Assembly: GCA_965649265.1 (NCBI GenBank) | Contig: CBFGKC010000002.1 | Coordinates: 142,921 to 206,920 of the forward strand | DNA from: a candidate division WOR-3 bacterium | GTDB lineage: Bacteria; Hydrothermota; Tepidihabitantia; B3-TA06 | Direction of reading: 5' to 3' | Length of the DNA stretch: 64,000 bases | In this document: piece by piece, positions 1-64,000 of the stretch | Position numbering within the stretch: the stretch's first letter is position 1 | Layout of the letters: every line of letters begins with the position of its first letter | Position numbers and translations under genes: made by a program | Notes under the pieces: model-generated | The model's database searches: none | Told to the model about the DNA's origin: nothing | Seen by the model: only the letters and a program-made list of their open reading frames with translations

Positions 1-1149
1 ACCCTGCTCCTGACTTATACAAGGCAAGTTCCTGATTCAATATCAGTAAATGAGGACTATCTCTGCTATGCCCTTTTAAACTCCTCTGGTGAACCTTACC
101 AAGGTTCTGATGGAATTATCTATAATTTCGCCGCCGGACCTATAATTCCCATCCGGTGCAAGGAACACTTTGCTTTACTGTACACATACGGCTATCCAGC
201 TGAGATCGAATACCCGACATGGGGAAAAGTTTCGCTGTTGGATGGCAATACACCCAAAGAAATACTGGACGTGCCACAATACGCAGGTCAATTTTGCTTT
301 ATCGATAACGGCATTTGGAATGGGGAAAGACTTTTTTGCGCTACTTCTCACGGATGTATTTGGCTTGATGACACACTTGAGCAGGATCCACATCAGGAAG
401 GGTATTTCTTTCCAAGAAGTACCGATCTTTACGGACAACACGCCGCGTTAGCTTCGGCAAACGCTGGAATAGGAATGATATATCATGGATTTAATAACCC
501 TTGGTTTGACCTCCTAGATAGCCAAGGAAATCTGGTCAACACTGAACCGCTTTACCTTGATTCTAACGAAGCTTATTATAATTTGAGCCTCGCTTACGGA
601 AACGGCCATTTTACAGCCGTCTATGACGGACGATATCCTAAATTATACACCATCAGGGGAATTGAAATTGATACTTCCATCAGTTTAGTTCACGAAGGAT
701 TTCTTTTCGGCGGACCGAGTGAGGAAAGGTATCCCGACATCTGCTTCGGCAAGGAGCATTTCCTTTTAGTCTGGTGCGACAATCGTTCGGGCAATTGGGA
801 CATTTACGGAAGGATTCTGGATTCGCTGTCGTACTCGGGTATCGAGGAGCCGCCCTCCTCCCCACCCTCCTCACCATCCCCCCTCCCCAAGGATGTTCGG
901 ACGATTGAGGTTGACAAGACGTGCTTCACGGATAGGCTTGGCATCAGACTGTTGAACGGCTCTGGCGAGGAAGGTATTGTCACTATTCGCGACGCAGTGG
1001 GAAGGATGGTGAAGACGCTTGAGACTCAAGACAGCGAAGCGGTTTGGGAAGGCCGCGGCCAGGACGGAACCGCGCTCAACAAAGGAGTCTACTTTGTGTC
1101 GCTCGAGCGAGGTACGGGGGTAAGACCGGTGAAAGTGGTAAAATTGTAG
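1..1149 (+). CDS. Secreted protein with C-terminal FlgD-Ig/T9SS-type sorting domain (5'-truncated by window)
   Basis: Frame +1 is open from base 1. Contains 'LVWCDNRSGNWDIYG', a Pro/Ser linker and the tail 'IRDAVGRMVKTL..WEGRGQDG..GVYFV..VKVVKL'. Confidence 0.75.
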   Translation, partial: TLLLTYTRQVPDSISVNEDYLCYALLNSSGEPYQGSDGIIYNFAAGPIIPIRCKEHFALLYTYGYPAEIEYPTWGKVSLLDGNTPKEILDVPQYAGQFCFIDNGIWNGERLFCATSHGCIWLDDTLEQDPHQEGYFFPRSTDLYGQHAALASANAGIGMIYHGFNNPWFDLLDSQGNLVNTEPLYLDSNEAYYNLSLAYGNGHFTAVYDGRYPKLYTIRGIEIDTSISLVHEGFLFGGPSEERYPDICFGKEHFLLVWCDNRSGNWDIYGRILDSLSYSGIEEPPSSPPSSPSPLPKDVRTIEVDKTCFTDRLGIRLLNGSGEEGIVTIRDAVGRMVKTLETQDSEAVWEGRGQDGTALNKGVYFVSLERGTGVRPVKVVKL

Positions 1150-1230
1150 CTTTAAGGCTGCTCTGGCGATGTTTTTTTAGAGGTGTATTCTAGGAGCGTT
1201 CTAAATTGGAGTGAATAAGGGTTTTTGCAC

Positions 1231-1258
1231 TTGACAAACTTTTATCTCGCTCTATAAT
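1231..1258 (+). promoter_or_regulatory. sigma70 promoter
   Basis: TTGACA-16 bp-TATAAT. Confidence 0.75.
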
Positions 1259-1290
1259 TCGTGCATATGCGCAAATCAAAGGAGGTGCAG

Positions 1291-1575
1291 ATGCACAAGC
1301 GACTCCTGACACTTGGGTTTCTGGTAGTCGTTGGTTTCGGTCTGCTCGCCGGATGCGGAGCATCCAAAGCCTTGATTGCTCAGATGGAAGCTGCCTGCCA
1401 GGCCGCGGATGACGCGGAAGCCAGGCTTGCAAATCTCGAGACTCAGCTTAAGGCTCTTCAATCCGACAAGACAGCAAAAGAAACACGCGTCCAGGAACTC
1501 GAACAACAAATCTCCGAGCTTGAGAACGCCAAGCCCTCGCGCGGTGGTGGCTCAACATCGGGAACTTCTAAGTAG
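1291..1575 (+). CDS. Small coiled-coil lipoprotein
   Basis: GGAGGT RBS before ATG 1291, lipobox LAGC, heptad-rich body. Confidence 0.7.
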   Translation: MHKRLLTLGFLVVVGFGLLAGCGASKALIAQMEAACQAADDAEARLANLETQLKALQSDKTAKETRVQELEQQISELENAKPSRGGGSTSGTSK

Positions 1576-1583
1576 GAGGATCA

Positions 1584-2171
1584 ATGGCTAAAAAATTCTT
1601 CCTTCTACTGGCCGTATGCCTCGTCGCTTTCAGCGGCGCGGTTTACGCTAAAAAGATATCGAAAAAGGACGCGGAAGCTCAGCTTGCCGCCTGCAACACC
1701 CGCAAGTCGACTGCAGAAGAAGGCATCAATGGCATGGAGCCCAAGATCAACACCCTCAAAGGTGAAGTATCTGCGCTCGATACCAAGATTGCCGAACTTG
1801 AAGCCAGGCTTGCCGAACTTCAGAAGCAGCCCAAATACTGGGGCCGTTACACCGTAAAGTCGGGCGACTATCTTTACAAGATAGCCGATGATCCGTTCGT
1901 TTACCACGACGGATCAAAGTGGCCTCTGATATATGAAGCCAACAACGACATAATCAAAGACCCCAACTTGATCTATCCTGGCTGGGTACTTTTCATCCCC
2001 GGTCTCAACGAATGGAAGGTCATATCTGGCGACTGCCTCTGGAAGATAGCAAATTCTGTAGCAGTCTACGGAGATGCAGCCAAGTGGCCTCAGATTTACG
2101 AAGCCAACAAGGATCAAATCAAGGATCCTGACCTGATCTATCCTAATCAGGTTTTCAACATTCCGCGTTAA
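1584..2171 (+). CDS. Exported coiled-coil + 2x LysM peptidoglycan-binding protein
   Basis: Signal peptide, then two 'V.SGD.L.KIA...KWP.IYEAN.D.IKDP.LIYP' LysM repeats. Confidence 0.9.
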   Translation: MAKKFFLLLAVCLVAFSGAVYAKKISKKDAEAQLAACNTRKSTAEEGINGMEPKINTLKGEVSALDTKIAELEARLAELQKQPKYWGRYTVKSGDYLYKIADDPFVYHDGSKWPLIYEANNDIIKDPNLIYPGWVLFIPGLNEWKVISGDCLWKIANSVAVYGDAAKWPQIYEANKDQIKDPDLIYPNQVFNIPR

Positions 2172-2187
2172 TCGCGAGATAATTCTT

Positions 2188-2215
2188 GAGGGGAAGACCC
2201 CAGGGTCTTCCCCTC
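2188..2215 (+). terminator. Intrinsic terminator hairpin
   Basis: GAGGGGAAGACCC-ca-GGGTCTTCCCCTC followed by TTATT. Confidence 0.75.
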
Positions 2216-2237
2216 TTATTCTGCACAGATAATTTCC

Positions 2238-3176
2238 ATGGCAAGACGAATAGTGAAAATAAAAGATGTGGATCCAGTACTCTTATCCGGCGTGGGAGAG
2301 GAGAACTTCCGCATACTCAGGCAGAATTTCGACGCCCAGATCATCGCTCGCGGTAACAAGCTGACCCTTGAGGGTCCGGATGAGGAGGTGGATAAGGTCG
2401 CGGAACTGATTGAGCGTCTTTCCGGGATAATACGTTCCGGTAGACTCGTTAACCCTGAAATTGTCATAGCCGAAGTCGAAGGAGCAAGGGGGATAAGAAA
2501 ACACAAGGAAATGGAGGAAGGAGTTATTTATACACCGAGGAAGATAATCAGGCCGCAATCGGAACATCAGGAAAAATACATAAAGAGCATTGAGGAACAC
2601 CCGGTTACCTTCGGCATAGGCCCTGCCGGCACGGGAAAGACCTATCTGGCCGTCGCAAAAGCGGTTGAGGCCCTGGCCAACGACCGGATAGACCGCATCA
2701 TACTTACCAGACCGGCGGTAGAGGCAGGGGAGTCCCTGGGATTTCTGCCTGGCGATTTGAAGGAGAAGGTGGATCCATATTTGCGGCCTCTCTATGACGC
2801 GCTTTCGGACATGGTTCCGGTGGAAAGAATGCGTCGATTCCTGGATAACCAGGTCATCGAGATAGCCCCTTTGGCTTTTATGAGGGGGAGAACCCTTTCC
2901 GATTCTTTCATAATCCTTGACGAAGCGCAAAACACCACGCCTACCCAAATGAAGATGTTTTTGACCAGGCTCGGCTGGAACTCCCATGCCATCATTACTG
3001 GTGACGTTACGCAGATCGACCTGGCTCATTCCAGGGAATCGGGGCTTCTGGACGCCTTAAACGTTTTGACCGACGTAAAAGGCGTCAGCTTCGTTCACTT
3101 CGACGCGACCGACGTGGTAAGACCCCCACTGGTCTCGGCGATAATCATCGCATATGAGAAGAAAAACGTTAAATAG
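2238..3176 (+). CDS. phoH: PhoH family ATPase (YbeZ)
   Basis: GPAGTGKT, RPAVEAGESLGFLPG, FMRGRT, DEAQN motifs. Confidence 0.95.
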   Translation: MARRIVKIKDVDPVLLSGVGEENFRILRQNFDAQIIARGNKLTLEGPDEEVDKVAELIERLSGIIRSGRLVNPEIVIAEVEGARGIRKHKEMEEGVIYTPRKIIRPQSEHQEKYIKSIEEHPVTFGIGPAGTGKTYLAVAKAVEALANDRIDRIILTRPAVEAGESLGFLPGDLKEKVDPYLRPLYDALSDMVPVERMRRFLDNQVIEIAPLAFMRGRTLSDSFIILDEAQNTTPTQMKMFLTRLGWNSHAIITGDVTQIDLAHSRESGLLDALNVLTDVKGVSFVHFDATDVVRPPLVSAIIIAYEKKNVK

Positions 3177-5286
3177 GCTCGCCGTTGCCGCCTGTTTTGT
3201 TCTGGTTGTTGCGGCATTGAATCTCGGACCGCTGCTCTCTCCTCCGGAGAAGTACGAATACTCGCTCGGAGAGAAAGCCGAGAAATCCCTTTACGCACCA
3301 ATATCCTTCAAGCTACTGAAGGACAAGGAAAAATTACAGATGGAGCAGGACAGCGCAGCCGCCCTTGTCCTGCCTGTTCTCCTGCTCGACGAGGATGTCG
3401 AGAGGAAAGTGATTAAGAATCTCCATAATCTGAGATTCCCGGATTCCGTGCCTGCAGAGTTCTCTTCCCAGACTCGCGAGATTCTGGTAACTTCAGGCAG
3501 AGACGTTGTACTTGCCGCCGCAGACAGCCTTTTTACGAATACCCTAGCTCAGGGTTACTTCTTTCAGAAAGACGATCCCGATTACTCTAATACAAGAAAG
3601 GTGATCATAAGAATGGGTAAGAAGGATCAGGAGGTAGAGGAGTATCTTTCAACCGTGCTCGGCCCTGCCGATATAGACACACTGACCACAAATTCGGCAC
3701 GCCGGGCCTTTCCCGCAGACCCGGCCAAAAGGGAGGCGTTAACGGAGATAACACTCAGAATTCTCGTTCCGAATCTTGTCTCGGACGAAAAAGAGACAGA
3801 AACTCGCAAACAGGCCGCACGCGCGAAGATAAGCACGTACGAAGGATTCGTGGAAAGGGGTGAGCTGATTCTCGAGGAGAATTCAAAGGTCGATGAAGGT
3901 GTTTTAAAGAAAATAGAAGCGTTGAATGCCGCGATAGAAGGCGATTGGAGATTAAGGCTTGAACTCCTGTTTCGCCAGAACCTCTTCGCGATAATCGTCA
4001 TATTTCTGTTCGGGGGCTCGATGTATATACTTCGAAGGGACCCGCCTGTAAGAGACGTCTTTTTTATCACCATACTTCTTGTTACAGGAATACTTGCAAA
4101 CTTCGCGCTCCGACGCTTTTCGGTATGGTGGTTCATGCCGGCAGGATTCATCGCTCTTTCCGCCGCACTTTTCCTTTCGCCGCTCGAGGGAATATTGCTC
4201 GCGAGTACGACTTCCCTTCTCTTTTATCTGCCGTGGCAGACGGAACCGGAATATCTCCTTTACGCCTTGCTTTCCGGATTCGGCGCCCTTCTTGGATACC
4301 GATACATGAGACGCAGAATTGGTTTCGCCGTTATGTTCTCCTTCACTCTCGTCGCCGGTATCGTAGCAAGAGGTGGTTTTCTTCTGGCCAAATCAACCAT
4401 CACTATGCATGAATTATACACCCTTGGGGCATCAGTTGGAATAAATGCCTTTCTCAATCTCCTCTTCTTCGTTATCGCCTTCTTTCTCGCGGAAAGGGTA
4501 TTTGGTTACACCTCTCCCCTGACTCTCAACGAACTGGCTAACCTGAACCGGAATCTTTTCAAGGAATTCTCAATGCGTGCCGCAGGTTCATACCACCACA
4601 GCATTGTAGTAGGAAACCTGGCCGAGAGTGCAGCCCGCATCATCGGAGCCAATCCTTCACTTGCCTTGACCGGCGGTTACTATCACGATATCGGCAAGAT
4701 GGCAAAACCTCAGTATTTTATCGAAAACCAGCTGGACACAAGCAACCCGCATGATACCCTGAAACCCAGAATTTCCGCATTGATCCTTACGAGCCACGTC
4801 AAGGAAGGACTGGCTATTGCCGAAAAGAACCACCTCCCCCGTCAAGTCAAGGAGATTATTCGCGAGCACCACGGAACGACCCGGATGGAATCCTTCTACA
4901 AGAAGCATCTGGAGAATCCGGGTGATAACGATGTCCCCGAATCCGATTTCCGTTATCAAGGCCCCAAGCCCCAGAGGAAAGAAGCGGCGCTTGTTATGCT
5001 GGCTGACTCCGTGGAGGCCGCGGTGCGTTCCCGGGGCTTTGCGGACAGGGAAGAGCTTGAGAAACTGGTCAAAGAGATAATTGACCATAAGGTCTCCGAC
5101 GGTCAGCTTGACGAATGCGCTTTTACGACCGCAGACATTCAAAAAGTCAGGAGGTTATTTACCATAAAACTCCTGGGGATCTTCCACCCCAGAATTCAAT
5201 ATGAAAAGAAAAATAACTATCAAATCACCGAAAAGGATACAAAAAAACGCCCTCCGCGATCTAATCCAAAGAGTACTCCAGGCTGA
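3154..5286 (+). CDS. 7TM-HD/HDIG phosphohydrolase (PgpH-like c-di-AMP phosphodiesterase)
   Basis: Extracytoplasmic domain, about 7 TM helices, YHHS..YHDIGK..EHHGT..LADSVEA; usual phoH-HD-ybeY order. Confidence 0.88.
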   Translation: MRRKTLNRLAVAACFVLVVAALNLGPLLSPPEKYEYSLGEKAEKSLYAPISFKLLKDKEKLQMEQDSAAALVLPVLLLDEDVERKVIKNLHNLRFPDSVPAEFSSQTREILVTSGRDVVLAAADSLFTNTLAQGYFFQKDDPDYSNTRKVIIRMGKKDQEVEEYLSTVLGPADIDTLTTNSARRAFPADPAKREALTEITLRILVPNLVSDEKETETRKQAARAKISTYEGFVERGELILEENSKVDEGVLKKIEALNAAIEGDWRLRLELLFRQNLFAIIVIFLFGGSMYILRRDPPVRDVFFITILLVTGILANFALRRFSVWWFMPAGFIALSAALFLSPLEGILLASTTSLLFYLPWQTEPEYLLYALLSGFGALLGYRYMRRRIGFAVMFSFTLVAGIVARGGFLLAKSTITMHELYTLGASVGINAFLNLLFFVIAFFLAERVFGYTSPLTLNELANLNRNLFKEFSMRAAGSYHHSIVVGNLAESAARIIGANPSLALTGGYYHDIGKMAKPQYFIENQLDTSNPHDTLKPRISALILTSHVKEGLAIAEKNHLPRQVKEIIREHHGTTRMESFYKKHLENPGDNDVPESDFRYQGPKPQRKEAALVMLADSVEAAVRSRGFADREELEKLVKEIIDHKVSDGQLDECAFTTADIQKVRRLFTIKLLGIFHPRIQYEKKNNYQITEKDTKKRPPRSNPKSTPG

Positions 5287-5575
5287 AAAGAATCCCAAAG
5301 GATTGAATCTTGTGCTCGCGGATGATGATCTACTCTCGCAACTCAACGAGCGTTTCAAGGGACGCAATGGTCCTACAGACGTGCTTTCTTTCCCGTTTGA
5401 CGAGGAAGATTTCCTTGGAGAGATATACGTTTCACTTGACCGGGCAAAGGAGCAAGCCCTGCAATACAATGCAACCGAGGAAGAAGAAGTACAAAGACTC
5501 GTCCTGCACGGCCTCCTTCATCTTTTGGGGTACAACCACAGGCAGATGCCGGCGCGCCTGAAAAGATATCTGTGA
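5201..5575 (+). CDS. ybeY: rRNA maturation endoribonuclease YbeY
   Basis: PTDVLSFP, HGLLHLLGYNH. Confidence 0.95.
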   Translation: MKRKITIKSPKRIQKNALRDLIQRVLQAEKNPKGLNLVLADDDLLSQLNERFKGRNGPTDVLSFPFDEEDFLGEIYVSLDRAKEQALQYNATEEEEVQRLVLHGLLHLLGYNHRQMPARLKRYL

Positions 5576-6822
5576 TCACTGCATATATCATAACAATAGC
5601 CGTCCTGCTTGCGGCAAGCGCTTTCTTTTCGAGTTCTGAGACGGCGTACTTCTCGCTCTCACCATTAAGAAGCGCCAAGCTCGGCGAAGCCGTAATCGTA
5701 CGCAAACTGCTGAGATCACGCGACAGGTTGCTCGCAACGCTGCTTTCCGGCAATCTCATCGTCAATTTCGCGGCGACCTCCCTCTGGACGACGCTCCTGG
5801 TTTTAATCTCCGCACGACTTGGATGGAACGAGGCATCTCTGCTTTCCATCGGAGCCGCAGCAATGGTTCTTATACTCCTCATTGTGGGTGAAATTACCCC
5901 CAAACTCACGGCAATAAGAGTCCCCATGTTTTTCGTGAAACTTAACGCTCCATTGCTTTTGTTTTTTACATGGATTTTCTTTCCATTAACCTGGGCACTC
6001 GGCTGGCTTTCGGAAATCCTGTTTAGAAGGCGGCGCAAGGAACGCCCTTTTCCGACGGACGAGGAAGTGAAAACCATGATAGAAATGGCCGTGAGATACG
6101 GTATCCTCCGTCCGCAGGAGGAGAGGATTATGGAAAATCTCGTCGATCTCGGTGAACGAATCGTGAGTGAGGTGATGACCCCCAGAGTAGGCATGAAGGC
6201 GCTGCCGCTTGATACTACGCGTTCCGAGGCACTTTCCTTTGCGCGAAAGACCCTGAAATCACGTTATCCCGTCTACGACAAAACCCAGGATAGAATAGTG
6301 GGAGTCGTTTACACGAAGGACATTCTCACCTGCCCGGAAAGAACGCGCCTGAAGAAACTCCTTCGCGAACCAATATTCGTCCCGGAAACGAAAACCCTTT
6401 CCTCGATGCTTGAAGAGCTCAGGCGCTCCGATCAGCACATAGCCATCGTCGTAGACGAATTCGGCGGCACTGCAGGTCTCGTTACACTCGAGGACATTCT
6501 GGAGGCAATTTTCGGCGAGATAGTCGACGAGTACGATTCGAGTCACCCGTTCAAAAAGATATCCGAACGAATCTATGTTGTAGACGGGGATATCGACATT
6601 GCGACATTGAACCATTTGTTCGACGACGCTTTCCAGGAGGCGGAGGAGGATTTTTCGAGATTATCCGAACTGATTACGGACGAACTGGAACACATACCCA
6701 AGGCAGGAGAAACCATTGAATACAAGGGTACCAGGATCACCGTGCGAAAGGTGCGAAGACAGAGGATCGAAAAAGTCGTTGTCGAGCTTCTGCCTGCCGA
6801 GTCCCCGGAGGAGAACAGATGA
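5572..6822 (+). CDS. CNNM/HlyC-CorC protein (DUF21 + CBS pair + CorC)
   Basis: FFSSSETA, GEITPK, VMTPR, VVDEFGGTAGLVTLED. Confidence 0.92.
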   Translation: MITAYIITIAVLLAASAFFSSSETAYFSLSPLRSAKLGEAVIVRKLLRSRDRLLATLLSGNLIVNFAATSLWTTLLVLISARLGWNEASLLSIGAAAMVLILLIVGEITPKLTAIRVPMFFVKLNAPLLLFFTWIFFPLTWALGWLSEILFRRRRKERPFPTDEEVKTMIEMAVRYGILRPQEERIMENLVDLGERIVSEVMTPRVGMKALPLDTTRSEALSFARKTLKSRYPVYDKTQDRIVGVVYTKDILTCPERTRLKKLLREPIFVPETKTLSSMLEELRRSDQHIAIVVDEFGGTAGLVTLEDILEAIFGEIVDEYDSSHPFKKISERIYVVDGDIDIATLNHLFDDAFQEAEEDFSRLSELITDELEHIPKAGETIEYKGTRITVRKVRRQRIEKVVVELLPAESPEENR

Positions 6823-7742
6823 TGCTTCTTCTGGGACTTTTGTTCATCCTGATTCAAGGTTTCTTCGCCGGCGCCGAGACCGCTTACGTGGTCGCCAACC
6901 CGGTAAGGGTCGCGCACTTTACGCGCAACTCTAAAAGACAGGAGCATGCGCTCGACCTCCTGCGTAACACCGAACTCGTGCTTGTACTGACTCTTATAGG
7001 AACAAACATCTCGACCGTGCTCTCGAGCTTCTTTCTTACGAGTTATTTTCTGGATACGTATGGAACGTCAGGAACCCTCATAGCCATAATCTCTGGATCC
7101 TTGTGCGGCCTCATCTTCGGTGACTACATCCCCAAAAGCTTCGCCCGGATTACCGCCGAAAGATTCGTTGCGGCCACAGTAGGATTCTTCAGTCCTGCCT
7201 CGACGCTCCTCAAGCCGTTCGGCCGTTTGTTCCGCAAGCCCCAGCCGAGGGAACGGGGAATCGATCGCCTCTCAATTTCCAGGCCCGAGATGCTTACGGC
7301 CATAAAACTCGGGGAAAAAATCGGAAGCATCGAGGAGAAAACATCCCCCCGGGTAGCCAATCTCTTCTCGGCTTTCGACACGCCCCTTTCGGACGTCATG
7401 ACTCCGTGGGACAGGGTGATCAAAATACCTGCGGGATCGAGGAGGAAAAGGATACTGGATATCGTAAGCGAGGAGGGCTTTACTCGCTATCCTGTAATAG
7501 ACCGGGATTCCGGCAAAATTCTCGGAATTTTAAGGACAAAGGACCTCCTTGAACCGAGGATACGTCTTTACCCGGCTTTCTTCACCAACCCCGGCATACG
7601 CATCACGGAGCTTTTGCGCACCATGCAGTCGAAACACGAACACATGGCCATCGTTCTTGACCTAGACGATAACCCCATAGGCATAGTGACGTTCGAGGAT
7701 TTATTAGAAGAATTCGTCGGTGAGATACGCAGCGAGGAATAA
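6819..7742 (+). CDS. Second CNNM (DUF21 + CBS) protein lacking the CorC domain
   Basis: FFAGAETA, GDYIPK, GIVTFEDLLEEFVGEI at the C-terminus. Confidence 0.88.
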   Translation: MMLLLGLLFILIQGFFAGAETAYVVANPVRVAHFTRNSKRQEHALDLLRNTELVLVLTLIGTNISTVLSSFFLTSYFLDTYGTSGTLIAIISGSLCGLIFGDYIPKSFARITAERFVAATVGFFSPASTLLKPFGRLFRKPQPRERGIDRLSISRPEMLTAIKLGEKIGSIEEKTSPRVANLFSAFDTPLSDVMTPWDRVIKIPAGSRRKRILDIVSEEGFTRYPVIDRDSGKILGILRTKDLLEPRIRLYPAFFTNPGIRITELLRTMQSKHEHMAIVLDLDDNPIGIVTFEDLLEEFVGEIRSEE

Positions 7743-7786
7743 CTCCCGCCCCACTCCCGAACACATCAAATGGCAGGCGAGTACAC

Positions 7787-7814
7787 TTGACAGGCTTTAA
7801 TTTGCAACTAAAAT
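7787..7814 (+). promoter_or_regulatory. sigma70 promoter
   Basis: TTGACA-16 bp-TAAAAT. Confidence 0.65.
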
Positions 7815-7820
7815 AGATAT

Positions 7821-8080
7821 GGTAATACATAATGGGTCGGTTATCTGTCAGAATACTTCACGAAAGAATGTATGAGAATTCGGGTCGGATCGGTTAGAGC
7901 GAGTGAAGATGGTAGTGTTTCGGCATATGAATTAGGGTCGAAGTTCCAGTCCATTTCTGGAACGTAACGCTTCCACGAAGAAGCGCGGTCGGATGGCTGG
8001 GAGTTCCGGATTCCTCCTCCACGGGACTCCCAGCTACGTTTGACATGGGGAGTTCAGCCTTGACCGGTCATCTTTTCCTT
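7821..8080 (+). ncRNA. Candidate structured RNA or long 5' leader of unknown class
   Basis: No ORF. Hairpins 7943-7963, 7968-7985 and 7994-8036 are enclosed by long-range pairing of 7905-7942 with 8039-8075. Confidence 0.5.
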
Positions 8081-8119
8081 CTAAAATAAGTTCGTTGTCA
8101 CAAATCAAAGGAGTGTAGT

Positions 8120-8485
8120 ATGCCGGGAAAAAAGCTTGTTATAATAGCAACACACGGGCCCGAGGACCCCGAGCGTGCAACAATACCTTTCGTAATGGCC
8201 ACCGCCGCCCAGGCTTCGGGGATAGAAGTAGTAATGGCCTTTCAGTCCAACGCGGTAATGCTTGCTAAAAAGGACTGCCTCAAGCACGTTTTTGCCGCTG
8301 GATTTCCTCCTCTGGAGGAACTCGTGAATGCTTATCTAGAAGCAGGCGGAAAAATGCTTTTGTGTGGCCCATGTATCAACTCCCGCAAACTGGAAAAGGA
8401 GGATTTCATCCCCGGAGCCGTAATCGTAAACGCGGCCACGCTCGTTAACGAGGTCATGAACTCCCAGCAGAGCCTTAGGTATTGA
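8120..8485 (+). CDS. DsrE/DsrF-like family protein
   Basis: THGPEDPERATIPF and C-GP-C motifs, 121 aa, AGGAG RBS. Confidence 0.85.
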   Translation: MPGKKLVIIATHGPEDPERATIPFVMATAAQASGIEVVMAFQSNAVMLAKKDCLKHVFAAGFPPLEELVNAYLEAGGKMLLCGPCINSRKLEKEDFIPGAVIVNAATLVNEVMNSQQSLRY

Positions 8486-8696
8486 GCAAGGAGTAATGGG
8501 AAAGTGGCGAGGGCACCCGGGGTTCCATCGGAGGGCTTCGTCTTAATAGGAAATGCAAGGGGAGTGTTGCTGGAGGGCTGGAGGGGAAGGTGACCTTGAC
8601 TTCTCCGGCAGCCTCTATAGATTGAGGTATGCGCGAAGTCAAAACGACCCGCGGAGTTACTTCGAGTCTTCCGAGAAACAATGAAGATAATCGATA

Positions 8697-9809
8697 ATGA
8701 AAGACGTTGAAGTCAAGTTATATACGACAAAGAAGATACTGAACGAGCACAAGCGCGCGGACGAGGGGTGGTTCTGGGTGCGCTACTCGGCCTATCCCTA
8801 CAAGGGCTGCTCGAACGGCTGCCGCTACTGTTACGAGTGGGACGAAAAATACGCACCCATGAAGGATTACACCCTCATGGATAAGGTGGTGATGGTGAAG
8901 GAGAACGCGGTCGAACGTCTCAAGAAAGAGCTGCCGCGTAAACAGAAGGACGTGGTGTGCGTGGGTGACTGGCAGCCCGTTGAGGCGAAGTACGGGCTCT
9001 CGCGGAAGATGCTCGAGATAGTATACCAGTTGAAATTCCCCTTGATGATCATAGAACGCGCGCCGCTACTGACGAAAGATCTGGATATCCTCAAGGATAT
9101 TTCTTGTCAGACCGATGCTTATGTCGGATATTCGATTGTGGCGACAAGGGATGACGCGACAAGGCTGCACTTCGAACCCAGGGGTCCCTCGGTCAAAGGC
9201 AGGTTCAGCGCGATGAAAAGGATTGCGGAGGCGGGCGTGATGATCGGAACCCTGGCCATGCCTATCCTGCCCTATATCTTCGATTCGGACGAGGAGTTGA
9301 GGCTTCTTGTCCGGATGACCCGCGATGCGGGTGGCGGCTTTGTTCTGTTCGGAGGATTGACCCTGTGGGGAACATGCAAGAACGTCTACAACGAAGCTCT
9401 GGAATCGTATAACCCCGATCTTATCACCGCGACCGAGAAGTGGGATCGGGACAAGGCAGCCAAAACCCAGTGGGTTCGCAGGTGTCATCTCACGATTGCG
9501 GAGGAGTGCGAACGCGTGGGTATCAAGCATTTTATCAAAAGACCTGTTTCTTTTTATCCCAAAGACTTGAGGCGCAACAAGGAGATTGCCGGCATGCTGT
9601 TCGTAAAGGCAAGGGACATCCAGATGCTGGGGGAGTCCGATTACAGGTCAATGGCCTACACCAGGGTGGGCAGAACCGTTGACGGGCTCCTCCTGGATAT
9701 CGGTTCGATTTACCGTGAACAGGGCAGACGAGGACTTACGGCACTCGACGGCGTCGGCGAGAAAATAGCGGACGAGATCGAGACGTTGCTCGGGAAGAGC
9801 GGACAGTGA
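8697..9809 (+). CDS. Radical SAM protein (SplB/Rv2578c-like) with C-terminal helix-hairpin-helix domain
   Basis: PYKGCSNGCRYC, DWQPVE, MPILP; tail 'LTALDGVGEKIADEIE'. Confidence 0.85.
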   Translation: MKDVEVKLYTTKKILNEHKRADEGWFWVRYSAYPYKGCSNGCRYCYEWDEKYAPMKDYTLMDKVVMVKENAVERLKKELPRKQKDVVCVGDWQPVEAKYGLSRKMLEIVYQLKFPLMIIERAPLLTKDLDILKDISCQTDAYVGYSIVATRDDATRLHFEPRGPSVKGRFSAMKRIAEAGVMIGTLAMPILPYIFDSDEELRLLVRMTRDAGGGFVLFGGLTLWGTCKNVYNEALESYNPDLITATEKWDRDKAAKTQWVRRCHLTIAEECERVGIKHFIKRPVSFYPKDLRRNKEIAGMLFVKARDIQMLGESDYRSMAYTRVGRTVDGLLLDIGSIYREQGRRGLTALDGVGEKIADEIETLLGKSGQ

Positions 9810-10372
9810 ACAGGTTGATACTTGCAACGCTTGCCGTTCTCGGCTGCGGGAAGATGCCCCCCAATCCGCTGGACGAGACGTTCTTTCCTGCAGGGGCAGG
9901 CTACGAGTGGGTGTACGAGCGCGAGAGCTACGTGTGGGATGACATGGCAAGCAGCAAGAGTGTTGATACCTTCAGCATCAAGGTCGTTTCCAAAACGACG
10001 AAAGACGGACTCACAATCTTCAAACTGAAGGGCGGGTCTTTCGAGGATGTGGGAGAGGAAATTGCCATCGCCGGGAACTATGTGGCCGTTTTTGAAGGGA
10101 TGGATACGATACCGCTCGTACCGCCTGAAGACTTCAAAGCGAAAGAATCATTCCCGGGGTACGGGGTCGTTTACAGGGGGGATACCCTGACGCTCAACTA
10201 CGACGTGGGCGGCGGGTACGTTCTAATGCTTTACTCGACCGAAAGAATCAAGGGCGTTGGCGTCATCCGCCAGACAGCCGAAATAAGGGAACCGCCGCAT
10301 TACGAGGGCCACGTTGACCGCCTCCTCTGCTTCATCAAGGGCCGGGATACATTATGGAAAACCACCCCATGA
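9806..10372 (+). CDS. Hypothetical lipoprotein
   Basis: Lipobox VLGC; 'FFPAGAGYEWVYE' domain shared with the next gene. Confidence 0.7.
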   Translation: MNRLILATLAVLGCGKMPPNPLDETFFPAGAGYEWVYERESYVWDDMASSKSVDTFSIKVVSKTTKDGLTIFKLKGGSFEDVGEEIAIAGNYVAVFEGMDTIPLVPPEDFKAKESFPGYGVVYRGDTLTLNYDVGGGYVLMLYSTERIKGVGVIRQTAEIREPPHYEGHVDRLLCFIKGRDTLWKTTP

Positions 10373-10521
10373 ACCTGTTTCGCGTGTCCAAGGAGAACCC
10401 GAGTACGAAGGGAATACACCAACTGAAGCAAAAATTTGCACAAAATGATAAGGGAGGAGGACCCCCTCTCTACTCGTCGTGCATTAAGATGCGTAGCTGC
10501 GATTCTTGAGATCATGAAGGA

Positions 10522-10537
10522 TGGCATTGGATTTGCT
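10522..10537 (+). promoter_or_regulatory. sigma54 (-24/-12) promoter
   Basis: TGGCAT-TGGAT-TTGCT with GG-N10-GC spacing, about 50 bp before the next start. Confidence 0.7.
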
Positions 10538-10585
10538 TAGTAATAGATTGTAGGGAGATTATCAAAGGCCTTGAAAGGAGGGGCT

Positions 10586-12115
10586 TTGAAGAAGGTTGTT
10601 TTATTGTTAGGGATGGCGGGATTGGTCATAAGCTGCCAGGTGGAGTATCCTGAGCTCGTAAAATTAATCTCACCTGCGGATGGAGCCATATTTGATACCG
10701 TTATACCTGAATTTACGTGGCATTCTGATCCTGTGGCTTCAGACTACATAATAAGAATTCTTGATGAAACAGGAACTGGGATTCTTGAGGACTCGCTTAA
10801 GGATACCACGTTCACGATACCTGATACTATATTCAATCAAATCGCTGATGGAATCTATAAATGGATGGTCGCACCACTGCCAGCAATGGATGAACTTCTG
10901 TGGAGTGACAGCCGGACTTTTATACTTGACAAGGAAGGATATCAGACACCTATGCTAATTATCCCGGAAGATGGCGATACTTTTTATATCACTCCACCTA
11001 AATTTGTCTGGCATTCCAGTATCGGTGCAAACTCCTATGTTGTCCGCATCGTGAAGGGTGCTTTCTTTACCGGCGAAGTCATCGTCGAGGATACGCTAGA
11101 GGACACAACTTATACCTTGCCTCAGGAAGATTTCGAGATAGCGCTTAACTCCGACTATGTTTGGTCGGTTGCCCCTCTCTCCCCCCAGGGCGGATTGACC
11201 TGGAGGGAGTTCTGGGAATTTACTTTGAACAAACCCATGCCTTCCGGGCCCGAGCAAATTTCTCCTACGGAAGGAACCGAGTTCACAGATGCACCGCCCT
11301 CATTTGTATGGCATTCAGATGCCTTAGCCAAAGCTTATATCTTCTTATTACACGGAGAGAACCTCCCGTATGGGGACACAATAGTTGTGGATACCCTTGA
11401 GGATACCACCTATGCTCTTTCGCGTGACATATTCGAAGTTTCGTATAACGGAACGTATAAGTGGTCTGTCGCATCCGTTGCCAACACAAATCAGTCTTTT
11501 TGGAGTATGCAACGTTCGCTTACTTTCAACCAACCGCAAGTTCAATTTGATCTCGACACAACTTATTTCCCCTTCGGCCTCGGGTATGAGTGGGTTTATG
11601 AAGAGCATGGAGAAGGCATCAACGGGTATGGGAGTGCTAGTTGGCTCGATACTATAACTATCCGAGTTGTTGATTCTTCGTTTGCTTTTAACGGCTGGAG
11701 TTTTAATTTACAGTGCCTGAGTCAAAATGGTCTTGGCTCTCCTAAGTTCTTTGATGTTGGCAACCCGGCAAGATTAGTAAAGACCTCGGTTATAATCCTC
11801 GGCAACAAAAAAATCGATGTTATTCCCATATCCATGAAAGAAGTCAATCCAATTCCAGATGGTTATGAAAAATACGAAATTAGTTACACTCTCGATACCC
11901 TGCAAATCACAACTTCTTCATCCGTTTGGCATGAAGATGACCCTCACGGTTGGGGTTACGACAAGGCTACTACAATTGCACGCGTAAGAGAAATAGGTAC
12001 CGTGAAGCAGGTGGACTATTACTGGTATGGCTATTATAACTGGAATGGTTATTCCATCTCCCATAGATTGATTCAATTCAGCAAAAACGGTACATTAGTT
12101 TGGCAAAGGAAGTAA
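10586..12115 (+). CDS. Lipoprotein with three Ig/FN3-like repeats plus C-terminal beta domain
   Basis: Lipobox VISC; three repeats 'P..G..F...P.F.WHS...Y....DT...Y.W.V'; TTG 10586 follows GGAGGGG. Confidence 0.75.
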   Translation: MKKVVLLLGMAGLVISCQVEYPELVKLISPADGAIFDTVIPEFTWHSDPVASDYIIRILDETGTGILEDSLKDTTFTIPDTIFNQIADGIYKWMVAPLPAMDELLWSDSRTFILDKEGYQTPMLIIPEDGDTFYITPPKFVWHSSIGANSYVVRIVKGAFFTGEVIVEDTLEDTTYTLPQEDFEIALNSDYVWSVAPLSPQGGLTWREFWEFTLNKPMPSGPEQISPTEGTEFTDAPPSFVWHSDALAKAYIFLLHGENLPYGDTIVVDTLEDTTYALSRDIFEVSYNGTYKWSVASVANTNQSFWSMQRSLTFNQPQVQFDLDTTYFPFGLGYEWVYEEHGEGINGYGSASWLDTITIRVVDSSFAFNGWSFNLQCLSQNGLGSPKFFDVGNPARLVKTSVIILGNKKIDVIPISMKEVNPIPDGYEKYEISYTLDTLQITTSSSVWHEDDPHGWGYDKATTIARVREIGTVKQVDYYWYGYYNWNGYSISHRLIQFSKNGTLVWQRK

Positions 12116-13482
12116 TGATGAGAAGGATTCTCATCCAAGCAATCTCTCCTCTCTTTTGTGCCTTTCTTTCGTGTATACAACCCCAGGAACAAGGAGCTAT
12201 AGCGGTTTCATCTATCCCACCTGGAGCAATTGTCTATCTGGACGATAGCCTTACAGGTATGAAAACTAATTGCGTTCTTACGAACGTCCAGTCCGGCGAA
12301 CATAAAATCAAATTAAGCATACCTGGCCTACCCGAATGGTCAACTATAGTTGACGTCAAAGCAGGGGACACCTGCGAGATTAATACTTCCTTTATAGTAG
12401 AAACCGGAAAAATAAAGTGGACATTTTCAGTCAGTACCGGCTACTATATCAAAACTTCACCCTCAATTGGGCAAGACGGCACTATTTACTACAGCGGGCA
12501 ATACGAGGTCATAGCCTTGAACCCGGATGGGACTCTGAAATGGAAAAAAAACTCAGATGAGAGATCATGCGGTCCAATGGTAATTTCCGAAAATGAATCC
12601 ATCTATTATGCATGCTTCGTCAATGATTATTATCGGATTGCTGCATTGAATTCAGATGGCAATAAAATATGGGAATTCTTTCCTGATAGCGGCTTTGGCG
12701 GCTCCGTATCACCTGCTTTAGACAGAGATGGATGCATTTATTTCTCGGCGGGAAATTGCCTTTATGCCTTGAACCCGGAAGGAAAATTGAAATGGAAATT
12801 TGAAATAGCAAGCAACGGCACCCCTACCATAGGTGATGACGGAACCATTTATGTTGGAGGAGATAGATATCTTTATGCCTTCAAGCCGGATGGAACATTG
12901 AAGTGGGTTCATGAGCCTGGAAGCACACCGGTAATTGGATCTGATAGGACTCTTTACTTCGGTTTCGGAAAGCACCTATACGCAACTTCTCAAAATGGAA
13001 CAACAAAATGTTTCTCCAAAGAACTGCCAGGTGATGTCTGCGGTATATCGATTGGCTCTGAAGGCAAGATATACGCCGGGATCGTCGATTGGAAAGATCT
13101 GGAAGAACAACCTGAGGCATGGTCATATTCATTTTCACCTTCAGGAGAGATACTCCAAACCTTTGGTAACTCTTGGTGCGAAATGATGTCAACCCCGACA
13201 ATAGGCAGAGATGGTTCGATTTATTTTACAGTCTGCCAAAAAAATTCCGAAGGTTATTATTCCAGCTATCTTTATTCTTACGGTAGTGATGGATGCCTCC
13301 AATGGAAGCTTGAAGGACCTTCCGAGTACTCCTCTCCTTCAATCGCCGAGGACGGCACACTTTTTGTAACTGGTAATAATGTGATATACGCCATTCAGAC
13401 CTCCTCCTTCGGACTCGCCCCATCCTCCTGGCCGAAGTATGGCCACGACAACCAGAACACCGGCAGGGCTGGAGGACCATGA
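12115..13482 (+). CDS. PEGA-domain + PQQ-like beta-propeller lipoprotein
   Basis: 'VSSIPPGAIVYLD' PEGA start, repeated 'P.IG.DGTIY...YA..PDG.LKW', end 'WPKYGHDNQNTG'. Confidence 0.85.
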   Translation: MMRRILIQAISPLFCAFLSCIQPQEQGAIAVSSIPPGAIVYLDDSLTGMKTNCVLTNVQSGEHKIKLSIPGLPEWSTIVDVKAGDTCEINTSFIVETGKIKWTFSVSTGYYIKTSPSIGQDGTIYYSGQYEVIALNPDGTLKWKKNSDERSCGPMVISENESIYYACFVNDYYRIAALNSDGNKIWEFFPDSGFGGSVSPALDRDGCIYFSAGNCLYALNPEGKLKWKFEIASNGTPTIGDDGTIYVGGDRYLYAFKPDGTLKWVHEPGSTPVIGSDRTLYFGFGKHLYATSQNGTTKCFSKELPGDVCGISIGSEGKIYAGIVDWKDLEEQPEAWSYSFSPSGEILQTFGNSWCEMMSTPTIGRDGSIYFTVCQKNSEGYYSSYLYSYGSDGCLQWKLEGPSEYSSPSIAEDGTLFVTGNNVIYAIQTSSFGLAPSSWPKYGHDNQNTGRAGGP

Positions 13483-13537
13483 CATAAATCCCCATGAACC
13501 TGCTCAGCATCTTTACGGAGACCCTGGATATGCAAAT

Positions 13538-14017
13538 CTAAGCACTAAGGTGTTTTTTTATAATATCTTCGACGTGTTCAAGCGTAGCCTGGACGGGTGG
13601 GGTTAGTGACGCGTTGAACTCAAGGCTGGCCGCCTGGACGCCCAGGAGTTCGATGGTTAAGCATGGATGCTCGACACGAGTCATCTTGACCCAGAAGGAG
13701 AGGGGCACCCCGTGCGTGGAGATGGTGCGGATGGGTAAAGAGAGAATTTCATCGGCGGAGAAGAAGCGGAGCTCGCCCGGCACCCCCTCCCAGTCGCACA
13801 CGTCGATGAGAAGTATACGGCCGGGTTTTTCCTTCTCGACGAGTCCGAGCGCGTTCTCCGGGACCTCTCCCCCATCAACAAGAGTCCAGTGGGAAGGGAT
13901 GGTGGAAGATTCCAGAAAACGGTCAATTGCCAGCGGCCCAAATGCGTCATCACCTCTGAGTCGATTACCAACACCTATAATGAGAATCTTAGGAGTACCG
14001 GAGCCGGACTCAGCCAA
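13538..14017 (-). CDS. Hydrogenase maturation protease (HycI/HybD family)
   Basis: IGVGNRLRGDDAFG, GEVPE, STHG. Start placed at the TTG overlapping the upstream stop. Confidence 0.85.
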   Translation of the reverse strand: MAESGSGTPKILIIGVGNRLRGDDAFGPLAIDRFLESSTIPSHWTLVDGGEVPENALGLVEKEKPGRILLIDVCDWEGVPGELRFFSADEILSLPIRTISTHGVPLSFWVKMTRVEHPCLTIELLGVQAASLEFNASLTPPVQATLEHVEDIIKKHLSA

Positions 14018-15272
14018 CGCCTGTGAACTCGTCAAGGATTCCGGCAAGCTTTTCAGCCAGCCTTCTACGTTCGAACCGAGCAATGAGGTCAGCTCTGGGA
14101 TCGTAAGGAAAAACGCCGTCAAGAAGAAGTTTCAGCCCACGCAAGACACCGTCAACATCTCCCTCTCTTGCAACACACCCCGTGCACGTCTCGCGAACAA
14201 GCAAGGCTGTTTCATGCTCTGGACTTACGGTGGCAAGTATGGGGACACCGGAGCCTATGTATTCGTATGTTTTCGCCGGGACGATCAGATCGGAATATTC
14301 GGAATGGTAGGGAAGCCACGCAAGGTCTGAACGCTCAAGCCGCCTCATGGTCTCTTTGTGCGGGAGATGGCCTAGACGTTCGATAAAATTAGAGACCCCG
14401 CTGCGCCTGATTCGCTCTTCTTCGACCGAGCTTATCTCACCCATTATCTGAACCTTAAGTTTTGCGGGCGTAATGCCTTCTTCGTCTCTCAACCTTCGTA
14501 TGGCCGCATAAAGGGTCGTTCCACGGTTGATGTGATCGAGTCCGAGGATACCCGTGTATGCAATTATCAAAGGTCCTCTTTTTCGACCTTGGGAATCCTT
14601 TTTTCGCAGAGAAAAATCCGCGGAATCAAACCCGTTGGGAATGTAGTTGATGCGAGGAGCCATCTCGGGATAACGATTCAGGAGGTCTCTCGAATGCGCC
14701 CTCGTGGCGGCAATGACGGCATCCGCATATTCGAGTATGGTTTTTTCATTCCTCTTATTAAGCGCTCTCTTCCAGCGTGATTTGTCGTGCTGGGGATGAC
14801 GTACCCACGGATCACGCATATCAATTATCAATGGCAATCCGGTAACTCTTTTTAAGAGCCGTCCGGTAAAGAAATTGCTCCACGGAGGAGCCGTCACGAA
14901 TATCGCATCCGCTTTCAGAGATAGCTTGTAAGCCTGGCGAAACGCCGGACCTACGTACCCGCTTTGTGTATCGGGCCATGAAAACCTCTGCGCTATCCAG
15001 CGAAGCGGGCTGTCTATTCTCGGTTTCAAGGGTCCGGCAAGCTTCTCGCGGAAACGAAAACTGTCGAATCCGGCAACCCTGTAAAGGGAAATATCCTTGA
15101 CTTCCTCAAGCATTTCGGAATCGGCCATATAAAAAGCGGAAGGCTGCGGCGCGATGACATGAGGTTTCCATCCGAAATCAGGCAGATACTTGCAAAACTT
15201 TGATACACGCTGAACACCCACGCCACCCAGAGGAGGAAAATAGTATGTAATTACAAGAAGATTCTTAGCCAC
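14010..15272 (-). CDS. Glycosyltransferase family 4
   Basis: YYFPPLGGVGVQR, TAPP, IPNGFD, PAKTYEY. Confidence 0.9.
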   Translation of the reverse strand: MAKNLLVITYYFPPLGGVGVQRVSKFCKYLPDFGWKPHVIAPQPSAFYMADSEMLEEVKDISLYRVAGFDSFRFREKLAGPLKPRIDSPLRWIAQRFSWPDTQSGYVGPAFRQAYKLSLKADAIFVTAPPWSNFFTGRLLKRVTGLPLIIDMRDPWVRHPQHDKSRWKRALNKRNEKTILEYADAVIAATRAHSRDLLNRYPEMAPRINYIPNGFDSADFSLRKKDSQGRKRGPLIIAYTGILGLDHINRGTTLYAAIRRLRDEEGITPAKLKVQIMGEISSVEEERIRRSGVSNFIERLGHLPHKETMRRLERSDLAWLPYHSEYSDLIVPAKTYEYIGSGVPILATVSPEHETALLVRETCTGCVAREGDVDGVLRGLKLLLDGVFPYDPRADLIARFERRRLAEKLAGILDEFTGVG

Positions 15273-16257
15273 TTATCTTCTTCATGAGTTTTTCAGCGTC
15301 TTTGACGATATCGGAGTACCCCAGGTCGCGGCGAATCTTGTCCTTGTTGTTGATGACATCCCACAGATAGCTTTTTGCCTTTGCCTTGTCGCCGAGCGCC
15401 GAGTAAACCTCGGCAAGACGAAGCTTGCATTGGTAGATGTTCGTGTAACACTTGGGCTGGTACCAGAAGATATCCCCGAGGAGCTTCTCGTAGAGAGCTT
15501 TGGCCTCCTCCCACATGCCGAGATCGATATAGAGTTCGCCCAGACCCCATCTGAAGGTGCGGGATTTTGGGTGCTCGGCAACAAGCTCCTTGCTTATCTC
15601 TAGCGCCTCCTTCGGCCTTCCCTCCTCCTTGAAGATAAAGGTCAGCGCCTGACCTGCCGATGCCTTGAAATATGTCCCCTTGTCATAGACGAGGCGGATC
15701 TCGTGAACCCCTTTCTCGACACTGGTCGAGCCCTTTGTTCCCGGAAGATAGCGATCGACCCGGCCGGAAAAGTAATCGTATGCGCCCTTCGCGAGATAGG
15801 CGTCGTAGAGCGTGGAGTCGAGTTCCACAGCCTTTAGCAAGGGATTGAGCGCGCTCGTCCCCGAAGAGAACGCTGCCAGGTACTGCCTCTTCCAGCCCGA
15901 GCGAACCATGCGGAAGACCTGAACCGAACCGATAAAGAGGAGGTCTCGTGCATTCTCGCCGTTGGCCTCGATGCCGGCCCTTGCCGCCTTCTCGGCTGCG
16001 GACATCTGCTTGTCAAAGTACCACTCGAGTGAGTCGGTTACGAAATCGGACATGTAGATGAAAGTGAGCGCGCCGTCGAGGAAGTAGGGCGCAGGGTCGT
16101 CCGGGCAGAGCCGTTTCGCCTCGGCGTAAGCCTTGCGAGCGGTCTCGTAATCCTCTATGTGGGATGCCTCGATCCCCTTGGTTAAGAGCGCCTCCGCCTC
16201 CGGCGTGAGCGCGGAAAGGAGGGGGAGGAGGGTGAGAAAGGCGGATAGATTACACAT
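15265..16257 (-). CDS. Exported TPR protein
   Basis: Signal peptide and Ala/Leu/Tyr helical repeats. Confidence 0.75.
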   Translation of the reverse strand: MCNLSAFLTLLPLLSALTPEAEALLTKGIEASHIEDYETARKAYAEAKRLCPDDPAPYFLDGALTFIYMSDFVTDSLEWYFDKQMSAAEKAARAGIEANGENARDLLFIGSVQVFRMVRSGWKRQYLAAFSSGTSALNPLLKAVELDSTLYDAYLAKGAYDYFSGRVDRYLPGTKGSTSVEKGVHEIRLVYDKGTYFKASAGQALTFIFKEEGRPKEALEISKELVAEHPKSRTFRWGLGELYIDLGMWEEAKALYEKLLGDIFWYQPKCYTNIYQCKLRLAEVYSALGDKAKAKSYLWDVINNKDKIRRDLGYSDIVKDAEKLMKKISG

Positions 16258-16282
16258 CAGTATCTAAAGACGAAAGCTGGAC

Positions 16283-16657
16283 TTAAATGGTTGCAATTGC
16301 CGCAATCTCGACCAGCGCACCCTTTGGTAGTCCGGCTGACTGGACGGTGAGCCGGGCGGGGTATGGTGCCGTGAAGAATGTCGCGTATATTTCGTTGACC
16401 TTTGGGAAGTCTACAAGCGAGGCGAGATGGATATCACATCTCACGATATCGTCCATGGTTGCCCCGGCTTCGTCAAGGATAGCCTTGAGATTGGACATGA
16501 CCTGCCTTGCCTGGGCCTCGACTCCTTCGAGGAGCTTATCTTGCTTGGGGTCAATGCCCAGCTGACCGGCGACGAAAATGAGGTTTGCCACCTGCACGGC
16601 CTGGCTGTACGGACCTATTGGCAGGGGCGCGTTGTCGGTTCTAATCTCTTTTTTCAT
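16283..16657 (-). CDS. ridA: RidA/YjgF enamine deaminase
   Basis: APLPIGPYSQA, PYPAR, LPKGALVEI. Confidence 0.93.
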   Translation of the reverse strand: MKKEIRTDNAPLPIGPYSQAVQVANLIFVAGQLGIDPKQDKLLEGVEAQARQVMSNLKAILDEAGATMDDIVRCDIHLASLVDFPKVNEIYATFFTAPYPARLTVQSAGLPKGALVEIAAIATI

Positions 16658-16833
16658 AAATACTTCCTTTCAAATATTTGATCCTTCACAAGGAGTCCCA
16701 TGCTTGGAAAGACACGGGCACTCGCATAGTCTAAGGCATAACCCCGGACCTGTCAACCCTTGATGTTGACAAATGTTTCAAACGAGTTAGTGTTTTAACC
16801 TTAAGGGAACGAATCAACAAATTGGAGGTAAGT

Positions 16834-17973
16834 ATGTTTTTATATAACTTGGTTTCATTCTTTTTGTCGGTAGTGGTAAGCTTGAGCCCTGGGTATTCAT
16901 CCAAAGACCAGGCTAATAAACTGCTAACCCACGTTTCCCTGGATGTCAAAGCCGCCACTCCGCTATTCTCCGAAACTACAACTATTAATGATTCAGGTTT
17001 TGTCTGGTTCTTTATTAATTGGGGACGGAACTTATATATAAGTCGTATCAGCCCCAGGGGTGAAATACTTTTGAATAAGCTCCTCATAGCTCAGATCAAT
17101 GAGGAATATCCCGAATTGTGGCTTAATGGTCCGATGGCGTGCGACCGCTGGGGCAACGTGTACTGCGGTTACTTCCCCAGAACGCGCGACAATCATACCT
17201 GCCCTCTGCATCTTATTCGCGTGACCCCTGGTGGCCAGGTAAAGGACTACTATCCTTGGCCTGACATTCGTGTTTACAACTATATGGAGGTTCTTCCCGG
17301 CGATACCTTGTTAGTTGCAGGATTCAGCAGCGATTTCAGCAAGATCAAGGTATATAAAGGCTTACTCGATGAGGAAGGCATTATCCCGGTTTTCGAGAAA
17401 GACTTCAAGTCAGGGTACAGCTCATTGAACGAAGTGGTATACAGTAAAGCTATGCCGCAAAGCAACACCATGCTTGACTGGGGCAGAAACTGGGGGCTAT
17501 ACATCATTAGCGACTCTGATTATAACACACCTGTACTTTCTGAGACTTTTAGAATTCAGAGGCTCAACCTGAATCTGGACACCGACCATTCTTACGAAGA
17601 TCTTGGCCTTTATGATTGGAACAAATATACCTGGAGAATTTTCCATAAAACGTGGATTGGAAATGTTACTATCACTCCCTACAAGAACGGTGGTTACGTG
17701 CTCTGTTTGGTTGAACCAATGGATGCTTCGACTACATATATGATTAGATTGGACAGCACCGGTGTGCCCATAGATCCAAAGACCCTGAGTGACGGAGGCA
17801 TAAGAAAGCCCATTGCCTTTGACAAACTCCCGGCGTCAGCCAAACCCTACGTGGGTTTCGGGTGGTGGGAAAGCCATCTTGAAAGGACGAAAAGGGATTC
17901 AGCGCACGTTACGTTCTGGGGCGTGGATAGCGAAGGAAACATCTACAACTACCGGAAACTCCAAAAGCTGTAG
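16834..17973 (+). CDS. Hypothetical exported protein, AT-rich
   Basis: About 380-codon ORF, GGAGGT RBS, N-terminal hydrophobic segment. Confidence 0.65.
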   Translation: MFLYNLVSFFLSVVVSLSPGYSSKDQANKLLTHVSLDVKAATPLFSETTTINDSGFVWFFINWGRNLYISRISPRGEILLNKLLIAQINEEYPELWLNGPMACDRWGNVYCGYFPRTRDNHTCPLHLIRVTPGGQVKDYYPWPDIRVYNYMEVLPGDTLLVAGFSSDFSKIKVYKGLLDEEGIIPVFEKDFKSGYSSLNEVVYSKAMPQSNTMLDWGRNWGLYIISDSDYNTPVLSETFRIQRLNLNLDTDHSYEDLGLYDWNKYTWRIFHKTWIGNVTITPYKNGGYVLCLVEPMDASTTYMIRLDSTGVPIDPKTLSDGGIRKPIAFDKLPASAKPYVGFGWWESHLERTKRDSAHVTFWGVDSEGNIYNYRKLQKL

Positions 17974-17978
17974 GGAGA

Positions 17979-18014
17979 GGTCCCCCCAAAAGCTACGGGG
18001 TAGCTTTTGGGGGC
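17979..18014 (+). repeat. GGGGTCCCC-type REP-like palindrome
   Basis: GGTCCCCCCAAAAGCTAC-gg-GGTAGCTTTTGGGGG. Confidence 0.6.
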
Positions 18015-18015
18015 A

Positions 18016-18190
18016 TAAAAGCAGGAGGCGCCTGGTTAGCCAAGCGCCCCATGGTGATTTCCTCCTCCCATCATCTCCTTTACCTTTCCTCACCCGGTAA
18101 CACATCGCCCTTTTCAACCTTCTTCAGTGCCCCTAGCACCAAAGAAGCTCTCACCTCCTCCCTTTCTTCCATCTCCCTCTATGGTGGCAC
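18016..18190 (-). ncRNA. Candidate sigma54-dependent GGA-rich small RNA (or mRNA of a 30-aa peptide, 18172-18080)
   Basis: Lies downstream of the sigma54 site, has about 9 GGA motifs and ends in a GC hairpin plus U-run. Confidence 0.45.
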
Positions 18191-18200
18191 TTAACTAGTA

Positions 18201-18264
18201 AGCAAGAACCATGCCAACTATCGTCCAAAATACGCTTAAGGGACGCTTGCAAATCAAGCCTTTG
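18201..18264 (-). promoter_or_regulatory. sigma54 promoter with IHF site
   Basis: Minus-strand TTGGCAT-GGTTC-TTGCT at 18217-18201; AATCAAGCCTTTG (WATCAANNNNTTR) at 18252-18264. Confidence 0.7.
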
Positions 18265-18411
18265 CGGAGGGGGGAGGAGGCGGGTCAAAATGATATCATT
18301 TTTTTTAACTATGTGTATCAAGGAAATTATACTTTTTGGTAAATGCACTGAACCATCTGGCCGCCGTCAGAAAATACCGGATAGTGCCACAGGTTATTTT
18401 CGATAAGTATG

Positions 18412-18450
18412 TAAATTCAAAGAAATTGTTAAGCAATTTCTTTGAATTTA
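18412..18450. terminator. Long AT-rich inverted repeat, likely terminator of the ptb operon
   Basis: TAAATTCAAAGAAATTG-5 nt-CAATTTCTTTGAATTTA. Confidence 0.55.
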
Positions 18451-18488
18451 GGGTCCCCATTAAAATCGCAACGCGATTTTAATGGGTT
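18451..18488 (+). repeat. GGGGTCCCC-type REP-like palindrome
   Basis: GGGTCCCCATTAAAATCGC-aac-GCGATTTTAATGGGTT. Confidence 0.6.
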
Positions 18489-18491
18489 TTC

Positions 18492-19382
18492 TTAACTTGC
18501 TACCGCACCCAGCGCGATTGAGTAGAGCTTGGTCTTGGCGTCGTCCGCGCGTGAGAGCATGAGCACGGGTTTCGAGGCACCCGCGACTATTCCACACGCG
18601 TTCGCACCGCCCAGGTAGATGAGCCCCTTGGCGAACATATTTCCGGTCGCGATGTCGGGAACGATGAGGACATCTGCTGCGCCCGCGACCTTGCTCTTGA
18701 CACCTTTAATCTTGACCGCTTCTTCGGAGACTGCAAGATCGAGCGCGAGAGGACCGTCTACCAGCGCACCCTTTATCTGACCTCGCGCGGCCATCTGGGT
18801 TATTTCGGCCCATTCTACGGTCTCGGCCATCTTGGGATTCACGACCTCCACGGCGGCCATGAGCGCGACCTTGGGTTCGGCGATGCCGAGGGACTGCGCG
18901 ACCGCGACCGCGTTGCAGATGATGTCCAGCTTGGTCGCGAGATCGGGACAGATGTTCATGCCGCCGTCGGATACGAGCAGCAGACGCCCCAGGTTCGCGG
19001 GTTCAACGATGGCGATGTGGGATAGCACCCTGCCCGTGCGTAACCCGCGCTCCTTATCGAGCACGGCTCCGAGAAATTTTGAAGTCTCGAGGTGCCCTTT
19101 CAGAAGGAAGTCGCCGTTAGTGCGGACTTCGTTGACGGCCACGAGTGCCGCCTCTTCGTCGGGGCAGTCGACGACTTCGAACCCGTCGAGCGCGACCCCT
19201 ACCTCTGCGGCGGCCTTTTTAATCTTATCCTTCGGCCCGCAAAGTATGCCCTTAGCAATGCCTTCCTTTTGGGCTTCGGCAAGTGCCTCGAGAGTGACAG
19301 GGTCGGCGGCCGCGGCGACAACCGATCGCCGCGGCCCCAAATCACGTGCCTTTTTCTTGAGTTCCTTAAGCGACTTGATCAT
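18492..19382 (-). CDS. ptb: Phosphate butyryltransferase, paralog 1
   Basis: LLKG, SDGG, VDGPLALDLAVS, GNMFAK, SRAD. Confidence 0.88.
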   Translation of the reverse strand: MIKSLKELKKKARDLGPRRSVVAAAADPVTLEALAEAQKEGIAKGILCGPKDKIKKAAAEVGVALDGFEVVDCPDEEAALVAVNEVRTNGDFLLKGHLETSKFLGAVLDKERGLRTGRVLSHIAIVEPANLGRLLLVSDGGMNICPDLATKLDIICNAVAVAQSLGIAEPKVALMAAVEVVNPKMAETVEWAEITQMAARGQIKGALVDGPLALDLAVSEEAVKIKGVKSKVAGAADVLIVPDIATGNMFAKGLIYLGGANACGIVAGASKPVLMLSRADDAKTKLYSIALGAVAS

Positions 19383-19390
19383 CGAGCCTC

Positions 19391-22300
19391 CTAGATATTG
19401 TAGGCTTTTCTCAAGCTGTCGCGGAACTGAATGAGCCCCGGCTCATTCGGATTCTGCCTGACGATGTCGTCAAGAATGCCGATTGCCTTGCGCGGGTCCT
19501 TGAGGTAATCGAGATAGAGACGGAAGGAAATTTCGTGCCCGGGGAAGCGCCTGTTCCATGCATCAAGAAGCTCAAGCGCCTTTGTAGTGTCACGCATGGT
19601 TTCTGTGTAGAAGAGGAAAAGGCTGAGGAAAGGCTGGTAGTTCTCTCGCGTGGCTGAGGCATAGGCCTTTTTAAGTTCCTGCTCGGCGCGCAGCGTATCG
19701 CCCCTGCGAAGGAATCCCAATCCCTGCCTGATGTAGAAATCAGGACCCAGCCAGTTTTTTGCCTCGAGTTCCACGCGGTACGTTTCGGCGTCCTGAACTT
19801 CTCCAGCCTGGCTCGCAAACATGTAGAGATTCAAAAGGAAAACCCTGCGAACCTCAGGTTCAACATCAAACTGGGCTACCGGTTTAACGAATTCGTAGGC
19901 CTTTTTGGGGTCACCTTTCATGGCTAACTGTTCGCCTATCTCCTGCATGGCCACGCCGTAATTAATGAACAGTCCTTTTGCCTGCTCGTCCCTGCGAACC
20001 TTGGGATCCATGATAGAGCGCATCTTGAACTCTTTAGTGAAAAGCTCTACGGAACGGTTAAGGTCAATCGCGGGACGACCGAGCATGGAATCCTCGGGAG
20101 GAGACTTACGGAATCTGTACGCAAGGCCTTCCTGGATCAGATAGGGGCCGAACTCCTGCACACGACTGGGAGAAACCGTAGTTGAGAAATAGACGGGCAT
20201 GACGGTCTCCTTGTAGTCCTTGAGCACGTTGTCAATGAACATCTTCGTAGGCAGCAAGTAATCGCGAGGTATTTTCGTAGCGAAACCGGATACCGAAACC
20301 TTCTCAGAGTCGGCATAGACTTTGCCGGCGTTGGTCGCGATCATATCCCTTATCATGAGATCGGCAAGCATGATAACCTGTGAACGTCCGAGAATCACGT
20401 AAGCGGGAAGATTGTCTATCTCTCCGGAGCCGTAATTCACGACTATCGAAGCCTGGCCGTTCTGTCCCGCGGAAGGAGGGATATCCAGAGTCAGGACACC
20501 AGTCAGTGTATCCACCAGACCAATCCTGCGGCGGGATGCATCAATAAGGCGTCCATGCTTGTCGGCCTTTACCTTCTGACCGTTGTAGGTAAACTCGAGG
20601 GTTCCCGACTTGATCGTGGGATGGGCAAGCTTGCCTGTCCAAGAGTTTGAACCCTGTGAACTCGTAAGCGTTACCCGCTCGTTTTTCGATTCGTACGCAA
20701 AGGATATGGGAGCGCCCTTGCGCGCAAGGTGCTCGATGTACCAGGGCGTATTAAGCAGTGAGAGGTTTGCGTTGATGACTCCGTGCTTATACGGGCGCTT
20801 GCCGTTCTCGTATGCGGTGGATGGAACCTCCTGCACGAACCAGAGAGGAAACGTATCGTTATCGCCGTTCGTGAATATGACCGAAGGCTCCTTGCATGAG
20901 GCAAGGAGGTTGAATCCGTATTCGAGCGGAATCCAGTCGCCTTGCCTTGTGAGCATGGGGAAGTTTATGAGCCCGGCTACAAGCGCAACGCCTGCCACGA
21001 CACCGCCGGTCGATCCCCCCGCGATCCGGAAGACCTTCTTGCGTTTAATTGCCTGCCTGAGAGAAGCAATAATCTCAAACAGGCCGAAGCCCGTAAAAAG
21101 ACCCCAGAAGGCGTAACTGAAAGTGTAAAAGTAATCGCGTTCTCTAACCTCCTGGGGCAGATTCGTGAATCCCTTGGGCAGGGGCCCGGAGTGCGGAAAG
21201 CGCATGTTCAAATAAATGACGAGCGCGGCGGATGAGATAAGGAAAGTGGTCAATAGAAACCAGAAGAGTTTGCGGTCCCTTTTGGCAAGCGAGTATAGAC
21301 CCAGCACACCGAGTACTGTGGGTACCGACGCTATAAGTACACGAAGGATGACGGTAAATACAGGCTTTTCAGCAAGATCGCGAAGGCCCCACTGCCAGAA
21401 GAAGTATTTGAAATACATAACGAACTGCCAGAATATGCCGGCAATGGCACCGAGTCCTGTCGGTCGCCCCGTATCGGGATCGATGACGGTCTTTCGCGGC
21501 CAGAGCTGGTTCTCGACCGTCGCCCTGCCGTACTGTTCACGATGCAGCACCGAGAGGAACCGTTTAAGGTCAACGGGATCAACCATGTTTATGGACGGGT
21601 TCGAGTGGGCGCGAACCATCAGATAGAACTGAACAGAAAATCCGATAACGATAAGTATCGCCCCTATCGCAAAGAAAGTCATGTCGACCTTGTACTCTTT
21701 GCCGGCGTAGAAGAACGCGGCAAGGAGAATGGCCACACCAAAAAGAATGACAGGCCAAGGAAGTCTTAATGCCGCGAAAACGATCAGCAAGGCATACGCA
21801 CCAAGGAATATCCACGCAGGAGTGAAACCTCTTCTGGAGGAGCTTCTCTGGGTAAAGAAGTAGATCACGAAAAGGGCAACGACCGCAAGTTGAGGCCAGC
21901 CAGGTTCAAAAAGCATGAAAGCCAGGCCGAGCACGCCGAGGAAGAACGTAGGCAGTAGGCGATGATTGACTACCAACACAAACGGAATCACGGCAAAAAG
22001 CATCATGACCGGCGTAAGGTGAATGCCGGCCGCGAGAATGACCATGTAGAGCACGAGAAGCATGAGTGCGTTAGCACGGCCGTTTTGACCCAGGACCCCT
22101 GACTTTAAAGGTGCCCCAGGTGTATTTGACGACGACAATGCATGATCGGCTGCAAAAGCCTCCTGTGGTTGTATACGTTCACGCCATAGCACCGCGAGAT
22201 AAACCACAGTGAAGCCGATGCATGTCGAAATGGAATAAAGTTCGGCTTCAAGTGAGTTGTCCCAGGTTGAGAAACCAAAGGTTATAAAAAGTCCGCCGAC

Positions 22301-22660
22301 AACACCGGCGACGGTTGGAATCCATTTCTCGGTTTCTTCCGTTTTGAAGGACTTGAATCCACGCACAACCCGGCTCGTAAGGATGACGGCCAGAGCCGCG
22401 GCGAGCGCTCCGGTAAGAATGCTTATGAAGTTGATTCTGAAAGCTATTTCACGCGCGAACGGTATCATCGCAAAAATGCGCCCGATCATTACGTATAAGG
22501 GTGTACCCGGCGGGTGCGGCACTCCCAGGATGTGGGAGCAGGCGATGAACTCTCCGCAATCCCAGAAGGCTACCGTGGGTGAAGCGGTGACCAAATAGAG
22601 TACGAATGCAATAACAAAGACTATACCGGCTGCAAGCCAGTCTATCCGGTGTTGTTTCAT
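19391..22660 (-). CDS. DUF2723/TMEM260-like GT-C membrane glycosyltransferase with C-terminal TPRs
   Basis: FWDCGEFIA, VPHPPGTPLY, EAELY, RERDYFY, FTNGDNDTFPLW, NLSLLNTPWY. Confidence 0.88.
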   Translation of the reverse strand: MKQHRIDWLAAGIVFVIAFVLYLVTASPTVAFWDCGEFIACSHILGVPHPPGTPLYVMIGRIFAMIPFAREIAFRINFISILTGALAAALAVILTSRVVRGFKSFKTEETEKWIPTVAGVVGGLFITFGFSTWDNSLEAELYSISTCIGFTVVYLAVLWRERIQPQEAFAADHALSSSNTPGAPLKSGVLGQNGRANALMLLVLYMVILAAGIHLTPVMMLFAVIPFVLVVNHRLLPTFFLGVLGLAFMLFEPGWPQLAVVALFVIYFFTQRSSSRRGFTPAWIFLGAYALLIVFAALRLPWPVILFGVAILLAAFFYAGKEYKVDMTFFAIGAILIVIGFSVQFYLMVRAHSNPSINMVDPVDLKRFLSVLHREQYGRATVENQLWPRKTVIDPDTGRPTGLGAIAGIFWQFVMYFKYFFWQWGLRDLAEKPVFTVILRVLIASVPTVLGVLGLYSLAKRDRKLFWFLLTTFLISSAALVIYLNMRFPHSGPLPKGFTNLPQEVRERDYFYTFSYAFWGLFTGFGLFEIIASLRQAIKRKKVFRIAGGSTGGVVAGVALVAGLINFPMLTRQGDWIPLEYGFNLLASCKEPSVIFTNGDNDTFPLWFVQEVPSTAYENGKRPYKHGVINANLSLLNTPWYIEHLARKGAPISFAYESKNERVTLTSSQGSNSWTGKLAHPTIKSGTLEFTYNGQKVKADKHGRLIDASRRRIGLVDTLTGVLTLDIPPSAGQNGQASIVVNYGSGEIDNLPAYVILGRSQVIMLADLMIRDMIATNAGKVYADSEKVSVSGFATKIPRDYLLPTKMFIDNVLKDYKETVMPVYFSTTVSPSRVQEFGPYLIQEGLAYRFRKSPPEDSMLGRPAIDLNRSVELFTKEFKMRSIMDPKVRRDEQAKGLFINYGVAMQEIGEQLAMKGDPKKAYEFVKPVAQFDVEPEVRRVFLLNLYMFASQAGEVQDAETYRVELEAKNWLGPDFYIRQGLGFLRRGDTLRAEQELKKAYASATRENYQPFLSLFLFYTETMRDTTKALELLDAWNRRFPGHEISFRLYLDYLKDPRKAIGILDDIVRQNPNEPGLIQFRDSLRKAYNI

Positions 22661-23415
22661 TTCTCCTCCTTGGAGTAGATCTTTTCAAGGTAGGTCGTAA
22701 GTTCTTTAATTTCGAGGTTCGTGTAGAGCTTTCCTTCAAGGCCTACACTTACCCCACCTGTTTCCTCACTTACTACTATTGAGACGGCGTCTGAGGCTGA
22801 ACAGATACCCAAACCTGCCCTGTGACGCATCCCGTAGTAATCTTCCACCCACGGCTCGTCGCTTACGGGAAGAATGCAAGCCGCGGCTACCACCTTTTCC
22901 CCCCTTATGATGCAGGCTCCGTCGTGAAGCGGAGAGGGGGGGGTAAAGATGGAAACGATGAGCGCGGCCGAGACCCGCGCATCAATTTTAGTACCAGTAT
23001 TCGTGTACTCCCCGAGATCGATGTCGCGCTCGAAAACTATAAGCGCGCCCATCTTGCGCTTGCGCATCTCCTCAACCGCCTTCATAATCTCGGACACGGC
23101 CACCTGGCTCTCCGAGCGCACGAGGAAACGCAATAGCCTGTAGCGGCCCATTCGTGCGAGAGCGTTTCTTATCTCGGGTTGAAACAGTATCACGAACGCG
23201 ATTATCCATATCGCCATGAGGGAGTTGAGAATCAGCGCGAGAGCGACCAGATTGAGCGTCCTTGCGACGAGCGTGAACACGAAGATGAAAACCAGACCGA
23301 TGAGTATCTGGAGCGCCCGCGTTCCCTTGATGAATCTCAGAAAGAGGTAGATGATTATGGCGACGACTGCAATGTCGACGAAATCGAGAATCCCTGGACG
23401 AAGGACGTCCGTCAC
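22657..23415 (-). CDS. cdaA: Diadenylate cyclase CdaA/DacA
   Basis: 3 TM helices, FQPEIR, PLHDGA, GMRHRA, VSEETG. Confidence 0.93.
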   Translation of the reverse strand: MTDVLRPGILDFVDIAVVAIIIYLFLRFIKGTRALQILIGLVFIFVFTLVARTLNLVALALILNSLMAIWIIAFVILFQPEIRNALARMGRYRLLRFLVRSESQVAVSEIMKAVEEMRKRKMGALIVFERDIDLGEYTNTGTKIDARVSAALIVSIFTPPSPLHDGACIIRGEKVVAAACILPVSDEPWVEDYYGMRHRAGLGICSASDAVSIVVSEETGGVSVGLEGKLYTNLEIKELTTYLEKIYSKEEK

Positions 23416-24608
23416 CCCCCGGCCCCCTTGAGAATGAGCGAGCAGGCGTCAAGCGCTCTCCTCGTTTCCTTGACGTCGTGCACTCTGAGAATATGCGCAC
23501 CCGAAAGGAAAGCAAGCACGGACGCTCCGAGCGATGCCTCGAGCCGCTCACCCACGTCGAGCCCGAGAAGCTTGCCGAGGAAGGATTTGCGCGACGCGCC
23601 TACGAGGAGCGGGCGGCCGAAGGCCTTGAGTTCGGAGAGCCTGCGGAGCGCGGCTGAGTTGTCCGAAACTCGTTTGCCGAATCCTATTCCCGGGTCGATA
23701 ATGATACTTTTTAGACCAGGGTTCTTAAGATCGATTTCTGCGAGCTTAGTTGTGAAAAATTCGTAAAGCTCGGCGTTGAAATCGTCGTAATGCGGAGCGA
23801 TCTGCATGGTTTCCGGCTCACCCTTGGAATGCATGAGCACATATGCGACCTTGAACTCCTCCGCGAGGGACCAGAGTTCCTGCACCTTTCCACCCGAAAT
23901 GTCGTTAATTATGGACGCTCCCACTGAAAGACCGGCGCTCGCGACATCAGGTGATGTCGTATCAAGGGACCAGATGTATTTCTTTTTCTCAAGGTGATTG
24001 AAAACAGGCTTGAGCCTTTCGAGTTGCTCGGTAGCAGGACAGGGACGCGCACCCGGTCTCGTGGACTCGGCGCCTATGTCGAGGATGTCAGCGCCCTCAC
24101 CAAGCATGGTGTCGATTCTCGCCTTCGCGGCGTCGGGTTCGAGATAGAGCCCGCCGTCGGAAAAGGAATCCGGCGTAACGTTGAGCACGCCCATAATCAG
24201 AGGGTGGTCAAAGGAGAGCGTGCCCGAAGGCAGGTCAAGCGAGGAGACAGGGGCATCGAGATTGGCCAGAAGCTTAGCTACACCCTTCTCGAACAAGGCA
24301 AGTCCGAAGGGCTGGCCGGACATCGCAAGCGAGGTTCGCCTCAGCTGACGCTTCGTTCCCATGAACAGGGCATCGGAGCGCTCGACCTTACCGGTGATCA
24401 CGTCGCGGTGAACGGCGACGTCTGCGCCGTTTGAGAGCGCGGTCTGCTTGAGGATGTTGGCGGCCGGTGTTTTGAGATCCGTTATCTTCAAGAGGAAAGA
24501 GTCGAACTTATCGAGGAATATATCGATGCAGGACTCGTCAACCGAAAGGGTACGCAGTTCCCGCTCGAGCTCCGCCTTGTCCGCCGGCTTGAGAGGCCTA
24601 AGATTCAT
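23412..24608 (-). CDS. folP: Dihydropteroate synthase with N-terminal extension
   Basis: MGVLNVTPDSFSDGG, GAESTRPG, DPGIGFGK, SRKS, RVHDV; ATG coupled to the folE stop. Confidence 0.95.
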   Translation of the reverse strand: MNLRPLKPADKAELERELRTLSVDESCIDIFLDKFDSFLLKITDLKTPAANILKQTALSNGADVAVHRDVITGKVERSDALFMGTKRQLRRTSLAMSGQPFGLALFEKGVAKLLANLDAPVSSLDLPSGTLSFDHPLIMGVLNVTPDSFSDGGLYLEPDAAKARIDTMLGEGADILDIGAESTRPGARPCPATEQLERLKPVFNHLEKKKYIWSLDTTSPDVASAGLSVGASIINDISGGKVQELWSLAEEFKVAYVLMHSKGEPETMQIAPHYDDFNAELYEFFTTKLAEIDLKNPGLKSIIIDPGIGFGKRVSDNSAALRRLSELKAFGRPLLVGASRKSFLGKLLGLDVGERLEASLGASVLAFLSGAHILRVHDVKETRRALDACSLILKGAGG

Positions 24609-25171
24609 CAGAGCCCGAGCCCCTTCATGAGCGAGAGCGCCTCCGCTCTCGTCTCCGCTCGTCTGAAAGCGCCCCGCATTGCCGAGGTGAGGGTCTTCGT
24701 TCCGGGTTTCTTGACCCCGCGCATGGTCACGCACAGATGTTCGGCTTCGATGACGACCATGACGCCGAGGGGATTGAGAACCTCGTTGAAAATGTCGGCG
24801 GTCTCAGACGTAAGGCGCTCCTGGATCTGGGGTCGCTTGGTCAGGATGTCCACGAAGCGCACGATGTCGCCGAAACCGGTTATGCGGTTCTCCCTTGGGA
24901 TATAGGCAAGGTGCACCTTTCCGAAGAAGGGAAGGAGGTGATGCTCGCAGACCGAGTAGAAGGGGATGTCCTTCACGAGAATCATCTCGTCCTGGTTGGG
25001 AGCGGTATAGGTTTTAAGAACTTCGCGAGGATCGAGACCGATTCCCGAGAAAATCTCGGGAACCATGCGGGCGACCGCCTGCGGGGTATCGTTAAGGCCC
25101 GGCCTTCCGGGGTCCTCCCCCAGGGCTTTAAGAAAATCACCGACCGCTTGCTCTATCTTCTTTGGGTCCAC
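24608..25171 (-). CDS. folE: GTP cyclohydrolase I
   Basis: [23 protein letters not shown]. Confidence 0.96.
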
Positions 25172-25172
25172 C

Positions 25173-27104
25173 TCAGGCCTTTCCGGGCTTGGCTTTCACT
25201 GTCTTACCTGCTGACGACGAGGGTTTTCTTGAAGAGACGGATGGCGATTTCGTTCCCAGAATTCTCGCTATGTCCTGTGCGTCCAGGGTTTCCTGCTTTA
25301 TGAGTGTCTCGGCGAGGTTCTTGAGCTTGGCGAGATTGCGTTCGACTATGCCGAGCGCGCGCTTGTGCTGGGTCTCGACTATGAGGCGAATCTCATCGTC
25401 GATGAGCTGCGCGGTCTTCTCGCTGTAGTTGCGCTGCACGCCCATCTCGCGGCCGAGGAATATCTCTGCCTCGATCCTGCCGAACGTGAGGGGCCCCAGC
25501 TTCGCGCTCATGCCCCACTCGCAAACCATCTTGCGGGCAAGAAGAGTTGCCTTCTCGAGATCGTTGGCGGCACCGGTGGAGAGGTCGCCGTATATCTTTT
25601 CCTCAGCCGCCCTGCCGCCAAGCATGAACGCTATCTGGTTCTCGCAAAATTCCTTGGGGTAGATCTTGCGCTCGTCGATTGGCAGCGACTGCGTCACGCC
25701 CAGGGCCATGCCGCGCGGGATTATGGTGACCTTGTGAAGGGGATCCATTCCCGGAATCATGCTGGAGATGAGGGTGTGACCGGCCTCGTGGAACGCGGTG
25801 CGGCGCTTCTCTTCGGGAGAGAGCAGAAGGCTGCGGCGCTCTGCACCCATGAGCACCTTGTCCTTGGCATCCTCAAAATCCTGCGCGGTGACTTGCTCGC
25901 GGCTGCGCCTGGCTGCTAAAAGTGCCGCCTCGTTGACCATGTTCTCGAGATCGGCGCCGGTGAATCCCGGAGTCCCTCTCGCAAGAACGGAGAGGTCGAC
26001 GTCTGAGGCAAGCGGTATCCTGCGAACCTTCACCTTGAGAATCTCCTCGCGGCCCAGAACGTCGGGCTGATCCAAAACGACCTTGCGGTCGAACCTGCCG
26101 GGACGAAGGAGTGCGGGATCGAGTATATCCGGCCTGTTGGTGGCCGCCATGATGATGATGCCGTCCGCGCTCTGGAACCCGTCCATCTCGACTAGAAGCT
26201 GGTTCAACGTCTGCTCGCGCTCGTCGTGACCGCCGCCGAGACCGGCGCCGCGGTGGCGACCCACTGCGTCTATCTCGTCAATGAAGATGATGCAGGGCGC
26301 GTGGCGCTTGCCCTGATCGAAGAGATCGCGGACCCGGGAGGCACCCACGCCGACGAAGAGCTCGACGAAATCGGAACCGGAGATGGAGAGGAAGGGCACG
26401 CTTGCCTCGCCCGCGACCGCGCGCGCGAGAAGGGTCTTTCCCGTTCCCGGCGCCCCGACAAGCAGAACGCCCTTCGGGATGCGTCCGCCCAGACGACTGA
26501 ACTTGCGCGGCGAGCGAAGGAATTCTATCACTTCCTCGAGTTCCTCCTTGGCCTCCTTGACCCCTGCGACGTCGTCAAAGGTGACGTTGGGACGGGTCTC
26601 GGTACTAACCTTGACCCGCGACTTTCCGAACTGGAAGTTCCTCGAGGCGCCCACCTGCGACTGCCGCATTATCATGAACCAGAAGACGAGTATAAGTACC
26701 CAGGGTACGATGGAAAGAAGGATGCTGAGCCACTGAACGCGGTTCTGCGCCCTTACCTCGACGCCTGCGGCCCTGAGGTCCTCTATGATCTTCGGGTCGT
26801 CGAAAGGAATGAGAACCTTGAAACGACCGGTCGTGACCGTGTCGCCGTTTACGTCGCGGACCTTTATTTTTCGCGAATCGGCGCGACCCGGATCGCCGAA
26901 GTAGCCGGTGATCTGCTTTTCACTAATCACGACGGTCTTTAGCTCCGCAAACATGTTTCTGAATTCCGAGTACGATATTTCGGGCGTCTGCGGACGCATG
27001 AAAAGAAGGTAATACCCTAGGGGTATTACTATGAGCAGTACGATCCAGATAAGTATCGTGCGTAAATTAACTGAACCCGCCTGCTGCGGCGGTTTATTCG
27101 CCAT
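25173..27104 (-). CDS. ftsH: ATP-dependent zinc metalloprotease FtsH
   Basis: [26 protein letters not shown]. Confidence 0.97.
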
Positions 27105-28467
27105 TTTCACCTCTCAAAAGAGTAATGATATTTGTATCTCGCGTCCCGGCTGTGACAGGGGCAGCGGCCGAGCGCATCAAACCTACAATCCACAACACAT
27201 CCTCGTCCTCCTCCCCTGCACAGACTAGAGGCCATAACCTTCTCATCCCCCGGGGCACCTTGGCGTCGGTAAAGACCTTCTTTATCTTGCGCGGCCTAGA
27301 ATGCCCGAAAGGTACAATCCTGTCACCCTCTCTCCAGGCTCTCACGACGTATGGCGGTTTTGCTAATCCCACATCAAGCGTAATCTCATCAGAGCCATAA
27401 CTAATCCTGCCGCCCTCGAGCGTACGCAGGGAGAGCCGCCATCCCAGTTCTTCGATACAGACGCTTTCTCCCGAATGCAGCTTGAAAGGCTTCCAGCCCG
27501 GTCTTTCCTGTAAAGGCTCAAGCCTCAGGCGGTCGTAAGACCAAAGCAATCTCTCGGAATTTCCTCTTTGTATCTCACGAGTTCCCTTGGATGTTTCCAG
27601 AGGTACAAGTCGCCTGAGATCGCGTCCGCCTAACCACGGCACAAACCGTCGCAAAACGCGTAATTGAGTTGTAATATTATATTGTGAAAGCTTTGAAGTG
27701 TCAAGTTCGAGCCCTTTGGAGCCGCGCACGATCACGTCCTCGTAAGCCTTTTCCGACGAGGCCCGGACGGATTCAGCTATCCTGTCTCCGAGTTCGAGCG
27801 TTCTCGAAATGGTATCTTCGAGCGACGGGTTGAGCGCCTTCAACTCGGGAATAACACGGCGACGAACGTGGTTGCGGTCGTAGGACTCGTCGAGGTTGGA
27901 GGAGTCTTCCCTGAAGGTGAGCCTTTCCTTTTTGAGGTAAACGATAACCTCCTCCCTTGTGCACCGGATGAGCGGCCGGATGAAGGCCCCCCTCCTTGCA
28001 GGAATACCCCACAGCATAGGTTCCGCCCTTCCGCGGACAAGGGATAAGAGGAGCCATTCGACGTTGTCGGAAGCGGTGTGGCCGAGCGCGGCCAGGTCGT
28101 AACGTTCTGACTCGAGGAGTCTCTCCAATCCGGAGTACCGCAGCTTGCGGCCGGCCATCTCGAATGAGATTCCCTCAGACCGTGACACGACCTCAACATC
28201 AGCTTTTTCGGAGTGAAAGGGTAAATTCCACCGACGGGCGAGCGCGCTCACGAACTCCTCGTCCTGATCGGACTCACTGCCCCGTAAAGAGTGATTGAGG
28301 TGGTACACACCGAGCCTCGGGATTTCGAGTTTGTTTCTGTGGTTGTTAAGTAAGGCGAGAAGGGCTACCGAATCCGGCCCACCCGAGCAGGCCACGAGAA
28401 CGCTTGAGCCCTTCCTGAACCCGCATTCCGACTTGAGAGTACTCAGGGCTTTTTTTTCAAGCGACAC
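27094..28467 (-). CDS. tilS: tRNA(Ile)-lysidine synthetase
   Basis: SGGPDS, NHSLR, IRPL, EDSSN; upstream of ftsH. Confidence 0.95.
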   Translation of the reverse strand: MSLEKKALSTLKSECGFRKGSSVLVACSGGPDSVALLALLNNHRNKLEIPRLGVYHLNHSLRGSESDQDEEFVSALARRWNLPFHSEKADVEVVSRSEGISFEMAGRKLRYSGLERLLESERYDLAALGHTASDNVEWLLLSLVRGRAEPMLWGIPARRGAFIRPLIRCTREEVIVYLKKERLTFREDSSNLDESYDRNHVRRRVIPELKALNPSLEDTISRTLELGDRIAESVRASSEKAYEDVIVRGSKGLELDTSKLSQYNITTQLRVLRRFVPWLGGRDLRRLVPLETSKGTREIQRGNSERLLWSYDRLRLEPLQERPGWKPFKLHSGESVCIEELGWRLSLRTLEGGRISYGSDEITLDVGLAKPPYVVRAWREGDRIVPFGHSRPRKIKKVFTDAKVPRGMRRLWPLVCAGEEDEDVLWIVGLMRSAAAPVTAGTRDTNIITLLRGENGE

Positions 28468-28468
28468 T

Positions 28469-29254
28469 TTATCTCAAAAACAGGTAGAAGATGATTCCCA
28501 CAATGCCTATCGCGAAGCAGTAAAAACTGAAGAGCCAGAACTTTTTCGAGATGACTACCTTTCGAAGTGCCCACAGGGCGAAAAGCCCGACGCCGAAGCT
28601 CGCGGCGACTCCGATAGCGACGGCCAGGGGCTCACCGAAACTGGTAACGTCCTTGAGCTCGAGGATGTTGGCGGCAAGCACCGCGGGCAGGGAGAGGAGG
28701 AAGCTGAACTCGAAGGCCTCGGCCGAGGCGATTCCGAGAAGGAGGGCGGTCGAGATGGTGAGGCCTGAACGCGAAAGCCCGGGAAGAATGGCCGCCGCCT
28801 GGGCGATGCCGATTATGAGCGCGTCCGAGAGACGTATCGACTGGCCCCTGTCCTTTGCCCAGCGCGTGATGAGAAGCATGACGCCGGTTCCTATTAGAAA
28901 GAAAGGCACATAGGCGGCGTTGTCGAATACGGTCTCAAGGTAGTCCTTTGCGACGAGTCCTACTATTGCCGCCGGAATCGTTCCGATGATTATCCACAGG
29001 ATCATCTTGAGATTGGGCTTCTGCTCGTCGTTCTTGACGAACGGCGATTTAACAAGCTTCCAGAGTCTCCGCGCGAAGAAGACTATTACGGCAAGAAGGG
29101 TACCGAAGTGGAGGAACACCGTGCCCGCGAGCCTTGCTTCGTCTATCCCAAGAATGTCCTGCGCGAGCACGAGGTGGCCGGACGAGGAGACGGGCAGGAA
29201 CTCGGTCAGCCCCTGAAGCACCCCCAGAACGAGCATCTTCCAGATCATCTGCAC
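28469..29254 (-). CDS. uppP: Undecaprenyl-diphosphatase
   Basis: QGLTEFLPVSSSGHL, PGLSRSG. Confidence 0.96.
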   Translation of the reverse strand: MQMIWKMLVLGVLQGLTEFLPVSSSGHLVLAQDILGIDEARLAGTVFLHFGTLLAVIVFFARRLWKLVKSPFVKNDEQKPNLKMILWIIIGTIPAAIVGLVAKDYLETVFDNAAYVPFFLIGTGVMLLITRWAKDRGQSIRLSDALIIGIAQAAAILPGLSRSGLTISTALLLGIASAEAFEFSFLLSLPAVLAANILELKDVTSFGEPLAVAIGVAASFGVGLFALWALRKVVISKKFWLFSFYCFAIGIVGIIFYLFLR

Positions 29255-29264
29255 TCCTTAACGA

Positions 29265-30698
29265 TTAAAATTCCCAGTACAGGTCGGCGCCCAATTTCGG
29301 CCGCATCACGTCGGCGCCCTGGACGTTAGCGAGATTGCTTATGCTCTCAAGCCCGCCTGAGATAGAGATGAAGCTGCGGCCGATGAGCGCGAGTTTGACC
29401 GAAGCCTGGCCAAGAAGGTGATTTTCGACAATACCGGACGGAAACGGCGGGTGGTAGGCTGCGCTGTCCGCCGCGCCGTCGTCCATAAAATCGCGCCACT
29501 CGTCGCCTTCGCCGTGACGCTCGTAGCGACCTTCCAGATCTAGTGTCAATCTAGGTATCATTCGCCATGAGAGGTGAACCCTTGCCCGGTCGGCGTCAGG
29601 ACCAAGGTCGTCGCCGAGGAGGAAGCCCCGGAACGTATAGTTCTGGTTGTCGTGACGCTGAGCGTACGTCCATTTGGTAATCGCGGTGTAGTCGGCACGA
29701 AGGTCGACTTCGGACTTAAGGATGGAGACCCACTCCGCTCCGATGGTCCCGCCGATTTTGTTGGGACCCGTCGCAGGCTCGTACGCAAAGTCGTCTATGA
29801 GAAGCTCGGTGTAAATCTTTATGGGATGGAGAAATACCGAGGCGTCCGCCGCCCACAAGATGTTCTCGTCCTGAAGCTTGTTCCACTGCATGAAGTAGTA
29901 TAACGAAACCGGCGCAACGATATAGGGAAACACGTCGTTTGAATCGTTGGATACCACGACCTCAGAAAACCCCATTTTCCAGTTGCGGGCGGCGTAATCG
30001 AAGCGATGAATGACCATTCGCTTGTCAGCCTGCAGCCACGAATAGAGCGTGGTCAGGCTTGCGCCCTTCCATTTGAGCGCGTACGCAACATGGTCTATGC
30101 CCCAGGGTTCGGTCGAAAGGAAGAGCCCGCCCTCGTAGAGGGGGATCGGGCCGTAATGAATCTCGGAGCGACCGGCCTGAAGGTGTAACCAGGGTAAGTC
30201 CAGATCGAGTCTTGCGTCAGGAACCTCGGCGTATACAGGTCTTTCCCCCCCGCGCCAGGATTTGGCGTCGAATACTGAATCCCACTTCGGCGCGTAAGTA
30301 ATGCGATGGGTGGCAAAAAAAGTGCAAGGCCCGACCCCGCCCTCGAAGCGCACCTCGGGCCCCGCGCGGAGAGAGTCGGGAATCTTGTATGATGCGCGCA
30401 CGGCGCCGCCGAACCTGAAGAACGCGGGCACGCCTGCCTCTCCCCCGTCCCCCTGTAATCTGAGCGCGGGAGCCCAGCGCTTGAACCTCGATTCAATGAG
30501 CCCCAGCGAAGCAAGATCAAAGCTGTCCGCGCGCGATAGCGCGGCATTAGAATCAAAGGCGTTTTTTAGATCGACATGAGTGTAAGGCTTAATGTCAGGC
30601 AGGCCGCAGAGCACGCCTTTGGCCTCAAGCCTGTCTATTATTGTATACGCTGGATCGTCCAGCGGGATGATTTGCGCGAATAAAAGTGCAATAATCAA
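29265..30698 (-). CDS. Outer-membrane beta-barrel, capsule assembly Wzi-like
   Basis: Signal peptide, 'Y..IDRLEAKG', 'ELLIDD', 'LGDDLGPDAD', C-terminal aromatic residue. Confidence 0.65.
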   Translation of the reverse strand: MIIALLFAQIIPLDDPAYTIIDRLEAKGVLCGLPDIKPYTHVDLKNAFDSNAALSRADSFDLASLGLIESRFKRWAPALRLQGDGGEAGVPAFFRFGGAVRASYKIPDSLRAGPEVRFEGGVGPCTFFATHRITYAPKWDSVFDAKSWRGGERPVYAEVPDARLDLDLPWLHLQAGRSEIHYGPIPLYEGGLFLSTEPWGIDHVAYALKWKGASLTTLYSWLQADKRMVIHRFDYAARNWKMGFSEVVVSNDSNDVFPYIVAPVSLYYFMQWNKLQDENILWAADASVFLHPIKIYTELLIDDFAYEPATGPNKIGGTIGAEWVSILKSEVDLRADYTAITKWTYAQRHDNQNYTFRGFLLGDDLGPDADRARVHLSWRMIPRLTLDLEGRYERHGEGDEWRDFMDDGAADSAAYHPPFPSGIVENHLLGQASVKLALIGRSFISISGGLESISNLANVQGADVMRPKLGADLYWEF

Positions 30699-31227
30699 TA
30701 TCTTAAACCTCCAAACGTAACTTTAGCTTTAACAAAATAAAAGTCAACCCGCAAGACCACTCGTAATGTACTCTTTAATATAAAGTACTTATTGTTGGCG
30801 AATAATTCTTCCATTGGCCAGAAGGAAGGAATAAAGAAATCGACTCTTTTTTGAACCGCTACTGCACGAACCACCCAGCAGATTTAAAATGGGTTGAAGA
30901 CTTTATTAATTTATACCTACTTGACATTATTTTTGCTTTTCCTAAACCTTCTTAGCCTGATCTCTGCCCGATCTTCAGTATAGATTCAACAATGGTTTAA
31001 AGAAGTTTGGGATTCTCCAAATCCAGGTTTAGTATTCCTCAAATTGATGTTTCCGTAGTGATTATCCATAGTGTTGAGGAAGGTTCAGTTCAGAATGAAA
31101 TTTGATCAATCCCGTAGCCTTCTCAAACTCAATACAACGCACCGGTCACTTGCGAACCATGTGGTTGTAGGTCTCCATCTCCCGCAAAAGAAAGATAACC
31201 TTCTCCTGGCGCACCAACCTTTAAGGA

Positions 31228-31256
31228 TTGACAAATGCCGTTTTATGGTGTAGAAT
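31228..31256 (+). promoter_or_regulatory. sigma70 promoter of rpsT
   Basis: TTGACA-17 bp-TAGAAT. Confidence 0.7.
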
Positions 31257-31281
31257 TAAAGTCCAATATAAAAGGAGAAGC

Positions 31282-31530
31282 ATGCCTGTTACGAAAAGTG
31301 TAGTCAAGAAGGTGCGCCAGGCCGAGAAACGGCGTGTCGCGAACCGCGGTAAAAAGACGAATTTGAAAACTGCAGTCGGCAAAGTTACGGCCGCAAAACC
31401 CAAGGAGCGCACCAAGCTCCTGCCTAAAACACAGTCGACCATAGACAAAGCCGCCAAGAAGGGAATCATTCATCCCAACAAGGCGTCAAGGGTGAAGTCA
31501 AGACTGGCGAAAGCGGCTAAGACGAAGTAA
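31282..31530 (+). CDS. rpsT: 30S ribosomal protein S20
   Basis: MPVTKSVVKKVRQ..IDKAAKKGIIHPNKASRVKSRL. Confidence 0.95.
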   Translation: MPVTKSVVKKVRQAEKRRVANRGKKTNLKTAVGKVTAAKPKERTKLLPKTQSTIDKAAKKGIIHPNKASRVKSRLAKAAKTK

Positions 31531-31571
31531 GTTTCCCCATCCATGTCCAGAAAGGCGGTGGGAGAAATACA

Positions 31572-31597
31572 TAGGCCGGGAATGAACTCCCGGCCTA
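31572..31597. terminator. Terminator hairpin between convergent genes
   Basis: TAGGCCGGGA-atgaac-TCCCGGCCTA. Confidence 0.7.
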
Positions 31598-31621
31598 CAA
31601 CTTTTGAGAGCGGAAATTTAC

Positions 31622-32167
31622 TTAGCCGTGATACTTGGGCCTGGCGAAAACCATTCTTCCCGCCGGCGTATTGACGACACCCTTGATGACAACCTCGAGG
31701 TACCGATTGATGTGATCGGCGCCCTCCTCGACGACCACCTTGACGCCGTTGGAGAAGTATCCTACGCCCTCGTCCTGGCCCTTGCCGCGCTTGACTATCC
31801 GGACGACAGTCTCGTCACCGGGCTTGAAGTGCGGAACGAAGAGTTCGAAAAGGGCGTCGATATCGACGACGCGGACCCCTTCCCTTCGCAGCTTCTCCGC
31901 ATTCAATTCTTTTGAGAGTTTGAACAAGACCGCCTTTTTGGCGCGTGCCAGGTTGAGTGCCCTGTCGCCCTGTTCGAGCCCCTGAACGAACTCGACCTTA
32001 ACCTCCTTGCATTTACGCAATCTCTCCACAGCCGACTTTGAATCGTCTCCCGCGGCTGGAAGTATCACCTTTCCTCTCAAGAGTTGAAGTTCGAAAAGCG
32101 AAATAACACGGCCGTCCACCAATGCCTCGCGTTCGATGATATAGTTCTCTTTCTTCAGAAAAAACAT
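31622..32167 (-). CDS. Short PIN/TRAM (YacL-like) protein without membrane domain
   Basis: TRAM 'GVGYFSNGVKVVVE..AGRMVFA'; follows radA. Confidence 0.75.
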   Translation of the reverse strand: MFFLKKENYIIEREALVDGRVISLFELQLLRGKVILPAAGDDSKSAVERLRKCKEVKVEFVQGLEQGDRALNLARAKKAVLFKLSKELNAEKLRREGVRVVDIDALFELFVPHFKPGDETVVRIVKRGKGQDEGVGYFSNGVKVVVEEGADHINRYLEVVIKGVVNTPAGRMVFARPKYHG

Positions 32168-32199
32168 CTGTCCTCCTTACGAAGTACGTAACGTAATAT

Positions 32200-33546
32200 C
32201 TATAGGTGTTCGATGGCTTCACGTATCGATCCCACTGGTATTGTTTGAATGCCTTCGATCTTTGCCGCATTGCGTTTCGGAATCATGGCACGTTTGAACC
32301 CGAGTCTTGAAGCCTCCTTGATACGCAATTCGGCCTGAGTCACCTGGCGAACCTCTCCACCCAGTCCGAGTTCACCGAATATGACCAGATCGTCCGGTAA
32401 TTTCCTGTCCTCAAGCGAACTCGCCACGGCAAGCGCCACGGCAAGGTCGCACGAGGGCTCATCAATAGTAATCCCGCCCACTACGTTGAGATAGGTGTCG
32501 AGGGCAAGCGCTGATACTCCTCCCCTGCGCGCAAGCACCGCAAGAAGCATAGCGAACCTGCGCTGGGGAAAGCCGGTCGTTACGCGCTGCGGCATCGGGA
32601 AAGGCGTGGGCGAAGTTAGCCCTTGTACCTCGACGAGTAGCGGCCTTGTTCCTTCCATTACGACTGTCACCGCCGCGCCCGTGGGCCGCTCGGAGTTATC
32701 GGAAAGAAAGATGAAGGAAGGGTTTGAGATATCTTCAAGCCCCTTGTCGGTCATCTTGAAAAGTCCAATCTCGTTGGTCGAGCCGAAACGATTCTTGACC
32801 GCTCGCAGAATTCTGTACTCGTGAAACTTCTCGCCCTCGAAATAGAGAACCGTATCAACTATGTGTTCGAGAGTCTTGGGGCCTGCGAGCGTGCCGAATT
32901 TGGTCACATGACCGATTATAACGACCGTTACGCCCTGCCCCTTCGCCATACGCTGGAAGCGTGCCGCCGCCTCGCGCACCTGCCCCACGCTGCCCTGCGC
33001 GCCCTCAAGAGAGGAGGTCGTCATCGTCTGGATGGAATCGACAACAACGAGCGCCGGATCAAGCTCCGCGACCACGCCCTCTATCGACTCGACTTCGGTC
33101 TCTGCCAGAAGGTTGAGGTCCGCAGCCTTAACGCCAAGCCTCTCCGCGCGCAGTTTGAGCTGCAAAAGCGACTCCTCGCCGGATACGTAAAGAACTCCGG
33201 CGCTTCCGCGGACGCTTGCGGAGAGCTCGAGGGCGAGCGTGGACTTGCCTATCCCGGGGTCCCCCCCCAGAAGGATGACTGAACCGGGCACTATGCCGCC
33301 GCCCAGAACCCTGTCGAGCTCGGGATGGCCGGAAAGAGCGCGGGTTGTTTCTTCAAGCTCCACGTCCTTCAGGAGAACAGGCTTTGCAGGCTGAGCGCCG
33401 GCACCCGATCTTCTTGATTTCGGCTTGGCGACCACGCGCTCCTCGACGAACGAATTCCACGCTCCGCAAGACGGGCATTGTCCGGTCCAGCGAGAGCTTT
33501 CGTAGCCGCAGTTCTGACAGACGAAGTTGGAGTCGCGTTTCTTCAA
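32200..33546 (-). CDS. radA: DNA repair protein RadA/Sms
   Basis: C4 zinc finger, GDPGIGKST, KNRFG. Confidence 0.97.
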   Translation of the reverse strand: MKKRDSNFVCQNCGYESSRWTGQCPSCGAWNSFVEERVVAKPKSRRSGAGAQPAKPVLLKDVELEETTRALSGHPELDRVLGGGIVPGSVILLGGDPGIGKSTLALELSASVRGSAGVLYVSGEESLLQLKLRAERLGVKAADLNLLAETEVESIEGVVAELDPALVVVDSIQTMTTSSLEGAQGSVGQVREAAARFQRMAKGQGVTVVIIGHVTKFGTLAGPKTLEHIVDTVLYFEGEKFHEYRILRAVKNRFGSTNEIGLFKMTDKGLEDISNPSFIFLSDNSERPTGAAVTVVMEGTRPLLVEVQGLTSPTPFPMPQRVTTGFPQRRFAMLLAVLARRGGVSALALDTYLNVVGGITIDEPSCDLAVALAVASSLEDRKLPDDLVIFGELGLGGEVRQVTQAELRIKEASRLGFKRAMIPKRNAAKIEGIQTIPVGSIREAIEHL

Positions 33547-34316
33547 AATACCTTTACGTTCAAATATCGCTCCGGGTGTTCCCGGATGTCTTTTAACAAG
33601 AGTTTAAGTTCGGCCGAGGACGTTTTGAGATTCTCGTAGACCGAGTCGTCCTCAACGAGTTTTCCCAGGGACCCCTCGCCGCGTTCGACCCTCGAAAGGA
33701 TGGAATCCAGATTCGCGGACGCTGCGGCAAGCTGGTCTATTGACTGGCCTATCTTATCCGTTCGCTCGGCAATCGGCTCTATGCTCTTCTTGGCCTCGCT
33801 GAAAAGGTCTCGTACCCCCTCCTCCACCGCCTCCTGAATCCCCTTGACCTCCAGCTGACCTAGAATATCCTCAATGCGCACGAGCGTTCGCTGTACATGT
33901 TCGAGTGAAAAATCGTCCAGGTAGAAGCCGTCGAAAACAAAATCCTTTCGGGATCGGGCGACCTTTTGAGACTGGCCGAGATCAACCTTGATGTATTTCT
34001 CGCCCGTGAAAAGCGAGCGGGAACGCATGGTCACCCTAGAATCAACGGGTATGTCAACGTCCTGCTCGATGTTCATGTAGACCACTATCTCGTTGCGCTT
34101 GATGTCTACCTTGGTCACCTTTCCCTTGATAACGCCGGCCACGTCGACTGGGTCGTTGATTCGCAGACCTCCGATGTCGGTGAAACGCGCCTTTACCTGG
34201 TAGGTCTTTCGCAGTGTCCAGTAGTCTTTCAGCCAGCTGATGCCGAACAAGAGCACAAGTAATCCAAAGAAAAGGAATACACCGGCTGCAACCTCGCGGC
34301 GGCGGCCTTCATTCAT
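33543..34316 (-). CDS. mlaD: MlaD/MCE-domain protein
   Basis: N-terminal TM, 'GGLRINDPVDVAGVIKGKV', 'GEKYI'. Confidence 0.88.
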   Translation of the reverse strand: MNEGRRREVAAGVFLFFGLLVLLFGISWLKDYWTLRKTYQVKARFTDIGGLRINDPVDVAGVIKGKVTKVDIKRNEIVVYMNIEQDVDIPVDSRVTMRSRSLFTGEKYIKVDLGQSQKVARSRKDFVFDGFYLDDFSLEHVQRTLVRIEDILGQLEVKGIQEAVEEGVRDLFSEAKKSIEPIAERTDKIGQSIDQLAAASANLDSILSRVERGEGSLGKLVEDDSVYENLKTSSAELKLLLKDIREHPERYLNVKVF

Positions 34317-35016
34317 AGAGTTCCTCCAATCGCGTCGTCCGCTTGGGACGACTGAGGGTGTAGTTCTTGAGAAAATATATATCCTGCCCCGCTCTGTGGG
34401 CAAGGCCCATGTCGTGTGTCACGATGAGCGAGGTAACGGAGAGCCGCTCGCTCAGCTCTATTATCAGATTGGTAATCCTTACTACCATCGCCGGATCGAG
34501 GCCGGTGGTGGGCTCATCGTAGAAGATGTAGGCAGGTTCCGCGGCTATAGCGCGGGCGACCGCCACGAGCTTCTTCATGCCGCCGGAGAGCTGCTCAGGG
34601 TACTTGCGGCGAACGTCGCGTTCGAGTCCGACGAGACCCAGCTTCTCGTCTATTATTCGGCTGCGCTCGTGCCACGGGATGTTCTTGCATTCCAGCGCAA
34701 GATCCATGTTATCCTCGACCGAGAGAGAGTCCAGAAGCGCCGACCCCTGAAAAACGTAGCCAATCCTGCGGCGCAGCGTTATGAGCCGCCTCTTGTAGCG
34801 TGGCTTTGACATGAGTCTCGTGGCGTCCGCCTCGTCGACGAAAACCTTACCTGTGTCCGGCGTCAGGAGTCCAAGTATGCACTTGAGAAACACGCTCTTG
34901 CCAGAACCCGACTTGCCCAGAATGAGGACCCTTCTCGCGTTACGCGCCTCGAAGTTCACGTCCTCGAGCACCTTTTGTGAACCGAAACTCTTTGAAAGAT
35001 TCGTGACCTTTATCAT
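34309..35016 (-). CDS. mlaF: MlaF-like ABC ATPase
   Basis: GKSGSGKS, LSGGM, YDEPTTGLDP. Confidence 0.9.
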   Translation of the reverse strand: MIKVTNLSKSFGSQKVLEDVNFEARNARRVLILGKSGSGKSVFLKCILGLLTPDTGKVFVDEADATRLMSKPRYKRRLITLRRRIGYVFQGSALLDSLSVEDNMDLALECKNIPWHERSRIIDEKLGLVGLERDVRRKYPEQLSGGMKKLVAVARAIAAEPAYIFYDEPTTGLDPAMVVRITNLIIELSERLSVTSLIVTHDMGLAHRAGQDIYFLKNYTLSRPKRTTRLEELYE

Positions 35017-35050
35017 GCAATCCCGCCTGTTGAAGAGAATCTGAAAATCA

Positions 35051-35782
35051 TCATCTGAACACCAGGAAAGCGACTATGAAGTCGATTATCATTATCATGG
35101 CCGCCGATGTCACGACGGAGAACGTCACCGATTCGCCCACGCCCTCGGCACCGAGCCCGGTCTCGAACCCGTAGTGAGCGGACACCGAACCCATGGTCAG
35201 CCCGAAAAGGATGGTCTTTAAAAGCCCGCCCAGGACGTCCTTGAGAACGACGAATCTGCGCAAGCCGAATATATAAGTTTCAGGGGGGATATTGAGTATT
35301 AGCTTGGCGGAAACGGTCGCGGCCACGAGACCGATGAGCTCGCAGTATACAACGAGAACGGGCACGACGATGATGCCCGCTATGATGATCGGCAGGCCCA
35401 GGTAGTGTTCGGCGTTGATGCCCATGGTCTCGAGCGCGTCTATCTGCTCGGTTACCTTCATGGTTCCTATGCGGGCGGTTATGTTCGAGCCGACGCGAGC
35501 GACCACGAGCAGAGATATGACCACTGGCGCGAGTTCGATGAGGAGCGTCCTGCCGCCCGTCGCGCCCAGATAGAAACGGGGAAGCTCGGCCTCAAGCTGG
35601 TAGGATGTCACGAGCGTGACCACCATGCCGATGAAGATGGCCGTGAACGAGGCGACGGGAAGCGATCGAAGTCCCAGGTAGTAAATCTGGTCGAGAATGA
35701 GCCTCGGGCGTTTGAGGACGTATCCCATGCCGCCGAAGGTCCTGATTACGAACAAAAGATAGCGACCAAGCTGGCGTATCAT
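35051..35782 (-). CDS. mlaE: MlaE-like permease
   Basis: ELAPV, GTMKVTEQIDAL, GAEGVG. Confidence 0.92.
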   Translation of the reverse strand: MIRQLGRYLLFVIRTFGGMGYVLKRPRLILDQIYYLGLRSLPVASFTAIFIGMVVTLVTSYQLEAELPRFYLGATGGRTLLIELAPVVISLLVVARVGSNITARIGTMKVTEQIDALETMGINAEHYLGLPIIIAGIIVVPVLVVYCELIGLVAATVSAKLILNIPPETYIFGLRRFVVLKDVLGGLLKTILFGLTMGSVSAHYGFETGLGAEGVGESVTFSVVTSAAMIMIIDFIVAFLVFR

Positions 35783-37215
35783 CCGAAATCAACCTCCTCT
35801 ACGTGGCTTTCATCTTCATGTCTGTCTTCCCGGTATGCAATGGCGTCTCCGAACTTCATCAGGTTCTTAACAAAGACCATTTCGACTTCTCCTGTTGGAC
35901 CGTTACGCTGTTTGGCAATTATGATATTGGTCAGGCTTCCCTTGTGTTTTTCGCCTTCCTCGTCTTCAAGGTCTTCGCCTTCGCTCTTTTTAGTGTCGTA
36001 AAAATCAGGACGGTGAATGAGAATCACGAGATCGGCGTCCTGCTCTATCGCGCCCGATTCCCTGAGGTCCGCGAGTTGGGGTTTCTTGTCTTCTCGCATC
36101 TCGGGTCTTCTGGACAGCTGGGACAAGGCTATGACCGGAGCGTTTATCTCCTTTGCAAGCGCTTTCAGGGACCTGCTGATCTCGGTTATTTCCTGCTGGC
36201 GGTTGCGCTGGCCGCTGAAGCCTCCAGATGCGTCGAGAAGTTGAAGGTAATCGACGACAACCATATCAAGCGGCGCCTCTGAGTGCGTCCTGCGCACCTT
36301 TGCCTTGAGTTCGAGTATGGAAATTGCTGATGAGTCGTCAATCAACATATTCATCTGCTGAATGTCGCCCATCTTCGTGGCAATCCTGCCGAGTTCATCC
36401 TGCCTGATGCGCCCCGTCCTGATCTTGGATAAACTTACCCTCGATTCCGAGCATATGATCCTCTCGACAACCATCTCCGTGGTCATTTCAAGACTCACTA
36501 TGGCCACCCTCGAACCCGCTCTCGCCGCGTTGCAGGCGATGTTGAGAGCCAGCGATGACTTTCCCATCGACGGCCTTCCTGCGATAATGACGAGTTCTCC
36601 GCGCTGGAACCCCGATGTCATCTGGTCAAGATCGTTGTAGCCTGTAGATATTCCGGTTACATGATGACCTGTAAGCTTCGCGCGATCTATGGCCCGCATC
36701 GCGGGAACGAGTAAATCCTTCAAGGGAACGAAACCGCCGCGGAGCTTGGATTCTTTTATCTCGAATATCTGGTTCTCCGCCTTGTCGAGCATGTCATCGA
36801 CAGGCACGGCGGAGTCGTAAGCCTCGTGGACGATTCCCGTGGCTATGTCTATGAGACGGCGCTGGACCCATTTAGAATAGACTATCTTCGCGTGCTCTTC
36901 GACGTGCGCGGGCGCGACCACGTTCTCGGTGAGGGAGGAGAGGTAGTCGAGCCCGCCCGCCTCGGCAAGCTTTTTTTGCCTCTTGAGTTCCTCGCTCAAG
37001 GTGACGAGGTCGGCGGTCTCGTTGCGCTCGAAGAGTGCCGAAAGCCCTTCGGCTATAGTGCGGTTCTTACGGTCGTAGAAACATTCGGCCTTGAGCGTCT
37101 GGAACGCCTTGAACAAGGCTTCCTGCGAGATTATCATCGCGGCAAGCACCGCAGCCTCCGCCTCCGATGCGTGTGGCGGAACCCGAAGTCCCTGGTAATC
37201 CCTTGCCTCAGGCAT
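35779..37215 (-). CDS. dnaB: Replicative DNA helicase
   Basis: GRPSMGKS, VDYLQL, SQLSR, LRESGAIEQDAD, KQRNGP; no intein. Confidence 0.97.
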   Translation of the reverse strand: MPEARDYQGLRVPPHASEAEAAVLAAMIISQEALFKAFQTLKAECFYDRKNRTIAEGLSALFERNETADLVTLSEELKRQKKLAEAGGLDYLSSLTENVVAPAHVEEHAKIVYSKWVQRRLIDIATGIVHEAYDSAVPVDDMLDKAENQIFEIKESKLRGGFVPLKDLLVPAMRAIDRAKLTGHHVTGISTGYNDLDQMTSGFQRGELVIIAGRPSMGKSSLALNIACNAARAGSRVAIVSLEMTTEMVVERIICSESRVSLSKIRTGRIRQDELGRIATKMGDIQQMNMLIDDSSAISILELKAKVRRTHSEAPLDMVVVDYLQLLDASGGFSGQRNRQQEITEISRSLKALAKEINAPVIALSQLSRRPEMREDKKPQLADLRESGAIEQDADLVILIHRPDFYDTKKSEGEDLEDEEGEKHKGSLTNIIIAKQRNGPTGEVEMVFVKNLMKFGDAIAYREDRHEDESHVEEVDFG

Positions 37216-38389
37216 TGCGCCCCTTTCTTTCAAGAAGCTCACGAGCGACCTCGACGATTCTTTCGGCGAGCGCGGCCTTTTCCGAAGGTTCGATTTCCAC
37301 TGCTTCATCGGATGGGAAAAGGATAACGGCCTGCGTCTTCTCTGAACCGATCGAGGAGGAGGGATTGGCGACTATAGCGTCGAGCTTCTTTGCCTCGAGC
37401 TTTTTGCTGGCGGAGGCGGCCCAGTCTGAGCCGGTCTCGACGGAGAACCCTATCTTGACGGCGGGGAAGCCTGCGAGTGAGGAGAGGATGTCCCGAGTCT
37501 TTTGGAGTTCAAGGGTGAGCGTGCGCTCCTTGAGTTTAGCTGAGGCTTGCTCCGCCGGTGCGTAGTCGGCGACTGCGGCGACCATCACGAGGATGTCGGC
37601 CGAAGGCATGAGGGAGGACAGCGACTCGAGCATCAAGGAGGAGGAGGGGGCGGACACGAGCCTGACCCCCTGGGGGGGAGGAACGCTGACTTCACCAGTA
37701 ACAAGGGTGACGTCAGCTCCTGCCCTTGCGAATGCGAGTGCGATTGCCGTACCCATGCGTCCGGAGGAACGGTTGGTAAGCACCCTGACGGGATCGACTG
37801 CCTCCTCGGTTCTTCCAGCGGTGACGATAACCTTTCTGCCTCGCAGGGCGGGGTCGGCGCGGACAATCCGTTCGGCCTCGAGGAGAATGAGGTCTATATC
37901 GGCAAGCCTGCCCTTACCCACTGATCCGCACGCGAGTTCGCCCTCCGCCGGTTCCACGAATCGCGCGCCCCTCGCTTTGAGCGTCGAGACGTTCTCCTCC
38001 GTGGCCGGATTCCTCCACATACCGTCGTTCATTGCAGGAGCAAACAGGAGTATTCCAGGGTCGGCGGCGAGAAGCAGGGACGAAAGCAGGTCATCGGCCA
38101 GACCGTGTGCTGCCTTGGCGATGATATTGGCAGTGGCCGGGGCAACGAGGACGAGTTTCGTTCTCTCAAGAAGCGAGATGTGCGCGAGCGACTGTCGGGG
38201 AGCCCAGAGGTCGTCGTACACGCCCCCGGATGTCAGGGATTCAAAAGTCACACGGCCGACAAATTTCTGCGCGGCCTGCGTCAGAACCACCGGCACGCTG
38301 AACCCGCGCTCCAATAGCCCCCTCAAAATGAACGGGGCCTTGTAAGCGGCTATCGAGCCTGTTACCGCAAGAAGGAGACGTTCTTTCAT
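37208..38389 (-). CDS. coaBC: Phosphopantothenoylcysteine decarboxylase/ligase
   Basis: GSIAAYK, PATAN, PAMN, NRSSGRMG, AAVAD. Confidence 0.95.
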   Translation of the reverse strand: MKERLLLAVTGSIAAYKAPFILRGLLERGFSVPVVLTQAAQKFVGRVTFESLTSGGVYDDLWAPRQSLAHISLLERTKLVLVAPATANIIAKAAHGLADDLLSSLLLAADPGILLFAPAMNDGMWRNPATEENVSTLKARGARFVEPAEGELACGSVGKGRLADIDLILLEAERIVRADPALRGRKVIVTAGRTEEAVDPVRVLTNRSSGRMGTAIALAFARAGADVTLVTGEVSVPPPQGVRLVSAPSSSLMLESLSSLMPSADILVMVAAVADYAPAEQASAKLKERTLTLELQKTRDILSSLAGFPAVKIGFSVETGSDWAASASKKLEAKKLDAIVANPSSSIGSEKTQAVILFPSDEAVEIEPSEKAALAERIVEVARELLERKGRNA

Positions 38390-38574
38390 TACTGGTTGTG
38401 GGTTTCTCCTCTCAGGGTGCGATCGAGACCCAACTGGTAGGGATTTTCGACCACATCAATTCTGCCTTCAACCATATCTTCAATCAACTGGCGCGTCTCA
38501 ACAGAGGCCTTGGCCAGATACCTGTATTTATTTATATAACGCTCCCATATCTTTTCCAGGGAAGAATCTATCAT
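38389..38574 (-). CDS. rpoZ: Probable RNA polymerase omega subunit
   Basis: 61 aa with an NKY motif, located between gmk and coaBC. Confidence 0.6.
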   Translation of the reverse strand: MIDSSLEKIWERYINKYRYLAKASVETRQLIEDMVEGRIDVVENPYQLGLDRTLRGETHNQ

Positions 38575-39179
38575 CGGTCCTCCATAAGTTTAATTTCTGT
38601 AAGCCTTGTTGAGCGTGAACGCTCGGCATCGAGTATGGCAGCCAGCCTCGCAGTGCTTTCGGCAAGCGTGTCGTTGACGACCACGTAATCGAACTCACAC
38701 GCTCTCTCTATTTCGGACCTTGCCTGGCCTAGCCTTGCCTCGATTATATCCTTCCCCTCCCGGCCTCTCGTGATAAGTCTGTGTCGCAGTTCCTCCATAG
38801 TCGGCGGAAGGAGAAAGACGGCAACGCTCTCCGGATACATGCTTTTTACATGAAGTGCGCCTTTTACGTCCAGATCCAGTATGACGTCATGCCCATCCTT
38901 GAGCTTTCCGCGAAGCTCGGAGTGCAGGGTGCCGTACCTTGCGCCGTACACATCCTCCCATTCCACGAACGCGCCCTGTGCGACGGACGATGTGAATTCT
39001 CCGTCGGTCATGAAGTAGTAATCCTGGCCTTCCACTTCCTTCGCGCGCTTCGGCCTCGTGGTGGCGGAAACGGAGTAGGAAAGGCACCCGTCATGCCTCA
39101 ACAATGCCCTGCAGAGCGTTGTTTTGCCGGTTCCCGAGGGCGCGGAGACGACGAAAAGGAAGCTCTTTCTACTCAACAT
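38571..39179 (-). CDS. gmk: Guanylate kinase
   Basis: APSGTGKTT, SATTR, YGT. Confidence 0.96.
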   Translation of the reverse strand: MLSRKSFLFVVSAPSGTGKTTLCRALLRHDGCLSYSVSATTRPKRAKEVEGQDYYFMTDGEFTSSVAQGAFVEWEDVYGARYGTLHSELRGKLKDGHDVILDLDVKGALHVKSMYPESVAVFLLPPTMEELRHRLITRGREGKDIIEARLGQARSEIERACEFDYVVVNDTLAESTARLAAILDAERSRSTRLTEIKLMEDR

Positions 39180-40041
39180 TCTGGACTTGTTCCCTCATCT
39201 TTTCGACTTCTTCCTTGATCGCGATGACGAAATGGGTTATCTCGGTATCGTTGGCCTTTGAGCCTATGGTGTTGGTCTCCTTCATCATCTCCTGTGCGGT
39301 GAAGTTGAGCCTGCGGCCGTTTGACTGCGGTTCGTTCAACGTCTCCCTGAAGAGCTTGAGATGGTTCTCGAGCCTCACGCACTCCTCGTGAATGTCGAAG
39401 CGCTCGGAGAAATAAAGTATCTCTTGCAGCAGACGGTTGCGATCGGCCTCAAGCTGCATGGCCTCGATGAGCTCTATAAGCTTGGCTTTCTTTTCCTTGA
39501 TACGACCGGGCACGCGCTTCTTGACCAGGGTGAGATTTTTGGAGATGGCTGCAAGGCGCTTGCGTAAATCTATCTCGAGATTACGACCCTCCGAACGTCT
39601 CATCTTCACGAGGTCGCGGAGTGCGCGCTCGACCAGACCTTCGACGTGGTTCCATACCACAGCCGGGTCGACGTCGCGCGGTTTCTCTTTTATGAGACCG
39701 GGAAGTCTTAAGAGAACCTCCGGCGTGAGATCGGAGGACATGGGCGCTTTCTTCTTGAGTTCCCTGAGAAGGCGAAGAAACTCGTCCAGAACCTTGTCGT
39801 CTATGGCAAGCCGCTTGCCGTTGGACTCTTCGACGTGGATGGCCACGTTGACGGACCCGCGGGCGACCTCGCGCTTGACCACCTGCTTTATGTTTTCCTC
39901 GAATGCCGCAAGCTGGTCGGGGAGCTTGACCGTCACGTCCAGATAACGGTGGTTCACGGAGCGAACCTCGACGGTCACCCGCAGCCCTTGCGGTTTGATA
40001 ATGGTTGTCGCTCTTCCCTGACCTGTCATGCTCGTAATCAT
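39169..40041 (-). CDS. yicC: YicC/YloC endoribonuclease
   Basis: SMTG, SVNHRYLD, NTIGSK, REQVQNVE. Confidence 0.95.
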   Translation of the reverse strand: MITSMTGQGRATTIIKPQGLRVTVEVRSVNHRYLDVTVKLPDQLAAFEENIKQVVKREVARGSVNVAIHVEESNGKRLAIDDKVLDEFLRLLRELKKKAPMSSDLTPEVLLRLPGLIKEKPRDVDPAVVWNHVEGLVERALRDLVKMRRSEGRNLEIDLRKRLAAISKNLTLVKKRVPGRIKEKKAKLIELIEAMQLEADRNRLLQEILYFSERFDIHEECVRLENHLKLFRETLNEPQSNGRRLNFTAQEMMKETNTIGSKANDTEITHFVIAIKEEVEKMREQVQNVE

Positions 40042-40484
40042 TTACTGGCTCCTTCCAGAACGAACGTTACCGGGCCGTCGTTGATTAATTCCACGTGCAT
40101 GTGCGCGCCGAAAACACCTTCTTTCACGTCCACCCCCTGACCGCGCAAGGCGGAAATAAAACCTTTAAACATTTCCTGTGCCCTATCGGCAGGCATTGCG
40201 GAATCGAATGAGGGCCGCAGGCCTCTCGAGAGATCTGCGGCAAGCGTGAACTGCGACACGGCGAGTACCTGGCCGCCTATGTCGACAAGCGAGAGGTTCA
40301 TCTTTCCCCCGTCATCTTCAAAGAATCTCAACCGCGGAAGCCTTTCAGCGAGAGCGATGAGGTCGGCCTCCGAGTCGCCCTTTTCTATACCCACTAGGAT
40401 CAGAAGTCCACGATCTATTGCCGAAACCTCCTTATCGTCAACTGCGACCGAGGCATTGAGCACGCGCTGAACCACCACTTTCAA
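40038..40484 (-). CDS. dtd: D-aminoacyl-tRNA deacylase
   Basis: VVQRV, SQFTL, NDGPVT. Confidence 0.96.
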   Translation of the reverse strand: MKVVVQRVLNASVAVDDKEVSAIDRGLLILVGIEKGDSEADLIALAERLPRLRFFEDDGGKMNLSLVDIGGQVLAVSQFTLAADLSRGLRPSFDSAMPADRAQEMFKGFISALRGQGVDVKEGVFGAHMHVELINDGPVTFVLEGASK

Positions 40485-41137
40485 TCCGTCTGCTCCGCAA
40501 GAAGCTTTACGAGCGCTTCCCCGAAGACCTCAGCGGCCTGGGGGCCGGGGGCGGTAATTATTTTGCCGGAGACGACGACGTCTCTGGTGACGTACTTCGC
40601 ACCGCCCTTTTCGAGTTCGCCACTTGCGGATTCGAAGCAAGTGGCTTCGAGTCCCGCAAGCACGCCCGCGCGGGCGAGCACGCCGGGCGCAAGACAGATG
40701 GCTCCGACTACCTTTTTGGATTCCACAAATTCCTTCACGAGACGGATAAGGGTCGTGTCATCCCAGAGAGCGGTCGCACCAGAACCGCCGACAATGACCA
40801 ACGCGGAATAGTCGGCGGATTTGACGAGGGGGAGGGGGAGATCGGGTTTGACTTTTGCGCCGAGCATTCCTCTGGCCTCGGAAGTGTCCTGGGACGCAAC
40901 GATCGCCTTGTATCCCTTCTCTTCGAGGATGCGCCTGGGAACCTCCAGTTCCTCGTCGCGGAAATTTTTTGGAGCGATAACGAAAAGAATTTTACTCATA
41001 TGCGACTCCGATTGTTTAGTGACCACTCCGTTCGACTCTTGCGCTCTTCCGCATCCTGCAAGGGGAGGGAGAAGGGCGAGAAGGGTTAGGAGGGCCGGGG
41101 CAAACGTGACCAAGGCTATCGCAAAACGCCTTGTCAA
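40481..41137 (-). CDS. DJ-1/PfpI family protein with possible lipoprotein leader (alternative start 40999)
   Basis: FRDEE, VGGSG, AICLAP; N-terminal hydrophobic stretch ending LAGC. Confidence 0.88.
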   Translation of the reverse strand: MTRRFAIALVTFAPALLTLLALLPPLAGCGRAQESNGVVTKQSESHMSKILFVIAPKNFRDEELEVPRRILEEKGYKAIVASQDTSEARGMLGAKVKPDLPLPLVKSADYSALVIVGGSGATALWDDTTLIRLVKEFVESKKVVGAICLAPGVLARAGVLAGLEATCFESASGELEKGGAKYVTRDVVVSGKIITAPGPQAAEVFGEALVKLLAEQTD

Positions 41138-41158
41138 TCTACTCTCCTTATAAAAGCT

Positions 41159-41410
41159 CTATTCCTCGAGCAGCTTAATCTCAAATACAACTCCGTCGTC
41201 GTCAGGACATGCCGCACGAGTCACCTTGGGGTCGCGCTCCCAGAAGAGCTTTCCGCCCGTCTGCAGCGAAAGCACCAGAGGGAATATGGACGCAAACGCC
41301 GATGTGCATATCCCCGAGGGTGTCGTGCTTCCTATCACGTATTCGTCGCCTATCTTGTGCAGGCCCTCGTTGCAGCGGCCAGACACAACCTTGCAGCTGA
41401 CTTTCTTCAT
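41159..41410 (-). CDS. TIGR04076-like small Cys protein
   Basis: G.C...HKIGD, GIC..AF, ACPD. Confidence 0.75.
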   Translation of the reverse strand: MKKVSCKVVSGRCNEGLHKIGDEYVIGSTTPSGICTSAFASIFPLVLSLQTGGKLFWERDPKVTRAACPDDDGVVFEIKLLEE

Positions 41411-41419
41411 TTCATCCTC

Positions 41420-41854
41420 CTACACGTCAAAAACGACCCGCGCCCGCCAGGAGTCATCCTCTTTGCCGTAAAGGAACTCCTGGTAGGTAACGGTCTTTAC
41501 CTCGTGCAACAGCCTGTGGCGGCTGCGGTCAAGCGTGTCGCCGGCAAGCTCGGCACGAAGCACATACTTATCATCCCTTGTCGCAAGCTCCAGACCCGAA
41601 ACGCCGCGGGTCAGAAAACCCTTCGTATAAAGCAGATAGAGCAGTTCGCGAAGCCAGTCGAGAAAACGCTCTTCGGGACTCTCCGAGCTTATCTCGACCT
41701 TTCGTTCAGCGGCGTCCCGAAGATCACCGGCCTCCACTATCAAAGAGGTCAGCGCCAGCGCCGCGTTCGCGAATAGCTCCTCTTCACTTTGTCCACGGAT
41801 TAAGAGTTCCAGATCGCTCGTGTGATCGAGCGATTCCCAGCCGGGGTCCGTCAC
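41420..41854 (-). CDS. Archease
   Basis: LDHTSD, EVKTVTY, VVFDV. Confidence 0.92.
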   Translation of the reverse strand: MTDPGWESLDHTSDLELLIRGQSEEELFANAALALTSLIVEAGDLRDAAERKVEISSESPEERFLDWLRELLYLLYTKGFLTRGVSGLELATRDDKYVLRAELAGDTLDRSRHRLLHEVKTVTYQEFLYGKEDDSWRARVVFDV

Positions 41855-42615
41855 ACCTTCAGATGCGTGGGAAACAAAACCCTGTGCTGCTCCAGATCTA
41901 TAAGCGCATACCGGCCCCGGAACATGGAACCCGGATTGACCACGAGCGTGGAACTTATAGTGTCCTGACCGGGTGTGCCGTTCACGTCGCCCGAGAAACA
42001 GAACGCCGGCCGGTTGACCTCGATGAGGTCGTTGATGACCTTTGACCCCATGTGCGTATTTCTGGAAGGATCGACGTCAATCCGAGAAATCGGCGGCATG
42101 TGGGAAAGAAGGATTGTATGCTCGGGGTCCTTGCACCAGTCCTGCGGAAGGCTTTTTGCAGCCTTTGCCTCGGACGAACAGTACACCACTTCATCGGTAT
42201 CAAGGGGACCTATTCCTCCGCCCAGGCCGACAAAGGTGTATCCCCCAGACTTGTAAGGCTTTGCATGAACGTTAACGACATTTGTAAAACCCTGGATTGT
42301 ATCCTCAAGCCTTGAAGTCGGGGCGTCAAGATGACCTGGAACAAACACCACAGGCACACCGAAGCCTGCAAGGTTTATGAAGAACTCGCGGTAGGCGAGT
42401 TCTTCGACCACGCTTTCCTGTTCAAGTTCCGGCCTCTTTTTTGAAGAGGCTTTACCTTTTTCCAGTATATGTCTCCATTCTTCCTCACGTACCGGCGAGT
42501 CAATGATGTTGCCCACAAAGGCGATAAGATCGAGCTTCTGCTGCTCCAGGGCTTCCTCAAGAGCCGGCCAGATTCTGTCTCCCCCGGAATAATCCGCAAA
42601 CAAAGCGATTTTCAT
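41851..42615 (-). CDS. Calcineurin-like fold protein with degenerate metal site (TT1561/aq_1956-like)
   Basis: FVGNII, VPGHLDAP, HMPP, GSKVINDLI, VNPG; start 42615 or 42621. Confidence 0.75.
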   Translation of the reverse strand: MKIALFADYSGGDRIWPALEEALEQQKLDLIAFVGNIIDSPVREEEWRHILEKGKASSKKRPELEQESVVEELAYREFFINLAGFGVPVVFVPGHLDAPTSRLEDTIQGFTNVVNVHAKPYKSGGYTFVGLGGGIGPLDTDEVVYCSSEAKAAKSLPQDWCKDPEHTILLSHMPPISRIDVDPSRNTHMGSKVINDLIEVNRPAFCFSGDVNGTPGQDTISSTLVVNPGSMFRGRYALIDLEQHRVLFPTHLKV

Positions 42616-42834
42616 ACCCAAGAGCTTATACGGGATTCAGTAAAAGTCAAGAGTAGGTTCTTCTCATTCGAAACGTTAAGATGAGTCAGAGGAGAGACTT
42701 CGCTCGACAAATCTGCCGTCTCTCCCTGCTTCTGCCAACCTAAAGCAGAGCTTCGAAGGAGTCCCCGTAAGTCCCCAGGTGTTTTTACTGTCCACAATAC
42801 TTGACGAGCCAGGATTCCAGGCGTATGATTATTC

Positions 42835-43962
42835 ATGGATCCCAGATCACTTTTTTCACATACTAAAGAAGTTATCTACTTCAATCACGCGTCATCGGCG
42901 CCGCTTGCGGTGCCCACGAGAGAACGCCTCAAGCATATTGTTGACAAGCTTGCACTTGGCGACTTGCCCTGGGATTTCTGGAAAAAGGAGCTGCGCACCT
43001 TTCGTCTGAACGCCGCAATCCTTCTGAGCGCAAGCCCTTTCGAGATTGGATTCATTCCTAACACCACAATAGGCCTGCTTTCGGCACTTTACACCATTCC
43101 CTTCAAGCTCGGCGACAATATAGTGATGGTTGAGGACAGTTTTCCGGCAAACCGCGTGCCCTGGCAGCGCAATTTGCCTCACGTCGAGAAACGCAGCACG
43201 CAAGTTGAAGGCCCCGGCACACTTGAAGAAAGGCTCATGGCGCTTGCCGATTCGAGAACGAGGGCCATGGTGGTTGACTGGGTTGACTTTTTCACAGGCT
43301 ACCGCGTGGATATCTCGAAACTGGGCGACTTCTGCAGCCAGAAGAGGATATTCCTGGTGGTTGACGGTATTCAGGGCTGCGGTGCTGTAAATCTCGACAT
43401 CTCGGCAGTTAACGTGGATTTCTTTGCGGCATCCTCCGCCAAGTGGCTGCTTGGACCGGTCGGCGCGGGTGTGCTCTATGTCAACAAAAAAACGTTACCT
43501 ATGTTAAAGCCCGGCTTCGAGGGCTGGATGAGTCTTCACTGGGAGGATTTCAACGTTTTCGATCCCTTGCCAGGCTTAAAAGACGGAGCTGCGCGATTTG
43601 AAGCAGGTTCCTACCCTGGTTTGCCACTGGTCGGCTTTGTGGAAAATCTTAGAATCCTGAACTCGATAGGAGTTAAGGAGATTAATCGTAAGATATTCCA
43701 TTTACGAAACTTACTCCTGGAAGGGCTTTTATCGATGGGCGCGGACATCATCTCCCCTATCGACGAAAGCTGCGCATCCGGGATACTTACATTCAGGCTG
43801 AAGGGTCACAGTTCCAAGGCGCTGTGGGTGGTGTTAAATGAAGCTAAAGTAATTTCGTCACTTAGGAAGGACGCCATACGGCTCTCCCCGCATTTTTACA
43901 ATTCCGAGGACGAGGTAGCAAAAGTGCTCGCTGTCATAGGGAAGTTTGCCAGGTCAAGCTAG
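42835..43962 (+). CDS. PLP-dependent class V aminotransferase-fold enzyme
   Basis: YFNHASSAP, VDGIQ, SAKWLLGP, IRLSPHFYN. Confidence 0.88.
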   Translation: MDPRSLFSHTKEVIYFNHASSAPLAVPTRERLKHIVDKLALGDLPWDFWKKELRTFRLNAAILLSASPFEIGFIPNTTIGLLSALYTIPFKLGDNIVMVEDSFPANRVPWQRNLPHVEKRSTQVEGPGTLEERLMALADSRTRAMVVDWVDFFTGYRVDISKLGDFCSQKRIFLVVDGIQGCGAVNLDISAVNVDFFAASSAKWLLGPVGAGVLYVNKKTLPMLKPGFEGWMSLHWEDFNVFDPLPGLKDGAARFEAGSYPGLPLVGFVENLRILNSIGVKEINRKIFHLRNLLLEGLLSMGADIISPIDESCASGILTFRLKGHSSKALWVVLNEAKVISSLRKDAIRLSPHFYNSEDEVAKVLAVIGKFARSS

Positions 43963-43998
43963 TACGCTGCTTAGTTCCAGATTTTTATTCTGACAAAT

Positions 43999-44120
43999 GG
44001 CCCCCTCAAAAAATTGCACAGCGATTTTTTGGGGTGAAAAAAAGCAGGACGAATTCGGGGTCCCCCGCGACTTGAAATACGACGCTTGTGGGGTAACTGC
44101 GGAGCAGACGTCCGGGGTGA
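43999..44120 (+). repeat. Two GGGGTCCCC-type REP-like palindromes
   Basis: GGCCCCCTCAAAAAATTGC..GCGATTTTTTGGGGTGAA and GGGGTCCCCCGCGA..TTGTGGGGTAA. Confidence 0.6.
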
Positions 44121-44155
44121 AAACCAAGAGCTGGTTTAATCCAGCGCGTCAAAAA

Positions 44156-44333
44156 TGTGGATAACTAAGTAGGACAAAAGTGGGACAGAAGATGGTCAGA
44201 AGATGGACAAAACGGCAAATTTGCCATCCAAAATGACCCAATTATAGGGGCAAATTTAGAACCGCCACTCGGGGCGGTAGGTTTTCTCAGGGTATTTTTC
44301 GATGAAAAAAAGTGGGACAAAAGTTGGACAAAA
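44156..44333 (+). repeat. DnaA box plus 11-bp-phased GGACAAAA direct repeats
   Basis: TGTGGATAA at 44156; repeat units at 44172, 44183, 44194, 44205, 44315, 44326. Confidence 0.6.
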
Positions 44334-44429
44334 CCGAGATTTTCAGGAGGATTTTGGGGCTTTTTGGAGAGAAAAACAGGCCGATTTTGAGGGAAGGTTT
44401 GCCGACTGAAAATTAAAATCAGGGCAAAC

Positions 44430-44980
44430 TTCTGAACTGCCGCCGAGGCGGCAGTCGCTCCCTTTTGAAGGGAGGTGGCCGACCCGGCCGGTGGGATTTC
44501 CGGTCGTTCCCCCTCCTTAACGAACGGGTATCCTCCTTCGGAGTCCTTAGGGGACAGTGAAGGCCTTGTCACACATCCGTCACCCTGAGGCCGAAGGCCG
44601 TGAGGGTCTCATGATGATTCAGCAAAGCCCGGAAAGTGTGAATGAGATGGCTCCCTCCGTTCGCCTTCCAGACTCACGTCCTAACGCCTCCGGCGTTACT
44701 CCTCAGAATGACATGATGACCGGTTTTTTTTAAATCCCCCTCCTTGACGGAGGGGGGAGAGGGGATTTCCGTATCGGTCATTGCGAGCCTTCGAAGAAGG
44801 CGTGGCTCCGAAGGGTGAGCGAAGAGAACCATCTCATAAGCTGTATCTGAATTTTTACGGAAGAGAGCCATGTGTTTTGAGCTTTGTGCCAAGGAATCGC
44901 CACAGGAGCTAGAAGCCCCTTCGCGATGACGAACAGGGTCGTTGTTTCCCCCTCCTCGACGGAGGGGGGAGGGGGAGGTG
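44430..44980. repeat. Cluster of palindromic intergenic elements
   Basis: GTCACCCTGAG...CTCAGAATGAC (about 44579-44712), GTCATTGCGAG...TTCGCGATGAC (about 44777-44930), and CCCCTCC.YGACGGAGGGG hairpins. Confidence 0.65.
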
Positions 44981-44999
44981 AAGGTTTAAGCAAAGAACT

Positions 45000-45839
45000 T
45001 TACTTTACAGGTGGGTGACAGCTTTCCATAATGCTATCTATAGTTGGAGTATTCAGGTAATATGGTGGGATTACTATTACGAAATCATAACTGGAAAGTC
45101 TTTTATCAGACCTGTCTAGAAGTACTGGACTGAACTCCGTTATGAGAAATCCTTTGAAGACACCATGCCCTCTGTTCGTTTCATCTTGATTATATTGGCC
45201 TGGGGCGGTATATTTTTCTTTAAAGACAACGCCTATCAAACCTTCCGTAGCAGCAAGATACAATCTTAACCCGTTAAGTTGTTCGCTGTAAAAAACTCGC
45301 GCAGACGGATTTGTACCACCTTTTTCCGTTGAAAGCAATTTGTGTGCTAAAAACCAATTGGTATCATTTGTGGGTTTTAATCGATAATAATTAATTGCGT
45401 ATTCTTGAAAAAGACTCTTTCTTTTATTATAGGAGAGAAAATCGTGAAGAGCCTCGGCTTCTTTTTTTGCTATAGAATCACCTTCAAGGTAAATTATTAG
45501 GCAAGTGTCATTGAGTTTATACTCCGTCTTTTTGACAGTCGTTTCTTTGCTTGGAGCCAATACTGATGAAGGTTTCCACGAGTTATCCTTTGGTTTTTCC
45601 GCTCCCGGAATTTCTTGGTTTGCTGTATCCACTCTGGAAGATGTTTCATTGTCGGAAACGATAAGCTGCGAGTCGTGCAGGGAAGATTCTTCTTTTTGGT
45701 GTTTCTCGACGGTACCAAATATCTTGTCCCAAAGAAGGAATCCGACAGGTATCGCGGTAACAATAACACCCACCAGTGATATCCATAAAACACGAATAGC
45801 AATTTGTCGATTTGTAAGTTTCTTCTTTTTTACCCTCAT
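45000..45839 (-). CDS. Hypothetical single-TM protein, AT-rich
   Basis: Basic N-terminus, TM helix, S/E/K-rich linker; promoter TTGACA-16-TAAGAT ends 6 nt before the ATG. Confidence 0.65.
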   Translation of the reverse strand: MRVKKKKLTNRQIAIRVLWISLVGVIVTAIPVGFLLWDKIFGTVEKHQKEESSLHDSQLIVSDNETSSRVDTANQEIPGAEKPKDNSWKPSSVLAPSKETTVKKTEYKLNDTCLIIYLEGDSIAKKEAEALHDFLSYNKRKSLFQEYAINYYRLKPTNDTNWFLAHKLLSTEKGGTNPSARVFYSEQLNGLRLYLAATEGLIGVVFKEKYTAPGQYNQDETNRGHGVFKGFLITEFSPVLLDRSDKRLSSYDFVIVIPPYYLNTPTIDSIMESCHPPVK

Positions 45840-45899
45840 ACTCAAATCTTACCCCTCCTCCTCTTTTTGTCAATCCTTAGTTATGGTTAAAGGTGAGTT

Positions 45900-46240
45900 A
45901 GCTAGCGGCCAGAGGCCGCATTGGCCGAACGCTCACGTTCGGCAAACGCTCTTCCAGAGCGTCCCTCACCCCTCCCCTGAAGGGGGAGGGGGATACGGGT
46001 CATCTCCCGCCGGGAGGGGGTGTTACGGGGGGCGCCGGTGTTACGGGCCCTCTCCCATCGGGAGAGGGTGGGATCGATTTCATAAGGAACATTCACTTCG
46101 TGAATTGCCGCCCGAGGCGGCTTGCGGAACTCATGCGCTTCCAGCGCTAGTTCCGCCCATGCCCCTCCGGGGCTAACTCGCAAAGACATCAATCGGCGTA
46201 CGGGGTCCCCGAAGAAATGCTCCGCATTTCTTCGGGGTAA
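45900..46240. repeat. Palindromic elements (CCCCTCCCC..GGGGAGGGG and GGGGTCCCC types)
   Basis: Hairpins near 45969-45992, 46004-46020, 46048-46068 and 46202-46240. Confidence 0.6.
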
Positions 46241-46308
46241 TTTAGCGGGTTGACTTTTTCTTTCTATTATGTATTCTCAACTCTACATTCAAGCTTATAG
46301 GAGGAAAT

Positions 46309-47400
46309 GTGCCAGAGTTCCGCGTGCTAGCCGTCAACCCGGGTTCGACCTCGACCAAGATTGCAGTTTACGACAATCAGAACAAGGTTTTTTCGGTTAA
46401 TCTTACGCATCCGGCTGAGGAAATCTCGAAGTTTCCGAAGATCATAGACCAGTACGATTTCAGGCGCAAGGTGATCCTCGAGACGCTGACCAGCCAGGGG
46501 ATTGATCCCAAAACCATCTCGGCGGTCGTGGGCCGCGGCGGACTCCTGCGCTCCATCCCGGGCGGAACGTACCGGGTGGACGAGCGGATGCTTGAGGATT
46601 TGAAGGCGGGCGTCCAGGGCGAGCACGCGTCCAATCTGGGAGGGTTGATCGCGCACTCGCTGGCCGAACCGATGGGGATCCCGTCGTTCATCGTGGACCC
46701 GGTGGTCGTGGACGAACTTGAACCCCTTGCCCGCTTCACGGGCAGGCCTGAGATAAAGAGGCGCAGCATTTTTCACGCCCTCAACCATAAGGCAATAGCC
46801 CGGCGCGCGGCGAAGGATATGGGTAAGGCATACGAGGACGTCAATTTGATAGTCGCGCACCTTGGAGGAGGCATTTCGATTGCCGCGCACAAGAAGGGAA
46901 AAGTGGTGGACGTCAACAACGCCCTTAACGGCGACGGCCCCATAGCGCCCGAACGCGCGGGCAGCCTTCCGGCATGGGATTTGATATGCGCCGTTTTGGA
47001 AGGCGGTTACACCAAGGACGACTGGCGCAAGATGCTTGCAGGAAAGGGCGGGGTTGTGGCGTATCTGGGGATAAACGACATGAGGGACGTTGAGGAGCGA
47101 ATCAAGCAGGGCGACGAACGCGCGCGTGAGATTCTCGAGGCGGTCGCGTTCACCTGCTCGAAGGAGATAGCCGCCCGCGCCGCCGTGCTCGAGGGAAAGG
47201 TGGACGCTGTGGTCTTGACAGGAGGCCTTGCCTACGATAAGCTGTTCGTGAGCTGGGTCGAGGCGCGTGTCGGATTCATAGCCCTTGTCAAGGTTTACCC
47301 GGGCGAGGACGAGATGCAGGCCCTGGCCGAAGGCGCGCTCAGGGTCCTGGGAGGAGAAGAAAAGGCAAAAACGTACAGCGAAGAGATCAAGGAGGCATGA
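46309..47400 (+). CDS. buk: Butyrate (branched-chain carboxylate) kinase
   Basis: NPGSTSTK, GRGG, HASNLG, HALNHK, HLGGGIS, YPGEDEM. Confidence 0.96.
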   Translation: MPEFRVLAVNPGSTSTKIAVYDNQNKVFSVNLTHPAEEISKFPKIIDQYDFRRKVILETLTSQGIDPKTISAVVGRGGLLRSIPGGTYRVDERMLEDLKAGVQGEHASNLGGLIAHSLAEPMGIPSFIVDPVVVDELEPLARFTGRPEIKRRSIFHALNHKAIARRAAKDMGKAYEDVNLIVAHLGGGISIAAHKKGKVVDVNNALNGDGPIAPERAGSLPAWDLICAVLEGGYTKDDWRKMLAGKGGVVAYLGINDMRDVEERIKQGDERAREILEAVAFTCSKEIAARAAVLEGKVDAVVLTGGLAYDKLFVSWVEARVGFIALVKVYPGEDEMQALAEGALRVLGGEEKAKTYSEEIKEA

Positions 47401-48347
47401 TGGCCGTAACGAAATTGAGCGAACTTGTCACGAAGGTAAAGAGCCTTCCAAAGATGCGGGTGTCGGTTGCGGCGGGCGAGGACCCTCACACCATTGAAGC
47501 GGTCGCGCGCGGGGTTACCGAGGGCATGATAGACGCGACGCTCACGGGTGAAGAGGCAAAGATAAAGGAAGTCGCAAAGAAGTACAAGATTGACCCTGGG
47601 ATCTTTCACATAATCGACGAGCCGGACAAGATGAAGGCAGCCCAGAAGGCGGTCGAACTCGTGCACGAGGGCAAGGCCGACTTTCTCATGAAGGGCCTCG
47701 TGGACTCTGCCGTTTACATGAGGGCGATTCTCGACAAGGAGAAGGGGCTTCTGCCTCCGGGCAAGACGCTCTCGCACGTGACCGTGATAGGCGACATCGC
47801 CGCCTACCCCAAGCTCCTGATCTCGACCGACGTCGCGGTGCTTATTGCGCCCGATTTGGGACAGAAGGTGGAGATGATAGGTTACGCGGTCAACATCGCG
47901 CACCGGCTGGACATAGTAAACCCGAAGGTGGCCGTCATCGCCGCTGTGGAGAAAGTTAATCCCAAGATGTGCTGCACTATGGATGCGGCGGTTCTGACCC
48001 AGATGAACCGGCGCGGACAGATAAAGGGCTGCATAGTGGACGGCCCGCTGGCGATGGACCTTGCCGTGTCGATGGAATCGAAGGAAATCAAGGGGGTCAC
48101 GAGCGACGTGGCAGGCGACGCTGACGTTTTGATTTTCCCCGACATAGAGGCCGGAAACATCTTCTACAAGGCGGCCGCGCACCTTGCCGGCGCGCACGTG
48201 GCGGCGATAGTGACCGGCGCAAAGGTGCCGTGCATTCTGACCTCGAGAGGTGACGACGAGGATTCGAAATTCTACTCCATCGCGCTTGCGGCGCTGATGG
48301 CTGGAAAACCCGTAACACCCGTAACACCCGTAACACCACGCCCGTAA
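47397..48347 (+). CDS. ptb: Phosphate butyryltransferase, paralog 2
   Basis: LMKG, VDGPLAMDLAVS, GNIFYK, LTSRGD; coupled to buk. Confidence 0.92.
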   Translation: MMAVTKLSELVTKVKSLPKMRVSVAAGEDPHTIEAVARGVTEGMIDATLTGEEAKIKEVAKKYKIDPGIFHIIDEPDKMKAAQKAVELVHEGKADFLMKGLVDSAVYMRAILDKEKGLLPPGKTLSHVTVIGDIAAYPKLLISTDVAVLIAPDLGQKVEMIGYAVNIAHRLDIVNPKVAVIAAVEKVNPKMCCTMDAAVLTQMNRRGQIKGCIVDGPLAMDLAVSMESKEIKGVTSDVAGDADVLIFPDIEAGNIFYKAAAHLAGAHVAAIVTGAKVPCILTSRGDDEDSKFYSIALAALMAGKPVTPVTPVTPRP

Positions 48348-48415
48348 CACATGGCCCGTAACGCGCGGCCCGTGACATGCGGCTCGTGGCATGCGGCTCG
48401 TGGCATGCGGCACCC
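48309..48415 (+). repeat. CCCGTAACA tandem repeats plus CATGCGGCTCGTGG repeats
   Basis: Directly visible; the first units encode PVTPVTPVT in ptb. Confidence 0.8.
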
Positions 48416-48487
48416 GGTCGTTATACGTGGCGACCTGCTGTTACACACGGCATGCGTTTCGACACCGCTATCCGAAGTGTCGAAGAC

Positions 48488-48659
48488 GGGGTCCCCAAGC
48501 GAGAGCGAAGCTATCGTTTGGGGTAAAAGACGGGGTCCTCAAGCGAGAGCGAAGCTATCGTTTGGGGAAAAAGGCGGGGTCCTCAAGCGAGAGCGAAGCT
48601 ATCGTTTGGGGTAAAAGGCGGGGTACCCAAAGAAATGCCGTGCATTTTTTTGGGGTGAA
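48488..48659 (+). repeat. Tandem array of four 44-bp palindromic units
   Basis: GGGGTCCYCAAGCGAGAGCGAAGCTATCGTTTGGGG at 48488, 48532 and 48576, variant at 48620; no spacers. Confidence 0.85.
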
Positions 48660-48717
48660 GAACAATGGATAACGATTCTTTAGGGAGTAACAGTACTCCC
48701 AAGGAGTAAAACTTACT

Positions 48718-49704
48718 ATGAAGTTCTTAAAAAGATTCAAGATACTGGGGACGGGCTCGTACCTGCCGGAGAAGATACTTACGAACCAGGATCTTGAGAA
48801 GATGGTCGACACCTCGGACGAGTGGATAAAGACCCGCACCGGGATTTCCACCCGTCACATCGTGACCGAACTCCAGGCGACATCCGACCTCGTTATAGAG
48901 GCTGCGAAGGAAGCCCTCAAGAACGCCGGCATTGCGGCGTCCGCGCTCGGTGCGATCATTATAGGAACGATCTCGCCCGACACGCTGTTCCCATCGACGG
49001 CATGCTGGGTACAGCGCGCGTTGAACGTGCCCGGGATACCGGCGTTCGACGTCTCGGCGGCATGCTCGGGATTTTTATATTCTATGGACATCGGCGCATC
49101 GATGCTTTCGACGATCGCCAAACCCATTCTCGTCGCAGGCGCTGACATACTCACGAAGATTACGGACTGGAAGGACCGCGCCTCGTGCGTTCTGTTCGGC
49201 GACGGCGCAGGCGTGGCCATCATAGGCCCGACAGATGAGGACCGGGGGTACCTCTCATCCATAACCGGAGCCGACGGCTCCCTCGGCGACCTCCTGATTC
49301 AGCCTGCCGGAGGTTCAAGGATGCCTGCAAGTCACGAGACCGTGGATAAGAATCTGCACACGATACAGATGAAGGGTAACGAAATTTTCAAGTACGCGGT
49401 CCGCACCATGGGCGACGCGGCCGAGGCGGCGCTTGCACAGGCGGGCGTGACCGCTAAGGACATCACGCTCTTCGTGCCGCACCAGGCCAACATAAGGATC
49501 ATCGAATCCACGTGCAAACGCACGGAAATACCAATGGAGAAGACCCACGTGACTATCTCATGGCACGGCAACATGTCCGCGGGAACAATACCCGTAGCAT
49601 TTCACGATGCGATTTCCAAGGGACTCATCCAGCGCGACGACCTTGTGCTGTTCGCGGCGTTCGGCGGCGGCTTCACGTGGGGCGCCGGGGTGCTGCGCTA
49701 CTGA
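48718..49704 (+). CDS. fabH: 3-oxoacyl-ACP synthase III
   Basis: AACSGF, LFGDGAG, PHQAN, GNMSA, FGGG. Confidence 0.96.
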   Translation: MKFLKRFKILGTGSYLPEKILTNQDLEKMVDTSDEWIKTRTGISTRHIVTELQATSDLVIEAAKEALKNAGIAASALGAIIIGTISPDTLFPSTACWVQRALNVPGIPAFDVSAACSGFLYSMDIGASMLSTIAKPILVAGADILTKITDWKDRASCVLFGDGAGVAIIGPTDEDRGYLSSITGADGSLGDLLIQPAGGSRMPASHETVDKNLHTIQMKGNEIFKYAVRTMGDAAEAALAQAGVTAKDITLFVPHQANIRIIESTCKRTEIPMEKTHVTISWHGNMSAGTIPVAFHDAISKGLIQRDDLVLFAAFGGGFTWGAGVLRY

Positions 49705-49868
49705 GACCCGGGGGACATGAAAACCCATTCCACGTCTATCGCTATGAACGCAGGAATCATGTTGCTTATAGGACAAAGAGACATTTTGAGTGCGGCCTAT
49801 GGCCGCATTATTTTTGTAAATTGGTTTAAAGCGGCGGAGCCGCTTTAAACCAAAAAATTGGAGGCTAG

Positions 49869-50432
49869 ATGATAGAGATACGCTTCCACGGACGCGGCGG
49901 TCAGGGCACCGTGATAGCCTCAAAGGCTCTCGCGGTGGCCGTTGCAAAGGAAGGCCGCTTCGTTCAGACCTTCCCCGAGTACGGCGTCGAGCGCCGCGGA
50001 GCGCCGGTTGTGGCCTTTACCCGCATCGACGACAATCCCATATACATACGCTCGAAGATTTACCAACCCGACCACCTGGTCGTTCTGGAGCCTACCCTCA
50101 TAGGTGTAATAGACGTCACCGAGGGGCTCAAGCCGGGCGGCTGGATCATAATAAACACCGACAAGAGCCCCAGGGACTTCCCGAAGTTCGCGAACTTCAA
50201 GACGGCGACCATAGACGCGACGTCCATTGCCGTCAAGTACGGGCTCGGCTCGAAGGCGGCGCCGATCGTGAACACGGCAATCCTGGGCGCGTTCGCGAAG
50301 ATAACGGGATTCGTCGGAATGGACGCGGTGCGCGAGGCGGTCAAGGAACTCTCGCCCGTGAAGCCCGAGGACAACATCAAGGCCGCGGAAGAAGCATACC
50401 AGGCTGCAGAGGCGCCCAAGGAGAAGAAATGA
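49869..50432 (+). CDS. porC: 2-oxoacid:ferredoxin oxidoreductase gamma subunit
   Basis: EIRFHGRGGQG, YGVERRGAP. Confidence 0.93.
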   Translation: MIEIRFHGRGGQGTVIASKALAVAVAKEGRFVQTFPEYGVERRGAPVVAFTRIDDNPIYIRSKIYQPDHLVVLEPTLIGVIDVTEGLKPGGWIIINTDKSPRDFPKFANFKTATIDATSIAVKYGLGSKAAPIVNTAILGAFAKITGFVGMDAVREAVKELSPVKPEDNIKAAEEAYQAAEAPKEKK

Positions 50433-50713
50433 GCAAAGAGATAAAATGGGAACGCGAGCGGGATATGCCGCCCATGGCAATGTCGCTCGGACGCATGACC
50501 GTCAACAAGACGGGCTCGTGGCGCAACCTGAGGCCGGTGGTCGACAAGGAAAAATGCATCAAATGCGGCATCTGCTGGAAGTTTTGCCCCGACGTTTCTA
50601 TAGAGATAGATAAGGACGATTACCCTGTGGTCGTGCTCGACTTCTGCAAGGGCTGCGGCATATGCGCGGTGGAGTGCCCCAAGGACGCCATCGCGATGGT
50701 GAAGGAGGACTGA
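50429..50713 (+). CDS. porD: 2-oxoacid:ferredoxin oxidoreductase delta subunit
   Basis: TGSWR and two CxxCxxCxxxCP motifs. Confidence 0.93.
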   Translation: MSKEIKWERERDMPPMAMSLGRMTVNKTGSWRNLRPVVDKEKCIKCGICWKFCPDVSIEIDKDDYPVVVLDFCKGCGICAVECPKDAIAMVKED

Positions 50714-51867
50714 TGCAAAAGGTAATGATGGGCAACCACGCACTCTCCTGGGGCGCGCTTTTGTCGCGGGCAGAGGTGATTGCCGCTTATCCGATAACGC
50801 CCCAGACCGAGGTGGTCGAGCTTCTTTCCAACATGTGCGCGGACGGCTCGCTCAACGCGCAGTTCATAAAGGTGGAGAGCGAGCATTCGGCAATGGCAGC
50901 CTCGCTCGGTGCGTCGGCCGCCGGCGCTCGTGCGTTTACCGCTACCTCCGCCCAGGGCCTGGCACTCATGCACGAGATGCTTCACTGGGCCGTTGGCGCG
51001 CGCCTGCCGATAGTCATGGGCAACATCAACCGCGCCATGGCTCCGCCCTGGACCATATGGACCGAGCAGACGGACTCGATATCCGAGCGCGACACGGGAT
51101 GGCTGCAGATTTACACGTCTTCGATCCAGGAAGTGCTCGACTCGGTCATCCAGGCATACAAGGTCGCGGAAAAGATTTACCTCCCGGTTATGGTCGTTCT
51201 CGACAGCTTCGTGCTCTCGCACACCAACGAGAACTGCGACGTTCCCGACCAGGCCAAGGTGGACTCCTATCTTCCGAAGTTCGTAAACGAGTACCGCCTG
51301 AACGTGAATAAGCCCTCCGCATACGGCGGACTGACAGGCCCGGACTGGTACTATGAACTCCGGTACAAGATCCAGAAGGCGCAGGAACAGGCGCTCGGAC
51401 TGATCGAGGAGACAGGCAAGGAGTTTGCAGAGATGTTCGGCCGCTCCTACGGTCTCGTCGAGACCTACAAACTCGATGACGCCGACACCGTACTCGTGAC
51501 GTCGGCCTCTATTGCATCGACCGCGAGGCCGGTGATAGACCAGCTCAGGGCCGAGGGCCACAAGGTCGGGCTCCTGCGAATCCGCGTCTTCAGGCCGTTC
51601 CCTTCGGAGCTTTTGAGAAAGCTGCTCGGAGGACGCAAGAAGCTCCTTGTGATCGATAGAAACATAAGCTTCGGCATGTCGGGCGCGTTCTACGCCGAGA
51701 CCAAGGCCGCGCTCTACAACGTTAAGACGAAGCCACCCATGTGGGGTTACATCGCCGGGCTCGGCGGCCGCGATGTGCCCATGGACGTCATAAGGGGAAT
51801 GATCCTTACGACGATCAAGGAGGATCATCCTTCCCAGGACATCGTCTGGATAGGAGCGAAGATATGA
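50713..51867 (+). CDS. porA: 2-oxoacid:ferredoxin oxidoreductase alpha subunit
   Basis: AYPITPQT, ESEHSA, TSAQGL, FRPFP. Confidence 0.93.
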   Translation: MQKVMMGNHALSWGALLSRAEVIAAYPITPQTEVVELLSNMCADGSLNAQFIKVESEHSAMAASLGASAAGARAFTATSAQGLALMHEMLHWAVGARLPIVMGNINRAMAPPWTIWTEQTDSISERDTGWLQIYTSSIQEVLDSVIQAYKVAEKIYLPVMVVLDSFVLSHTNENCDVPDQAKVDSYLPKFVNEYRLNVNKPSAYGGLTGPDWYYELRYKIQKAQEQALGLIEETGKEFAEMFGRSYGLVETYKLDDADTVLVTSASIASTARPVIDQLRAEGHKVGLLRIRVFRPFPSELLRKLLGGRKKLLVIDRNISFGMSGAFYAETKAALYNVKTKPPMWGYIAGLGGRDVPMDVIRGMILTTIKEDHPSQDIVWIGAKI

Positions 51868-52763
51868 AGTACACGATACCCGAACAGGAGATTATGTGCT
51901 CCGGACACAAGGCCTGCCAGGGCTGCGGCGCCGCCCACGCCATGCGCTTCGCCCTCAAGGCACTGGGACCAAAGACCGTTCTCGCCATTCCCGCTTGCTG
52001 CTGGGCGGTGATTGACGGCCCCTTCCCCTACTCGTCGGTGGGCGTGCCATTGTTCCACTGCGCGTTCGAGACCGCGGCCGTGACCGCATCAGGCATCCGC
52101 GCCGGGCTCGACATGCGCGGCGAGACCGACGTCAACGTGGTGGCATGGGCCGGCGACGGCGGAACCTTCGACATCGGCATCCAGTCGCTCTCTGGAACGG
52201 TGGAACGCAACGACAACATCATCTACATCTGCTACGACAACGAGGCCTACATGAACACGGGTGTCCAGCGCTCGTCATCTACCCCCTGGGGGGCCGTGAC
52301 CTCGACGACGCCTCCGCGCCACTTCAAGCAAGAGCGCAAGAAGGACATGATGGCCATCATGGCCGCGCACGGCATTCCCTACACCGCCTCGGCCTCCATA
52401 GCCTATCCGGAGGATTTCATCAAGAAGATAAAGAAGGCGATGGCGACAAAGGGCGCAAAGTTCATACATGTGCTTGCCACCTGTCCCCCCGGCTGGCGTT
52501 CCTCGCCGGAGCTTTCCATCCAGCTTGCGAAGCTTGCGGTTCAAACGCACGTATTCCCGCTGTACGAGATATACGAAGGGAAATACTACAAGTTCTCCAT
52601 GGACCCGGAGAAGAAGCCGATTACCGAGTACATGAAGCCGCAGGGCCGCTTCCGCCATCTGACGGAGGAACAGGTAAAGGACCTGGACCGTCAGGTTGAC
52701 GAGCGCTACGCATGGCTCAAGGAGCTTGCCGAACGCTCCAAGCCCTGGTTCGAGAAACAGTAG
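51864..52763 (+). CDS. porB: 2-oxoacid:ferredoxin oxidoreductase beta subunit
   Basis: ACQGC, GDGG..DNEAYMNTG TPP motif, TCP. Confidence 0.93.
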   Translation: MKYTIPEQEIMCSGHKACQGCGAAHAMRFALKALGPKTVLAIPACCWAVIDGPFPYSSVGVPLFHCAFETAAVTASGIRAGLDMRGETDVNVVAWAGDGGTFDIGIQSLSGTVERNDNIIYICYDNEAYMNTGVQRSSSTPWGAVTSTTPPRHFKQERKKDMMAIMAAHGIPYTASASIAYPEDFIKKIKKAMATKGAKFIHVLATCPPGWRSSPELSIQLAKLAVQTHVFPLYEIYEGKYYKFSMDPEKKPITEYMKPQGRFRHLTEEQVKDLDRQVDERYAWLKELAERSKPWFEKQ

Positions 52764-52775
52764 TAATTTTAATTT

Positions 52776-52810
52776 AAGAGAAAAGCCCGGACATGCCGGG
52801 CTTTTCTCTT
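52776..52810. terminator. Bidirectional intrinsic terminator
   Basis: AAGAGAAAAGCCCGG-acatg-CCGGGCTTTTCTCTT. Confidence 0.85.
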
Positions 52811-52822
52811 TGAAACATTTAA

Positions 52823-53356
52823 CTAAGAAAACAGAAGTCTTTGGTTTGCTGTAAGAATTGAGATATTAAAAACCCTAAAATCAGCGTCATGCGTAACAAA
52901 TTTGAAGTCCTTGTTCTTGCATATTTCGGCTAAGATTTGGTCATTAAAATCACATAGCTTGCTTTCGTAATCGACCAAGAGTGTATTAAAATCTATCAAT
53001 TCAAAGCAACTGTCAGTACGAGCACAATCTTTCAAAATACGTTTGCAGGCATCAACTATACTTTTTGCTATCGGGACAAAATCCTCACTCTGACGGTATT
53101 GCTTAAAATCGTCACTAGTTCCAGCTAAGTTGTAATGGAACCTTGCATACCGATTAATGAATTCTGAAAGTACCAAAATATCTATATATATTTTGCTCTT
53201 GGCTGTAAGTATCTTTGCTAAGGCCGAAGAATACGCTTTTGAACGCTTATCTTCGGGATCGGTTGGTCCGTAAATGAAATACCATATATTGGCGTCAAAA
53301 AAGAGCGAATCGTTAATTGAGAAGGAATATTTCTTGATATCAATTTTCCTGTCCAT
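52823..53356 (-). CDS. PIN-domain ribonuclease
   Basis: Acidic residues in FFDANIW, LSEFIN, DFNDQI and VTHDADF. Confidence 0.85.
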   Translation of the reverse strand: MDRKIDIKKYSFSINDSLFFDANIWYFIYGPTDPEDKRSKAYSSALAKILTAKSKIYIDILVLSEFINRYARFHYNLAGTSDDFKQYRQSEDFVPIAKSIVDACKRILKDCARTDSCFELIDFNTLLVDYESKLCDFNDQILAEICKNKDFKFVTHDADFRVFNISILTANQRLLFS

Positions 53357-53711
53357 TATTGCCCACTCCTAATACCTTGTTTTCGGATCGTTTGAATCTT
53401 TCGGGATCTTTAAAATACTCCTTAGCCGTGTCTACTACTCTTTTGAGAAGTACTAGATCATCTTGCTCCATATCTATTACCGAAAGACCAGCTCTAATCT
53501 TTTCCTCGGTAAATTCGCCGTAGAGTTGCCCTATAGCTGCATTAAGGAAAGCCGAAGTAAGACTTTCCACGTTCAAAAAAGAAAGTTTCACCGCACGTCC
53601 TTCCCGTAGGGTCGAAGCTATCTGGTCGTGTACCTTCTGTCCATCTTCAGACGCTACACAGAGTTCGTTTCCTACAACCTCAAAAACCTTTATAATGATT
53701 TCGTCAGGCAT
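53340..53711 (-). CDS. STAS-like (DUF4325) protein
   Basis: 'DGQKV..I...V.LSF.NVESLTSAFLNAAIGQLY'; AAGGAAGGAG RBS before ATG 53711. Confidence 0.82.
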   Translation of the reverse strand: MPDEIIIKVFEVVGNELCVASEDGQKVHDQIASTLREGRAVKLSFLNVESLTSAFLNAAIGQLYGEFTEEKIRAGLSVIDMEQDDLVLLKRVVDTAKEYFKDPERFKRSENKVLGVGNNGQEN

Positions 53712-53728
53712 AGCGCTCCTTCCTTTGG

Positions 53729-54598
53729 TTAAAAAATATCCTCCGGACTGATTTCCGATTTTAGGCAATACGATTTTTTATCAGCCGTGTTAATTTCAAT
53801 ATTCACGACCGTCCCAGGGAAAGGGTTGACAAAAGATTTTGTCGAAACTTTTCCATTAGACAATTCCCAATATCCCTTATCTGAAACAATTTGAATACGA
53901 CCACTATTTTTGCTTATAAATTCTTGAAGAAGTTTTAATCCTAAACCACCTGGAATCTTGCCAGTCTTGGTCGTGTTTCCACTTGCCGCCCACACAATAG
54001 CGCCTTCAGGAGATAAATCTAACCTCTTTCTTCTCATAATATTACTACGAATGCCTATTCCTAAATCAGCAATGGAAAAATCTATTCTGTTTTTCTTCGG
54101 AAATACCTGCCCACAAGAAAAAATACCTAATTGAGTCTCCGAGTGTGTGACCGCATTGTTAAATATCTCAAAAATACTTTCTCTGAATTTCTTAAGCAGA
54201 CCAATAGACATCCTTGGAATACCCTTTCTTTTAATCAAACCTACTTCAATATAATTTCCAAAGTATCGTCCATCGTAAGTGTCAAATTTCTTGTATTCTA
54301 TTGTAGTCCCATATGTATCCTGCCTTTGTTTTCTTCCGTAAGCACTTAAAAATCCGTTTTTGGAGAGTATAGACTCTACATCTTTTCTAAAATTCACAAG
54401 CTCAACAATGTTCACATTTCGACTTACACTGTATAATATCGCGCCCAGAGGGGCGCACATATTGGCATCAAACCAAAATACTTTTGACATATCTATCTCT
54501 ATAACTTCAAATTCACATTCACTTGTTTCAGCAAACAATCTGATTAAGCTGCTAAATCCGTCGTAGTCACTGCGGATGTTGTTTAAAGATATTCTCAC
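53729..54598 (-). CDS. GHKL/HATPase (anti-sigma-kinase-like) with N-terminal STAS-like domain
   Basis: N-box EIFNNAVTHS, G1 ADLGIGI, G2 GGLGL, G3 PGT; N-terminal 'IDMSKVFWFD'. Confidence 0.82.
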   Translation of the reverse strand: MRISLNNIRSDYDGFSSLIRLFAETSECEFEVIEIDMSKVFWFDANMCAPLGAILYSVSRNVNIVELVNFRKDVESILSKNGFLSAYGRKQRQDTYGTTIEYKKFDTYDGRYFGNYIEVGLIKRKGIPRMSIGLLKKFRESIFEIFNNAVTHSETQLGIFSCGQVFPKKNRIDFSIADLGIGIRSNIMRRKRLDLSPEGAIVWAASGNTTKTGKIPGGLGLKLLQEFISKNSGRIQIVSDKGYWELSNGKVSTKSFVNPFPGTVVNIEINTADKKSYCLKSEISPEDIF

Positions 54599-54637
54599 TT
54601 TTTAACCTTAAGGGGATTGACCTCAAACACGAAACTA

Positions 54638-54722
54638 AGTCTAGTCAACTTAATGATGGTGTCAAGAGAAAGCTGGCTTCATTTTCAATTCCTCTTGACA
54701 AGGATTATTCTAACGCTATACT
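54638..54722. promoter_or_regulatory. Back-to-back divergent sigma70 promoters
   Basis: Minus TTGACA-16-TAGACT at 54665-54638; plus TTGACA-16-TATACT at 54695-54722. Confidence 0.6.
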
Positions 54723-54863
54723 GATATCGTCGGCAGTATGATTCTGAGGACAGGCTTTTTGGGCTTTATTGACTAAACAGGAGGAACACGAAAGTGAGAG
54801 GAGAAATCTCGAAAGTAATAGTAAGAAATAAAGGTATGGTTAGAGGCACCCAAGGAAAGTTTA

Positions 54864-56366
54864 ATGGACGACGATAAGAACAAGGATCTTGAGAAGAGGA
54901 TAGCGGAACTTGGGGAGGAGGGTGAAGAGGGTAAAAAGAAGGTTGAGCTTCTCAACGAGCTGGCCTCGAACGTTCACCGCAAGGATCCGGAGCAGGCCGA
55001 GAGGCTCGGCCTCGAGGCACTGGCTATAGCCGAAAAGCTCGGGGCCAGGACCTGGATAGCCGCGAGTTCCAGGATGATAGGAACCGCTCACCTCATGCGC
55101 GGCAACTTCGAGACGGCGCTCGAGCGCTTCACGACCGCGCTCGAGATATTCGAGGAGTTGGGTGACGAGAAGGGTGCCGCCTCCGCAAGGCTCAACATGG
55201 GCAACGTCTACCAGAACTTCAACAAACACGACCAGGCTCTCAAGTACTACAATATAGTTCTCGGGTTCTACGAGGGGATCACAGACAAGCAGGGACGAGC
55301 GACCGTTTTGAACAACATGGGCGTAAGCTTCATGGCACAGGGCGACCTCGACGAAGCGCTCGAGACTTACAGAAAGGCCCTCAAATTGTACGAGGAACTG
55401 GATTTCAAACCAGGCATCGCCTACTCTAACGGCAACATCGCAACCATCTATTTGAAGCAGGAAAAGCTCGAGAAGGCACTCGAAAGCTACCTTGCCGCGG
55501 AGAAGATCTTCGAGGAGCTTGCCGACAAGCGCAGCCTCAACATAAGTTCGATATACGTGGGAAGCCTTTACACAAAACTCGGCGATTTCGATAAGGCACT
55601 CGCGACGCTGGAGAAGGCAAAGAGGATTTCGAAAGAGATAGGCGCAAGGGACATGGAGATGGCCTCTCACCTTTTCCTTTCGGAGATGTACGAGGCGAAA
55701 GAGGACTTCGAGCAGGCCCTTGAGAATTACAAGAAGTACAGCGAAATCAACGGAAAAATCTTCAGCGAGGACAACGAGAAAAGGGTAACACAGCTGAGGG
55801 TAAAATACGAGAGCGAACGGAAGGTAAGGGAGATAGAGATATTCAAGTCGAAAACAGAGGAACTCGAGAGAGAGGTCAGGGACAGAACGGCGGAACTCGA
55901 GAACCGGCTCGCCGATCGCAGACGGGTGGAGGACGAATTAAAGGAAAAGCTCTCACTCATCAACAAGCAGCAGGCGGCCATATTCGAGCTCTCCACGCCC
56001 ATAATAAGGATATGGGAGGGGGTGCTGGTCGTACCGCTGATAGGCGTGCTCGATACGGCCAGGGCGGAGCACTTCACCGAGGAGCTGCTTGCTTCCATCA
56101 AGGCAACCCAGTCGAGGGTGGCGATAATAGACATCACGGGCGTGCCTTCGGTGGACTCATCGGTGGCGAATCATCTGCTGAAGACGGTCGAGTCGGTGAG
56201 ACTCCAGGGTGCCAGGTGCGTGGTAACCGGCATCAGACCGGAGGTCGCGCAGACCATCATACACCTCGGAATAGACATCTCTGAACTGAAGACGACGGCC
56301 AATCTGGCATCGGGTCTGGTATGGGCTTTCAGAAGAATCGGTGAAAGGGGTTTTGCTAATGCCTGA
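54864..56366 (+). CDS. TPR + coiled coil + RsbR-type STAS protein
   Basis: Multiple TPRs; 'ELSTPIIRIWEGVLVVPLIGVLDTARA..IDITGVPSVDSSVA..TGIRPEVAQT..LGID'. Confidence 0.88.
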   Translation: MDDDKNKDLEKRIAELGEEGEEGKKKVELLNELASNVHRKDPEQAERLGLEALAIAEKLGARTWIAASSRMIGTAHLMRGNFETALERFTTALEIFEELGDEKGAASARLNMGNVYQNFNKHDQALKYYNIVLGFYEGITDKQGRATVLNNMGVSFMAQGDLDEALETYRKALKLYEELDFKPGIAYSNGNIATIYLKQEKLEKALESYLAAEKIFEELADKRSLNISSIYVGSLYTKLGDFDKALATLEKAKRISKEIGARDMEMASHLFLSEMYEAKEDFEQALENYKKYSEINGKIFSEDNEKRVTQLRVKYESERKVREIEIFKSKTEELEREVRDRTAELENRLADRRRVEDELKEKLSLINKQQAAIFELSTPIIRIWEGVLVVPLIGVLDTARAEHFTEELLASIKATQSRVAIIDITGVPSVDSSVANHLLKTVESVRLQGARCVVTGIRPEVAQTIIHLGIDISELKTTANLASGLVWAFRRIGERGFANA

Positions 56367-57936
56367 GGACAAGGTAAAGGCGCTCGAAGCCCGGCTGGCT
56401 CTCCTTGAAGAAAAAATCCTTAAGGAAGACGGGGACGAGGTCCTCGAAGAATCACGAAGTGGTTCTCTGGGGCAAAAGGACGGTGTCCCCGGAGAATTAA
56501 GGAGTGATTCTCTGGAGCAAGAGATTGCCGACATCCTGAACGAACTCGCCTTCGCAAGTTACTCGAACGATCTCGAGAAAACCAGGGAGTACTCGGCCAG
56601 GGCGATAGCGCTCGCGGAGAAGACTGACTACCTCATGGGTCAGGCAAAGGGGCACCGCACGATGGGAATCTACCACTGGCTGAAGGGCGATTTCGACAAG
56701 GCGCTGGAATGCTCGCTCCGCTCGCTTGAAATATCGGAGAGGATGGGCGATGAAAACGGCCGGGCCGCAAGCTTCAACAACATGGGCCTCATATACATGA
56801 ATCTCTCGAAACCCGACCTTGCGCGCGAGAATCACCTGAAGGCCGCGGAGATTTTTGAGAAGGTCGGAAACAGGCAGTCGCAGGGCAAGGCGCTGACTAA
56901 CATAGGCGTCATCTGCGAGGCACAGGGCGATTATCGAGAAGCCCTGAAATACCTCTTGAAGAGCCTTGCGATTTACGAGCAGCTCGGAAGCTACGGTGAT
57001 CTTTCGGGCTGTTACTCATACATAGGCAACTGCTACAAGGGGCTCGGTCAGTACGACAAGGCTCTGGAACATTTCCTCATCGCGCTCGAGAAAGCCCGGA
57101 AGAGCGCGAGCAAGCTTGACACCGTTATCGCTTGCAAGGGCATAGGTTCCCTTTACACGAAAACCGGCGAGTACGAGAAAGCCCTCGAACATCTTGAAAA
57201 AGGGCTTGCGCTTGCCGGTGAGCTGAAGTCAAACCACCAGGAGCTTTCGATATTCCGACTCATGGTCGAACTCTGCGAGCAAAGCAAGGATTTTCGCAGC
57301 GCCCTCGGATATTTCAAGAAGATGAAAGAGCTCGAATCGAAGATCTTCTCCGACGAGAACAACAAGAAGATAGAGCAGATGCAGGCCAAATACGAGACCG
57401 AACAAAGAGAGAAGGAAGCCCAGATATACAGGCAGAAGAACGAAGAACTCGAAAGGATGGTTGAGGAGCGCACCTTGGAACTCGAGAAGGAGCTTGCGGA
57501 ACGCTCCAAGATCGAGGAAGAGCTCAAGGAGAAGCTTAAGCTCATCGAACGGCAGCAGGCGGCGATCACGGAGTTGTCAACCCCAATAATCAAGGTATGG
57601 GAAGGGGTCCTGGTGGTTCCGTTGGTAGGTGTTTTGGATTCTTCAAGAACCCGGCGCTTCACCGAGGAGCTTTTGTCAGCAATAAACGCGACACAGTCGA
57701 GGATTGCCATGGTGGACATCACGGGCGTGCCGACAGTTGACTCGTCGGTGGCCAACCATCTCCTGAAGACGATGGAATCGGTAAGACTCCAGGGCGCGCA
57801 CTGCATAGTTACCGGCATAAGGCCTGAGGTGGCGCAGACCATAATACATCTCGGGATAGACGTGGAGGGGCTCAAAACGATGTCGAGCCTTGCCGACGGC
57901 CTCAAGTGGGCTTTCTCGAAAATCGCCACGAGCTAA
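56359..57936 (+). CDS. Second TPR + coiled coil + RsbR-type STAS protein
   Basis: Same architecture as the preceding gene with a closely similar STAS domain. Confidence 0.88.
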   Translation: MPEDKVKALEARLALLEEKILKEDGDEVLEESRSGSLGQKDGVPGELRSDSLEQEIADILNELAFASYSNDLEKTREYSARAIALAEKTDYLMGQAKGHRTMGIYHWLKGDFDKALECSLRSLEISERMGDENGRAASFNNMGLIYMNLSKPDLARENHLKAAEIFEKVGNRQSQGKALTNIGVICEAQGDYREALKYLLKSLAIYEQLGSYGDLSGCYSYIGNCYKGLGQYDKALEHFLIALEKARKSASKLDTVIACKGIGSLYTKTGEYEKALEHLEKGLALAGELKSNHQELSIFRLMVELCEQSKDFRSALGYFKKMKELESKIFSDENNKKIEQMQAKYETEQREKEAQIYRQKNEELERMVEERTLELEKELAERSKIEEELKEKLKLIERQQAAITELSTPIIKVWEGVLVVPLVGVLDSSRTRRFTEELLSAINATQSRIAMVDITGVPTVDSSVANHLLKTMESVRLQGAHCIVTGIRPEVAQTIIHLGIDVEGLKTMSSLADGLKWAFSKIATS

Positions 57937-57947
57937 GCCCAGCCCCC

Positions 57948-58165
57948 CTCAGCAGAATCCCATTCTGCTCATGCGCCCCCAGCGCTCGCCCTCACCCGTA
58001 ACACACCGTAACACACCCCGTCCCCCTACGAGGGAGGGTCTGACCCTTGGGGTATGTCTATACCTCGTAGGGCGTTCTCATATGCAGCTTTGATCATAAG
58101 GAAATAACACACCCGTAACACACCGTAACACACCGTAACACACCCGTAACACAATCCGCAACACA
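57948..58165 (+). repeat. GCAGAAT-ccc-ATTCTGC hairpin element, CCCTACGAGG/CCTCGTAGGG palindrome and CCGTAACAC arrays
   Basis: The first ~45 bp recur at about 63665; GTAACAC units as at 48309. Confidence 0.7.
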
Positions 58166-58353
58166 TACTACCTCAGTCCCCTCTTTGGAGAATAACCTTG
58201 CGATACGAAATCTGCGTAAGACCACGGAAGTCCATTGAGATCATGCGCCTCCGGAGAGTTATGTGCATTTTTTCCGGAAAGTGCTTGACACTCGCTTAAG
58301 TTTTTTTATTCTTACGTAGAACGAAACAGAAGATGTTGAAGAGGAGTATTAGT

Positions 58354-58761
58354 ATGAAAAGAAACTGCCTGATTCTTTTTCCCGTGCTTTTAATCTGTAT
58401 TGCCCAACTCTCCTGCAGCACGGCGAACGACGCCCTGATGACGGTCGAGATTACGGAGCAGCCTGCGGGCGGCGCTTACGTGGATTATCTCTCGTGCAGC
58501 TTCAGGGCCAATCTCGAGGATATAAATACGGAGAACATCGTCGAACCATCGGTCATCTTGACCGCCCGGTGGATGACAGATAAAGGCGTTCACGAAACAT
58601 CGAGATACGACATCCCGACGGGCACGAGTAACCTCAGGACCGAAATTATCCCGCCCGAGGGTATGTATTTCGACAAGACCTTCTGGATGCGACTCACATG
58701 GAAGGATTCCGAGGGTGAGCATACCCTGGAATCAAACAAAGCATCCTGCATCGTGCCCTGA
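58354..58761 (+). CDS. Hypothetical lipoprotein, paralog A
   Basis: Lipobox-like LSC; C-terminus DKTFW..W.DS.G.H..ES.KASCIVP. Confidence 0.75.
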   Translation: MKRNCLILFPVLLICIAQLSCSTANDALMTVEITEQPAGGAYVDYLSCSFRANLEDINTENIVEPSVILTARWMTDKGVHETSRYDIPTGTSNLRTEIIPPEGMYFDKTFWMRLTWKDSEGEHTLESNKASCIVP

Positions 58762-58787
58762 AGCCGGATGTAAGATAAGGAGAAGAC

Positions 58788-59246
58788 ATGTTTTTGAGGA
58801 AAAACCTGCGGAGAGCGATTTTGCCGCTTCTGGCAGCGCTTTTCGTGATCGTTTTCGAGGGGTCTGACTGCTACGGTCCGATAGTGAAAAGTTACATAAG
58901 CGGACTCGAGTTCACCAGCCAGCCGCAGGGTGGAAGCTACGTGCAAACGCTTTCGTGCACGTTCGTCGTTTCGAGCGACGCCACGGCGGCGGAACCGGAC
59001 AAGGTGCCTCAGAACGGCGACATAACCATAAGGATCGCATGGAAGACGGACGAAAAGACCCATGACGTCGAGACGAAAAAAATCCCCTGGGTTCTGAACG
59101 AAACGACGTACACGACCGTTACCACCACTTTCTCCGCACCCGAGGGTTACTATCTCGATAAAACGTTCTGGGTGGAAGTCAGCTGGACCGACTCAGGCGG
59201 CGACCATATCAAGGAGAGCGAAAAGGCATCCTGCATTGTTCCATAA
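58788..59246 (+). CDS. Hypothetical exported/lipoprotein, paralog B
   Basis: Same motifs as paralog A; AGGAG RBS. Confidence 0.75.
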   Translation: MFLRKNLRRAILPLLAALFVIVFEGSDCYGPIVKSYISGLEFTSQPQGGSYVQTLSCTFVVSSDATAAEPDKVPQNGDITIRIAWKTDEKTHDVETKKIPWVLNETTYTTVTTTFSAPEGYYLDKTFWVEVSWTDSGGDHIKESEKASCIVP

Positions 59247-59359
59247 GTTTCGCTGATAAATGAGAAAGGAACGCCCTGGCGTTCCTTTCATCGAGCTTGA
59301 CCTGGAGGTTTTTAGTCAAGTGCCAGCGAGTTGCTTAAAAAACTCAAGAAGACAATTGG

Positions 59360-59484
59360 AAGCGAAGAAGGCGGCTCCTCCTGTTGAGCCGCCTTCAGCT
59401 CAGGCTTGGAGAAATATAACTCTGAGAGCCCGTGTGATCTGCTCCAAGCCCTCCTCATTATCTATATCTATCCAAATTGTCTAC
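59360..59484 (-). ncRNA. Candidate sigma54-dependent small RNA
   Basis: Two stems (59403-59450 and 59367-59396) downstream of the sigma54 site. Confidence 0.45.
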
Positions 59485-59494
59485 TAAAATAATA

Positions 59495-59511
59495 AGCAAC
59501 TATCGTGCCAA
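59495..59511 (-). promoter_or_regulatory. sigma54 promoter
   Basis: TTGGCAC-GATAG-TTGCT consensus match. Confidence 0.75.
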
Positions 59512-59706
59512 TTTGTGGTCGAGAATCAAGTGTTATCAAAACGTGAGATATTTTTTCGTGTGAGAGGATTGTACGTATTCAGGATGTTTTCGAAAACGGC
59601 AAGGTGCACTAAAAAGCTACAGTATTATGAGTCTGAATTCAGACCAAATCACCCTACCGGGTTTTTCGAGTAAAGGGGGAGGGGGTATCGGGATGGTTGT
59701 GGTCAA

Positions 59707-59735
59707 CAAAAAGGGGCGGGGGTACCCGCCCCTGA
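59707..59735 (-). terminator. Intrinsic terminator (second copy at about 60261-60285)
   Basis: AGGGGCGGG-ggta-CCCGCCCCT with an adjacent T-run. Confidence 0.75.
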
Positions 59736-59748
59736 TTCAAACTTTCTG

Positions 59749-60150
59749 TTATTCGCCGGATGTTGAATACATCGTTCCAAATTGAAAGGGATTACTATTC
59801 GGGTTACTCCAGGTTCCATATACTGTATCTACAGTATCAGCTCTAACGGTTCCCCAGATATGTCCTCCCGTGTCTGCGGCACCCATAATAAACCAGTGAC
59901 CTTGAAAAGATGTGTCGCTGACAGAAGCATTAAACCAACCTTCAACTTGAGCACTGACGTCTACCCAAGTTCCCGTAAACTGTGAGCCATCCAGCGTACC
60001 CGACCAAACTTCAAAAGGGTAAGTGGTTGGATTTATGGAGCCGGTACCTGCACCATCATAGTTTGTGGTCGCCATGAGTATGGTGGACCCCACCATGAAG
60101 CTTACAACAAGCAAGCTTATGGCAGTAAGGATAATGCTATTCTTTTTCAT
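59749..60150 (-). CDS. Secreted 133-aa Gly/Trp beta-rich protein, paralog 3
   Basis: Signal peptide, FxGxW repeats, AAGGAG RBS. Confidence 0.8.
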   Translation of the reverse strand: MKKNSIILTAISLLVVSFMVGSTILMATTNYDGAGTGSINPTTYPFEVWSGTLDGSQFTGTWVDVSAQVEGWFNASVSDTSFQGHWFIMGAADTGGHIWGTVRADTVDTVYGTWSNPNSNPFQFGTMYSTSGE

Positions 60151-60314
60151 TTCGTACTCCTTTACGTTTTAGGTTTTTTAGTTTTTCAGGGAGTCCTGTC
60201 TTTCCCTTTTTTGCCCTCTCTTTTGCGAAGGATAATGTGCATTCTGACCTTAAGCCCGGAGGGGCGGGGGTACCCGCCCCTTTTTGTTTAATTATTACAT
60301 TCACCTATAACTCA

Positions 60315-60716
60315 TTAATGGTGTTCATGGTCGAATGTCCAAAAGCTACCAAAGTTTGTCGGGTTATTTTTCGGGTTGGACCACGTCCCGTAAGCCGTAT
60401 CGGAGTTGATATATCCTGATATATGTCCCGAGGTATCATATGAGGCATCTGAAAACCAATGACCTTGAAAGGTGGTGCCTGAAACCACAGCACTGAACGT
60501 ACCCGTATTTGAGTTATCATCGCGCCATTGACCAGTGAAAGTCCCGGCAGGATTGCCGAAACAACCACTCCAATATGCGAATGGGAAGAAGCTCGAACCT
60601 ATTTGACCGTCGCCATAACCCCAGAAGTTAGTGTATCCGTACACAAGGCTGGAGCCCAGCATAAGGCTTACGACAAGTAAACCTATTGTGATAAGGACGC
60701 GGTTATTTTTACGCAT
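60315..60716 (-). CDS. Secreted 133-aa Gly/Trp beta-rich protein, paralog 2
   Basis: Same features; own TTGACA-16-TACAAT promoter. Confidence 0.8.
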   Translation of the reverse strand: MRKNNRVLITIGLLVVSLMLGSSLVYGYTNFWGYGDGQIGSSFFPFAYWSGCFGNPAGTFTGQWRDDNSNTGTFSAVVSGTTFQGHWFSDASYDTSGHISGYINSDTAYGTWSNPKNNPTNFGSFWTFDHEHH

Positions 60717-60984
60717 TTTATACTCCTTTTTGGTTGGTTTAGATTTTCAAGGGAATCCTGTTTTTCCCTTTTTACCCTCTTCGTAAATATTGTAATAAAA
60801 AAGTATTCTTTGTCAAGTATATTGCGGCATAAAAAATGTTTTTTTAGAACGATGAATCCTCGACTCTTCTGTTTGTCGATTAATCCTTTAAGCGACCAAA
60901 GTTTCTCACGCTTCCCGTAAGGCCCCAAAAAACGGAGGAGCGGGTTTCCGCTCCTCCTTGAATATTTAGATCTGTTGGTGATTA

Positions 60985-61386
60985 TTAGTCTTTGGTTCCG
61001 CTCCAAGTTCCGTTGCTTGGCCCAGACCAGGTTCCGCCGCAGGTATCTACGTTGAAGTTAAAATACATAAAGCAGTTACCAGCGTCACGATCCAATTCAC
61101 TCCATCTCCAAGTGCCGGTAAAATAATAAACGCCCAACCAGTTTCTACAAATGAAAGAACCACTATTACCTAGGGTATCGCTCCATGTGCCTGAAAAAAC
61201 GTTAGGGGAAACACCTGTGTTTATGGTTCCCTGCCAGTTCTGGAAGGGGTATATGGTTGTGCTGGAATCTGGAACCCATACGCCTGTTCCCGTACCAGAC
61301 CAGTCGCTGTTTGCCATAAGCGGGGATACACCCGCGACGAACATCAGCGCAAAAACGCCGACAAGAAGAACTGATGCCTTACGCAT
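60985..61386 (-). CDS. Secreted 133-aa Gly/Trp beta-rich protein, paralog 1
   Basis: Same features; own TTGACG-16-TATAAT promoter and a terminator at about 60934-60957. Confidence 0.8.
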   Translation of the reverse strand: MRKASVLLVGVFALMFVAGVSPLMANSDWSGTGTGVWVPDSSTTIYPFQNWQGTINTGVSPNVFSGTWSDTLGNSGSFICRNWLGVYYFTGTWRWSELDRDAGNCFMYFNFNVDTCGGTWSGPSNGTWSGTKD

Positions 61387-61614
61387 CGCTGCTCCTTTTT
61401 GGTTAAGTTTTTTGTGATTTCCGGGGTATCCTGTCGTCCCCCGCTTTGCCCATACGTATATATTATAAATAAAGACTTATACACGTCAAGTTAACAACGT
61501 CAAAATAAGCGGTTCTTTGCTAAACGGGGATGATAACCTACCTACCCGTCTTAGTATAGAAGTCCGGATTCAGACCGGCTTGACAAACGCGTGCATGAAT
61601 CCTAGAATACCCTT

Positions 61615-62034
61615 GTCAGGTGGGCCGGGCGTTCGCTCTTTCGAATAGAAGGAGAGGAAAGTCCGAACTCCACAGGGCAGGGTGCCGGCTAACGACCGGA
61701 AGGAGCGATCCTTGAAAAGTGCCACAGAGAACAGACCGCCCAAGCGTCCGGGAAACCGGACGACGGCAAGGGTGAAACGGTGCGGTAAGAGCGCACCGCC
61801 CTTCCGGCAACGGAAGGGGCACGGTAAACTCCACCCGGAGCAAGGCCAAGCAGTAGGTATAGATTGCCCGTCTAAAGGTTGTGCTTCGTTCCCCGACAAT
61901 CGGACTCCGTTCGATTGTCGGCGGGGTTCGGCGCAGCCGAAACCTACGGGTAGGCTGCAAGAGGCCCGCGGCAACGCGATGGCCCAAGATAAATGAACGC
62001 ACCCGACAGAATTCGGCTTACAGGCCCACCTGAC
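61615..62034 (+). ncRNA. rnpB: RNase P RNA, type A
   Basis: GAGGAAAGTCCG, AGTGCCACAGA, GGTAAACTCCAC, ACAGAATTCGGCTTA; P1 GTCAGGTGGGCC/GGCCCACCTGAC; promoter TTGACA-17-TAGAAT. Confidence 0.97.
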
Positions 62035-62296
62035 ACAAATGCTCCTTTTTTGCTATGCAAAAAAGATCGCGGTAAATCGGTTTCGTAATGATGAGCCTCT
62101 GTTCCTGTCTTATAGGAACTCTTTTTGATTATTACAACAGGGGCCCCCGCAACATGAAATGACGACGATTGCGGAGTAACTACTTAGTAGCTTTGTGGGA
62201 CAAAAGGAGGGTCGGGGTCACCAAGCTGGTGCGAAGCAACATCTTGGGGTACAAAAACGTAGGGAGCATAATTAAAATATAAGGAGGAAAGGAAAG

Positions 62297-62917
62297 ATGA
62301 TGCATTCGACAATCTTACTGCTTTTATGCGCGGGCATTTCCGTGCCGGACCTTGTCTCGTTTGACGCCGGCAGCTTGCAGGCAGGTGTCGGCAGTTTAAT
62401 TTCTTCACCTCAAACGGACATGATACCGGATTTCGGCCTATCCCTGGGGCACGCAAGATTATACTGGGGAAAACACCTGGCATTCGCGGCAGGCATGGAG
62501 CTTTTTCGATGCGATTTCTCGGGAACTTTTGCTACATCGGAGATCCTGATGCCGGAGATCGGTATAGCAGCCTTGCTCAATCCTGCAAGCACATTAAGGT
62601 CTAAAGCGTGCGCAAGATTCTTCCCTGACGAAAGGTTTATTCCGCGAATCGACTTGATGTGTGGTTTCAATCCTTTGAATCCCGTTCTGCTAATGGTTTC
62701 TGGAAATTCGTTTCGTTTTTCTCCAACCCTGCGTTTGGAAGGCAAGGTCTTGTTTTCGCGAACGCTTTACCTGTTATTTGAAAACAGATACGTGTGGCTG
62801 GTGCCTGCGCCCAACGGATGGGACACGCCTGCAAACTCACTTCACTTGTCGTTGGTCCTGGCCTTAGGCATGGATATTCCAAGACCCCGGGAAAAGGAGG
62901 CGCCCGAAAAGCATTGA
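62297..62917 (+). CDS. Hypothetical exported protein
   Basis: AGGAGG RBS, signal-like N-terminus, amphipathic beta strands. Confidence 0.6.
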   Translation: MMHSTILLLLCAGISVPDLVSFDAGSLQAGVGSLISSPQTDMIPDFGLSLGHARLYWGKHLAFAAGMELFRCDFSGTFATSEILMPEIGIAALLNPASTLRSKACARFFPDERFIPRIDLMCGFNPLNPVLLMVSGNSFRFSPTLRLEGKVLFSRTLYLLFENRYVWLVPAPNGWDTPANSLHLSLVLALGMDIPRPREKEAPEKH

Positions 62918-62947
62918 CAATCTCCCGGTGTGTTTTATAATCCTCTC

Positions 62948-63619
62948 ATGGGTGTAATATTTATATCTATCCTACTGGGAGGTTTTACCCAGGATAATGT
63001 AGGCGCGCTCCTTGCCGGCGATGATGTTTCCCCTGCGGCAATGGACGCCAACGGGTTCAGGGCATGTGCAAGCGCGCTGGTCATCCAGAATCCCTACGAA
63101 GGTTACGCATTGATCGTCAAGCCCTCTGTCGGAATAAGACTCGGCCTGTTCACCGTTTCCCTCGGGTACTTGCTATCCCCTGGAATGCTGGGCTACATAC
63201 CGGTTGTAAACGGAGTGCCTGTGACTATCGATGCTTCACTGTCATGGAATCCTCTCGAAAAACTTTCGATCAGGCCTCATCTTTCATTGATCGGACCCTC
63301 TACCTTCTTCCCGGCCGACCCTTATTACACTTACATGCTCTATATAACAGGCGGCGCAGGGGCCGATGCCGTGTATGATCCCTTCAAGGGGTCTGTAATA
63401 CGACCTTTATGCTCGCTTGGGGCAAACGCCGGTTACGCCTTCGGAACCTTTATGAGCAAAATAGACGGGTATGAGGAGCCGCTCAACGGCTTCGGCTTTT
63501 CCGCAAACGCGCAAGTCGCCGGGGTATTCTCGCTCGAATCCTTCAGCGCCTCGCTTGCGGCAAGGGTGAACTACGGCGGCAAATTCATTCCCGACATCTC
63601 CCTCTCCTTCCTATGGTAA
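62948..63619 (+). CDS. Hypothetical outer-membrane beta-barrel-like protein
   Basis: Signal peptide, alternating strands, terminal SLSFLW; promoter 62914-62941 immediately upstream. Confidence 0.6.
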   Translation: MGVIFISILLGGFTQDNVGALLAGDDVSPAAMDANGFRACASALVIQNPYEGYALIVKPSVGIRLGLFTVSLGYLLSPGMLGYIPVVNGVPVTIDASLSWNPLEKLSIRPHLSLIGPSTFFPADPYYTYMLYITGGAGADAVYDPFKGSVIRPLCSLGANAGYAFGTFMSKIDGYEEPLNGFGFSANAQVAGVFSLESFSASLAARVNYGGKFIPDISLSFLW

Positions 63620-63774
63620 GCAGCCCTCCTCACCCTCCTCACCCTCCTCGCCCTCCTCAGCCTCTTCAGCAGAATCCCATTCTGCTCATGAGCCCCCGGC
63701 ACTCACCATTGATATGTAGGAGTAAAATGGCGGAAGCGCAGCTTGCGGCCAGCGCCTCCGGCGCTCGCGCTCCT

Positions 63775-63891
63775 ATGGTCGGTGTAACAATGAACCTCTC
63801 CCTCCTTTACTTTCAGGCCGTCACGGTCGGTATGCCGTTCCTTAAGCTGGGGGTTGGTGCGAGGCCGGTCGCGATGGGAGAGGCGTTCTGA
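63775..63891 (+). pseudogene. Truncated duplicate of the 5' end of a PorV/PorQ-like gene
   Basis: Encodes ..FLKLGVGARPVAMGEAF then stop; repeated 116 bp downstream. Confidence 0.55.
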
Positions 63892-64000
63892 TGGTCGTAG
63901 CAATTATAAACCTCTCCCTCCTTTACTTTCAGGCCGTCACGGTCGGTATGCCGTTCCTTAAACTGGGGGTGGGTGCAAGGCCGGTCGCGATGGGAGAGGC
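63891..64000 (+). CDS. PorV/PorQ-family protein, 5' end (runs off window)
   Basis: Signal-like segment followed by the FLKLGVGARPVAMGEA motif. Confidence 0.65.
   Translation, partial: MVVAIINLSLLYFQAVTVGMPFLKLGVGARPVAMGE

Follow-up and report, generated by a model that had tools for sequence, protein, structure and literature searches.

In the window, as we call the whole 64,000-nt stretch of DNA analysed here, three short genes of unusual base composition adjoin the end of the por operon. The preliminary description had read them as a SpoIIAB-like kinase, a STAS partner protein and an RNase gated by that partner, and had proposed a toxin or anti-phage system that was possibly new. The locus raises the questions of how the three genes came to lie where they do, whether they form such a switch and whether that switch is already known.

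Gene order, composition and insertion site

The three genes and the elements around them are listed in Table 1. The order vapK-vapS-vapC, by which membership of VapKSC is judged, is present. Each of the three frames is uninterrupted and of full length, and the catalytic residues are intact. A spacer of 17 nt separates vapK from vapS, and the start of vapC overlaps the stop of vapS by 17 nt, bearing out the earlier impression of three tightly packed genes. No second copy or divergent paralogue of the trio was found in the window's genome. The block has a GC content of 37.5%, compared with 51.3% genome-wide, and 7 of 5,397 equally long genome segments, some of which may overlap the trio itself, are as AT-rich. 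The GC contents of vapK, vapS and vapC are 0.36, 0.42 and 0.36 (GC3 of 0.32 to 0.38), while those of the three por genes measured are 0.59 to 0.61 (GC3 of 0.78 to 0.82), confirming that the trio is far more AT-rich than por.

Table 1. Positions in the window of the three genes and of elements at the edges of the insert
Feature	Positions	Strand	Description
Symmetric 15-bp hairpin	52776..52810	.	Separates the stops of the convergent genes porB and vapC; from sequence and folding
vapC	52823..53356	-	177 aa; PIN RNase toxin by homology; acidic set intact
vapS	53340..53711	-	123 aa; STAS antitoxin of family DUF4325, extended at the C-terminus; predicted phospho-acceptor, S53
vapK	53729..54598	-	289 aa; GTG start; STAS-like N-terminal domain and GHKL domain
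Sigma-70-like promoter candidate	54638..54665	-	40 nt upstream of vapK; 10/12 consensus matches
Promoter candidate of the divergent TPR-STAS genes	54695..54722 (within 54680-54810)	+	11/12 consensus matches; host element outside the system

The hairpin (-25.7 kcal/mol; z, -8.8; 0 of 200 shuffles as stable) is a probable bidirectional terminator, and it is absent from the list given by a consensus terminator scan. The claim that the trio is inserted right after the por terminator held in part: the site is this hairpin, but the genes lie on the opposite strand, are convergent with por and do not follow it in a read-through arrangement. Promoter- and RBS-like sequences lie upstream of the trio, in a region where sigma-70-like matches are no commoner than expected by chance (6 found, 4.8 expected).

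A genome of the same genus (G001) shows the site without the trio. There, a terminator comes after porB, and the TPR-STAS promoter lies about 130 nt farther on. This element aligns with the TPR-STAS promoter candidate of the window, which is the right edge of the insert, and between it and porB the window carries about 1.9 kb more than G001. No trio match was found in nine porB-flanking loci of family members, five of which reach only 1.5 kb past porB. Among 40 relatives, all of which have porB, one gave a kinase match, with 31% identity and at another site. The trio is a horizontally acquired insertion of about 1.9 kb at the terminator.

In run X1, which may share the window's sampling campaign, a 2,606-nt contig spans positions 52229 to 54834 with 83 differing letters, and a related strain therefore has the same insert junctions at the same site. 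No RNA run was among those listed, and runs X2 to X5 have only small shares. At least 40 of the 83 differences fall within 0.4 kb of porB, so that the insert is about 98% identical and the flanking pieces 91 to 95% identical; the higher identity of the insert may reflect its recent exchange between strains. A silent or decaying insert without present function would fit the patchy distribution (1 of 40 relatives) and the homologous loci in which the kinase is broken or lost. This reading is nevertheless very improbable, given three full-length frames with intact catalytic residues, the promoter- and RBS-like sequences and a related strain that has the insert in the identical place.

The neighbouring genes encode butyrate kinase, phosphotransbutyrylase, FabH, por and TPR-STAS proteins and small uncharacterised proteins. 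A search of the surroundings with PADLOC, suggested earlier as a check on a defence role, showed no defence setting for the window copy: the genes around it are housekeeping genes, and the matches for 18 neighbours were all generic ones (TPR, coiled-coil and aminotransferase). No defence system was found within about 10 kb, and the locus is not a defence island.

Beside the trio, at 54864 to 57936, are two tandem TPR-coiled-coil-STAS genes, whose products we take to be RsbR-like. The trio kinase might be part of a host partner-switching network and act on these neighbours, as they are divergent from the same intergenic region and the genome holds nine matches to the STAS domain of the TPR-STAS gene (five clustered on contig C8). 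We consider such cross-talk highly improbable because the TPR-STAS genes belong to the host backbone: G001 has the genes and the promoter but not the trio, and the GC content of these genes is host-like (0.54). The kinase, for its part, travels with DUF4325 and PIN genes across many phyla.

Farther from the trio, positions 58333 to 61386 encode five small uncharacterised proteins with signal-peptide-like starts, of which two, related to each other, are on the plus strand (142 and 152 aa), while those on the minus strand, three in number, are each 133 aa long; none has a Pfam match at 1e-5. The stretch at 61603 to 62033 looks non-coding and is 84% identical in G001, more conserved than the adjoining genes. 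We assume that its resemblance is to an RNase P RNA gene.

The three proteins compared with VapKSC

VapKSC was named, crystallised (PDB 9Z7O) and tested by Chambers et al. (EMBO J 2026, PMC13373217). According to that report, the operon encodes VapK (STAS and GHKL domains), VapS (a STAS domain plus a short region at the C-terminus) and VapC (PIN domain). The STAS protein of the window matched Pfam family DUF4325 (E 4e-16), and in a phmmer search its sole PDB match at E up to 1 was Escherichia VapS (9Z7O_A; E 5.2e-13), which the profile of its family reached at E 4.7e-28. S53 aligns with S48, the published phospho-site. The Thr-Ser pair had been put forward as the phosphorylated position; the Ser stands, while the preceding Thr aligns with Ala in Escherichia VapS and does not. 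The alignment to 9Z7O_A reaches query residue 111 and chain residue 123 of 134, and the profile alignment reaches profile position 114 of 116, so the C-terminal helical region beyond the STAS domain (94-116) appears to be present.

The PIN protein matched Pfam family PIN (E 1.8e-7), and its residues D21, E65, D136, D139, D157 and D159 are the same in all 57 aligned sequences; the full acidic set reported earlier, in a frame overlapping the STAS stop, was thus verified. A phmmer search of the PDB with the single sequence gave nothing significant and did not reach 9Z7O. With the PIN family profile, a search of 177,635 PDB sequences gave a single match below E 0.5. This was Escherichia VapC (9Z7O_C), at E 3.1e-12 and spanning positions 4-179, and D21 aligns with the catalytic D28 of that protein. 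The PIN model has a VapC-like fold with Foldseek matches to VapC proteins; among the entries shown (structures to April 2026), 9Z7O did not appear.

The kinase matched HATPase_c in Pfam below the curated cut-off (E 4.8e-4) and had no HisKA match. Support for its N-terminal STAS-like domain came from a profile search that matched TM1442, an anti-sigma antagonist (E 0.0038; profile positions 19-90), and its AlphaFold model (pLDDT 93.6) matched the folds of GHKL kinases and ATPases. N148, D178-G180, G218-G220 and G262-T263 do not vary among the 59 full-length homologues. These results agree with the initial reading of a STAS-like/GHKL ATPase with N and G boxes and no His-box. A two-component histidine kinase was considered and rejected, as there is no HisKA match, NCBIfam kinase scores lie far below cut-off and the operon has no receiver gene. 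No N-terminal HTH was found in the Pfam scan, and the model starts with the STAS fold. The PDB search with the single kinase sequence gave nothing significant, and the kinase and VapS profiles did not align to each other. The kinase is 35.7% identical (E 1e-39) to a protein of Deinococcus gobiensis I-0.

W42, N148 and K168/K169 correspond to F54, N160 and K180/K181 of VapK in a mapping made by eye via rows L089, L090 and L118 of alignment A2, bridging sequences that share the Escherichia motifs; the VapK sequence as printed in Table S2 is 5 residues shorter than the numbering used in the paper. W42, the putative ssDNA-stacking aromatic, and N148 of the N-box are each invariant in the 59 full-length kinases. 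Of the 59 homologues, 55 have Lys or Arg at position 169, and only 16 have Lys at position 168, the counterpart of one of two lysines modelled as contacting ssDNA. A search of E. coli genomes by DNA with the viral locus L089 for an enterobacterial VapK gave no match.

The closest relative of this switch is CapK/CapS, with the same kinase fold and Ser site, and W42 corresponds by eye to CapK W68. A CapKS-type transcriptional switch carrying the PIN gene as regulated cargo might look similar. Its probability is nonetheless close to nil: the 123-aa STAS protein lacks a winged helix, the kinase lacks an N-terminal HTH, and the PDB search matched the STAS protein to VapS and not to CapS structures. 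The CapKS and two-component readings both fail because the domain content contradicts them.

Judged by these alignments, the window trio is almost certainly a member of VapKSC. The suggestion that it might be a new system was not upheld, since the trio matches one already described (E 5.2e-13 for VapS and, by profile, 3.1e-12 for VapC). A scan with PADLOC 2023 and NCBIfam, neither of which holds a model for VapKSC, matched neither the STAS nor the PIN protein, and the kinase gave no more than a partial match to DrmA. Our literature search for VapKSC by name found Chambers et al. (2026) and its preprint only; other papers may exist.

Homologous loci and the loss of the kinase

Scanning genome contigs with the single PIN sequence found no relative. 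A PIN search gave 474 relatives, and a scan of the genome contigs with their alignment did find relatives, at 176 loci, of which the best 80, picked by PIN alone, were fetched. The STAS gene lies directly upstream of the PIN gene in all 80, and 69 of the 80 have a kinase match, 66 in the order K-S-C and 3 in the order S-C-K; 59 of the kinases are full length. The expected co-occurrence of the trio in other genomes was thus found among these best 80 of 176. The hosts span many phyla. The trio block is GC-poorer than its flanks in 73 of the 75 loci with enough flank. All 10 viral loci have a kinase match and 9 of 10 a STAS match.

Four loci (L019, L021, L061 and L079) carry homologous trios 44 to 66% identical to that of the window. 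Their genomes match rows of Dataset EV3 of the VapKSC paper by name, not by gene identifier (Nitrosomonas nitrosa Nm90, Zetaproteobacteria CG_4_9_14_3_um_filter_49_83, Poribacteria WGA-3G and isolate DeMMO2_3). D. gobiensis I-0, whose plasmid trio is 32 to 37% identical to the window's, is also a Dataset EV3 genome.

In 11 of the best 80 of 176 loci, VapS and VapC occur without a kinase (L053, L054, L055, L057, L059, L060, L064, L066, L067, L070 and L078). The kinase query had no match in the genomes of these loci, and the same query finds a 31% relative elsewhere. In a quick tree of the loci they fall, by our own grouping, into three separate groups: three loci including two from cyanobacteria, two Caldilineaceae beside a kinase-bearing sister, and six Poribacteria. 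All 11 keep the six acidic residues of the PIN protein. All 69 kinase-bearing loci have Ser or Thr as the acceptor, which is replaced in 4 of the 11 kinase-less loci (L057, L067, L070 and L078) of the same best 80 of 176. The association of acceptor loss with kinase absence (Fisher p 2e-4) is overstated because the four acceptor-less loci fall in two clades. As a natural experiment, the kinase-less pairs support the prediction of S53 as the phospho-site.

Several variants of the locus were seen. In L022, L025, L034, L039, L058 and L065 the kinase is split or shortened while STAS and PIN are whole; such loci may be stages on the way to losing the kinase, or may reflect faulty assembly. L005, L013 and L018, with the order vapS-vapC-vapK, form one well-supported clade of Thermodesulfobacteriota records. 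The Streptococcus phage Javan172 (L120:3114-7046) has kinase and DUF4325 genes without PIN, located between an HTH repressor/M78 peptidase pair and an integrase. The Francisella phage KIRK, in the material available on it, has a gene for a 293-aa uncharacterised protein and a DUF4325 gene at a similar place, a likeness solely of position. L118 (G009:C134:2002-3414), from the same family as the window, has a remote kinase-STAS pair (about 30% identity) at a different site, on a contig that stops before the PIN position.

The genes beside the homologous blocks were also surveyed. A DNA methyltransferase gene lies directly before the vapKSC block in 28 of the best 80 of 176 loci (by single queries, with related loci among them). 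The block lies ahead of a type III res gene in 18 of the 80 and between methyltransferase (mod) and res in 16; examples of the latter are L007, L017, L028, L036, L040, L048 and L072. A PADLOC survey of partial flank proteins, without a background control, gave matches at E up to 1e-25 for 18 of 146 proteins, spread over 17 of the 79 loci covered; one of the 18 is probably a housekeeping desulfurase. In L052, L059, L065 and L076, a PDC-M47A/PD-T4-4-like gene follows vapC directly.

A joint reading of these relatives, which we offer tentatively, is that VapK is a detachable ssDNA sensor on stand-alone STAS-PIN pairs. Kinase-less pairs would then be kinase-independent toxin-antitoxin systems with some other trigger. 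Conversely, kinase-STAS pairs lacking PIN lie in prophage lysogeny regions, and the large group of full operons placed between type III mod and res genes would be a possible restriction back-up. This reading concerns the relatives; the window copy is canonical. The published operon search was seeded with VapK and kept complete trios only, giving 289 operons, of which 103 (36%) lie within 10 kb of a PADLOC gene and 64% do not (PMC13373217). A term search of that paper's text turned up neither orphan pairs nor type III systems, which supplements or other papers may cover, and the kinase-less VapS-VapC pairs and the mod/res placement appear to be side observations beyond it.

Proposed mechanism, selected role and known systems

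For the Escherichia operon, VapC was reported to be toxic and D28A non-toxic. VapS and VapC form a 2:2 complex in which the interface buries S48 and the C-terminal helix of VapS is close to the active site, and deletion of this helix or S48E abolishes neutralisation. In the same report, VapK was insoluble and its activation by ssDNA was inferred from a model and from the loss of protection with F54A; ssDNA activation and W68 dependence are shown there biochemically only for CapK (PMC13373217).

By analogy, VapS of the window would in the resting state bind the VapC dimer (2:2) via its STAS face, burying S53, and its C-terminal helix would block the VapC active site. The trigger would be ssDNA from DNA damage or phage infection, which would bind VapK in the groove between the STAS and GHKL domains via W42. 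Activated VapK would phosphorylate S53 of VapS, a step suggested by the release of Escherichia VapC by the phospho-mimic S48E. Freed VapC would then cut cellular RNA, probably tRNA or rRNA, and growth would stop, limiting phage spread. The window operon is very probably an intact VapKSC toxin-antitoxin operon, with every mechanistic step assigned by homology, and we have similarly high confidence that the proposed ssDNA-VapK-VapS-VapC mechanism applies to this copy. The chain originally proposed, from SpoIIAB-like kinase through STAS to gated RNase in a toxin or anti-phage module, appears as such in the VapKSC report, where it is largely demonstrated (PMC13373217).

The selected role is less secure than the mechanism. 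The Escherichia operon protects against Bas42 by about 2 logs or under, and protection is lost with D28A, S48A and F54A; the authors' replies describe protection as weak and seen for five BASEL phages in an unreplicated screen of phages 14-69 (PMC13373217). The same proteins and switch might be selected for dormancy after DNA damage or for maintenance of a selfish insert, with phage protection a side effect. We retain this as a rival, albeit a rather unlikely one, because the window copy has housekeeping surroundings, without a defence system nearby, and the published protection is weak. The 64% of published operons without a PADLOC neighbour within 10 kb and the authors' remark that the boundary between defence and stress response is fuzzy (PMC13373217) point the same way, as does the persistence of VapS-VapC, active site intact, after loss of the kinase in 11 of the best 80 of 176 loci. 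Against it stand the abolition of Bas42 protection by each of the three substitutions (PMC13373217), the positions directly behind a DNA methyltransferase (28/80) or from mod to res (16/80) in the best 80 of 176 loci, the kinase match in 10/10 viral loci and the PADLOC matches of flank proteins (18/146, in 17/79 loci, without background control). Phage defence is, in our judgment, fairly likely to be the main selected role of the window copy.

As VapKSC was already named, crystallised and tested in 2026, the discovery value of the locus is little. The window copy extends VapKSC to another lineage and provides a clean empty-site example, a 1.9-kb insertion at a terminator. The clade offers many alternative VapK proteins that could serve ssDNA-activation biochemistry and the search for the VapC RNA target, which is of practical use because the published VapK is insoluble.

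In comparison with known systems, the trio shares with VapKSC its K-S-C order, sizes, STAS-GHKL kinase without HTH, VapS C-terminal extension and PIN toxin. Corresponding residues in the window and Escherichia copies are S53 and S48, D21 and D28, W42 and F54, and N148 and N160 (the kinase pairs by eye). It differs in being distant from the tested Escherichia copy, whose VapC was reached by profile only, in the ssDNA site of the kinase, where Trp takes the place of Phe, and in its setting, since por and TPR-STAS housekeeping genes flank it and none of its neighbours is a defence gene. These sequence comparisons showed no difference in kind from VapKSC. CapK/CapS, which regulates immune operons, likewise has a STAS-GHKL kinase, a conserved STAS serine and Trp at the ssDNA site, but CapK carries an N-terminal HTH and CapS a repressing winged helix (PMC13373217), both absent from the trio, whose output is a PIN RNase. 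SpoIIAB/SpoIIAA and RsbW/RsbV share the GHKL Ser kinase and the STAS serine at the same position (PMC13373217). As an explanation of the window operon, an anti-sigma switch was rejected: the operon has no sigma factor gene, and no sigma-factor family was found among 21 proteins scanned (about 42.8 to 63.6 kb). In addition, the window kinase carries its own STAS domain, and in a VapKSC-type switch phosphorylation releases a toxin. Coupling of PIN with DUF4325 was noted in 2017 as PIN.4, with function then open (Matelska et al., PMC5499597); the PIN.4 row mentions no kinase, and its likeness to the window PIN is by description only. Finally, classical VapBC type II toxin-antitoxin systems share the PIN-fold RNase toxin, as the fold matches to VapC proteins indicate, whereas the VapKSC antitoxin is not VapB but a folded STAS domain removed by phosphorylation.
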